Of a stretch of DNA of 30,765 nucleotides, positions 1 through 30,765 are shown in pieces. Location: IMG/VR virus record IMGVR_UViG_3300032312_000213, positions 1-30,765 of that record; one strand, given 5' to 3'. This DNA comes from a virus (lineage: Duplodnaviria; Caudoviricetes). How positions within the stretch are numbered: the stretch's first letter is position 1; each line of letters opens with the position of its first letter. The position numbers were made by a program, and so were the translations under genes. The notes under the pieces were generated by a model. That model was not told the origin of the DNA, ran no database searches, and was given only the letters and a program-made list of their open reading frames with translations.

Positions 1-915
1 CAATCGTATACTGTAGACTATACAAATACTCAATCACTGATTCCAGTGAAAGATCCTAACTTTGTACCATTCGGTAATTACACCGACTTGGAGAATATTA
101 TCAAGTCAGGCATCTTTTACCCATCCTACATTTCTGGTCCAACTGGGAATGGCAAGTCAACGATGGTGGAACAAATTTGTGCCAAACATAAGAAGCCACT
201 CATTCGTGTAAACTTAAACATGATGACTGACGAAGAACAACTCATCGGCTCCAAGACTCTTCAAGAGGGTAATGTGGAAGTAGTCGAGGGTCCAGTTCTT
301 ATCGCCATGCGCACTGGTACAACTATGTTGCTTGACGAGATTGATGCAGGTTCAGCAAATACATTGCTTTGCTTGCAACCGATTCTTGAGGGTAAGCCAT
401 ATTACTTCAAACTCAAGAATGAAATGATTATCCCAGCCAAAGGGTTCAATGTGATTGCCACTGCGAACACTAAGGGTAAGGGTAGTGATGATGGACGCTA
501 CATCGGTACGAATGTGCTGAATGAAGCATTCTTAGAGCGATTCGCTGTAACCTTTGAGCAGGAATATCCGAATGCCAAAGTTGAAGTGAAGATTGTCAGA
601 AATCTGATGGAGTCGTATGGCTGTCTTGATGATGTGTTTGCAGAAACTCTCGTCAAGTGGGCTGATGCAATCCGTCGCACTTTTGACGATGGTGGTGTGG
701 ATGAAACTATTACGACTCGTCGTATGATCCATATTGTTCGTGCGTTTGCAATCTTCAAGAATCAGACTAAAGCAGTAGAACTTTGCTGCAATCGTTTTGA
801 TTCTGCAACCAAAGATGCATTCTTGAAGTTGTATGATAATATTGCAAACCCTCAACCTGAGCCAGAGGTAGTTGCAGAAGCACCGAAGGCAGAGAGCGAA
901 GAAATTCCATTCTAA
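1..915 (+). CDS. cobS: CobS/MoxR-like AAA+ ATPase (5'-truncated; frame is open from base 1)
   Basis: Walker A GPTGNGKS, Walker B LLDEID, ATANTKGKGSDDGRYIGTNVLNEAFLERF block typical of T4-like phage CobS homologues; no stop in frame 1 upstream of 46. Confidence 0.85.
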   Translation, partial: QSYTVDYTNTQSLIPVKDPNFVPFGNYTDLENIIKSGIFYPSYISGPTGNGKSTMVEQICAKHKKPLIRVNLNMMTDEEQLIGSKTLQEGNVEVVEGPVLIAMRTGTTMLLDEIDAGSANTLLCLQPILEGKPYYFKLKNEMIIPAKGFNVIATANTKGKGSDDGRYIGTNVLNEAFLERFAVTFEQEYPNAKVEVKIVRNLMESYGCLDDVFAETLVKWADAIRRTFDDGGVDETITTRRMIHIVRAFAIFKNQTKAVELCCNRFDSATKDAFLKLYDNIANPQPEPEVVAEAPKAESEEIPF

Positions 916-927
916 GGATGGAGAAAG

Positions 928-952
928 AATCCCTTGCAAGTTGCAGGGGATT
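928..952. repeat. Palindromic element AATCCC-N13-GGGATT upstream of an early promoter
   Basis: aatcccttgcaagttgcaggggatt; related copies at 7034-7163 (x4) and 25634-25659. Confidence 0.7.
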
Positions 953-963
953 GCAAAAAGAAC

Positions 964-992
964 TTGTCTTTAATTTGAAATTGGGGTATAAT
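964..992 (+). promoter_or_regulatory. sigma70-type early promoter
   Basis: TTGTCT-17 nt-TATAAT, followed by SD AAGGA before ATG 1034. Confidence 0.8.
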
Positions 993-1033
993 AATCCCTG
1001 TAGTGTTGAAAATCTTTTAAAAGGAAATATATT

Positions 1034-1513
1034 ATGTTGAAATTTGCAAACTTGTCATTGTCACAAAAACGATTCGTTGTATCAGTGATTGAATCTAATC
1101 CTCAGTACAAGAAAAATCCTCAGATTACTCTGAAGGAATGTGCCTCAATCTATTACACTTTGCGTGACCAACGCACTGGTGTTAAGAATGAGAAGATCGG
1201 TTATCCTAACTGGTTGTTTAACAAGAACAAGGTCGAGCGTGGTGTTTACCAACTCCCTATTCCTACCGATGCAGAACTTTCTGCATACACTAAAGAGTTG
1301 TCAGACAAACTGACTGCTCCAGTGGCAAAGGCTAAAGCCAAAGTTGCGAAACTTGCTAAGGCTAAAGTTGTGAAAGTTAAACCTGCTAAAGCAGACAAGC
1401 AAGATGCCATGGAAGCATCTCGTTTGCAGAAGATTATCGATGAATCCGTTGATGCTGATGCCGATGTTGAAGACTTCAATCAGATCCTCCGTGAAAACGG
1501 CATCGAAGTTTAA
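1034..1513 (+). CDS. Hypothetical early protein with Lys/Ala-rich segment
   Basis: 159 aa ORF with promoter and SD; AKAKAKVAKLAKAKVVKVK stretch and acidic C-terminus. Confidence 0.75.
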   Translation: MLKFANLSLSQKRFVVSVIESNPQYKKNPQITLKECASIYYTLRDQRTGVKNEKIGYPNWLFNKNKVERGVYQLPIPTDAELSAYTKELSDKLTAPVAKAKAKVAKLAKAKVVKVKPAKADKQDAMEASRLQKIIDESVDADADVEDFNQILRENGIEV

Positions 1514-1525
1514 TTAGTTTTACTC

Positions 1526-1565
1526 GTCGCTGGGGGATACGCCATCGTTCCTCAGCGACTTTTTT
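1526..1565 (+). terminator. Stem-loop plus U-tract (possible terminator; loop can pair downstream)
   Basis: gtcgctggggga-loop-ttcctcagcgac followed by tttttt. Confidence 0.65.
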
Positions 1566-1595
1566 CATTTGATGGTTGTTAATTATGGAGATATT

Positions 1596-1856
1596 ATGTC
1601 TAAACAAGAATTGTTACTAGCGCATTTGCAAAAGGGCAAAACATTTACTGCTAAGCAGATCAAGTCCTCTTTCGGTATTGCACATCCAGCTAGCACAATC
1701 CGCAATTTGCGTGAGCAAGGCTACTGTGTTTATTCAAACCCAGCAGTTGTGAATGGCACTGAAGTGGTTAAATACCGCATCGGTCGCCCAACTCGTGCAA
1801 TGGTTGCTATTGCTAATCGTGTTGCTGGTTCTACTGTATTTACTCGTACAGTTTAA
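1596..1856 (+). CDS. Small winged helix-turn-helix protein
   Basis: SD ggag at 1587 and ATG 1596; LLAHLQKGKTFTAKQIKSSFGIAHPASTIRNLREQGY is a wHTH pattern. Confidence 0.7.
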   Translation: MSKQELLLAHLQKGKTFTAKQIKSSFGIAHPASTIRNLREQGYCVYSNPAVVNGTEVVKYRIGRPTRAMVAIANRVAGSTVFTRTV

Positions 1857-1867
1857 TTAAGTGAGTT

Positions 1868-1899
1868 AATAATGGGTATTCTTCGGAGTACCTATTGTT
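1868..1899 (+). terminator. cUUCGg-tetraloop hairpin (terminator or RNA-stabilising element)
   Basis: aataatgggtattc-ttcg-gagtacctattgtt. Confidence 0.6.
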
Positions 1900-1917
1900 G
1901 ATTTCATTGGAGAGAAT

Positions 1918-2247
1918 ATGGCAACCAAAGAAGATGTTAAAAAGTCCCAGAATGCCACGACAGGTGGTAGAAAATTTGATGGTGGTAAACTACAATATGG
2001 TTTACTACCACCACTCGCTTTAAAAGCAACAGTAGAAATCCTAACATTTGGTGCAGAGAAATATGAACCAGATAATTGGAAGAATGTTCCTGACTCAAAA
2101 CGCAGATACTTTGACGCAATGCAAAGACATCTTTGGGCATGGAAAGAAGGAGAGCAAAATGATCCCGAAACTGGAAAGAATCACTTGGCACACGCAATGT
2201 GCTGCTTGATGTTCTTATATGAGCACGATGTTAAATACTCAAAATAA
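1918..2247 (+). CDS. dATP/dGTP diphosphohydrolase-like protein (DUF5664 family)
   Basis: GRKFDGGKLQYGLLP, GAEKYEPDNW, RHLWAW, DPETGKNHLAHAMCCLMFL motifs. Confidence 0.8.
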   Translation: MATKEDVKKSQNATTGGRKFDGGKLQYGLLPPLALKATVEILTFGAEKYEPDNWKNVPDSKRRYFDAMQRHLWAWKEGEQNDPETGKNHLAHAMCCLMFLYEHDVKYSK

Positions 2248-2249
2248 AT

Positions 2250-2278
2250 TTGTCAAAAAGTCTGTTTTGAAGTATAAT
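2250..2278 (+). promoter_or_regulatory. sigma70-type promoter for the gp45 operon
   Basis: TTGTCA-17 nt-TATAAT. Confidence 0.75.
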
Positions 2279-2318
2279 GTTTTATACATAGTAATGTACA
2301 ACTTGAAAAGGAAATTAA

Positions 2319-2976
2319 ATGAAATTATCTAAAGATACGGTATCCCTGTTTAAGAATTTTGCTGGAATCAATTCCAACTTGCTTCTTAAGAGTGGAAGCA
2401 AACTAGCAACAATCTCTGCTCAGAAGAATGTCATGGCAGACGCAACTGTGGGTGAAACATTCCCTGACTTTGCGATCTATGACTTGAATGAGTTCTTGGG
2501 TGCGATGTCCTTGTTTGAAGATCCAGAACTAGACTTCAGTGATAAGTATGTTTCAATCAGTCAAGGTTCGATGAAGATTAAATTCTTTGCAGCTGACGCA
2601 TCTGTTTTGGTAGCACCACAGAAGGCAATCACTTTCCCTGATGCTGAAATCAACTTCAGTCTCTCTGCAGCAAACCAACATGCTACTCAAGACTGCTTCT
2701 GTTCTCCGTGCAGCCGATGTATCAATCGTTGGTGATGGTTCAACTATTACTGCTGTTGTTGGTGACAAGAAGAATGCCACAGGTAACTCTTATAGTGAAC
2801 CAGTCGGCAAAACTGACAAATCTTTCAAAGTAAACTTAAAGGTAGAAAACCTAAAGATGCTTCCAGGAGATTATGCAGTATCAATCTCAAGCAAGAAAAT
2901 CTCTCGCTTTAAATCATCTTCCAGCGACTTAGTATATTATGTTGCAGTAGAAGCAGACTCGACTTTCGAGTTTTAA
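2319..2976 (+). CDS. gp45: Sliding clamp, interrupted by a frameshift near 2676
   Basis: N-half MKLSKDT..NFAGINSNL..FAIYDLNEFL (ORF 2319-2735) and C-half NLKMLPGDYAVSIS..YYVAVEADS (ORF 2641-2976) join to about 218 aa; lies upstream of gp44. Confidence 0.85.
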
Positions 2977-2981
2977 ATTGA

Positions 2982-3008
2982 GGGGAGTTCGCTCCCCATT
3001 CTTTATTA
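2982..3008 (+). terminator. Hairpin after gp45
   Basis: ggggag-ttcg-ctcccc followed by attctttatt. Confidence 0.6.
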
Positions 3009-3018
3009 TGGATTTATT

Positions 3019-3360
3019 ATGAACACTGAGATTAAGCATCGCAAGACCCCACATTCTATAACATCCAACCTATTCGGTGGCAAGTCAACTGATACAATTT
3101 GGGCATGGTCATTTGAGAATGGTAAGATAGACGATCGTCTAGTCAGAAAACACATTTCAAAAGCACAAGCATATGTCGCTTCAGATAATCAAGATCTACC
3201 TGATAATCAGTTTAAGGAAGTCGATATGCGTCCATATCATGTTGATGTTTGGAATGAGAAAGCAAAGAACTTTGCACGATATGGTAAGTTTATGGTAAAC
3301 TATGAACTTCGTGAATGGCTCGAGCGTGGTAGTCTTAGTAATTTTTTGGAGAATGATTGA
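3019..3360 (+). CDS. Hypothetical protein between gp45 and gp44
   Basis: 113 aa ORF; C-terminus SLSNFLEND resembles a clamp-binding peptide. Confidence 0.65.
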   Translation: MNTEIKHRKTPHSITSNLFGGKSTDTIWAWSFENGKIDDRLVRKHISKAQAYVASDNQDLPDNQFKEVDMRPYHVDVWNEKAKNFARYGKFMVNYELREWLERGSLSNFLEND

Positions 3361-4313
3361 TGATTGAAAGTCGTGATGAGCAGTTCCTGTGGGTTGAGAA
3401 GTATCGTCCACAGAAGATTGATGATTGTGTTCTTCCAGATGCACTGAAGAAGACATTCAAAGAATATATCGCACAAGGTGAACTACCATCTTTCCTATTC
3501 AGCGGTACAGCTGGTGTAGGTAAAACTACTGTAGCCAAAGCACTTTGTAACGAGATTGGTGCAGAGTATATCATGATTAACGGATCTGATGAAGGTCGTT
3601 CGATTGATATCCTCCGTACAACAATCAAGTCTTTTGCGTCAACAGTATCACTAACAGACTCAAAGAAAGTCGTTATCATTGACGAAGCAGACTATATGAA
3701 TGCTCAGTCAGTGCAACCTGCTTTGCGCTCTATGATTGAAGAGTTCTCTGCTAACTGCCGATTTATCTTTACATGTAACTTTAAGAATCGTATTATTGAA
3801 CCACTCCACAGTCGTTGTGCTGTGATTGAGTTTAAGATTGATTCATCCGACAAGCAATCTATTGCTGCAAACTTCTTTAAGCGTGCATCACAGATTCTTA
3901 AGAATGAAGAAATCGAGTTCGATCCTAAAGTTGTAGCCGAACTAATCACTAAACACTTTCCTGATTATCGTCGTATTCTAAACGAACTACAACGCTATTC
4001 TGTGGCAGGTAGAATCGACTCTGGTATCCTCGTCAATATGTCTGAGGAATCTTTCCGTAGTCTGATTAAAATGCTTAAAGAAAAAGACTTTACAGAAGTC
4101 CGCAAGTGGATCACTAAACAGTCCGATGCAGATACTACAACCTTGTTCCGAGAGTTGTATGACACAGCCACACAGCACATGGAAGCAAACAGTATTCCTC
4201 AATTGATTCTTATCTTAGCCGATTACCAATACAAAGCAGCATTTGTTGCCGATCATGAACTAAATATGATGGCAGCATTAACTGAAATAATGGCTCAATG
4301 TAAATTCAAGTGA
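3357..4313 (+). CDS. gp44: Clamp loader large subunit
   Basis: LWVEKYRPQ, Walker A GTAGVGKTT, IIDEAD, SRC motif. Confidence 0.95.
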   Translation: MMIESRDEQFLWVEKYRPQKIDDCVLPDALKKTFKEYIAQGELPSFLFSGTAGVGKTTVAKALCNEIGAEYIMINGSDEGRSIDILRTTIKSFASTVSLTDSKKVVIIDEADYMNAQSVQPALRSMIEEFSANCRFIFTCNFKNRIIEPLHSRCAVIEFKIDSSDKQSIAANFFKRASQILKNEEIEFDPKVVAELITKHFPDYRRILNELQRYSVAGRIDSGILVNMSEESFRSLIKMLKEKDFTEVRKWITKQSDADTTTLFRELYDTATQHMEANSIPQLILILADYQYKAAFVADHELNMMAALTEIMAQCKFK

Positions 4314-4320
4314 GGCTAAC

Positions 4321-4647
4321 ATGGAACTAGGATTAGTATTACTTTTTGCTATTGGTATTTTTATTCTTGGTGGTGTGTATGGTTGGGATCTTCGTGAGAA
4401 ATATGCTAATCGTATGCTACAAAAACTTGCTAAGCATATTGTTGAAGAACAAGTTTCTAGTGACGATCTAATTCAAATCACCGTAGAGAAACATAACAAT
4501 ACATTGTTCATCTATAAAAAAGAAGATGGACAGTTTATGGTACAAGGTACTTCATTCAAAGAACTAAATGATGCTTTAGAGAATCGCTTTCCAGGAAAGC
4601 GGTTTGCTTGCTCTGAAGAACATTTAAATATCATAAAGGCATTGTGA
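4321..4647 (+). CDS. Hypothetical protein with N-terminal transmembrane helix
   Basis: SD gagg; hydrophobic LGLVLLFAIGIFILGGVYGW. Confidence 0.7.
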   Translation: MELGLVLLFAIGIFILGGVYGWDLREKYANRMLQKLAKHIVEEQVSSDDLIQITVEKHNNTLFIYKKEDGQFMVQGTSFKELNDALENRFPGKRFACSEEHLNIIKAL

Positions 4648-4841
4648 TGCAGATAATGAAAATTCTTTCGAACTACCAAGAAGGTACTCGTAACGCAAAA
4701 GTTTATAAAACCCAAGATGGTAAATATGGTGTGCTCATTTATGACGCACAAGATGATTATAATGGTTTCGATACATTCCCATCTGAAGAAGATGCGGAGT
4801 GTTTCGCTGAAGATTGGGTTTTGAAAAATGTCTCCTTTTGA
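4644..4841 (+). CDS. Hypothetical protein
   Basis: 65 aa ORF overlapping both neighbours; ends AECFAEDWVL. Confidence 0.6.
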   Translation: MMQIMKILSNYQEGTRNAKVYKTQDGKYGVLIYDAQDDYNGFDTFPSEEDAECFAEDWVLKNVSF

Positions 4842-5208
4842 TTTTATTAATGCGATTAACTTAACAAAGAAAGACCTGTTTGCAGAAGATCCATTAGCAA
4901 AGAAAGATTATACACCTTTCATTGTTAATCGTGGTCTAAGTTATTTTCCCGATACAGTCCTCTATGCCAATGAGATGAATTTTCACTGTGGCATTCCCGA
5001 GGACTGGCAGTTTTACTTTTTCCTAAATAGTATTTCTAAGAAGAAAAGATTCAGTAAATGGCACAAAAAAGATGCCGAATCTGAATCATTTCGTTTGGTT
5101 AAAGAATACTTTGGATACTCTGACGAGAAAGTGAAAGAAGCCCTAAGTATTCTTACTGATAATCAGCTAGTTATGATTAAAGAAAAATTATACAAAGGTG
5201 GAAAATAA
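4828..5208 (+). CDS. gp62: Clamp loader small subunit
   Basis: PFDFINAIN, YTPFIVNRGLS, ANEMN, KKRFSKW, VKEYFGYS; synteny 44-62-regA. Confidence 0.92.
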   Translation: MSPFDFINAINLTKKDLFAEDPLAKKDYTPFIVNRGLSYFPDTVLYANEMNFHCGIPEDWQFYFFLNSISKKKRFSKWHKKDAESESFRLVKEYFGYSDEKVKEALSILTDNQLVMIKEKLYKGGK

Positions 5209-5627
5209 TGAATATAGAGATGGTTTATTACGACTGGAAGCCTGAGTCGATGCTTGAAGTGACACTGCCAGAGCCAGATAACTTCCTTAAAGTTAGAGAA
5301 ACACTGACTCGTATCGGTATCGCATCCAGAAAAGAAAACAAATTATATCAATCTTGCCATATCTTACATAAGCAAGGTAGGTACTTTATCGTTCACTTCA
5401 AAGAACTGTTTGCTTTGGATGGAAAAGAATCAAATATCACTTCAGGTGATATCGAGCGTAGAAATGCTATTGCTGGTTTACTTCAAGATTGGGAACTATT
5501 AAAGATTCTCAATGCTACCCAAGCAGACCACAAAGCATCTCTATCACAAATTAAGGTTGTTTCTTATAAAGAGAAAGACCAGTGGGAACTTGTACCGAAA
5601 TATAACATCGGTAAAAAGACTAAATAG
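5208..5627 (+). CDS. regA: Translational repressor RegA
   Basis: FLKVRETLTRIGIAS, LYQSCHILHKQGRYFIVHFKELFALDG, WELVPKYNIG. Confidence 0.95.
   Translation: MNIEMVYYDWKPESMLEVTLPEPDNFLKVRETLTRIGIASRKENKLYQSCHILHKQGRYFIVHFKELFALDGKESNITSGDIERRNAIAGLLQDWELLKILNATQADHKASLSQIKVVSYKEKDQWELVPKYNIGKKTK
5620..5626 (+). promoter_or_regulatory. T4-type late-promoter-like element CTAAATA
   Basis: Resembles the gp55-recognised TATAAATA; the same heptamer precedes genes at 6514, 23294 and 28062. Confidence 0.5.
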
Positions 5628-5631
5628 TTTT

Positions 5632-5800
5632 ATCCCTCGGGATGGGAACTGGCTTGATGGAAGTGCCAGCCCAAGAAACACCATCAAGAATTGACTTCAC
5701 CTTAGGACCACTATGGTAACGAAGTGTTCTAAAGCGGACATGACATACGATGTCGCTGGAGTTCGTAACCAGCATTAACGATATGCCTTCGGGGTATCAA
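5632..5800 (+). ncRNA. Candidate structured RNA leader upstream of hsp20
   Basis: Pairings ctggc/gccag with ttgatgg/ccatcaa, acttc/gaagt with ttagga/ttctaa, gacat/atgtc, gctgg/ccagc, and a final cUUCGg hairpin. Confidence 0.6.
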
Positions 5801-5831
5801 ATTTTATAACTCGCTTAATAGGAGAAACAAT

Positions 5832-6338
5832 ATGGTTTCAAAATTCATTCCAACAATTTTTGGTGAACACTTCAAAGACTTTGATAAAGTGTTCGTAGGT
5901 TTCGAAGACCAGTTCTCGAAGATGCAAAGTCTTCACGATGAACTAACCAAAAATATCCCTAACTATCCTCCATTTAATGTTCGCAAGAACGGTAATACAT
6001 ACACGATTGAAATCGCTGTAGCAGGTTTTGCACAAAACGAAATCGACATTACTATTGATGGTGGCAAGTTAATCGTTAAGGGTAACTCTGAATCTGTAGA
6101 GCCAGCTGATACTGACTACATTTTCAAAGGTATTGCTAATCGTGCGTTTACTCGTGCGTGGGCAATCGGTGACCAATACGAAGTGAAAGACGCTGAACTG
6201 TTTAATGGTGTTTTAAAGATCGCTCTTGATCAATTAATCCCAGAACAAAATAAAGCAAAGAAAGTTCCAGTGAAAACTAGAGGACAGAAAGAATTCTTAC
6301 AAGAGGACGCATATGATAAAGCTGCTGAACAACTGTAA
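5832..6338 (+). CDS. hsp20: Small heat shock protein (Hsp20/IbpA family)
   Basis: NYPPFNV, IEIAVAGF, KGIANRAFTR, AELFNGVLKIAL; usual position after regA. Confidence 0.92.
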   Translation: MVSKFIPTIFGEHFKDFDKVFVGFEDQFSKMQSLHDELTKNIPNYPPFNVRKNGNTYTIEIAVAGFAQNEIDITIDGGKLIVKGNSESVEPADTDYIFKGIANRAFTRAWAIGDQYEVKDAELFNGVLKIALDQLIPEQNKAKKVPVKTRGQKEFLQEDAYDKAAEQL

Positions 6339-6408
6339 GAATATCATCCTTGGGATTGCTGAGGGTATCCAAATGTTTAAAGCCTACAAAGCAGGCAAAG
6401 TAAAATGA
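6313..6408 (+). CDS. Small 31-aa ORF not in the ORF track
   Basis: SD gagg at 6303; MIKLLNNCKNIILGIAEGIQMFKAYKAGKVK; ATGA overlap with the next small ORF at 6405. Confidence 0.5.
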   Translation: MIKLLNNCKNIILGIAEGIQMFKAYKAGKVK

Positions 6409-6487
6409 ACAATTGGATCCCAATGACAGATGAAGATTGGGATTGGGAACGGTAAAGCACCGCAACCAAAACCAAACAAGTAATCGT

Positions 6488-6525
6488 ACAAGTAGGGAGA
6501 GTTTCGGCTCTCCCTAAATACTTGT
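6488..6525 (+). terminator. Strong hairpin containing a late-promoter-like CTAAATA
   Basis: acaagt-agggagag-tttcgg-ctctccct-aaat-acttgt. Confidence 0.6.
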
Positions 6526-6729
6526 ATGAAAGCAAAAGTTACCAAAGACATGATTTCCTTTGTCCCAGTGACAAGGGGAGAATGGACATTTAAAATATCT
6601 GTTTGGAGAACCAAACAGGTGTTGGTTATTGCTCAGCATAACTACGACTTGTATAAAGTTTACGCAGAAGTATTCGTAACACAAGACGCAGCAGCTGATT
6701 TTATTGAACGACTAGCAAGTGAGGAATAG
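6526..6729 (+). CDS. Hypothetical protein
   Basis: 67 aa ORF starting 6 nt after CTAAATA. Confidence 0.6.
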   Translation: MKAKVTKDMISFVPVTRGEWTFKISVWRTKQVLVIAQHNYDLYKVYAEVFVTQDAAADFIERLASEE

Positions 6730-6730
6730 T

Positions 6731-7036
6731 ATGAGAGCAGGAAGCATTGCAATTTTTAAATTGGTCAGTGGTGAGGAAATGATTGGTGAAGTATTTGACC
6801 TAAATGATAAAATGATTGTGGTTAAAAATTCTGCAGTTGTTATGCTACAAAGAACAGAACAAGGTATGGGTGTGGCATTGATGCCTTACATGCCTTATTG
6901 CGAAGGAAACATCTCTTTCTATAGAGAAGCACTCGTAGCCGAAGGTGAACCAAGCCCGAATATGGTTAACGAATATAACCGACTTTATGGATCTGGAATT
7001 CAGATCGCTCCAGCATCGGCTCTAGCAGGGTTATAA
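6731..7036 (+). CDS. Sm-like fold protein conserved in T4-like phages
   Basis: SD gagga; IFKLVSGEEMIGEV, MPYMPY, EYNRLYGSGIQI pattern. Confidence 0.65.
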   Translation: MRAGSIAIFKLVSGEEMIGEVFDLNDKMIVVKNSAVVMLQRTEQGMGVALMPYMPYCEGNISFYREALVAEGEPSPNMVNEYNRLYGSGIQIAPASALAGL

Positions 7037-7163
7037 CCCCTCTAGGATACAGGGCTACAAGCCCGAAACCCTCCCTCCAAACCCTCTCTAGTAGAGGGTT
7101 TTCAGCATTCTAAACCCTTGTATCTACAGGGGTTTCTAATCCCCTCAACCCTACAGGGTTATT
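7034..7163. repeat. Cluster of four imperfect palindromes (CCC..T-spacer-AGGG)
   Basis: taacccctctaggatacagggcta; aaaccctctctagtagagggttt; aaacccttgtatctacaggggttt; aatcccctcaaccctacagggttatt. Confidence 0.75.
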
Positions 7164-7174
7164 CCAGAAAGGTG

Positions 7175-7203
7175 TTGTCTTTAATTGCAACTTGGCGTAT
7201 AAT
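7175..7203 (+). promoter_or_regulatory. sigma70-type early promoter
   Basis: TTGTCT-17 nt-TATAAT, closely similar to the promoter at 964. Confidence 0.8.
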
Positions 7204-7235
7204 ATAGTCTTAGAAAGTTGAAAAGGAAATAGATT

Positions 7236-7574
7236 ATGTTGAAATTTGAATTGTTCCAGATCGTGTTGTCAAACGAACAAATTGACGAAGTGAATTCTTC
7301 TGAGGGTCAGCGTCCTGCCTTCTACGAAAAGTATTTGAATGTTACTTGGAAACCGACTGCTGATTCTATTATTGCTGCTCGTGACATGTACAAGAAAGTT
7401 GCAGAAATTGACGCAATGAATTTGAATCAAGTTTTTGAAATTGGTAATATTGGACCAGAATCAAGAATCAAACGATTGGACCAAATGCATTCGGTTTCTG
7501 TTGGTGATGTTATTGTGCAAGGTGAGAATGCATTCTTTGTGAACAATCTTGGGTTCACTCGGGTTTCATTCTGA
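7236..7574 (+). CDS. YodL-like domain protein
   Basis: C-terminal HSVSVGDVIV..AFFVNNLGF resembles the YodL-like signature (hSlSVsDVvv..ayyVd.fGF). Confidence 0.55.
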   Translation: MLKFELFQIVLSNEQIDEVNSSEGQRPAFYEKYLNVTWKPTADSIIAARDMYKKVAEIDAMNLNQVFEIGNIGPESRIKRLDQMHSVSVGDVIVQGENAFFVNNLGFTRVSF

Positions 7575-7575
7575 T

Positions 7576-7604
7576 TTGTCTTGCAAGATTGTTTAGTGTA
7601 TAAT
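7576..7604 (+). promoter_or_regulatory. sigma70-type early promoter
   Basis: TTGTCT-17 nt-TATAAT. Confidence 0.75.
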
Positions 7605-7623
7605 AATTGAATTGGAGAATAGT

Positions 7624-7995
7624 ATGAAGATTGTGATTTCTACTCAGGTTTACGAAAACTATGGTGCTCATGATTGGGATGGCACAGGTGAGTGTCCTCA
7701 GTACTGGAAAGCCAAAGGTGGTTCCGAGTACATCATCGAAGATGTACAGCAGTTCATCAAGATGAACGAATTCTTTGGCAAGAAATGCGAGATGGTTGTT
7801 GACTCCATCCGCTCCAAGATTGAGTGCAACAACGAAGGCTATCAAGAAACTATTCTTGGTTGGTCGATCGAAGAAGACGACTACATGTCTTGGTTCGAGA
7901 AGTCACAGTTGGATTATGAAGGTGTGATCAATTGTCCTGAGCCACGACTCACCATTGATGGTGATTTGATCCCTCGTGTTAGGATTGCAGCATGA
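7624..7995 (+). CDS. Conserved hypothetical early phage protein
   Basis: SD ggag at 7614; TQVYENYGAHDWDGTGECPQYWKAKGG. Confidence 0.75.
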   Translation: MKIVISTQVYENYGAHDWDGTGECPQYWKAKGGSEYIIEDVQQFIKMNEFFGKKCEMVVDSIRSKIECNNEGYQETILGWSIEEDDYMSWFEKSQLDYEGVINCPEPRLTIDGDLIPRVRIAA

Positions 7996-8198
7996 TCCTA
8001 GTTAAGGAAACTACGAAGTGGGATTGTGAGCATCGTCAACCCAATCATACATACCTTATGTCAGACAGCAAAAGCAAGATGTATGGTTACTTCAAATGGC
8101 ACAACCCCAAAGAATTTACTATGTTTAAGAATCCGATTCGTATTGATACACGATATCGTACATTCAAAGTGATACAAAAAGGAATAAAAGATTTATGA
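7992..8198 (+). CDS. Hypothetical protein
   Basis: 68 aa ORF, translationally coupled on both sides; ETTKW..PNHTYL. Confidence 0.65.
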   Translation: MILVKETTKWDCEHRQPNHTYLMSDSKSKMYGYFKWHNPKEFTMFKNPIRIDTRYRTFKVIQKGIKDL

Positions 8199-9505
8199 TG
8201 ACTCTTGATGCATTTTTCAATGACTTGGCTGCAAACGCATCACGCAACTACAAGATTCAGAAGTTGGAAGAGAATCGTGACAATGCTGGACTGATGCATG
8301 TTGTTCGGTTAGCACTTGACCCATTCACCAACTTTTACATTCGCAAAATCCCAGCATACACTCGTGATACTGAGAAGTATAACACGATGACTCTTGGTTG
8401 GGCACTTGAACAATTATATTCTTTATCACATCGTGATGTGACTGGTAATGCAGCAATTGAGTTCCTAAGGAATATTCTTTCTGCACTTCAACCAGAAGAC
8501 GCTAAAGTTATTGAACGAATTATTCAGAAAGATTTAAAATGTGGAGTATCAATCTCAACCGCAAACGCAGTGTGGACTGGTTTGGTGAACGATTATCCAG
8601 TAATGTTGTGCAGCCAGTTCGAGCAGAAACTCGTAGACAAGGTAAAATTCCCAGCAATGGTGCAAACAAAGATGGACGGAATGAGATTCAACGCAATCGT
8701 AAGAGATGGTAAGGTTGAATACCGTAGTCGCAATGGTAAAGAAATTCAGTTGCTTGGTAATCTTGATGCAGACTTTATTAAGTTAGCAGGTGAAGTTGAT
8801 TGTGTATTTGATGGTGAATTACTTGTCAGCGATAAAGGTGTTGTGCTTGATCGTCAAACAGGTAATGGTATTCTCAACAAAGCAAACAAGGGTACAATCT
8901 CTGATTTGGAAGCACGCAAGGTTCGTGCAACAATTTGGGATGTGATTCCTTATTTGTATTTTGTTGATGGTGAGTGCCCAGTTCCTTACGGTAAGAGAAT
9001 GGATTCTCTTAATCTATTGATGGATACTCATCAGCCTGAGAAAGTCAGTCTTGTGGATAACTGGGAAGTAGAGAACTACGAAGAAGCAAAGACTCTTTTT
9101 GAAGGATTGCTTGCCGATGGTCAAGAAGGTATCATCCTTAAAGACAAAAATGGTATCTGGGAAAACAAGCGAGCAAAACATCAAATCAAATTCAAAGGTG
9201 AACTAGAATGCGATCTTAAGATTGTTGCAGTTGAAGAAGGACAAGGCAAGGCAGTAGGAATGCTTGGTGCTATCGTTTGTGAATCTTCAGATGGTCTATT
9301 GAAAGTGAATGTTGGTTCTGGTTTTAATGATGAGCATCGAATCAATCTGTGGCATATTAAGCGTGAGTTAATTGGTAGAATTGTAGCAGTTAAGTATAAC
9401 ATGCGTAGTAAAAACAAAGCTGGACAAGAATCTTTATTCTTACCTATCTTTGTTGAGTTGCGTGATGATAAAGATACGGCAGATGAGTTAGGAGATATTA
9501 AATGA
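8195..9505 (+). CDS. gp30: ATP-dependent DNA ligase
   Basis: Motif I KMDGMR, SRNGK, FDGEL, EGIILK, KFK, OB-fold VGSGF and LFLPIF. Confidence 0.95.
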   Translation: MMTLDAFFNDLAANASRNYKIQKLEENRDNAGLMHVVRLALDPFTNFYIRKIPAYTRDTEKYNTMTLGWALEQLYSLSHRDVTGNAAIEFLRNILSALQPEDAKVIERIIQKDLKCGVSISTANAVWTGLVNDYPVMLCSQFEQKLVDKVKFPAMVQTKMDGMRFNAIVRDGKVEYRSRNGKEIQLLGNLDADFIKLAGEVDCVFDGELLVSDKGVVLDRQTGNGILNKANKGTISDLEARKVRATIWDVIPYLYFVDGECPVPYGKRMDSLNLLMDTHQPEKVSLVDNWEVENYEEAKTLFEGLLADGQEGIILKDKNGIWENKRAKHQIKFKGELECDLKIVAVEEGQGKAVGMLGAIVCESSDGLLKVNVGSGFNDEHRINLWHIKRELIGRIVAVKYNMRSKNKAGQESLFLPIFVELRDDKDTADELGDIK

Positions 9506-9729
9506 GTGTATTGGCATTGTTAATTAAACCCAAGACATTGTTTGACCCACATAGTAAGAAACACATTACCGTATATAAGAATTTTTTAAGAAGTAATTCT
9601 TGGGGTGTTAGTGGATGTCCGTTTGTTCTTGAATTCCCATATCTGACAATTCCAGATATGATTAAAGACAAAATGATTCATAAGTTGTTAGGTGTTAAGC
9701 GAGAAGATATAAGGAGTATGTGGGTATGA
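9502..9729 (+). CDS. Hypothetical protein
   Basis: 75 aa ORF with SD aggag; CPFVLEFPYLTIPDMI. Confidence 0.65.
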   Translation: MSVLALLIKPKTLFDPHSKKHITVYKNFLRSNSWGVSGCPFVLEFPYLTIPDMIKDKMIHKLLGVKREDIRSMWV

Positions 9730-10091
9730 AAGTAGCAATCAATCGTTGTTTTGGTGGGTTTGGTATTTCAAATGAAGCATTTGAAAAATTGCTAGACCGA
9801 AAGGGTATTGCATTCGATAAAGTCGAACCAGAAGAAGGTCGTTCTTTTATCGGTGCTACATATTATGAAGCAGGTTATTCTGGTAATGATGATCACTACA
9901 TAAGTGATTATGACATGACGCAGAATCGTGCAGACCCAGATCTGATTGCAGTGATCGAAGAGATGGGTGAAGCAGCAAATAGTTGGGCTGCAGAAATCGC
10001 CATCATTGATATTCCAGATGATGTTAAATGGCACATCCATGAATATGATGGTCTTGAACATATAGCGGAAGACCACAGAACTTGGAGTTGA
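9726..10091 (+). CDS. Conserved hypothetical phage protein
   Basis: KVAINRCFGGFGIS, RADPDLIAVIEE, IHEYDGLEHIAEDHRTW. Confidence 0.75.
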   Translation: MKVAINRCFGGFGISNEAFEKLLDRKGIAFDKVEPEEGRSFIGATYYEAGYSGNDDHYISDYDMTQNRADPDLIAVIEEMGEAANSWAAEIAIIDIPDDVKWHIHEYDGLEHIAEDHRTWS

Positions 10092-10092
10092 C

Positions 10093-10638
10093 ATGGAATA
10101 TGAACAATTCGAAAAGCACATGGCAGAAAAGTTCCCTCGCTATTTTGGCGAGGGTAAACGCTATGGTGGATTCGCAATCGGTGAGGGATGGTATCCTGTT
10201 ATTGAAGCACTTGTAGGACAGATTGATCATTACACACAGTGGCGCAGGAGAATGCGTGCATATGATTTGAGAGAATCTCGTGCAATGAAAAAAGGTCTTG
10301 ATGCTTTGATTCAATTCAAAGCAGGTAAGGATAAAATTCCAACTGATTGGGATATCGAAAGAGCAGAAGATACCATGGAGAATGGTATTAAGATTACACC
10401 AAAAGTTGATTGGATTCAAGTTGAACAAATCAAAGAGAAGTTTGGTGGATTGCGATTTTATTATCAGGGTGGTGATGATCAGATCTCTGGTATGGTAACT
10501 ATGGCTGAGATCTGGGCAGGTCGTACTTGCGAAACTTGTGGCAATAAAGGACAGTCTCGCAGTGGTGGATGGATTCGTACTCTTTGTGATAAACACGAAG
10601 CACTGTATCAAGTGTCTAAAGGAAATTATAATGAGTGA
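10093..10638 (+). CDS. Conserved hypothetical protein with C-terminal Zn-ribbon-like CxxC..C..H
   Basis: QIKEKFGGLRFY, TCETCG..WIRTLCDKH. Confidence 0.75.
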   Translation: MEYEQFEKHMAEKFPRYFGEGKRYGGFAIGEGWYPVIEALVGQIDHYTQWRRRMRAYDLRESRAMKKGLDALIQFKAGKDKIPTDWDIERAEDTMENGIKITPKVDWIQVEQIKEKFGGLRFYYQGGDDQISGMVTMAEIWAGRTCETCGNKGQSRSGGWIRTLCDKHEALYQVSKGNYNE

Positions 10639-10966
10639 TTATAGACCAGATAAATGGGTAGTTGTTAAGATTACCAGTGACAAACATTCACCAATTCACA
10701 AGGTATTTGCCTGTTGGTATGGTGGATGGGCTGGTTCTGATTCATGGAAATTAAACAGTGGTATCACGAAAGCAACTCTTGAAGGAAATGTATATTCCTT
10801 TGAGGGTTCTTCTGGTTCTGTGTATGAATGCCACAAAGACACTTATGGAACAAACATGTATGGCAGTGGTGTCCTTCAAAATATGATTGACACTGCACAA
10901 AAGAATGGAATCACTATTGAGATTCTACCTGAAGAAACTAATTTTTTGGAGATAGATTATGAGTAA
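10631..10966 (+). CDS. Conserved hypothetical phage protein
   Basis: SD aagga; YRPDKWVVVKI, WYGGWAGSDSWKLNSGI, GSSGSVYEC. Confidence 0.75.
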   Translation: MSDYRPDKWVVVKITSDKHSPIHKVFACWYGGWAGSDSWKLNSGITKATLEGNVYSFEGSSGSVYECHKDTYGTNMYGSGVLQNMIDTAQKNGITIEILPEETNFLEIDYE

Positions 10967-11267
10967 TAGCGGAGAAAAAGTTTGGGTGTTGGTTGAGTGT
11001 ATTCAAACCTATCGTATGAGGTATTGTGTTCAAGCACCAGCAACGAATCCAGAGTATGCACTTGATGATGTGACAATGCAAACACCAAAAGAGTTTTCTC
11101 AATTGGCATTACCTGAGTTGATTGTTTCACATCGTGTTGTGCCTGAAGAAGAAGCGATTAAAATCTGCCGAGAAGATAACGAATACATATCTTCATGGGA
11201 TGATTCATTGGTTATTAAAAACATGTTCACCAAAGAAGGTGAAACATATAAAGACGACTGGAAATAA
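10959..11267 (+). CDS. Hypothetical protein
   Basis: 102 aa ORF with SD ggag; YRMRYCV, YALDDVTM, EFSQ. Confidence 0.7.
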   Translation: MSNSGEKVWVLVECIQTYRMRYCVQAPATNPEYALDDVTMQTPKEFSQLALPELIVSHRVVPEEEAIKICREDNEYISSWDDSLVIKNMFTKEGETYKDDWK

Positions 11268-11269
11268 TA

Positions 11270-11839
11270 ATGTTTATTTTTGATGTAGAAACATTGGGTG
11301 TTGAATCAAATGCTGTAGTTCTTTCTGCAGCATTGATTCACTTTGACCCAGATCTACGACCAACTTATCAAGACATGTTAGACAATGCGTGCTTCATTAA
11401 GTTTGCAGCAAAGGAACAGATGGATGTTGGTCGTACTGTTTCAAAATCTACTCTTGCATGGTGGAAAGAACAACATGAGTATACTCGCAAAATATCATTG
11501 GATCCTTCTCGTGACGATGTGACTGTTGAGAATGGTGTCAAACAATTACAAGATTACATGACAAAGTATCCGAATGCAGATAAACAAACAATGTGGGCAC
11601 GAGGTTCGCTCGATCAACTTGTAATTGATTCATTGTGTGTTAAATTTGGCTTGCAAGAGATTACAGGGTATAATATGTGGAGAGATGTCCGAACTGCAGT
11701 CGATATTCTCTATGGTACTAGCAATGGATATGTTGAGGTTGATCACCCTCTGTTCCAACGACACAATGTTATTAAGCACCACCCTGTTCACGACTGCGCA
11801 CTGGACGCAATGCAACTAATGTACGGAAAAGCGACTTAA
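11270..11839 (+). CDS. DEDDh 3'-5' exonuclease (DexA-like)
   Basis: FDVETLG (ExoI), WARGSLD (ExoII), HHPVHDCALD (ExoIII). Confidence 0.8.
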   Translation: MFIFDVETLGVESNAVVLSAALIHFDPDLRPTYQDMLDNACFIKFAAKEQMDVGRTVSKSTLAWWKEQHEYTRKISLDPSRDDVTVENGVKQLQDYMTKYPNADKQTMWARGSLDQLVIDSLCVKFGLQEITGYNMWRDVRTAVDILYGTSNGYVEVDHPLFQRHNVIKHHPVHDCALDAMQLMYGKAT

Positions 11840-14340
11840 TGGAATTTTATACAAGCGTAGCACCCTATGGCGATAAGATGTTCGTCAGAGGTTACGAAAA
11901 TGGCAGACCATATATGCGTAAGGTAGATTTCTACCCTACGCTTTTTGTCACTTCTAAGTCCCCATCAAAGTACACCACATTGGATGGTCAGTATGTTGAT
12001 GAGATTAAACCTGGAACTATAAAAGAAACCAGAGACTTTGTTAAGAAGTATGACGATGTCGCAGGGTTCTCTGTTTACGGAAATACTAATTACGCATATC
12101 AATATATCAGCGATACTTACGATGGTGATGTCAATTGGGATATGGAACAGATTAAAGTTTGTACCATTGACATTGAAACATCAACTGAGTATGGATTCCC
12201 AGATATTCGCAGTGCCAATGAAGAGATTCTCTTAATTACTGTCAAGGATCTTCATTCCAAGAAGGTAGTAACATTTGGTTACTCACCATCAGGCGACAGC
12301 TACACCAACACTCGTAGTGATGTAACCTATCAAGCATACACTTCTGAGATGTCTATGCTTAAAGACTTTATGATTTGGTGGCAACAAAACTATCCTGATG
12401 TCATCACTGGTTGGAATACTGACTTCTTTGATATGCCGTATCTAATTAAACGAATCAGTCGTGAACTTGGTGAGTCGTTTGCCAAGAAGATTAGTCCATG
12501 GGGTTTAATCAATGAACGAAACACTTTCATTAAAGGTAGTGAAGAACTGCACTACGATATCTCTGGTATCTCTCAGCTAGACTATCTTGAACTTTACAAA
12601 AAGTATACATATCAAAAGCAAGAGTCATATCGTCTTGACTACATTGCCGAACAAGAACTCGGTGACAAGAAGAAAGAGAATCCAGGAGATACATTCAAAG
12701 ACTTTTACACTAAACATTGGCAAGACTTTGTTTCTTATAACATTCACGATGTGGAGTTAGTTGATAAACTCGAAGACAAGATGCGTTTGGTTGAACTTCA
12801 TCTGACTATGGCTTACAATGCCAAGATTAATCCAGAGGATGTTTACTCACAGGTTCGTATGTGGGACACTATCATCTATAATCACTTGCGCAAAAGTAAC
12901 ATTGTTATTCCAATGAAGGTTTCTAATGGTGGTAAGTCTGAACAATTTGAAGGTGCGTATGTTAAAGATCCAATCATCGGTCAGCATAAATGGATGGCAT
13001 CCTTTGACTTGAATTCTCTGTATCCTCACTTGATTATGCAGTACAATATCAGTCCAGAAACTCTTACAAGCGAGAAGATTCCTTGCACTGTTGACAAACT
13101 ACTTGCCAAAGAAGTTGATACTTCTTATGCAAAACGCAGAGACTTATCTTTGTCTGCAAATGGTTGGACATACCGTAAAGATGTCAAAGGGTTTATGCCT
13201 GAGTTGATGGAAACGATGTATGCAAATCGTTCTAAATTTAAGAAACAGATGTTGAAGATTCAGCAAGAATACGAACACGACAAGAGCAAGAAGCACTTGT
13301 TGAAAGACATCTCTCGTCTTAATAACTTGCAGATGGCGATGAAGATTGCACTTAACTCTGCTTATGGTGCAATGGGTAATCAATACTTCCGTTACTTTGA
13401 CATTCGTATGGCAGAGGGAATTACACTTTCGGGTCAGTTATCAATCCGTTGGATGGCAGAGAAACTCAATGCCATGCTAAACAAGACACTCAAGACACAA
13501 GACAAAGACTTCGTTGTTGCGATTGATACTGACTCAATTTATTTAACGCTGGAAGACCTAATTGAAAAGGTTGCTGGTGATAAAGACACAGAAGGTAAGA
13601 TCAAGTATATGGATCGTGTCTGTGAAGAAGTTATTCAACCATTCATTGATCAAGGCTATGAAGAACTAGCCGAATACATGAATGCATTTGGTCAGAAGAT
13701 GCAAATGAAACGAGAGGTTCTTGCTGACAAAGCCATCTGGACTGCCAAGAAACGCTATGTTATTAATGTTCATAACTCAGAAGGAGTTCAATTTGCGAAA
13801 CCTAAGATCAAAGTTATGGGTCTTGAGATGGTTAAGTCATCTACACCTGCGGTTATTCGTGATAAACTTAGGGATTCATTGGAAGTTATTCTTCATGGAA
13901 CTGAGAAGGATCTACACAAATATGTGTTGGACTATAAGAAGGAATTCGTCAACTTACCAGTTGAAGAGATAGCATTCCCTCGTTCTTGTAATGGCATCAA
14001 ACAGTATGCTGGTTCTCCTGTTTATATGAAGGGTACTCCGATTCAAGTGCGTGGTGCATTGTTGTTTAATCATCACTGCAAGCGACTGGGTATTAGTAAC
14101 AAGTATCAAGCGATCCGTGATGGAGATAAGTTAAAGTTTGTTTACCTACGAACACCTAATCCGATTCAGGAAGATGTGATTGCATTTACTACTGTGCTAC
14201 CCAAGGAATTGGGATTGCATACATATATTGACTACGATAAAATGTATGAGAAGGTATTCACTGACGCACTTCAGATTGTTATCGAATCACTAGGATGGAA
14301 GACGGCAGAAGAAACTTCACTGGAGGATTTCTTTGGATAA
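11839..14340 (+). CDS. gp43: Family B DNA polymerase
   Basis: DIET exonuclease motif, GWNTDFFD, SFDLNSLYPH, KIALNSAYG, IDTDS, KKRY; C-terminal SLEDFFG. Confidence 0.97.
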   Translation: MEFYTSVAPYGDKMFVRGYENGRPYMRKVDFYPTLFVTSKSPSKYTTLDGQYVDEIKPGTIKETRDFVKKYDDVAGFSVYGNTNYAYQYISDTYDGDVNWDMEQIKVCTIDIETSTEYGFPDIRSANEEILLITVKDLHSKKVVTFGYSPSGDSYTNTRSDVTYQAYTSEMSMLKDFMIWWQQNYPDVITGWNTDFFDMPYLIKRISRELGESFAKKISPWGLINERNTFIKGSEELHYDISGISQLDYLELYKKYTYQKQESYRLDYIAEQELGDKKKENPGDTFKDFYTKHWQDFVSYNIHDVELVDKLEDKMRLVELHLTMAYNAKINPEDVYSQVRMWDTIIYNHLRKSNIVIPMKVSNGGKSEQFEGAYVKDPIIGQHKWMASFDLNSLYPHLIMQYNISPETLTSEKIPCTVDKLLAKEVDTSYAKRRDLSLSANGWTYRKDVKGFMPELMETMYANRSKFKKQMLKIQQEYEHDKSKKHLLKDISRLNNLQMAMKIALNSAYGAMGNQYFRYFDIRMAEGITLSGQLSIRWMAEKLNAMLNKTLKTQDKDFVVAIDTDSIYLTLEDLIEKVAGDKDTEGKIKYMDRVCEEVIQPFIDQGYEELAEYMNAFGQKMQMKREVLADKAIWTAKKRYVINVHNSEGVQFAKPKIKVMGLEMVKSSTPAVIRDKLRDSLEVILHGTEKDLHKYVLDYKKEFVNLPVEEIAFPRSCNGIKQYAGSPVYMKGTPIQVRGALLFNHHCKRLGISNKYQAIRDGDKLKFVYLRTPNPIQEDVIAFTTVLPKELGLHTYIDYDKMYEKVFTDALQIVIESLGWKTAEETSLEDFFG

Positions 14341-14890
14341 TATTAGAGTTATTGAAACAGGTATTGATGTTTCTAAGATCTTAGAACAACTGCAACAATT
14401 CCCAGAAGATTGGGGTGCGCAAAAAAGTCTTAAGGATGTTGGAGATTTAGTTGAGGATAAAACCTACGGATTTCCAAAAATGGAAGCAGGTGTTCTGCAA
14501 ATGATTATGGGTGGAATAGAGAAGCATGGAGATTATGTTGGGGATACTGAGATATGTGTCCCCACTCCTGCATTCTTTCATCACACAGAAGTTATAAATG
14601 TATTAAAGAAGTATGTTAAGTCCATTAGCCGATGTGGATTCTTATCTTTGCCAGTGGGTGGACAAGTAGGAAAACATATTGATATAGGAACATATTATTT
14701 AACTAGAGACAGGTATCATCTTTCGATACAAGGGATATATGACTACACAGTTGGTGAAGAAACTGTAAGAGTCGAACCTGGAACTTTATTGTGGTTCAAT
14801 AACAAACTACCCCATGCAGCAAAGAATGCGGGAGATTGCGTTAGAATTACATTTGTGTTTGATGTTAAACATAACCCAAGTAATCCATAG
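14333..14890 (+). CDS. Asp/Asn beta-hydroxylase-like 2OG-Fe(II) dioxygenase
   Basis: HID..RYHL..WFNNKLPH..N..RITFVFD cupin motifs; TTG start. Confidence 0.75.
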   Translation: MDNIRVIETGIDVSKILEQLQQFPEDWGAQKSLKDVGDLVEDKTYGFPKMEAGVLQMIMGGIEKHGDYVGDTEICVPTPAFFHHTEVINVLKKYVKSISRCGFLSLPVGGQVGKHIDIGTYYLTRDRYHLSIQGIYDYTVGEETVRVEPGTLLWFNNKLPHAAKNAGDCVRITFVFDVKHNPSNP

Positions 14891-14919
14891 TTGTCTTGCA
14901 AAAACAAATGATGTATAAT
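14891..14919 (+). promoter_or_regulatory. sigma70-type promoter
   Basis: TTGTCT-17 nt-TATAAT; SD ggagg follows. Confidence 0.75.
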
Positions 14920-14941
14920 AGAAAAATGTTGGAGGATATAA

Positions 14942-15190
14942 ATGAAAGTATTGAAATTTTACGCTGAGTGGTGCGTACCATGCAAATCACTTAGTAAGAT
15001 TATTGAGCAGCATTACACTGGTGACATTCCGATTGAGAATATCGATATTGACCAGAAAAATGACATGGCTATAAAATATAACATCCGTAGCGTACCTGTT
15101 TGCGTTTTAGTGGATGCTGATGGTAAAGAAATTCGTCGTCAAGCAGGTATGATGATGATTGATAAATTTGAAGAATTTTTGAAAGGCTAA
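14942..15190 (+). CDS. Thioredoxin
   Basis: FYAEWCVPCK; cis-Pro loop IRSVP. Confidence 0.88.
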   Translation: MKVLKFYAEWCVPCKSLSKIIEQHYTGDIPIENIDIDQKNDMAIKYNIRSVPVCVLVDADGKEIRRQAGMMMIDKFEEFLKG

Positions 15191-15191
15191 T

Positions 15192-16265
15192 ATGAGCATT
15201 CTAGAAAAACTACGCAAGAACTCTACGATCAAGGATACATCTATTCTTGCTACATCAAAGTTCTTTCAAAAGAAGGATATGATTCCTACGACTATTCCTG
15301 TCATTAATGTGGCATTGTCTGGTCGTCTTGATGGTGGTCTTACTCCTGGACTTACAATGTGGGCTGGTCCAAGTAAGCATTTTAAAACTGCCTTTAGTTT
15401 AATTATGGCAAAATCTTATTTGGACAAATATGAAGATGGTGTTGTATTATTTTATGATTCAGAGTTTGGCACTCCTCAGTCTTACTTTGATTCTTTCGGT
15501 ATCGACACAAAAAGAGTTATTCATACTCCCATTACTGATGTTGAGCAATTAAAGTTTGACATCATGCAGCAAATGAATCAAATCGAACGAGGTGAGCATG
15601 TAATCATCGTTGTTGATTCAATTGGTAATCTGGCTTCTAAGAAAGAAGTTGAAGATGCCATGGATGGTAAATCTGTGGCTGACATGAGTCGTGCAAAGCA
15701 GATGAAGTCGCTGTGGCGTATGGTTACACCACATTTGACCATGAAAGACATTCCATGCGTTGTAGTGAATCATACATATAAAGAGATTGGATTATATCCA
15801 AAGGATATCGTTGGTGGTGGTACTGGTTCTTACTACTCTGCAGATAATATCTTTATTCTTGGTCGTCAGCAAGAGAAAGATGGAACCGAAGTTGTTGGTT
15901 ACAACTTTATTATTAATGTGGAAAAATCTCGTTATGTTAAAGAAAAATCTAAGATCCCTGTTAGCGTATCTTTTGATGGTGGCATTAGCAAGTGGTCTGG
16001 CTTATTGGATATCGCACTCGAAAGTGGGCATGTCATCAAACCAAGCAATGGTTGGTATGCAAAAGTAGATAAAGAAACAGGTGTTGTTGAAGATAAGAAA
16101 TATCGTATCAAAGATACAGACACTAAGGATTTCTGGATGCCAATTCTAATGACTAAGTCATTTAATGATTTTGTGAAAGCCAGATACTCAATCGGTACTA
16201 GCGATATGATGAAAGGCGACGACCTTGACAAAGCATTAGAAGAATTGGAATTCGAAGATGAGTAA
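15192..16265 (+). CDS. uvsX: RecA-like recombinase UvsX
   Basis: AGPSKHFKT, FYDSEFG, DSIGNLASKKE, DMSRAK, VNHTY, GGGTG. Confidence 0.95.
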   Translation: MSILEKLRKNSTIKDTSILATSKFFQKKDMIPTTIPVINVALSGRLDGGLTPGLTMWAGPSKHFKTAFSLIMAKSYLDKYEDGVVLFYDSEFGTPQSYFDSFGIDTKRVIHTPITDVEQLKFDIMQQMNQIERGEHVIIVVDSIGNLASKKEVEDAMDGKSVADMSRAKQMKSLWRMVTPHLTMKDIPCVVVNHTYKEIGLYPKDIVGGGTGSYYSADNIFILGRQQEKDGTEVVGYNFIINVEKSRYVKEKSKIPVSVSFDGGISKWSGLLDIALESGHVIKPSNGWYAKVDKETGVVEDKKYRIKDTDTKDFWMPILMTKSFNDFVKARYSIGTSDMMKGDDLDKALEELEFEDE

Positions 16266-16584
16266 ACCTTATACTGTTGTCCAATCCAAATACAGTGGGC
16301 TGGATGCTATAAAGTTGACAGAACAACCATTTGAGGGTATAATCTACTCTTATGGTAAGATTGAATTTGAAGAGAATGAAGAGAATGACTCTTTGCATAT
16401 CAAGTTCGATTATGAGATACTGGAAAATGGTGGCAAGGGTATGACAGATAAAAAGCCATTCGAACAATACATTGGTAACATTCTTCAAGAATTGCTCCAT
16501 GAAGGTATCCGAGAAAATAATTTAGTTTACACAGGCGGAATTGATGAGAATAGAACAAAAGATTCTGACGAATCTAATTTATGA
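16258..16584 (+). CDS. Hypothetical protein at the gp40 position
   Basis: 108 aa ORF between uvsX and 41; similarity to gp40 is positional only. Confidence 0.65.
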   Translation: MSKPYTVVQSKYSGLDAIKLTEQPFEGIIYSYGKIEFEENEENDSLHIKFDYEILENGGKGMTDKKPFEQYIGNILQELLHEGIRENNLVYTGGIDENRTKDSDESNL

Positions 16585-17935
16585 TGAGCAGTATTGTCGT
16601 AAAGTAATTCCATTCATTAAGAAAGAGTATTTTGCCGATAGAAAAGAAGCCATCCTTGCAGCACAAATTGTAGCATTCTTTAACGAATATAACAAACCTG
16701 CCACAAAGGATGTCCTTCAAATTGAAGTTGGGAATCGTAAAGATTTAACTGATAAAGAGTTAGCCGAACTTCAAGATTTTATCGGCAAGTTGGAACATGA
16801 ACCAGTCAATGATGATTGGATGTTACAACATACAGAGAAGTTTTGTAAGGATCGTGCAGTTTATAATGCGATTCTTAATTCAATTTCTATTATTGATGGT
16901 AGGGATAAGAACCATACTCAAGATGCGATCCCATCAATCTTGAGTGATGCGTTATCAGTCACATTTGACAACCATGTTGGTCATGATTACTTGGATGACC
17001 ATGATGCTCGCTTTGACTTTTATCACAGGATTGAAGAGAAAGTATCCTTTGACTTGGATATGTTCAATAAGATTACTAAAGGTGGTCTGTCCAAGAAAAC
17101 TCTGAACATTGCACTAGCAGGTACTGGTGTTGGTAAATCATTGTTTATGTGTCACATGGCTGCAGGAGTTTTGACACAGGGCAAAAATGTATTATACATA
17201 ACTATGGAAATGGCAGAAGAGCGAATCGCAGAGCGTATTGATGCGAACCTCTTAAACCTAACCATGGATGAATTGAAAGTTGTAGACAGAGATATTTACG
17301 AAGGTCGTATTGATAAGATTGCCAAGAAGACACAAGGTAAACTTATCATTAAAGAATATCCAACTGCAGGTGCTCACACTGGTCACTTTCGTGCATTATT
17401 GGAAGAGTTAAAGTTGAAGCGTGACTTTAAACCAGATATTATCTACATTGATTATCTGAATATTTGCGCAAGTCAACGAATGAAGCAAGGTGGCTCTGTA
17501 AACTCTTATACATATATTAAGAGCATTGCAGAAGAAATTCGTGGTTTGGCAGTTGAGTATAATGTTCCTATTGTATCAGCTACTCAAACTACTCGTGGTG
17601 GATTCACTAACTCGGATCCAGGACTTGAAGATACTTCTGAATCTTTTGGTTTGCCAGCAACTGCTGACTTTATGTTTGCTTTGGTCAGCAATGAAGAACT
17701 AGAAGGATTGAATCAAATTATTGTTAAACAATTAAAGAATCGTTACAATGACCCAAGTTACTTTAAGCGATTTGTGGTTGGAATTGATAGAGCGAAGATG
17801 AAATTGTATGATGTTGAAGCAAGTGCTCAAACAGGACTAGCTGATGCAGGACAAGATGACGATGAACCAATGTTTGATAAAAGTAATTTTGGTCGCAGAC
17901 AAAAAGCAGAATCGTTCGAAGGATTTAAGTTTTAG
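16544..17935 (+). CDS. gp41: DnaB-like replicative helicase
   Basis: LAGTGVGKS, YITMEMAEE, IKEYPT, IDYLNI, SATQTTR, TSESFGLPATAD, KQLKNRY. Confidence 0.96.
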   Translation: MRIEQKILTNLIYDEQYCRKVIPFIKKEYFADRKEAILAAQIVAFFNEYNKPATKDVLQIEVGNRKDLTDKELAELQDFIGKLEHEPVNDDWMLQHTEKFCKDRAVYNAILNSISIIDGRDKNHTQDAIPSILSDALSVTFDNHVGHDYLDDHDARFDFYHRIEEKVSFDLDMFNKITKGGLSKKTLNIALAGTGVGKSLFMCHMAAGVLTQGKNVLYITMEMAEERIAERIDANLLNLTMDELKVVDRDIYEGRIDKIAKKTQGKLIIKEYPTAGAHTGHFRALLEELKLKRDFKPDIIYIDYLNICASQRMKQGGSVNSYTYIKSIAEEIRGLAVEYNVPIVSATQTTRGGFTNSDPGLEDTSESFGLPATADFMFALVSNEELEGLNQIIVKQLKNRYNDPSYFKRFVVGIDRAKMKLYDVEASAQTGLADAGQDDDEPMFDKSNFGRRQKAESFEGFKF

Positions 17936-17943
17936 GAGAAAAT

Positions 17944-19263
17944 ATGACTAAGGTAATCGTAGCAAAACAGAAACATGATATGACTCATATGCTTGGACAA
18001 TTTCCAGATGAGAGTCATTATGATTTCCTCATTGAAGAGGACTGTGATGTTTATATGCCAGAAATTCCTGGACATCCAGAAATGACATACTCTGAAGAGA
18101 GGATTGTTTTAAAGTTCCGTAAGAATTATTTTACACAGGAACAACAAGATCAAGCATATATTGGTCTGCGTGAAGCAGCAACTGAAACACAGAACAGAGG
18201 TATGGCTGCTGGTCCAAGAGCAGAGAAGTTGGGTAATCGTGAGTGGGTCACTGAGTATGAATACGCAGTGATTGACTACTTTACAAATCCAGGTGCAAAC
18301 TTGTATGGTGATGATCCAATTGAAGACATTCGTGCAGAGTTTAGAGGTAAGAAAGAATCACCATCTACTCGTAACAATGTTTGGGGTATTCAAGCAGTTA
18401 AGAAAGATAACTTTGTTTTTGAAGATTGGGTTGATGCCACTAAGAATCTTTCTGTTGAAGAAATGAAGAAAGAAGTTAAGCGTATTGCCGACAAGTATGT
18501 ATGTCAGACTACCTATGCCAATGGTGTTATGTCTGGTATTGCTGGTTGGTTCGATCGTTATCCTCGTCTTCCTTATGGTCGTGCAACATCTTATACTGCT
18601 CGTGAACCAGAAAAGTTCGCAATGGCTTATCCATTCCTCCAGCAACTTGCACAAGGTTTCAAAGACTTGTTGCCATGGAGATATAATAATCAAATGGAAG
18701 CAGCAAAGAAAATGGATCCTCGTTTCTTAGTTCCTGAAACACCATTTACTACTGTTACTGTGAACAAGTCATTTAGAACTGCATGTCACTACGATGCAGG
18801 TGACTTGACTTCTGGTCTTTCCAATCTATTGACTCTAACAAACAATGGTAACTACAAAGGTTGTTATTTGGTTGCACCAGAGTATCGTGTTGCTGTCAAT
18901 CCAAGACCTGGAGATTTGCTATTGATTAACAATCACGAAGTCATGCATGGTAATACTCAGATTGAATTGCTTGATGATGTGGCAGAAAGAATTTCATTGG
19001 TTGTTTACTTCCGTGAAAAGATGCTTGAGTTGGGTTCAAAAGAATACGAAGATTGCCGATATGATTATGTTGAATCTCGTAGAACCAATAAAGAACACGC
19101 AGGACATATTGGTCGTAATCTTTGGAATGGTATCGATCCAGGAATGTGGGATAGTAAAGAGTGGTATGATTACCTAGAGTCTAAACTTGGCACTGAAGTG
19201 TTAAACAAATACCATCCACCAAAGACTACAACAGTTAATGCACTTGAGGAGTTCTTCGGATAA
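17944..19263 (+). CDS. TET/JBP-family 2OG-Fe(II) dioxygenase (putative 5-methylpyrimidine DNA oxidase)
   Basis: FTTVTVNKSFRTACHYDAGD (HxD), GDLLLINNHEVMHGNT (distal His), ERISLVVYFREKM (2OG-binding Arg); C-terminal ALEEFFG. Confidence 0.78.
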   Translation: MTKVIVAKQKHDMTHMLGQFPDESHYDFLIEEDCDVYMPEIPGHPEMTYSEERIVLKFRKNYFTQEQQDQAYIGLREAATETQNRGMAAGPRAEKLGNREWVTEYEYAVIDYFTNPGANLYGDDPIEDIRAEFRGKKESPSTRNNVWGIQAVKKDNFVFEDWVDATKNLSVEEMKKEVKRIADKYVCQTTYANGVMSGIAGWFDRYPRLPYGRATSYTAREPEKFAMAYPFLQQLAQGFKDLLPWRYNNQMEAAKKMDPRFLVPETPFTTVTVNKSFRTACHYDAGDLTSGLSNLLTLTNNGNYKGCYLVAPEYRVAVNPRPGDLLLINNHEVMHGNTQIELLDDVAERISLVVYFREKMLELGSKEYEDCRYDYVESRRTNKEHAGHIGRNLWNGIDPGMWDSKEWYDYLESKLGTEVLNKYHPPKTTTVNALEEFFG

Positions 19264-19955
19264 TGTGTAGCGTAATTGGAGCCATTATCAAAGAACCATC
19301 CGCAGAGGATTTCTTAATGCTACATCGTGTGTTCCTTGAGTCTAAGATTCGAGGGATGCATGCTACTGGAATCTCCTATGTTAAACATGGGAAGATTATA
19401 ACAGACAAGCGTCCAGTTCCAGCTGACCAATTTCCATTTAACTTTCCAAGTTATGTGAACGAAGATGGTAGTCTTTATCTAATTGGTCACTGTCGTTACA
19501 GTACGAGCGATTTAGAATTCAATCAACCAATTGCCAATGAGAACCTTTCGGTAGTTCACAATGGAGTTATCACTCAAGAGTTACCTGAGAAGTGGAAAGA
19601 ACTCTATGGTTATGATTGTGAAACTAAAAACGATACTGAATTGATTTTACATACAGCAGAAGATTGTATCAGTCCATTATTAAGATGGAAAGATTCTAGT
19701 CTTGCAGTTGTAGAGTTACATGTTGATAAAGTTATTAGGTTTTATCGCAATGGCAAGCGACCATTATACTTGACAAATATCCCAAATGGATGTATAATTA
19801 CTTCTACCTCTGATGTTCCAAAACGAGCAGAGGTTGGAGGATTCCCTATCAATACCTTGATGAATCACTATATTACATTTGATGCAAATCTTGCAATGAC
19901 AATAGAAAAAGAAATCATTGAAGATGCTACGGATCTACAATATGAATTTTGTTAA
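19263..19955 (+). CDS. Class II (Ntn) glutamine amidotransferase domain protein
   Basis: N-terminal Cys2 (MCSVIG), RGMHATG, GHCRYST, NQP, VHNGVI, NDTE, RPLY. Confidence 0.88.
   Translation: MCSVIGAIIKEPSAEDFLMLHRVFLESKIRGMHATGISYVKHGKIITDKRPVPADQFPFNFPSYVNEDGSLYLIGHCRYSTSDLEFNQPIANENLSVVHNGVITQELPEKWKELYGYDCETKNDTELILHTAEDCISPLLRWKDSSLAVVELHVDKVIRFYRNGKRPLYLTNIPNGCIITSTSDVPKRAEVGGFPINTLMNHYITFDANLAMTIEKEIIEDATDLQYEFC
19770..19798 (+). promoter_or_regulatory. Perfect sigma70 consensus promoter inside the amidotransferase CDS
   Basis: TTGACA-17 nt-TATAAT, with TG directly before the hexamer. Confidence 0.6.
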
Positions 19956-20583
19956 TTCAACGAGGGTTGAAGAGTTAATTAAAAACAGTCCAGCTGGTAA
20001 GAATACAAAATTCTTATCGGCTGCACATTCATTGTGGTATCGTTTTCACAACTATGACAAAGCACCACCACTGGCTTATGAAATTAATGGTGAAGTTGTT
20101 TGTTTAATCTTTGCCACATTTAATCGTGATAATTATAGTAACCTATACGAGATTGTTACACTTGAAGGAAATGAGGGTAAGGGTTATGCATCAAAGTGTT
20201 GGGATATGTGGATTGATTATGCTGTGAATGAAAGAAAGATGACTAGACTAAAAATGTCCTGCACTCCTTCTTCAGTTACATGGCACTATAAGAATGGTTT
20301 GATTTGGTGGGCAGTAGATCCAACAGGTTCACTTCGTTCAGACCAACCATTGTTCCCAACAAGAGCAGAGCAGATTGCTTATCGTGATAATGCTATTGTT
20401 AATCCGTTACAAGCACTACCACCATATAAAGCACGAGAACAATTTCGTGCCGAAGGTTTAGAATCGTATAAGTGGGGTGAGAAGAAGAAAGCAAAAACAC
20501 AAACTGCAATTGATGCAGTGGGTAAAGCATGGCTTCGGGATGCTTTAATGGAACAACCTTCACTTGAAGAATTTTTATTATAA
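19942..20583 (+). CDS. GNAT-fold acetyltransferase-like protein
   Basis: NLYEIVTLEGNEGKGYAS (acetyl-CoA loop-like), WHYKNG; C-terminal SLEEFLL. Confidence 0.62.
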   Translation: MNFVNSTRVEELIKNSPAGKNTKFLSAAHSLWYRFHNYDKAPPLAYEINGEVVCLIFATFNRDNYSNLYEIVTLEGNEGKGYASKCWDMWIDYAVNERKMTRLKMSCTPSSVTWHYKNGLIWWAVDPTGSLRSDQPLFPTRAEQIAYRDNAIVNPLQALPPYKAREQFRAEGLESYKWGEKKKAKTQTAIDAVGKAWLRDALMEQPSLEEFLL

Positions 20584-21602
20584 TGGATTATCGTTTAGAA
20601 CAAAATCGTAGGGAAGCGTTTATTCGCTGGTATGCGTGGTCATTGAAGTATGATGATTGCGACCCAGCAGTATGGGCAACTAACTACCTACATAAAAGAT
20701 ATGAACATAACGATGAACAAAAGTTATGGTTATGTTGGTTGTATGGTAACACATACTATCTTCCAACTGCTTGGATTCTCATGAATGAGTTTCCTGACTT
20801 TGAGTTGGCCACTGTTGATCGTATGACTCAGTGGAATACTACCAACTACAAACGATTGCGTTATCAAACTGATACAAAGTGGAACAAGGGACATTTGCCA
20901 ACCATGTTTGCCTCTTATCAACAATTCATTGGCAATGCAACTCAAAGAGAAAAACTGGAGTCATTTTATGGATACAATGAGGAAGAGAACTTTGATAACT
21001 TGTGGCAAGGCACTAAGTCTAGCTTGCACAAGTTTGGTCGTTATAGTACTTGGTTTTATCTTCAGCATCTTAAGCATACCGCTGGTGTTCCTATCAATCC
21101 TACTTCTCTCATGTTGGACGATTATGATGGCTCTCGCTCTCATCGTAATGGATTACTTTATGCCATCGGACAAGAAAACAGTGTGGATAGAAAACTCACT
21201 GGAGTGGAGTATGCAAATCTTGAATCAAAAGCCAATGAGATTCTTGCAGAGACGAAAGCGAGATTTCCAGAACTCGCATCATCTATAGATTACTTTACAA
21301 TGGAAACTTGCTTGTGCTCATTTAAGAAAATCTTTAGAGCGAATCATGGCAGGTATCTTGGATATTATCTTGACAGACAAGCAGAAGAAATTATGCAATG
21401 TGAGAAAGACGGATGGTATGGTATTGACTGGGATGTTTTATGGCAATCTAGAAATGAAACCATTGATATAAGATTAGACCATAAAAATGGTATTGATAAA
21501 GATAGATTTAGTTCATTCCTTAACTCTGGTAAAATTGAGAACTTGGAATGGATGTTTGATGATGAAGAACCTGTTTTATTAGGATTGGAGATGTTTGCAT
21601 GA
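20583..21602 (+). CDS. alpha-glutamyl/putrescinyl thymine pyrophosphorylase-like (amino acid:DNA transferase, HhH-glycosylase fold)
   Basis: DCDP, KFGRYSTWFYLQHL (HhH-like), METCLCSFKK, YLGYYLDR; neighbours are a TET/JBP oxygenase and a P-loop kinase. Confidence 0.72.
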   Translation: MDYRLEQNRREAFIRWYAWSLKYDDCDPAVWATNYLHKRYEHNDEQKLWLCWLYGNTYYLPTAWILMNEFPDFELATVDRMTQWNTTNYKRLRYQTDTKWNKGHLPTMFASYQQFIGNATQREKLESFYGYNEEENFDNLWQGTKSSLHKFGRYSTWFYLQHLKHTAGVPINPTSLMLDDYDGSRSHRNGLLYAIGQENSVDRKLTGVEYANLESKANEILAETKARFPELASSIDYFTMETCLCSFKKIFRANHGRYLGYYLDRQAEEIMQCEKDGWYGIDWDVLWQSRNETIDIRLDHKNGIDKDRFSSFLNSGKIENLEWMFDDEEPVLLGLEMFA

Positions 21603-22024
21603 ACGATACAATTACATTAACTGCAAGTGGTGGGACTATGGATGATTTGGGTGTTATTACTACCACTGGAATTTCGCCACTAACAATGGGTGCTGCTGGA
21701 ACTTATACTATTTCCACCACTAGTGGAAGCACAATCACACTCGGTGTATCTGAAGAAGATATTTTAGAAACATGGGAAATGAATCGTGTGACAGTAGACC
21801 ATAAGGTACAAGAACATGAGTTGCTTAAACTCAAAGAAACTGTACCAACCTATGCAGATGAAATCAAGGAAAACTTGACAAAGACTGTTGCACGAGATAT
21901 AATGAAGAAAATAACATTCACGAAGAAACACGATAAAGATGCAGATGTGCACCACTTTATTGGTCGTGTATGGGTATTTACTGAAGACGAATTGAAGTCG
22001 CTTATTAGAGATGTGAAGGGTTGA
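21599..22024 (+). CDS. Hypothetical protein with Thr/Gly/Ser-rich N-terminus
   Basis: 141 aa ORF overlapping both neighbours inside the cluster. Confidence 0.65.
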   Translation: MNDTITLTASGGTMDDLGVITTTGISPLTMGAAGTYTISTTSGSTITLGVSEEDILETWEMNRVTVDHKVQEHELLKLKETVPTYADEIKENLTKTVARDIMKKITFTKKHDKDADVHHFIGRVWVFTEDELKSLIRDVKG

Positions 22025-22026
22025 TA

Positions 22027-22569
22027 ATGCGTAAGATTGTAGCTGTGGGTGGAAGTCCTGGAACTGGTAAAACTACATTGTTCCGTAAGTTCATGGAGAG
22101 CCATACTTGGGAGAAAGTCGAACCAAAGAAGATGCTCCCTGCACTCTATTGTAAAGAATTAGACTTATACATCCTAGGGAAGTACGAGGATGGAGAAACC
22201 TTTGCTGGAACGGATCGCCTTTCAATGGCAGTCCAACCCATTGCACAGGAGTTCGTTAAAGAGACTACCTCCAACATCCTATTTGAGGGGGATCGAATCT
22301 TTAATCAGTCTTTCTTAGAGTTTGCAATGAATCTACAGGAAGTTGATTTACAAGTGGTCTTCCTAAAAGCACCAAAAAGTGTCCTAGAACAGAGATATAA
22401 GGATCGTGGTTCTGACCAATCTGAGCAGTTCCTAAAAGGCAGGGAAACTAAATATAGTAATCTGCTGTCAAACTTCGATTTGATGCCCTATATTACTGAG
22501 TTCAATAACACTAACTTAGAGGAACAGGGGAAAGCACTAACATTCTTGGAGAAGCATCTAAGGGTGTAA
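22027..22569 (+). CDS. P-loop nucleotide kinase (putative 5-hydroxymethylpyrimidine DNA kinase)
   Basis: GGSPGTGKTT Walker A, GTDRLSM, LFEGDR, lid R..DRGS. Confidence 0.7.
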   Translation: MRKIVAVGGSPGTGKTTLFRKFMESHTWEKVEPKKMLPALYCKELDLYILGKYEDGETFAGTDRLSMAVQPIAQEFVKETTSNILFEGDRIFNQSFLEFAMNLQEVDLQVVFLKAPKSVLEQRYKDRGSDQSEQFLKGRETKYSNLLSNFDLMPYITEFNNTNLEEQGKALTFLEKHLRV

Positions 22570-22584
22570 GCGTTTTCTAGGAAT

Positions 22585-23301
22585 ATGAAATACCTAGATT
22601 CGACAACTTTCGACTTTATGGAAATGCTCAATTTTCACGAGCGTCCATTTAGAGCAAAGTTCATACCTGTAAAAGTATGGAAAGACCTTGATAACTATCG
22701 CAACGATGGGAAGGGACTTTCCAACTACTTTAAGAAGTGGCGAACTAAGGTAGAATTCCGTCCAGAGCCAAGCAAATCCAAAACCTATAAAGAGTATGTT
22801 GCAACTGGAGGAGAATACGATCCAAATGAACGACAATGTGCTCTACACATCTATTCAACTAATTTTGATAAGCACAAATTTTCAGACAAGTCTTGGAATA
22901 AATTCAAGTATCGTGTGATACAAATCCAGATGCATGAGTTAATACACTTTATGCAGTACGATCGTCGTAGCGATATTTGGCATAATTATGTTGTTCCCTT
23001 TAAAAAGGTTCAACATGAAAAGAAAAACTTAGAGAGAAAGTACCTTTCTGAGTTTGACGAAATTCAAGCATATGCACACTGTGTTTATATGGACTTTAAA
23101 ACCTATAGACCAAACATCTCAGTAGAAGAACTCCTGTCTCGTGCAAAAGACTATAAGGATTCTAAGACTCTACACTATTTCCTAAAAACCTTCGATTACG
23201 ACTATAAGAACAATGTTGCTATCCCAAAGATTATGCAACAAGTTATGAAGTGGGATCGTAAGTATCAACGAGCGCAACGAGCCTACAGGAAGCCTAAATA
23301 A
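22585..23301 (+). CDS. Hypothetical protein with HExxH zincin-like motif
   Basis: MHELIHFMQY followed by YLSEFDEIQAYAH. Confidence 0.6.
   Translation: MKYLDSTTFDFMEMLNFHERPFRAKFIPVKVWKDLDNYRNDGKGLSNYFKKWRTKVEFRPEPSKSKTYKEYVATGGEYDPNERQCALHIYSTNFDKHKFSDKSWNKFKYRVIQIQMHELIHFMQYDRRSDIWHNYVVPFKKVQHEKKNLERKYLSEFDEIQAYAHCVYMDFKTYRPNISVEELLSRAKDYKDSKTLHYFLKTFDYDYKNNVAIPKIMQQVMKWDRKYQRAQRAYRKPK
23294..23300 (+). promoter_or_regulatory. Late-promoter-like CTAAATA
   Basis: Immediately upstream of the 23325 gene block. Confidence 0.5.
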
Positions 23302-23324
23302 TACCAGAACGCTTTCTGGAGATA

Positions 23325-24386
23325 TTGATGGGTAAATTGAACGAAGGAGATGTTATTGAAGGCATCTTCACTATTGGGTTATCACTATACATTGCTCACA
23401 ACAAGGTTGAGAAGTACAAACTCAACAAAATTAGAACCGAAGTAGACCCACAGATGTTTAGTACTGGGCGATTTACTTATACGGTTGCAGAAAATCTCCC
23501 CAAGCAAAAAGGTTCTAAACCAACTGATACATTTACAGTTAGGTTTGAATTAAGGTTAAAAACAGCCACCACCGCAGAAGCGTTTGGTGATCATTATCAA
23601 TTGTTGTATAAGTCTTCCAAAGACATTGGTAATTTAGATAAGAAGATTGACCAGTTTATCAACTCTATAAATTACGGTAACTTTGCAAGACGAGTTAACC
23701 AAGTTACATCTAGATTCCTTGATAATAATAAGGGTGAACGAGTTATGTTTACTGTTATTGGCGATGGTATAGAAGGTGAACAATCTGGTGGTGAAGTTAA
23801 AGGTGATGTCCGTTTAGAAGTATGGGCAGAAATAGGTAATAAGAAACAGAAGATTGATGCTGGAACTATTCCATTTTCACTAAAGTCAGAAAACAAAACA
23901 GTGGCTAGTTTATCACCATATCATGGGATGTTAAATATGGCTAAGGCTTTAGGTATTACTTGGGATGCTGAAGAGAAATATTCTAGATTAGCTGGAATGT
24001 TTAGAACTGATGCAGAGAAAAAAGAAAAGTTCAAAATGATTCGTGCAATGTATAACGATCTAAAAGAACATATTGTAGCAGCATCGTCTGGCGCAACATT
24101 TTCAAACAATGCTTACAGTTTCTTAGAAAAGAATTTATTTGGAACAGACTTTGCTGATGTTATTGATATTCAAAAGGGTAATGTTAAAGAAGTTACACAT
24201 AATAAATTTAAGACTATGTCTACCAAATCTAAATTATATGTTAAGACTGGTGGTGATGGTGGTAACAATTTGGTTTTTCACGATAAAGAAAACCAGAAAC
24301 CAATGTTTCAGATAAGAGCTAAATTAAGAGAACAGGCAAACGAAGCAAAGTTTTACCTTGAAATAGGTAAAGGTTTGTATGACTAA
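23325..24386 (+). CDS. Hypothetical protein, possible PD-(D/E)xK nuclease-like fold
   Basis: NEGDVIEG, KGDVRL, PFSLKS spacing suggests a restriction-endonuclease-like core; SD ggag. Confidence 0.5.
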   Translation: MMGKLNEGDVIEGIFTIGLSLYIAHNKVEKYKLNKIRTEVDPQMFSTGRFTYTVAENLPKQKGSKPTDTFTVRFELRLKTATTAEAFGDHYQLLYKSSKDIGNLDKKIDQFINSINYGNFARRVNQVTSRFLDNNKGERVMFTVIGDGIEGEQSGGEVKGDVRLEVWAEIGNKKQKIDAGTIPFSLKSENKTVASLSPYHGMLNMAKALGITWDAEEKYSRLAGMFRTDAEKKEKFKMIRAMYNDLKEHIVAASSGATFSNNAYSFLEKNLFGTDFADVIDIQKGNVKEVTHNKFKTMSTKSKLYVKTGGDGGNNLVFHDKENQKPMFQIRAKLREQANEAKFYLEIGKGLYD

Positions 24387-24396
24387 GAGTAAAACT

Positions 24397-25635
24397 ATGT
24401 TAAATTTTAAATCATTTCTTAAAGAAGAAATCCTAAACGAAGACTTGCTTTTAGAAGCAGAATCTTCATCAGTAGAATCAGATGATAAAGGTAAACTCCA
24501 TGAGTTACTTTTAGCAAAGTATCTGCATCCTCAAACCAAACTTCCAGAACATCATCGTTCATTCTCTGAGAATCCAGACCACGCTGGTACACCAGAGCAA
24601 GTACATGACAAGCTAAAGGAAAAGATTCCACCTGCAGCTTACAACGAGATCGATGGACATGCCAAGCAATCTGCTGAAGCATTTAAGCAAAGCATGAAAG
24701 ACCAAGGACATATTGGTGACCATGCTCACATCGGTAATGTTCATTGGACATCCAACGCTGACAAACCAAATGTTGCTGGTGACCACGAAAAGACTACTGG
24801 TGTTAAAGATGTAAACTCCAACGCTGACTTAATCGTTACGCTACACGACAAAGAAGGTAAGCCAGTTGGACACCATGGCATCTCTGCCAAATATGGTTCA
24901 CAAGAGCCGAACTATCGTAATCCAGGACTTGATGCATTAGAGAAAACTTCTAAGTTACCAGCTGGATCTCTTGGTGCTCCAATGCAACACCATACTGATT
25001 CTATGGAGAAACTAGGTTACACTGGTTCTGCTGATCAAAGAAATATTCAGACTAAAATTGATGAGATGCCTATCAACGACATTCGTCAGAAACATGCTGA
25101 GGGACTTGCTTCAATTCAAGCAGGTAAGAAACTATCAGGCAAAAAGAAAATAATGCATGAGCACTTGGAGAAGTTTATTCAAGCACACGATGCATTACCA
25201 GAGAAGAAGCAAGAAGCGTTCCGTCAACAAGCAGCACAAAGAGCAGAAACTGCTCGTGCGTCTAATCTTGCTGCAAGAACTCAGATGACGCAATCATTTG
25301 CTGCAGGTATGTCAAAGCACAAACCAGAAGAATTAGCAAATATTGTTCGTCAGAATGTATCACCAAATACGCACATTCCTCATACAGTTGTTCATAGTAA
25401 GGTTAAGGATAGTGGAGAAGCAGAATCCGTTATTAAACCAATGCACAGTTTAGCAGACGAACATCTAGCACAATTTAAGCCAGACTCTTTGCATGTAGTT
25501 CCAGGAAAAGGAACATCGGTTACTATTAAAGGTATCCATGCTAAGACTAATAAGCCAGTAGTTGCTGCTCGTTACACAATCAAGTCCTCCTCTGGTGCGC
25601 ATAAGAGCGCAGTAGGGACTTTTAAACTCCAGTAA
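24397..25635 (+). CDS. His-rich hypothetical protein, possible PD-(D/E)xK-like fold, with internal-protein-like N-terminus
   Basis: MLNFKSFLKEE..LLLE; KGKLHELL, NADLIV, GISAKY. Confidence 0.55.
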   Translation: MLNFKSFLKEEILNEDLLLEAESSSVESDDKGKLHELLLAKYLHPQTKLPEHHRSFSENPDHAGTPEQVHDKLKEKIPPAAYNEIDGHAKQSAEAFKQSMKDQGHIGDHAHIGNVHWTSNADKPNVAGDHEKTTGVKDVNSNADLIVTLHDKEGKPVGHHGISAKYGSQEPNYRNPGLDALEKTSKLPAGSLGAPMQHHTDSMEKLGYTGSADQRNIQTKIDEMPINDIRQKHAEGLASIQAGKKLSGKKKIMHEHLEKFIQAHDALPEKKQEAFRQQAAQRAETARASNLAARTQMTQSFAAGMSKHKPEELANIVRQNVSPNTHIPHTVVHSKVKDSGEAESVIKPMHSLADEHLAQFKPDSLHVVPGKGTSVTIKGIHAKTNKPVVAARYTIKSSSGAHKSAVGTFKLQ

Positions 25636-25690
25636 TCCCCTCAAGTCTGTAGGGTTATTGCTTGACAAAGATTGCAATTTAGGGTATAAT
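25634..25690 (+). promoter_or_regulatory. Palindrome plus sigma70 promoter
   Basis: aatcccctcaagtctgtagggttatt, then TTGACA(25662)-17 nt-TATAAT(25685). Confidence 0.75.
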
Positions 25691-25696
25691 AGTAAT

Positions 25697-27481
25697 ATGA
25701 TGCTAGGATTTAGAGACTTTTTAACTGAGGCTGCACCAACAGAAGAAGGTGCAAAACTTAAACACATTACTCACGCTGAGGATCGTCCATTGTTCCACGG
25801 AGCAGACGGATTCAATCATGCGTATAATGCTCTACATGCTGCACACTTCCATACCAAGCAAGGTATGCAGTCAAACAAACTGACAATGAAATACGATGGT
25901 TCGCCATCTATTGTTTATGGTCATCACCCAGAGACTGGTAAATTCTTCGTTGCTTCAAAGTCTGCGTTCAATAAAAATCCAAAGTTAAATTATACACCAG
26001 AAGATATCGAAAAGAATCACGGACATGCTCCAGGTCTTGTAGAAAAACTCAAAGCAGGTCTTGAGCATCTTCCAAAGGTTGCTCCAAAAAGTGGTGTTTA
26101 TCAAGGTGATGTTATGTATACTCATAACGACCTGAAGAAAGAAGGAGACAAAACTTCTTTCACACCAAACACTATCACTTATACTGCATCTGGTGATAAG
26201 TCCAAAGCAATCAATAAGTCAAAAATGGGTGTAGTTACTCATACCAAATACGAAGGTACTAACCTTAGCAACATGCGTGCTACTGGTAATGTTTCTGAGA
26301 GTGAGTTTGGTTCTCATCCAGATATGTTCCATCACACTGCAAGTTATGATGCATCAGGCGCAAAATACTCTGAACAATCTCAACAAAAAGTTCTTAGTGA
26401 ATTATCTAAAGCCAAGCATATTCATGAGACTCAAGGTGATAAGATGTATAAAGCAATTCACCCAGAACATAGTGGTGAATCAGGACATCTAGCAACTTAT
26501 ATCAATCAAACAGTTCGTACTGGAGAAACACCTTCCACTCAAGGATTCTCTGACCATGTTTCTTCACAGATGAAGAAGAAGTTTGATAAGATTAAAACTC
26601 CTGCAAAGAAACAAGAGATTATTGACCACACTGGTAATCAACTCAAACATATTGAAAATAACAAAGAACACTACGACAATCTACTAAAGATGCATGGACA
26701 TCTTGCCAATGCCAAGAATGAATTGGTTAATAGTCTAGAAACAAACGAAGGTTCTTATGCTCATGCCATCGGTGGTGTTGCTTCTAAGCCAGAAGGATTT
26801 GTTTACAATCATACTCACAATGGTGTGACAGAGCCAACCAAGTTGGTCAATCGTGCAGAGTTTGCTCGCCAGAATCTATTAAAGTCTCGTGGTGAACCAA
26901 AACCAGCAGGTGAACAACACCATGTCATGGCATATGGTCGTATGAATCCTCCAACTGCTGGTCACGAAGAAGTTGTTAAGACTATCAAAGACAAAGCCAA
27001 AGAAGTTGGTGGTGGTCATACTCTGATTCTTTCTCACTCTCACGATACAAAAGATGGTAAGAATCCTCTCGATCCAGAGACTAAATTAAAGCACGCAAGA
27101 AATGCATTCCCTGGAACTAACATTGAAGTCGCTTCCAAAGATAAACCAACTGTGCTACAACATGCAGCTGCTTTGCATGCTCAAGGTGTAACTCATCTAC
27201 ACTTTGTTGGTGGTTCAGATCGTAAACCAATGTATGACTTACTCAAGAAGTATAATGGTGTTAAGGGTGCTCATGGTCACTACAACTTTAAAGACATTAC
27301 ATTTAGTTCATCTGGTGAACGAGATGAAAATGCCAAGGGTGTAGCTGGTATCTCTGGAACCAAGTTAAGAGAGTTAGCATCAGCAGGTAAGAAAGAAGAA
27401 TTTCATTCTCATCTATCCTCACAGATGAAACCAGAGCATAAAGATGCTTTGTATAATGATCTTAGAAACGCTATGAAATGA
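25697..27481 (+). CDS. Ligase-like nucleotidyltransferase domain (DUF6267-like) fused to a cytidylyltransferase-like domain
   Basis: N-domain TMKYDGSP, FFVASKS, YQGDVMY, PEGFV, TKLVNRAEF; C-domain YGRMNPPTAGHE, KNPL, VGGSDR, ISGTKLR. Confidence 0.68.
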   Translation: MMLGFRDFLTEAAPTEEGAKLKHITHAEDRPLFHGADGFNHAYNALHAAHFHTKQGMQSNKLTMKYDGSPSIVYGHHPETGKFFVASKSAFNKNPKLNYTPEDIEKNHGHAPGLVEKLKAGLEHLPKVAPKSGVYQGDVMYTHNDLKKEGDKTSFTPNTITYTASGDKSKAINKSKMGVVTHTKYEGTNLSNMRATGNVSESEFGSHPDMFHHTASYDASGAKYSEQSQQKVLSELSKAKHIHETQGDKMYKAIHPEHSGESGHLATYINQTVRTGETPSTQGFSDHVSSQMKKKFDKIKTPAKKQEIIDHTGNQLKHIENNKEHYDNLLKMHGHLANAKNELVNSLETNEGSYAHAIGGVASKPEGFVYNHTHNGVTEPTKLVNRAEFARQNLLKSRGEPKPAGEQHHVMAYGRMNPPTAGHEEVVKTIKDKAKEVGGGHTLILSHSHDTKDGKNPLDPETKLKHARNAFPGTNIEVASKDKPTVLQHAAALHAQGVTHLHFVGGSDRKPMYDLLKKYNGVKGAHGHYNFKDITFSSSGERDENAKGVAGISGTKLRELASAGKKEEFHSHLSSQMKPEHKDALYNDLRNAMK

Positions 27482-27825
27482 AGAAACTATTTTTAGTTCT
27501 AGCAGTAGCATTATCAGGTTGTGCAGTAATATTCCCTAAGCCACATGATCCAGTTATGTTTAATAATCTAATTTACATTCAGATTGACCTAAACAAAACA
27601 ACCTGTGCAGAACCTAAAAACTGGGATACTCTATTAGATCGTGTTAATCATTTAAAGGTTTATACTCACTTTAGAAATGAGCCACAGAGCAAAGCGATTG
27701 ATAGTCTACAGGAAAGTTTGTTGAAGGCGCATAGCAGTAAGAGTGTCACCTTTTGTGAAAGTCTATTAAAACTTAATAAAACTAGAGTGGAAATTACACT
27801 CGATTCATGGAAGGGAAGAAAATGA
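27478..27825 (+). CDS. Putative lipoprotein
   Basis: Signal peptide MKKLFLVLAVA with lipobox LSGC. Confidence 0.7.
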   Translation: MKKLFLVLAVALSGCAVIFPKPHDPVMFNNLIYIQIDLNKTTCAEPKNWDTLLDRVNHLKVYTHFRNEPQSKAIDSLQESLLKAHSSKSVTFCESLLKLNKTRVEITLDSWKGRK

Positions 27826-28058
27826 GTATCTTAAACGAACTACGAGAGCACGCAGGACTTGGTGGTCCAGCTGCATCTTTGGCCAACGAGATTCTGGTTA
27901 TCCGTGAAAACTATGAATCAGGGCAACTAACTGCTGAAGAATACAAATTTCTTCTAAAAGAGATCGCTGAGATCCGTGCCCAGCAAGAATTAGCTTCCGA
28001 TGAGATCTCTATGAGATGGATTATGTCTGTTGCACTAGTGCTATCTGCGGTGATTTAA
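27822..28058 (+). CDS. Hypothetical protein with hydrophobic C-terminus
   Basis: ATGA overlap with the lipoprotein gene; ends WIMSVALVLSAVI. Confidence 0.6.
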   Translation: MSILNELREHAGLGGPAASLANEILVIRENYESGQLTAEEYKFLLKEIAEIRAQQELASDEISMRWIMSVALVLSAVI

Positions 28059-28061
28059 CTC

Positions 28062-28068
28062 CTAAATA
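28062..28068 (+). promoter_or_regulatory. Late-promoter-like CTAAATA
   Basis: Intergenic, about 30 nt before ATG 28100. Confidence 0.5.
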
Positions 28069-28099
28069 AAGATAGAACACATTTTATAGATGGATAAAC

Positions 28100-29800
28100 A
28101 TGAAAAATTACAGACAATTTATTAGACAGTTGCCGACTAATACAGTCGTATGTGCTTTAGGGGAATTTAATCCTCCTACAACAGCACATGAACTTCTAAT
28201 TAAAACAGTACAGGTCGTTTCCGAACAGCGCAAGGCTGATCATATCGTATTTACGGTTCCGACTGAATCCCTCCAAGAAGAAAAGAAATCACAATTCCTT
28301 AACTTAATGTTTCCTAAGGTTAAGATTCAGTCTTTGGGTGAGTCATTCTTTTCCTCTGTAATTAAACAGTTAAACGAAAAATATAAGAATGTAGTTATCA
28401 TCGCTGGCGCAGATCAGTTTGATGAATTTAAGAAATTAAAAGAATCAGCATCGGTTGAGATTATCTCAATCGGTACTAAAGACCCTGATGCAGAAAATGC
28501 TAAAATGAAGCAGATCGCAACTAAGGGTATCTACGAAGACTTTAAGAAGTCACTTCCATCTACCATTCGTGACATTGACGGAAAGCGTCTAATGAATGAA
28601 CTGCGTATTGGCATGGGTGTTGAACCAATAAAAGAAAACATTGTTCTAGTTAAAGACAAACTCCGTGAAAAGTATTTCCGTGGAGAAATATTTAATGTTG
28701 GTCAATTGGTTGAATCAAGCGGACAGCAATATGAAATCGTTAAGCGTGGTTCCAATCACCTATTATTAAAAGACCAAGCAGGAGAACTCGTGTCTAAATG
28801 GATTACTGATGTTTCACAAATTTCTGAAGGTGCTATTCAACCTAATGGCACGGATAAGATTGATACAAATAGTTCAGAGACTTCTGGTAACAATCAAGAA
28901 CAGAAACCAAAAGGTAAGGTAAAGGGATTTTTAACATTCTATAATTACGATGATAAATCTAAAATCGTAAATGAACAAAATAAGATTGATGAACTATCTA
29001 CTGATTTATTAGCGAGATATAAAACAGCAGCATATGCCAGTGCTAAAGTTTCTGATGCAGCTGGTGAATATGCCAAAGGTGACAAGCGTTTTAAAGGTAT
29101 CAACAAAGCAACAAACAAACAATTTGACAATGATCTAAAGAAACATGATCAACTCAAAAAAGAAGAATTAGAAGAAGCCAAAAAGAAACCAGTTTGTCCT
29201 AAGTGTGGTAAGAATGCATGTGAGTGTGGTGAATCTCGTCCAGGAATGGGAACAGAGTTTAATGCATTAGGTGATCCATTCTTTAAAGAAGAATTTGAAT
29301 TAAGTGATTCTGAGATTGAATCAATGATTGAAAAAATTGGTGAAGAAGAATTACTAGGATTAGATGAGCACACTGAGTGGGATTTGGTTTATGAAGATAA
29401 CGATGAAGTTATCCCACCACATCCAGAAGAAGAACAGATTGAACTACTGGAAGTTTTATCTCGTCAAGAAAGAATAAAGGGTAAGATTCGTCTTCGCAGA
29501 ACTCAAGCCAAGCGTACTCGTACAACAAAGATAAATGTTCATCGCTATGCAAATCAAAAAACTATTAATACTCGTGCAAGAAGATTAGCAATTAAACTAA
29601 TCAAACAACGCATGTTGCGTGGTCGTGACCCATCTAAAGTTTCAATCGGTGATAAAGAAAACATTGAGAGACAACTCTCTAAGAGAAAAGACTTGGTAAA
29701 TCGTGTTGCGCAGAAACTTGTTGTTAGAGTTCGTCAAGTTGAAAAGGCACGCATGTCTAAAGGTAAAACTAAAAAAGGCAGCATGCCTTCTGTATTTTAA
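28100..29800 (+). CDS. Multidomain protein with degenerate cytidylyltransferase-like N-domain
   Basis: GEFNPPTTAHE (compare GRMNPPTAGHE in the 25697 protein), LREKYFRGEIFNVG, CPKCGKNACEC, very basic C-terminal domain. Confidence 0.65.
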   Translation: MKNYRQFIRQLPTNTVVCALGEFNPPTTAHELLIKTVQVVSEQRKADHIVFTVPTESLQEEKKSQFLNLMFPKVKIQSLGESFFSSVIKQLNEKYKNVVIIAGADQFDEFKKLKESASVEIISIGTKDPDAENAKMKQIATKGIYEDFKKSLPSTIRDIDGKRLMNELRIGMGVEPIKENIVLVKDKLREKYFRGEIFNVGQLVESSGQQYEIVKRGSNHLLLKDQAGELVSKWITDVSQISEGAIQPNGTDKIDTNSSETSGNNQEQKPKGKVKGFLTFYNYDDKSKIVNEQNKIDELSTDLLARYKTAAYASAKVSDAAGEYAKGDKRFKGINKATNKQFDNDLKKHDQLKKEELEEAKKKPVCPKCGKNACECGESRPGMGTEFNALGDPFFKEEFELSDSEIESMIEKIGEEELLGLDEHTEWDLVYEDNDEVIPPHPEEEQIELLEVLSRQERIKGKIRLRRTQAKRTRTTKINVHRYANQKTINTRARRLAIKLIKQRMLRGRDPSKVSIGDKENIERQLSKRKDLVNRVAQKLVVRVRQVEKARMSKGKTKKGSMPSVF

Positions 29801-29811
29801 GGAAAGAAAAA

Positions 29812-30765
29812 ATGTTATCATTTGATCAATTTTTAAATCCAATTTGCGAAACTGCTGATGCAGGGTTAGCGTCAAAAGCCAGTAAATCTGGTATATCAAT
29901 TGGCACATTACGCAAGGTATATCGTCGTGGTGTTGCTGCATGGAACTCTGGTCATCGTCCAGGAACTACTCCACAACAATGGGGTATGGCTCGTGTGAAC
30001 TCTTACATTGGTAAAGGTTCTGGTACTTATCATGGTGCTGATAAAGATCTCCGTGAAGAAGAATTACAAGAAAAGAAACTACCTGAAGTACCAAAGGATA
30101 AAGAGTCTGGTCTACCAAAGAAGTATGTTGCTGGTTTATCTGCTTCAACTGCAAAAGCCAGAGCAGCACACTTTGATAAGATGGATAAGAAAAGCGATAG
30201 CGATCCATCCGCATATGAACCAGCACCTGGAGATGCAAACGCTAAAACTAAACTAAGCAAACATACACTAAAGTATCGTGCGATGTTTGGTGAAGACATG
30301 GATGAAGAGTTATATGAAGCATGTTGGGATACTCACAAACAAATTGGTATGAAAAAGAAAGGTAACCGCATGGTTCCTGACTGCGTACCAAAGAATGAAG
30401 AATTAGAAGCACAGTTTGATCTTATCGAATCAGTTGTTGAAGAACTAGCACTGTTACACAACTTAGACTCAGAATACATCTGGGAAAAGTTTGAGCAGTT
30501 TAGCGATGAAGAGTTACTAGAGTATGCAGTTGATGCCAAAGGACACAAGAGTTCTACTGGTGGTCTGACTCAAAAAGGTCGTGATGCATACAATGCTAAG
30601 GGTGCTAATCTACAAGCACCAGTTACTACTGCACCTTCCAAGTTAAAAGCTGGAAGCAAAGCAGCAAATCGTAGAAAGTCTTTCTGTGCACGAATGGGTG
30701 GCATGGAAGGTCCAATGAAGAAACCAAACGGAGAGCCAACTCGTAAAGCTCTCGCACTAAGAAAG
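29812..30765 (+). CDS. Modular hypothetical protein, runs off the window (missing from the ORF track)
   Basis: Frame 1 open for 318 codons: MLSFDQFL..VYRRGVAAWNSGHRPGTTPQQWGMARVNSY..ACWDTHKQIGMKKKGNRMVPDCVP..GGLTQKGR..RRKSFCARM; SD aagga. Confidence 0.85.
   Translation, partial: MLSFDQFLNPICETADAGLASKASKSGISIGTLRKVYRRGVAAWNSGHRPGTTPQQWGMARVNSYIGKGSGTYHGADKDLREEELQEKKLPEVPKDKESGLPKKYVAGLSASTAKARAAHFDKMDKKSDSDPSAYEPAPGDANAKTKLSKHTLKYRAMFGEDMDEELYEACWDTHKQIGMKKKGNRMVPDCVPKNEELEAQFDLIESVVEELALLHNLDSEYIWEKFEQFSDEELLEYAVDAKGHKSSTGGLTQKGRDAYNAKGANLQAPVTTAPSKLKAGSKAANRRKSFCARMGGMEGPMKKPNGEPTRKALALRK

Follow-up and report, generated by a model that had tools for sequence, protein, structure and literature searches.

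Gene sets of the kind analysed here have already been published, while no product of such GATase/amidoligase cassettes, and thus no base that they make, was found reported in the literature. Contigs that combine a TET/JBP enzyme, a kinase and an aGPT-Pplase without a dUMP hydroxymethylase have been described (Lee 2021, PMC8989533, Fig. 2, sequences 22–25), with a predicted route that is likewise post-replicative and leads from 5hmU to a kinase and an amino acid:DNA transferase (AADT). The same paper describes co-associated amidoligase and glutamine amidotransferase (GATase) domains whose function it leaves unexplained; the part of it available to us proposes no GATase product or role and mentions no clamp tails. 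According to the available part of a later study (O'Toole 2026, PMC13229309), clade C1 enzymes oxidise thymine and are linked with GATases (~11% of mined contigs), P-loop kinases and AADTs, and GNATs occur in ~7% of contigs. Its clade C1 5mYOX neighbourhoods share with our locus a TET/JBP enzyme, a GATase (PF13522/PF13537), a kinase (PF18751), an AADT (PF18724) and the lack of a C5-methyltransferase. An earlier note on this DNA had presented the enzyme combination and its route as a new idea; both papers precede it.

Phage PaMx11 (gp46 AADT, gp47 FAD lyase, gp48 GNAT, gp49 kinase) has in common with our locus the AADT fold, an ETxxC motif, a GNAT and the predicted final base. It uses glycine and the FAD lyase, and a thymidylate-synthase-family gene lies beside its cluster, whereas our locus has a TET enzyme and a GATase, no detected FAD lyase or dUMP hydroxymethylase, replaced glycine-binding residues and a GNAT of remote likeness. 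The acetyltransferase step that the note gave for PaMx11 is correct, but the FAD lyase is needed as well, and the activated intermediate is the monophosphate, 5-PmdU, rather than the pyrophosphate named there. Caulobacter phage Cr30 and Mycobacterium phage Magpie (cluster B) also keep TET, ADDT and kinase together, with no match to the window-type GATase profile or GNAT; Magpie has ParB, and Cr30 has a TAGT-like glycosyltransferase and an inositol-1-phosphate synthase. To this background we add a sister cassette with a swapped GNAT, interleaved AADT and GATase trees, a contrast with phage Simon, replaced glycine-binding residues and clamp-type tails.

A conserved cassette behind the replicative helicase

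The window, as we call the whole stretch of 30,765 nucleotides, carries six plus-strand ORFs (17944..22569) for a TET/JBP dioxygenase, a GATase, a GNAT, an AADT, a 141-aa protein and a P-loop kinase, in that order. The TET gene starts 8 bases past the stop of a gp41-type replicative helicase (16541..17935, plus strand), and successive ORFs overlap by 1, 17, 1, 4 and 4 bases. The source is an uncultured and widespread T4-like phage clade, and the window's form of the cassette (type A), like its GNAT, was found in no cultured phage. Co-occurrence was counted in the best 80 of 330 TET relatives (69–99% identical), at loci with enough downstream DNA: the GATase is present in 77/78, the GNAT in 65/65, the AADT in 53/53 and the kinase in 26/26, and all 46 loci that hold the five enzymes keep them in the window's order. 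The helicase lies upstream of TET in 71/71 loci, and the single GATase exception (L073) has a different gene in the slot after TET. Inserts occur between TET and GATase in 9/78 loci and between GNAT and AADT in 8/65, with none between GATase and GNAT (0/71).

Coordinates, overlaps and conserved order in close relatives bear out the tight coupling that the earlier note saw behind the helicase, the survey of relatives that it proposed finds the genes co-occurring, and its five enzyme assignments agree with Pfam, motif, family-profile and fold matches. Its pathway of six genes comes down to five enzymes, because the 141-aa ORF (21599..22024, plus strand), which has a T/G/S-rich N-terminus, matches nothing in Pfam or other family searches. 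This ORF is dispensable, being present in 35/40 loci among the same 80 relatives; a ParB-like or enzymatic role for it was rejected for want of a family match and its absence from 5/40 loci.

Enzymes, clamp-type tails and the substrate base

The TET/JBP Fe/2OG dioxygenase (439 aa; 17944..19263, plus strand) is a predicted thymine dioxygenase. It groups with TET/JBP, as the note supposed, matching PF12851 (Tet_JBP) with an E-value of 1.8e-26 and 92.8 bits against a cut-off of 34.9, and the residues of the HxD..H..R motif (H282-x-D284, H335 and R349) are invariant in 10 aligned TET sequences. It shares 46–49% identity with proteins from phages Cr30 and DLP6. The enzymes tested in the available part of O'Toole 2026 are ~300–330 aa long, whereas the window's enzyme has a long insertion and an extension; inspection by eye shows motifs in common with the published sequences.

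Gene content makes thymine the likely substrate, at the stage of finished DNA: the two complete relatives (G001 and G002) encode ThyX, while dUMP hydroxymethylase, C5-methyltransferase and ParB went undetected in both. These were the searches that the note had proposed, and they favour its post-replicative logic: family searches found no ThyA-fold dUMP hydroxymethylase in G001 or G002, no C5-methyltransferase in any of 5 relatives, two of them complete, and no ParB (PF02195) in the scanned window ORFs or in any of 5 relatives. Of the two bases that the note allowed, thymine is therefore retained as likely, and 5mC loses ground with the missing methyltransferase, which is co-encoded as a C5-cytosine enzyme in phage 5mC-dioxygenase clades A/B (Burke 2021). 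Family searches can overlook weak members, as PF13522 missed the GATase of one relative (G007). For G001, the enzyme absences, including that of C5-methyltransferase, agree with a direct scan against Pfam that covered 150 of its 182 ORFs of at least 90 aa. In contrast to ParB-dependent clade C1 thymine dioxygenases, the enzyme here stands in a T4-like replication context with no ParB found; some ParB-less clade C1 enzymes are inactive in E. coli, according to the available part of O'Toole 2026 (PMC13229309).

The AADT (aGPT-Pplase2, 339 aa; 20583..21602, plus strand) matches PF18724 (ADDT) with an E-value of 2.3e-22 and 80.3 bits against a cut-off of 26.2, in line with the note's assignment, and belongs to a wide group of 1456 AADT-like protein clusters, distant families included. 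Its model (pLDDT 90.8) finds PaMx11 gp46 (8Z2M) as top fold match (probability 1.00, TM 0.54/0.62, E 0.015), although comparing it with gp46 alone by sequence profile yielded no alignment. The ETxLCxxK motif noticed earlier is invariant in 44 AADTs (E241, T242, C245 and K248), and by motif alignment E241-T242-C245 correspond to gp46 E243-T244-C247. M6 gp51 and gp46 are glycine:DNA transferases. In gp46, W146 and K150 bind glycine (PMC11472151); by motif alignment, as distinct from structural superposition, they are replaced by Y154 and F158 in 44/44 sequences. The P-loop nucleotide kinase 3 (182 aa; 22021..22569, plus strand) is a predicted 5hmU-DNA kinase that matches PF18751 (Ploopntkinase3) above cut-off (E 5e-9), is 42% identical to a Cr30 protein and has distant matches in cluster B mycobacteriophages. 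The Pfam scan gave it no match to PF18748, the family of phage Simon's kinase.

The GATase (230 aa; 19263..19955, plus strand) is a stand-alone class II (Ntn, Cys2) domain without a synthase or isomerase domain, and matches GATase_6 (PF13522) above cut-off (E 4.5e-10). Its identification as an Ntn-Cys2 glutaminase holds: the model (pLDDT 94) has the Ntn fold, and the glutamine-binding and catalytic residues, among them C2, R78, N100-G101 and D124, are all invariant in 44 sequences. Aligned with GlmS, its HCRYST corresponds to HTRWAT, alongside HNG and DTE, and its invariant Y79 falls on GlmS W74, which we take to be the ammonia-channel gate. The best folds are PurF (2.5e-10), GlmS (7.5e-10) and EgtC (2.3e-9), with identities of 18–20% to PurF and GlmS vs 10–11% to EgtC.

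The GNAT-fold acyltransferase is 214 aa long when read from the ATG at 19939 (19939..20583, plus strand), the ORF finder having placed the start at a TTG at 19918. At 19.7 bits (E 1.1e-3), its Acetyltransf_1 match falls just short of the cut-off of 20.7. A profile built from 28 family sequences does, however, match GNATs of solved structure (best E 8.2e-9), which upholds the note's assignment; glucosamine-phosphate acetyltransferase is among the weak matches, and the likeness to PaMx11 gp48 is remote (probability 84%, 17% identity). Natural GATase-GNAT fusions (P0121 and P0123, the only fusions found; P0122 was rejected as one), together with the lack of inserts between the two genes, point to a partnership of the GATase with the GNAT rather than with the AADT; gene overlap and an embedded promoter may, however, also account for the missing inserts.

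That promoter-like site, a perfect TTGACA-N17-TATAAT (19770..19798, plus strand), lies inside the GATase gene, 140 bases 5' of the GNAT ATG, and is perfect in 59/66 type A loci; none was found before the type B GNAT (0/76; see below) or before the AADT (0/50). The window holds 5 such sites with at most one mismatch against 0.52 expected, and no T4 late promoter (TATAAATA). A second perfect site, at 21875 within the 141-aa ORF, was rejected as a conserved kinase promoter, with 1/40 loci having it at one mismatch or fewer.

Several of these enzymes end like the phage's DNA polymerase, whose tail is SLEDFFG (14317..14337, plus strand). We scored tails with a model trained on 8 polymerase tails only, which replaced an earlier pattern drawn up after the motif had been seen, and used a cut-off of 15 of our own choosing. 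The TET tail ALEEFFG (19240..19260, plus strand) ranks second after DNA polymerase among 43 ORF ends in the window, 211 in G001 and 219 in G002, and the GNAT tail SLEEFLL ranks third in each. Scores of at least 15 are reached by the TET tail in 76/76 type A and 61/63 type B cases and by the GNAT tail in 66/66; the AADT tail GLEMFA is weaker (rank 7/211 and 7/219; at least 15 in 11/50 and 22/62), and the GATase has no such tail. The tails of T4/RB69 gp43, gp55 and gp33, likewise short, acidic-hydrophobic and C-terminal, bind the sliding clamp gp45 according to the available part of PMC2988020. By tail likeness, the TET enzyme, the GNAT and, less clearly, the AADT are likely to ride gp45. T4 alpha-glucosyltransferase, which co-purifies with gp45 (PMC13216743), is one DNA-modifying enzyme at the clamp, whereas in our cassette the tail occurs on two or three enzymes that belong to a single pathway.

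A sister cassette and phage Simon

Type B cassettes encode an amidoligase and a different GNAT in 81/81 loci, and the window-type GNAT in 0/81. Amidoligases are textbook partners of glutaminases, and the GATase adjoins the amidoligase in 77/81 type B loci. The amidoligase (229 relatives) is absent from the window and L001–L103, as well as from 5/5 genomes searched. Some type B cassettes, but no type A ones, contain an inserted GIY-YIG/ParB-like ORF. On trees, AADTs of the two types interleave with 5 changes, of which at least 2 are forced by strong branches in this quick version of the tree, and the GATases interleave with 5 changes, 1 of them forced. This interleaving argues that the two types share a GATase/AADT core on which the cap can be exchanged.

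Phage Simon encodes an AADT, an FAD lyase 41.6% identical to PaMx11 gp47, an amidoligase of the same family as that of type B (25%, pairwise E 7e-18), a kinase and a dUMP hydroxymethylase, with no match to the window-type GATase profile. An FAD/DAO enzyme is absent from G000, G001, G002 and G007 in a search that found Simon's. This one genome is as expected if the GATase and the FAD lyase are alternative ways to one and the same aminomethyl intermediate; searches for further loci resembling Simon or PaMx11 returned 0 and 2, one of the latter being PaMx11 itself.

A proposed route and its alternatives

The cassette very probably hypermodifies thymine after replication. The product may be 5-(acetylaminomethyl)uracil at some thymines of newly replicated phage DNA, its nitrogen predicted to come from glutamine, a claim for and against which we see the chances as evenly balanced. 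The TET enzyme would oxidise thymine to 5hmU on DNA, as suggested by its family, its intact metal ligands and the lack of a detected dUMP hydroxymethylase or C5-methyltransferase; thymine oxidation is demonstrated for other clade C enzymes in the available part of O'Toole 2026 (PMC13229309). The kinase would then make 5-phosphomethyl-dU, from which the AADT, whose catalytic residues are conserved, would form an exocyclic methylene through Cys245, a mechanism demonstrated for the M6, ViI and PaMx11 enzymes. In the least certain step, ammonia released by the GATase would attack and replace the phosphate, giving 5-aminomethyl-dU; no demonstration of an AADT using free ammonia was found in the literature. 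The GNAT would finally acetylate the amine. The earlier note favoured this chemistry too, with ammonia going to the transferase and an acetyl cap. Evidence that speaks against the route includes the GATase-GNAT fusions, the place of the type B GATase next to an amidoligase, the fold score of EgtC close behind those of PurF and GlmS, and the remote likeness of the GNAT to PaMx11 gp48. As a whole, we picture a clamp-riding assembly line in which the glutaminase serves as the DNA transferase's ammonia subunit, the route to 5-AcNmdU is shorter and wholly post-replicative, and a shared aminomethyl-dU receives an exchangeable cap (acetyl in type A, a ligase-added acetylated aminoacyl group in type B). 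We give this reading a probability of roughly one in three.

A different order of events, in which the AADT attaches a non-glycine amino acid and GATase ammonia then amidates its carboxylate through the amidoligase (type B) or the GNAT-fold protein (type A), would suit the GATase-GNAT fusions, the GATase beside the amidoligase and the mutual exclusion of amidoligase and window-type GNAT. Characterised AADTs transfer amino acids or putrescine (available part of Lee 2021, PMC8989533). We nevertheless consider this order unlikely, since type A lacks an ATP-dependent ligase that could activate the carboxylate and yet keeps its GATase intact, the amidoligase family occurs in Simon without a window-type GATase, and the GATases do not sort by cassette type. 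Neither found in our searches nor known to us is a precedent for GNAT-catalysed amidation with ammonia. EgtC, in EgtA/EgtC chemistry, cuts off a glutamyl group, and its place near PurF and GlmS among the top GATase folds brings up another scheme, which strikes us as doubtful: a gamma-glutamyl compound, produced in type B by the amidoligase and obtained in type A from the host (glutathione, for instance), would be transferred by the AADT; the Ntn enzyme would next remove the glutamyl group, leaving a free amine for the GNAT to acetylate. AADTs do take a thiol in vitro (a beta-mercaptoethanol adduct), and the GATase-GNAT fusion would make sense if both enzymes acted in turn on a single adduct, the GNAT bringing the clamp-type tail that is missing from the GATase. 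The lower identity to EgtC and the alignment of Y79 with GlmS W74 argue against it, and it offers no reason why a change of ligase should bring a change of GNAT type but none of AADT.

The base or the purpose could also differ from the assembly-line reading, with 5mC supplied by the host or an undetected methylase, or with an undetected activator and a few regulatory sites in place of defence. The available part of O'Toole 2026 (PMC13229309) describes activity on both T and 5mC, a dependence on ParB, and oxidation that is partial and biased by sequence, and its tested sequences in part 2 of 4 of Dataset S11 do not include the 439-aa TET subfamily; ParB was also not found in type A. With C5-methyltransferase found in 0/5 relatives, two of them complete, and the AADT and kinase families known from thymine pathways, this appears improbable. 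Hardly credible is a GATase and GNAT that form an unrelated, GlmS/GNA1-like hexosamine pair merely sharing the operon: PHROG and GenBank labels name GlmS, and glucosamine-phosphate acetyltransferase appears among the GNAT matches, but the GATase has no isomerase domain, the polymerase-like GNAT tail is universal in the 66 sequences, and the GATase follows TET in nearly every locus, L073 carrying a different gene.

By analogy, the modification is likely to protect the phage DNA from host nucleases. The clade is abundant, with 330 TET relatives in IMG/VR, and offers two natural versions of the cassette, five-gene and six-gene, that differ by one module. The clamp tails also hint at a reason why enzymes of this sort might seem inactive in E. 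coli when gp45 is absent or when they are tagged at the C-terminus. If true, the assembly-line reading would make a base within DNA the target of a glutamine-dependent amination and would provide a means of placing primary amines on ordinary thymine-containing DNA.

A conserved cassette for probable thymine hypermodification

The cassette is a real, conserved system, very probably for post-replicative thymine hypermodification, of a kind already published but with its product unreported. It lies in a 30.8 kb fragment of a T4-like phage, the full length of its record, in which polymerase, UvsX, helicase, clamp loader and ligase are found. The six tightly coupled ORFs claimed in the earlier note are present as described, joined via short overlaps. 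Five are enzymes by family: a TET/JBP oxygenase (Pfam Tet_JBP, E 1.8e-26), a class II glutamine amidotransferase (GATase; GATase_6, E 4.5e-10), a GNAT (below the Pfam cut-off at E 1.1e-3, but E 8.2e-9 for a family profile against solved GNATs), an amino acid:DNA transferase (AADT; ADDT, E 2.3e-22) and a P-loop kinase (Ploopntkinase3, E 5e-9). The sixth, a 141-aa ORF between AADT and kinase, matched nothing in family searches and is dispensable: of 40 informative loci, 5 lack it. Downstream of the kinase, three conserved ORFs of 238, 353 and 418 aa (window 22585-25635) have no family, the 238-aa one carrying a zinc protease-like HELIH motif.

Among informative loci of the best 80 of 330 TET relatives, the GATase follows the TET in 77 of 78, with GNAT in 65/65, AADT in 53/53 and kinase in 26/26, counts that are not independent events because these relatives are close kin. 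The sole exception is locus L073, where a 335-aa gene (11314-12318) without Pfam match takes the place of the GATase behind the same TET (72% identical). We take this gene to resemble a glucosyltransferase, and the pair possibly represents a base J-like route. The TET also adjoins other modification-type genes in DLP6, Cr30 and C48C1. The cultured Caulobacter phage Cr30 (L082, 7001-13474) carries this TET subfamily with an AADT, a TAGT-like glycosyltransferase and an inositol-1-phosphate synthase, and a kinase is nearby.

Several loci carry additional genes. A 2OG-Fe(II) oxygenase lies between TET and GATase in 9/78 loci (L006:9193-9801, PF13759, and eight others). Radical SAM genes of 454-485 aa, either accessory or encoding a further tailoring step, separate AADT and kinase in some loci with the window's arrangement, hereafter type A (L005:6777-8198, PF04055; L048:6230-7591; L049:13029-16351; L056:13725-15152). 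Directly 5' of the AADT, optional genes are endonuclease-like and ~225-240 aa in type A (L005:4702-5376 and other loci); in many loci of a sister cassette, type B, they are ~430 aa with a GIY-YIG-like look and a weak ParB_N domain (L104:10100-11395). Both are probably homing endonucleases.

Sigma-70 consensus sites on the plus strand are perfect at window 16315, 19770, 21875 and 25662 and have one mismatch at 2250; three lie within coding sequence. The site at 19770, inside the GATase gene and 140 bases upstream of the GNAT ATG, matches the consensus perfectly in 59 of 66 type A loci. Transcription of the second half of the cassette probably starts from a promoter of its own. The site before the helicase is also conserved (perfect in 41/53 type A loci), that in the 141-aa ORF is not conserved across type A loci, and no site of this type precedes the type B GNAT (GNAT_B) or the AADT.

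The earlier note knew of no characterization of this combination. Full-text literature searches returned no report of a product for any GATase-containing cluster, but the cassette kind and the TET-kinase-AADT idea are already in print, and published figures, supplements or Iyer 2013 may show the same neighbourhood. Lee 2021 predicts that TET_JBP feeds kinase and AADT and names amidoligase and glutamine-amidotransferase domains as neighbours without explanation (PMC8989533). Burke 2021 places a kinase and an aG/PT-PPlase beside TETs (PMC8256090). O'Toole 2026 demonstrates that clades C1 and C2 oxidise T, and associates GATases, kinases and AADTs with the subclass that depends on ParB (PMC13229309).

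Substrate and timing of modification

Two relatives with complete genomes, G001 (163.6 kb) and G002 (170.6 kb), served for whole-genome questions. The earlier note had proposed looking for a dUMP hydroxymethylase, a thymidylate synthase and a C5-methyltransferase. Genome searches, which can miss true members (the GATase of relative G007 was missed at first look), found no ThyA-fold enzyme, and therefore no dUMP hydroxymethylase, and no ParB or C5-methyltransferase in five relatives, two of them complete; ThyX is present in 5/5. A direct Pfam scan at E <= 1e-4, covering 150 of the 182 ORFs in G001 that reach 90 aa, with structural genes omitted, gave the same absences. Together with ThyX, these absences make it likely that the phage copies its DNA with normal T, which is oxidised only later. 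Of the two substrates suggested earlier, T is thus favoured, while 5mC is disfavoured by the missing C5-methyltransferase.

C-terminal tails bear on where these enzymes act. By a score trained on the core of eight polymerase tails (own cut-off 15), the TET and GNAT ends rank second and third after the polymerase among 43, 211 and 219 ORF ends in the window, G001 and G002, and the AADT end about seventh. Tails reach the cut-off in 76/76 type A and 61/63 type B TETs, 66/66 GNATs of the window's kind, 7/76 GNAT_B, and 11/50 type A and 22/62 type B AADTs; GATases (0/146), kinases (0/94) and amidoligases (0/82) have none. Polymerase-like tails of T4/RB69 proteins bind the sliding clamp gp45 (PMC2988020), which co-purifies with T4 alpha-glucosyltransferase (PMC13216743). 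The tails and these precedents support action of the TET and the GNAT on DNA in the wake of the replication fork, via predicted gp45 binding. The window's own gp45 gene (2319-2976) is split by an apparent frameshift near 2656-2672, an assembly error or real; the intact protein of G001 matches its two frames at 89% and 85% identity. Directly 5' lies a 109-aa ORF (1918-2247), where G001 has a dATP/dGTP diphosphohydrolase (PF18909).

A proposed route from thymine to a capped amine

The ORF at 20583, which the earlier note took for an aGPT-PPlase-type transferase, has borne out that assignment through its ADDT match and its fold: the top structural match of its model is the AADT gp46 of phage PaMx11 (prob 1.00, TM 0.54/0.62, E 0.015), and sequence comparison with gp46 gave no alignment. 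The catalytic E-T-x-x-C is retained in 44/44. In gp46, glycine is bound by W146 and K150 (PMC11472151); a motif alignment places the invariant Y154 and F158 there, making glycine an unlikely nucleophile, although these residues do not name the nucleophile and other AADTs differ at these positions too.

The GATase keeps Cys2, Arg78, Asn100-Gly101 and Asp124, aligns with GlmS, and in a fold search is closest to PurF and GlmS, with EgtC next and close. In the mechanism we consider best, at about even odds (roughly 0.5), the TET would convert T to 5-hydroxymethyluracil on DNA after replication, the kinase would convert this to 5-phosphomethyl-dU, aminomethyl-dU would form from the latter with ammonia from glutamine, and a final step would yield acetylaminomethyl-dU.

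Two other, less likely roles for the GATase are suggested by its neighbourhood. Its ammonia might instead amidate an amino-acid adduct, which we regard as unlikely, or it might perform an EgtC-like deglutamylation followed by acetylation, which seems slightly less likely still. In favour of both, and against the mechanism above, are the GATase-GNAT fusion proteins P0121 and P0123 (44% and 52% identity in the GATase halves; from 7999 candidates) and the lack of inserts at the GATase|GNAT junction (0/71, versus 9/78 at TET|GATase and 8/65 at GNAT|AADT). The same holds for a glutaminase adjoining an amidoligase, the usual pair for amidation.

A sister cassette and a probable exchange of the cap

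In locus L104, reached by a search with a fused protein, GATase and AADT are separated by genes for an amidoligase (E 0.007 to PF12224, a weak match) and for another GNAT. Across 81 amidoligase loci, many short and with L104 and L105 being one contig, GNAT_B accompanies the amidoligase in all and the window's GNAT in none; a GATase was seen in 77 of them, a TET in 75, an AADT in 70 and a kinase in 63. No amidoligase was found in the window, L001-L103 or the five genomes searched.

An amidoligase of the same family occurs in the cultured phage Simon, whose unannotated cluster (L185, PQ683277.1, 2864-10543) encodes an AADT, an FAD lyase 41.6% identical to PaMx11 gp47, the amidoligase, an LMW phosphatase, a kinase and a dUMP hydroxymethylase; a GATase profile search of Simon gave no match. 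The product of gp47 is 5-aminomethyl-dU, so that on the simplest reading of this one-genome contrast the amidoligase would acylate that amine, and GATase together with AADT would yield it directly. Searches for further loci of this kind brought none that extended the contrast. The Simon cluster may make a new, acylated form of aminomethyl-dU. An amidoligase relative in Vibrio phage 2.275.O (L186, 5866-11074) adjoins 7-deazaguanine/queuosine genes and an Ntn hydrolase.

The GNATs of the two types are remotely related to each other (prob 97%, 20% identity), and the AADTs of types A and B interleave on the tree, as do the GATases. Judged from these trees, the GATase/AADT core is common to both types, and the cap is the unit that is exchanged.
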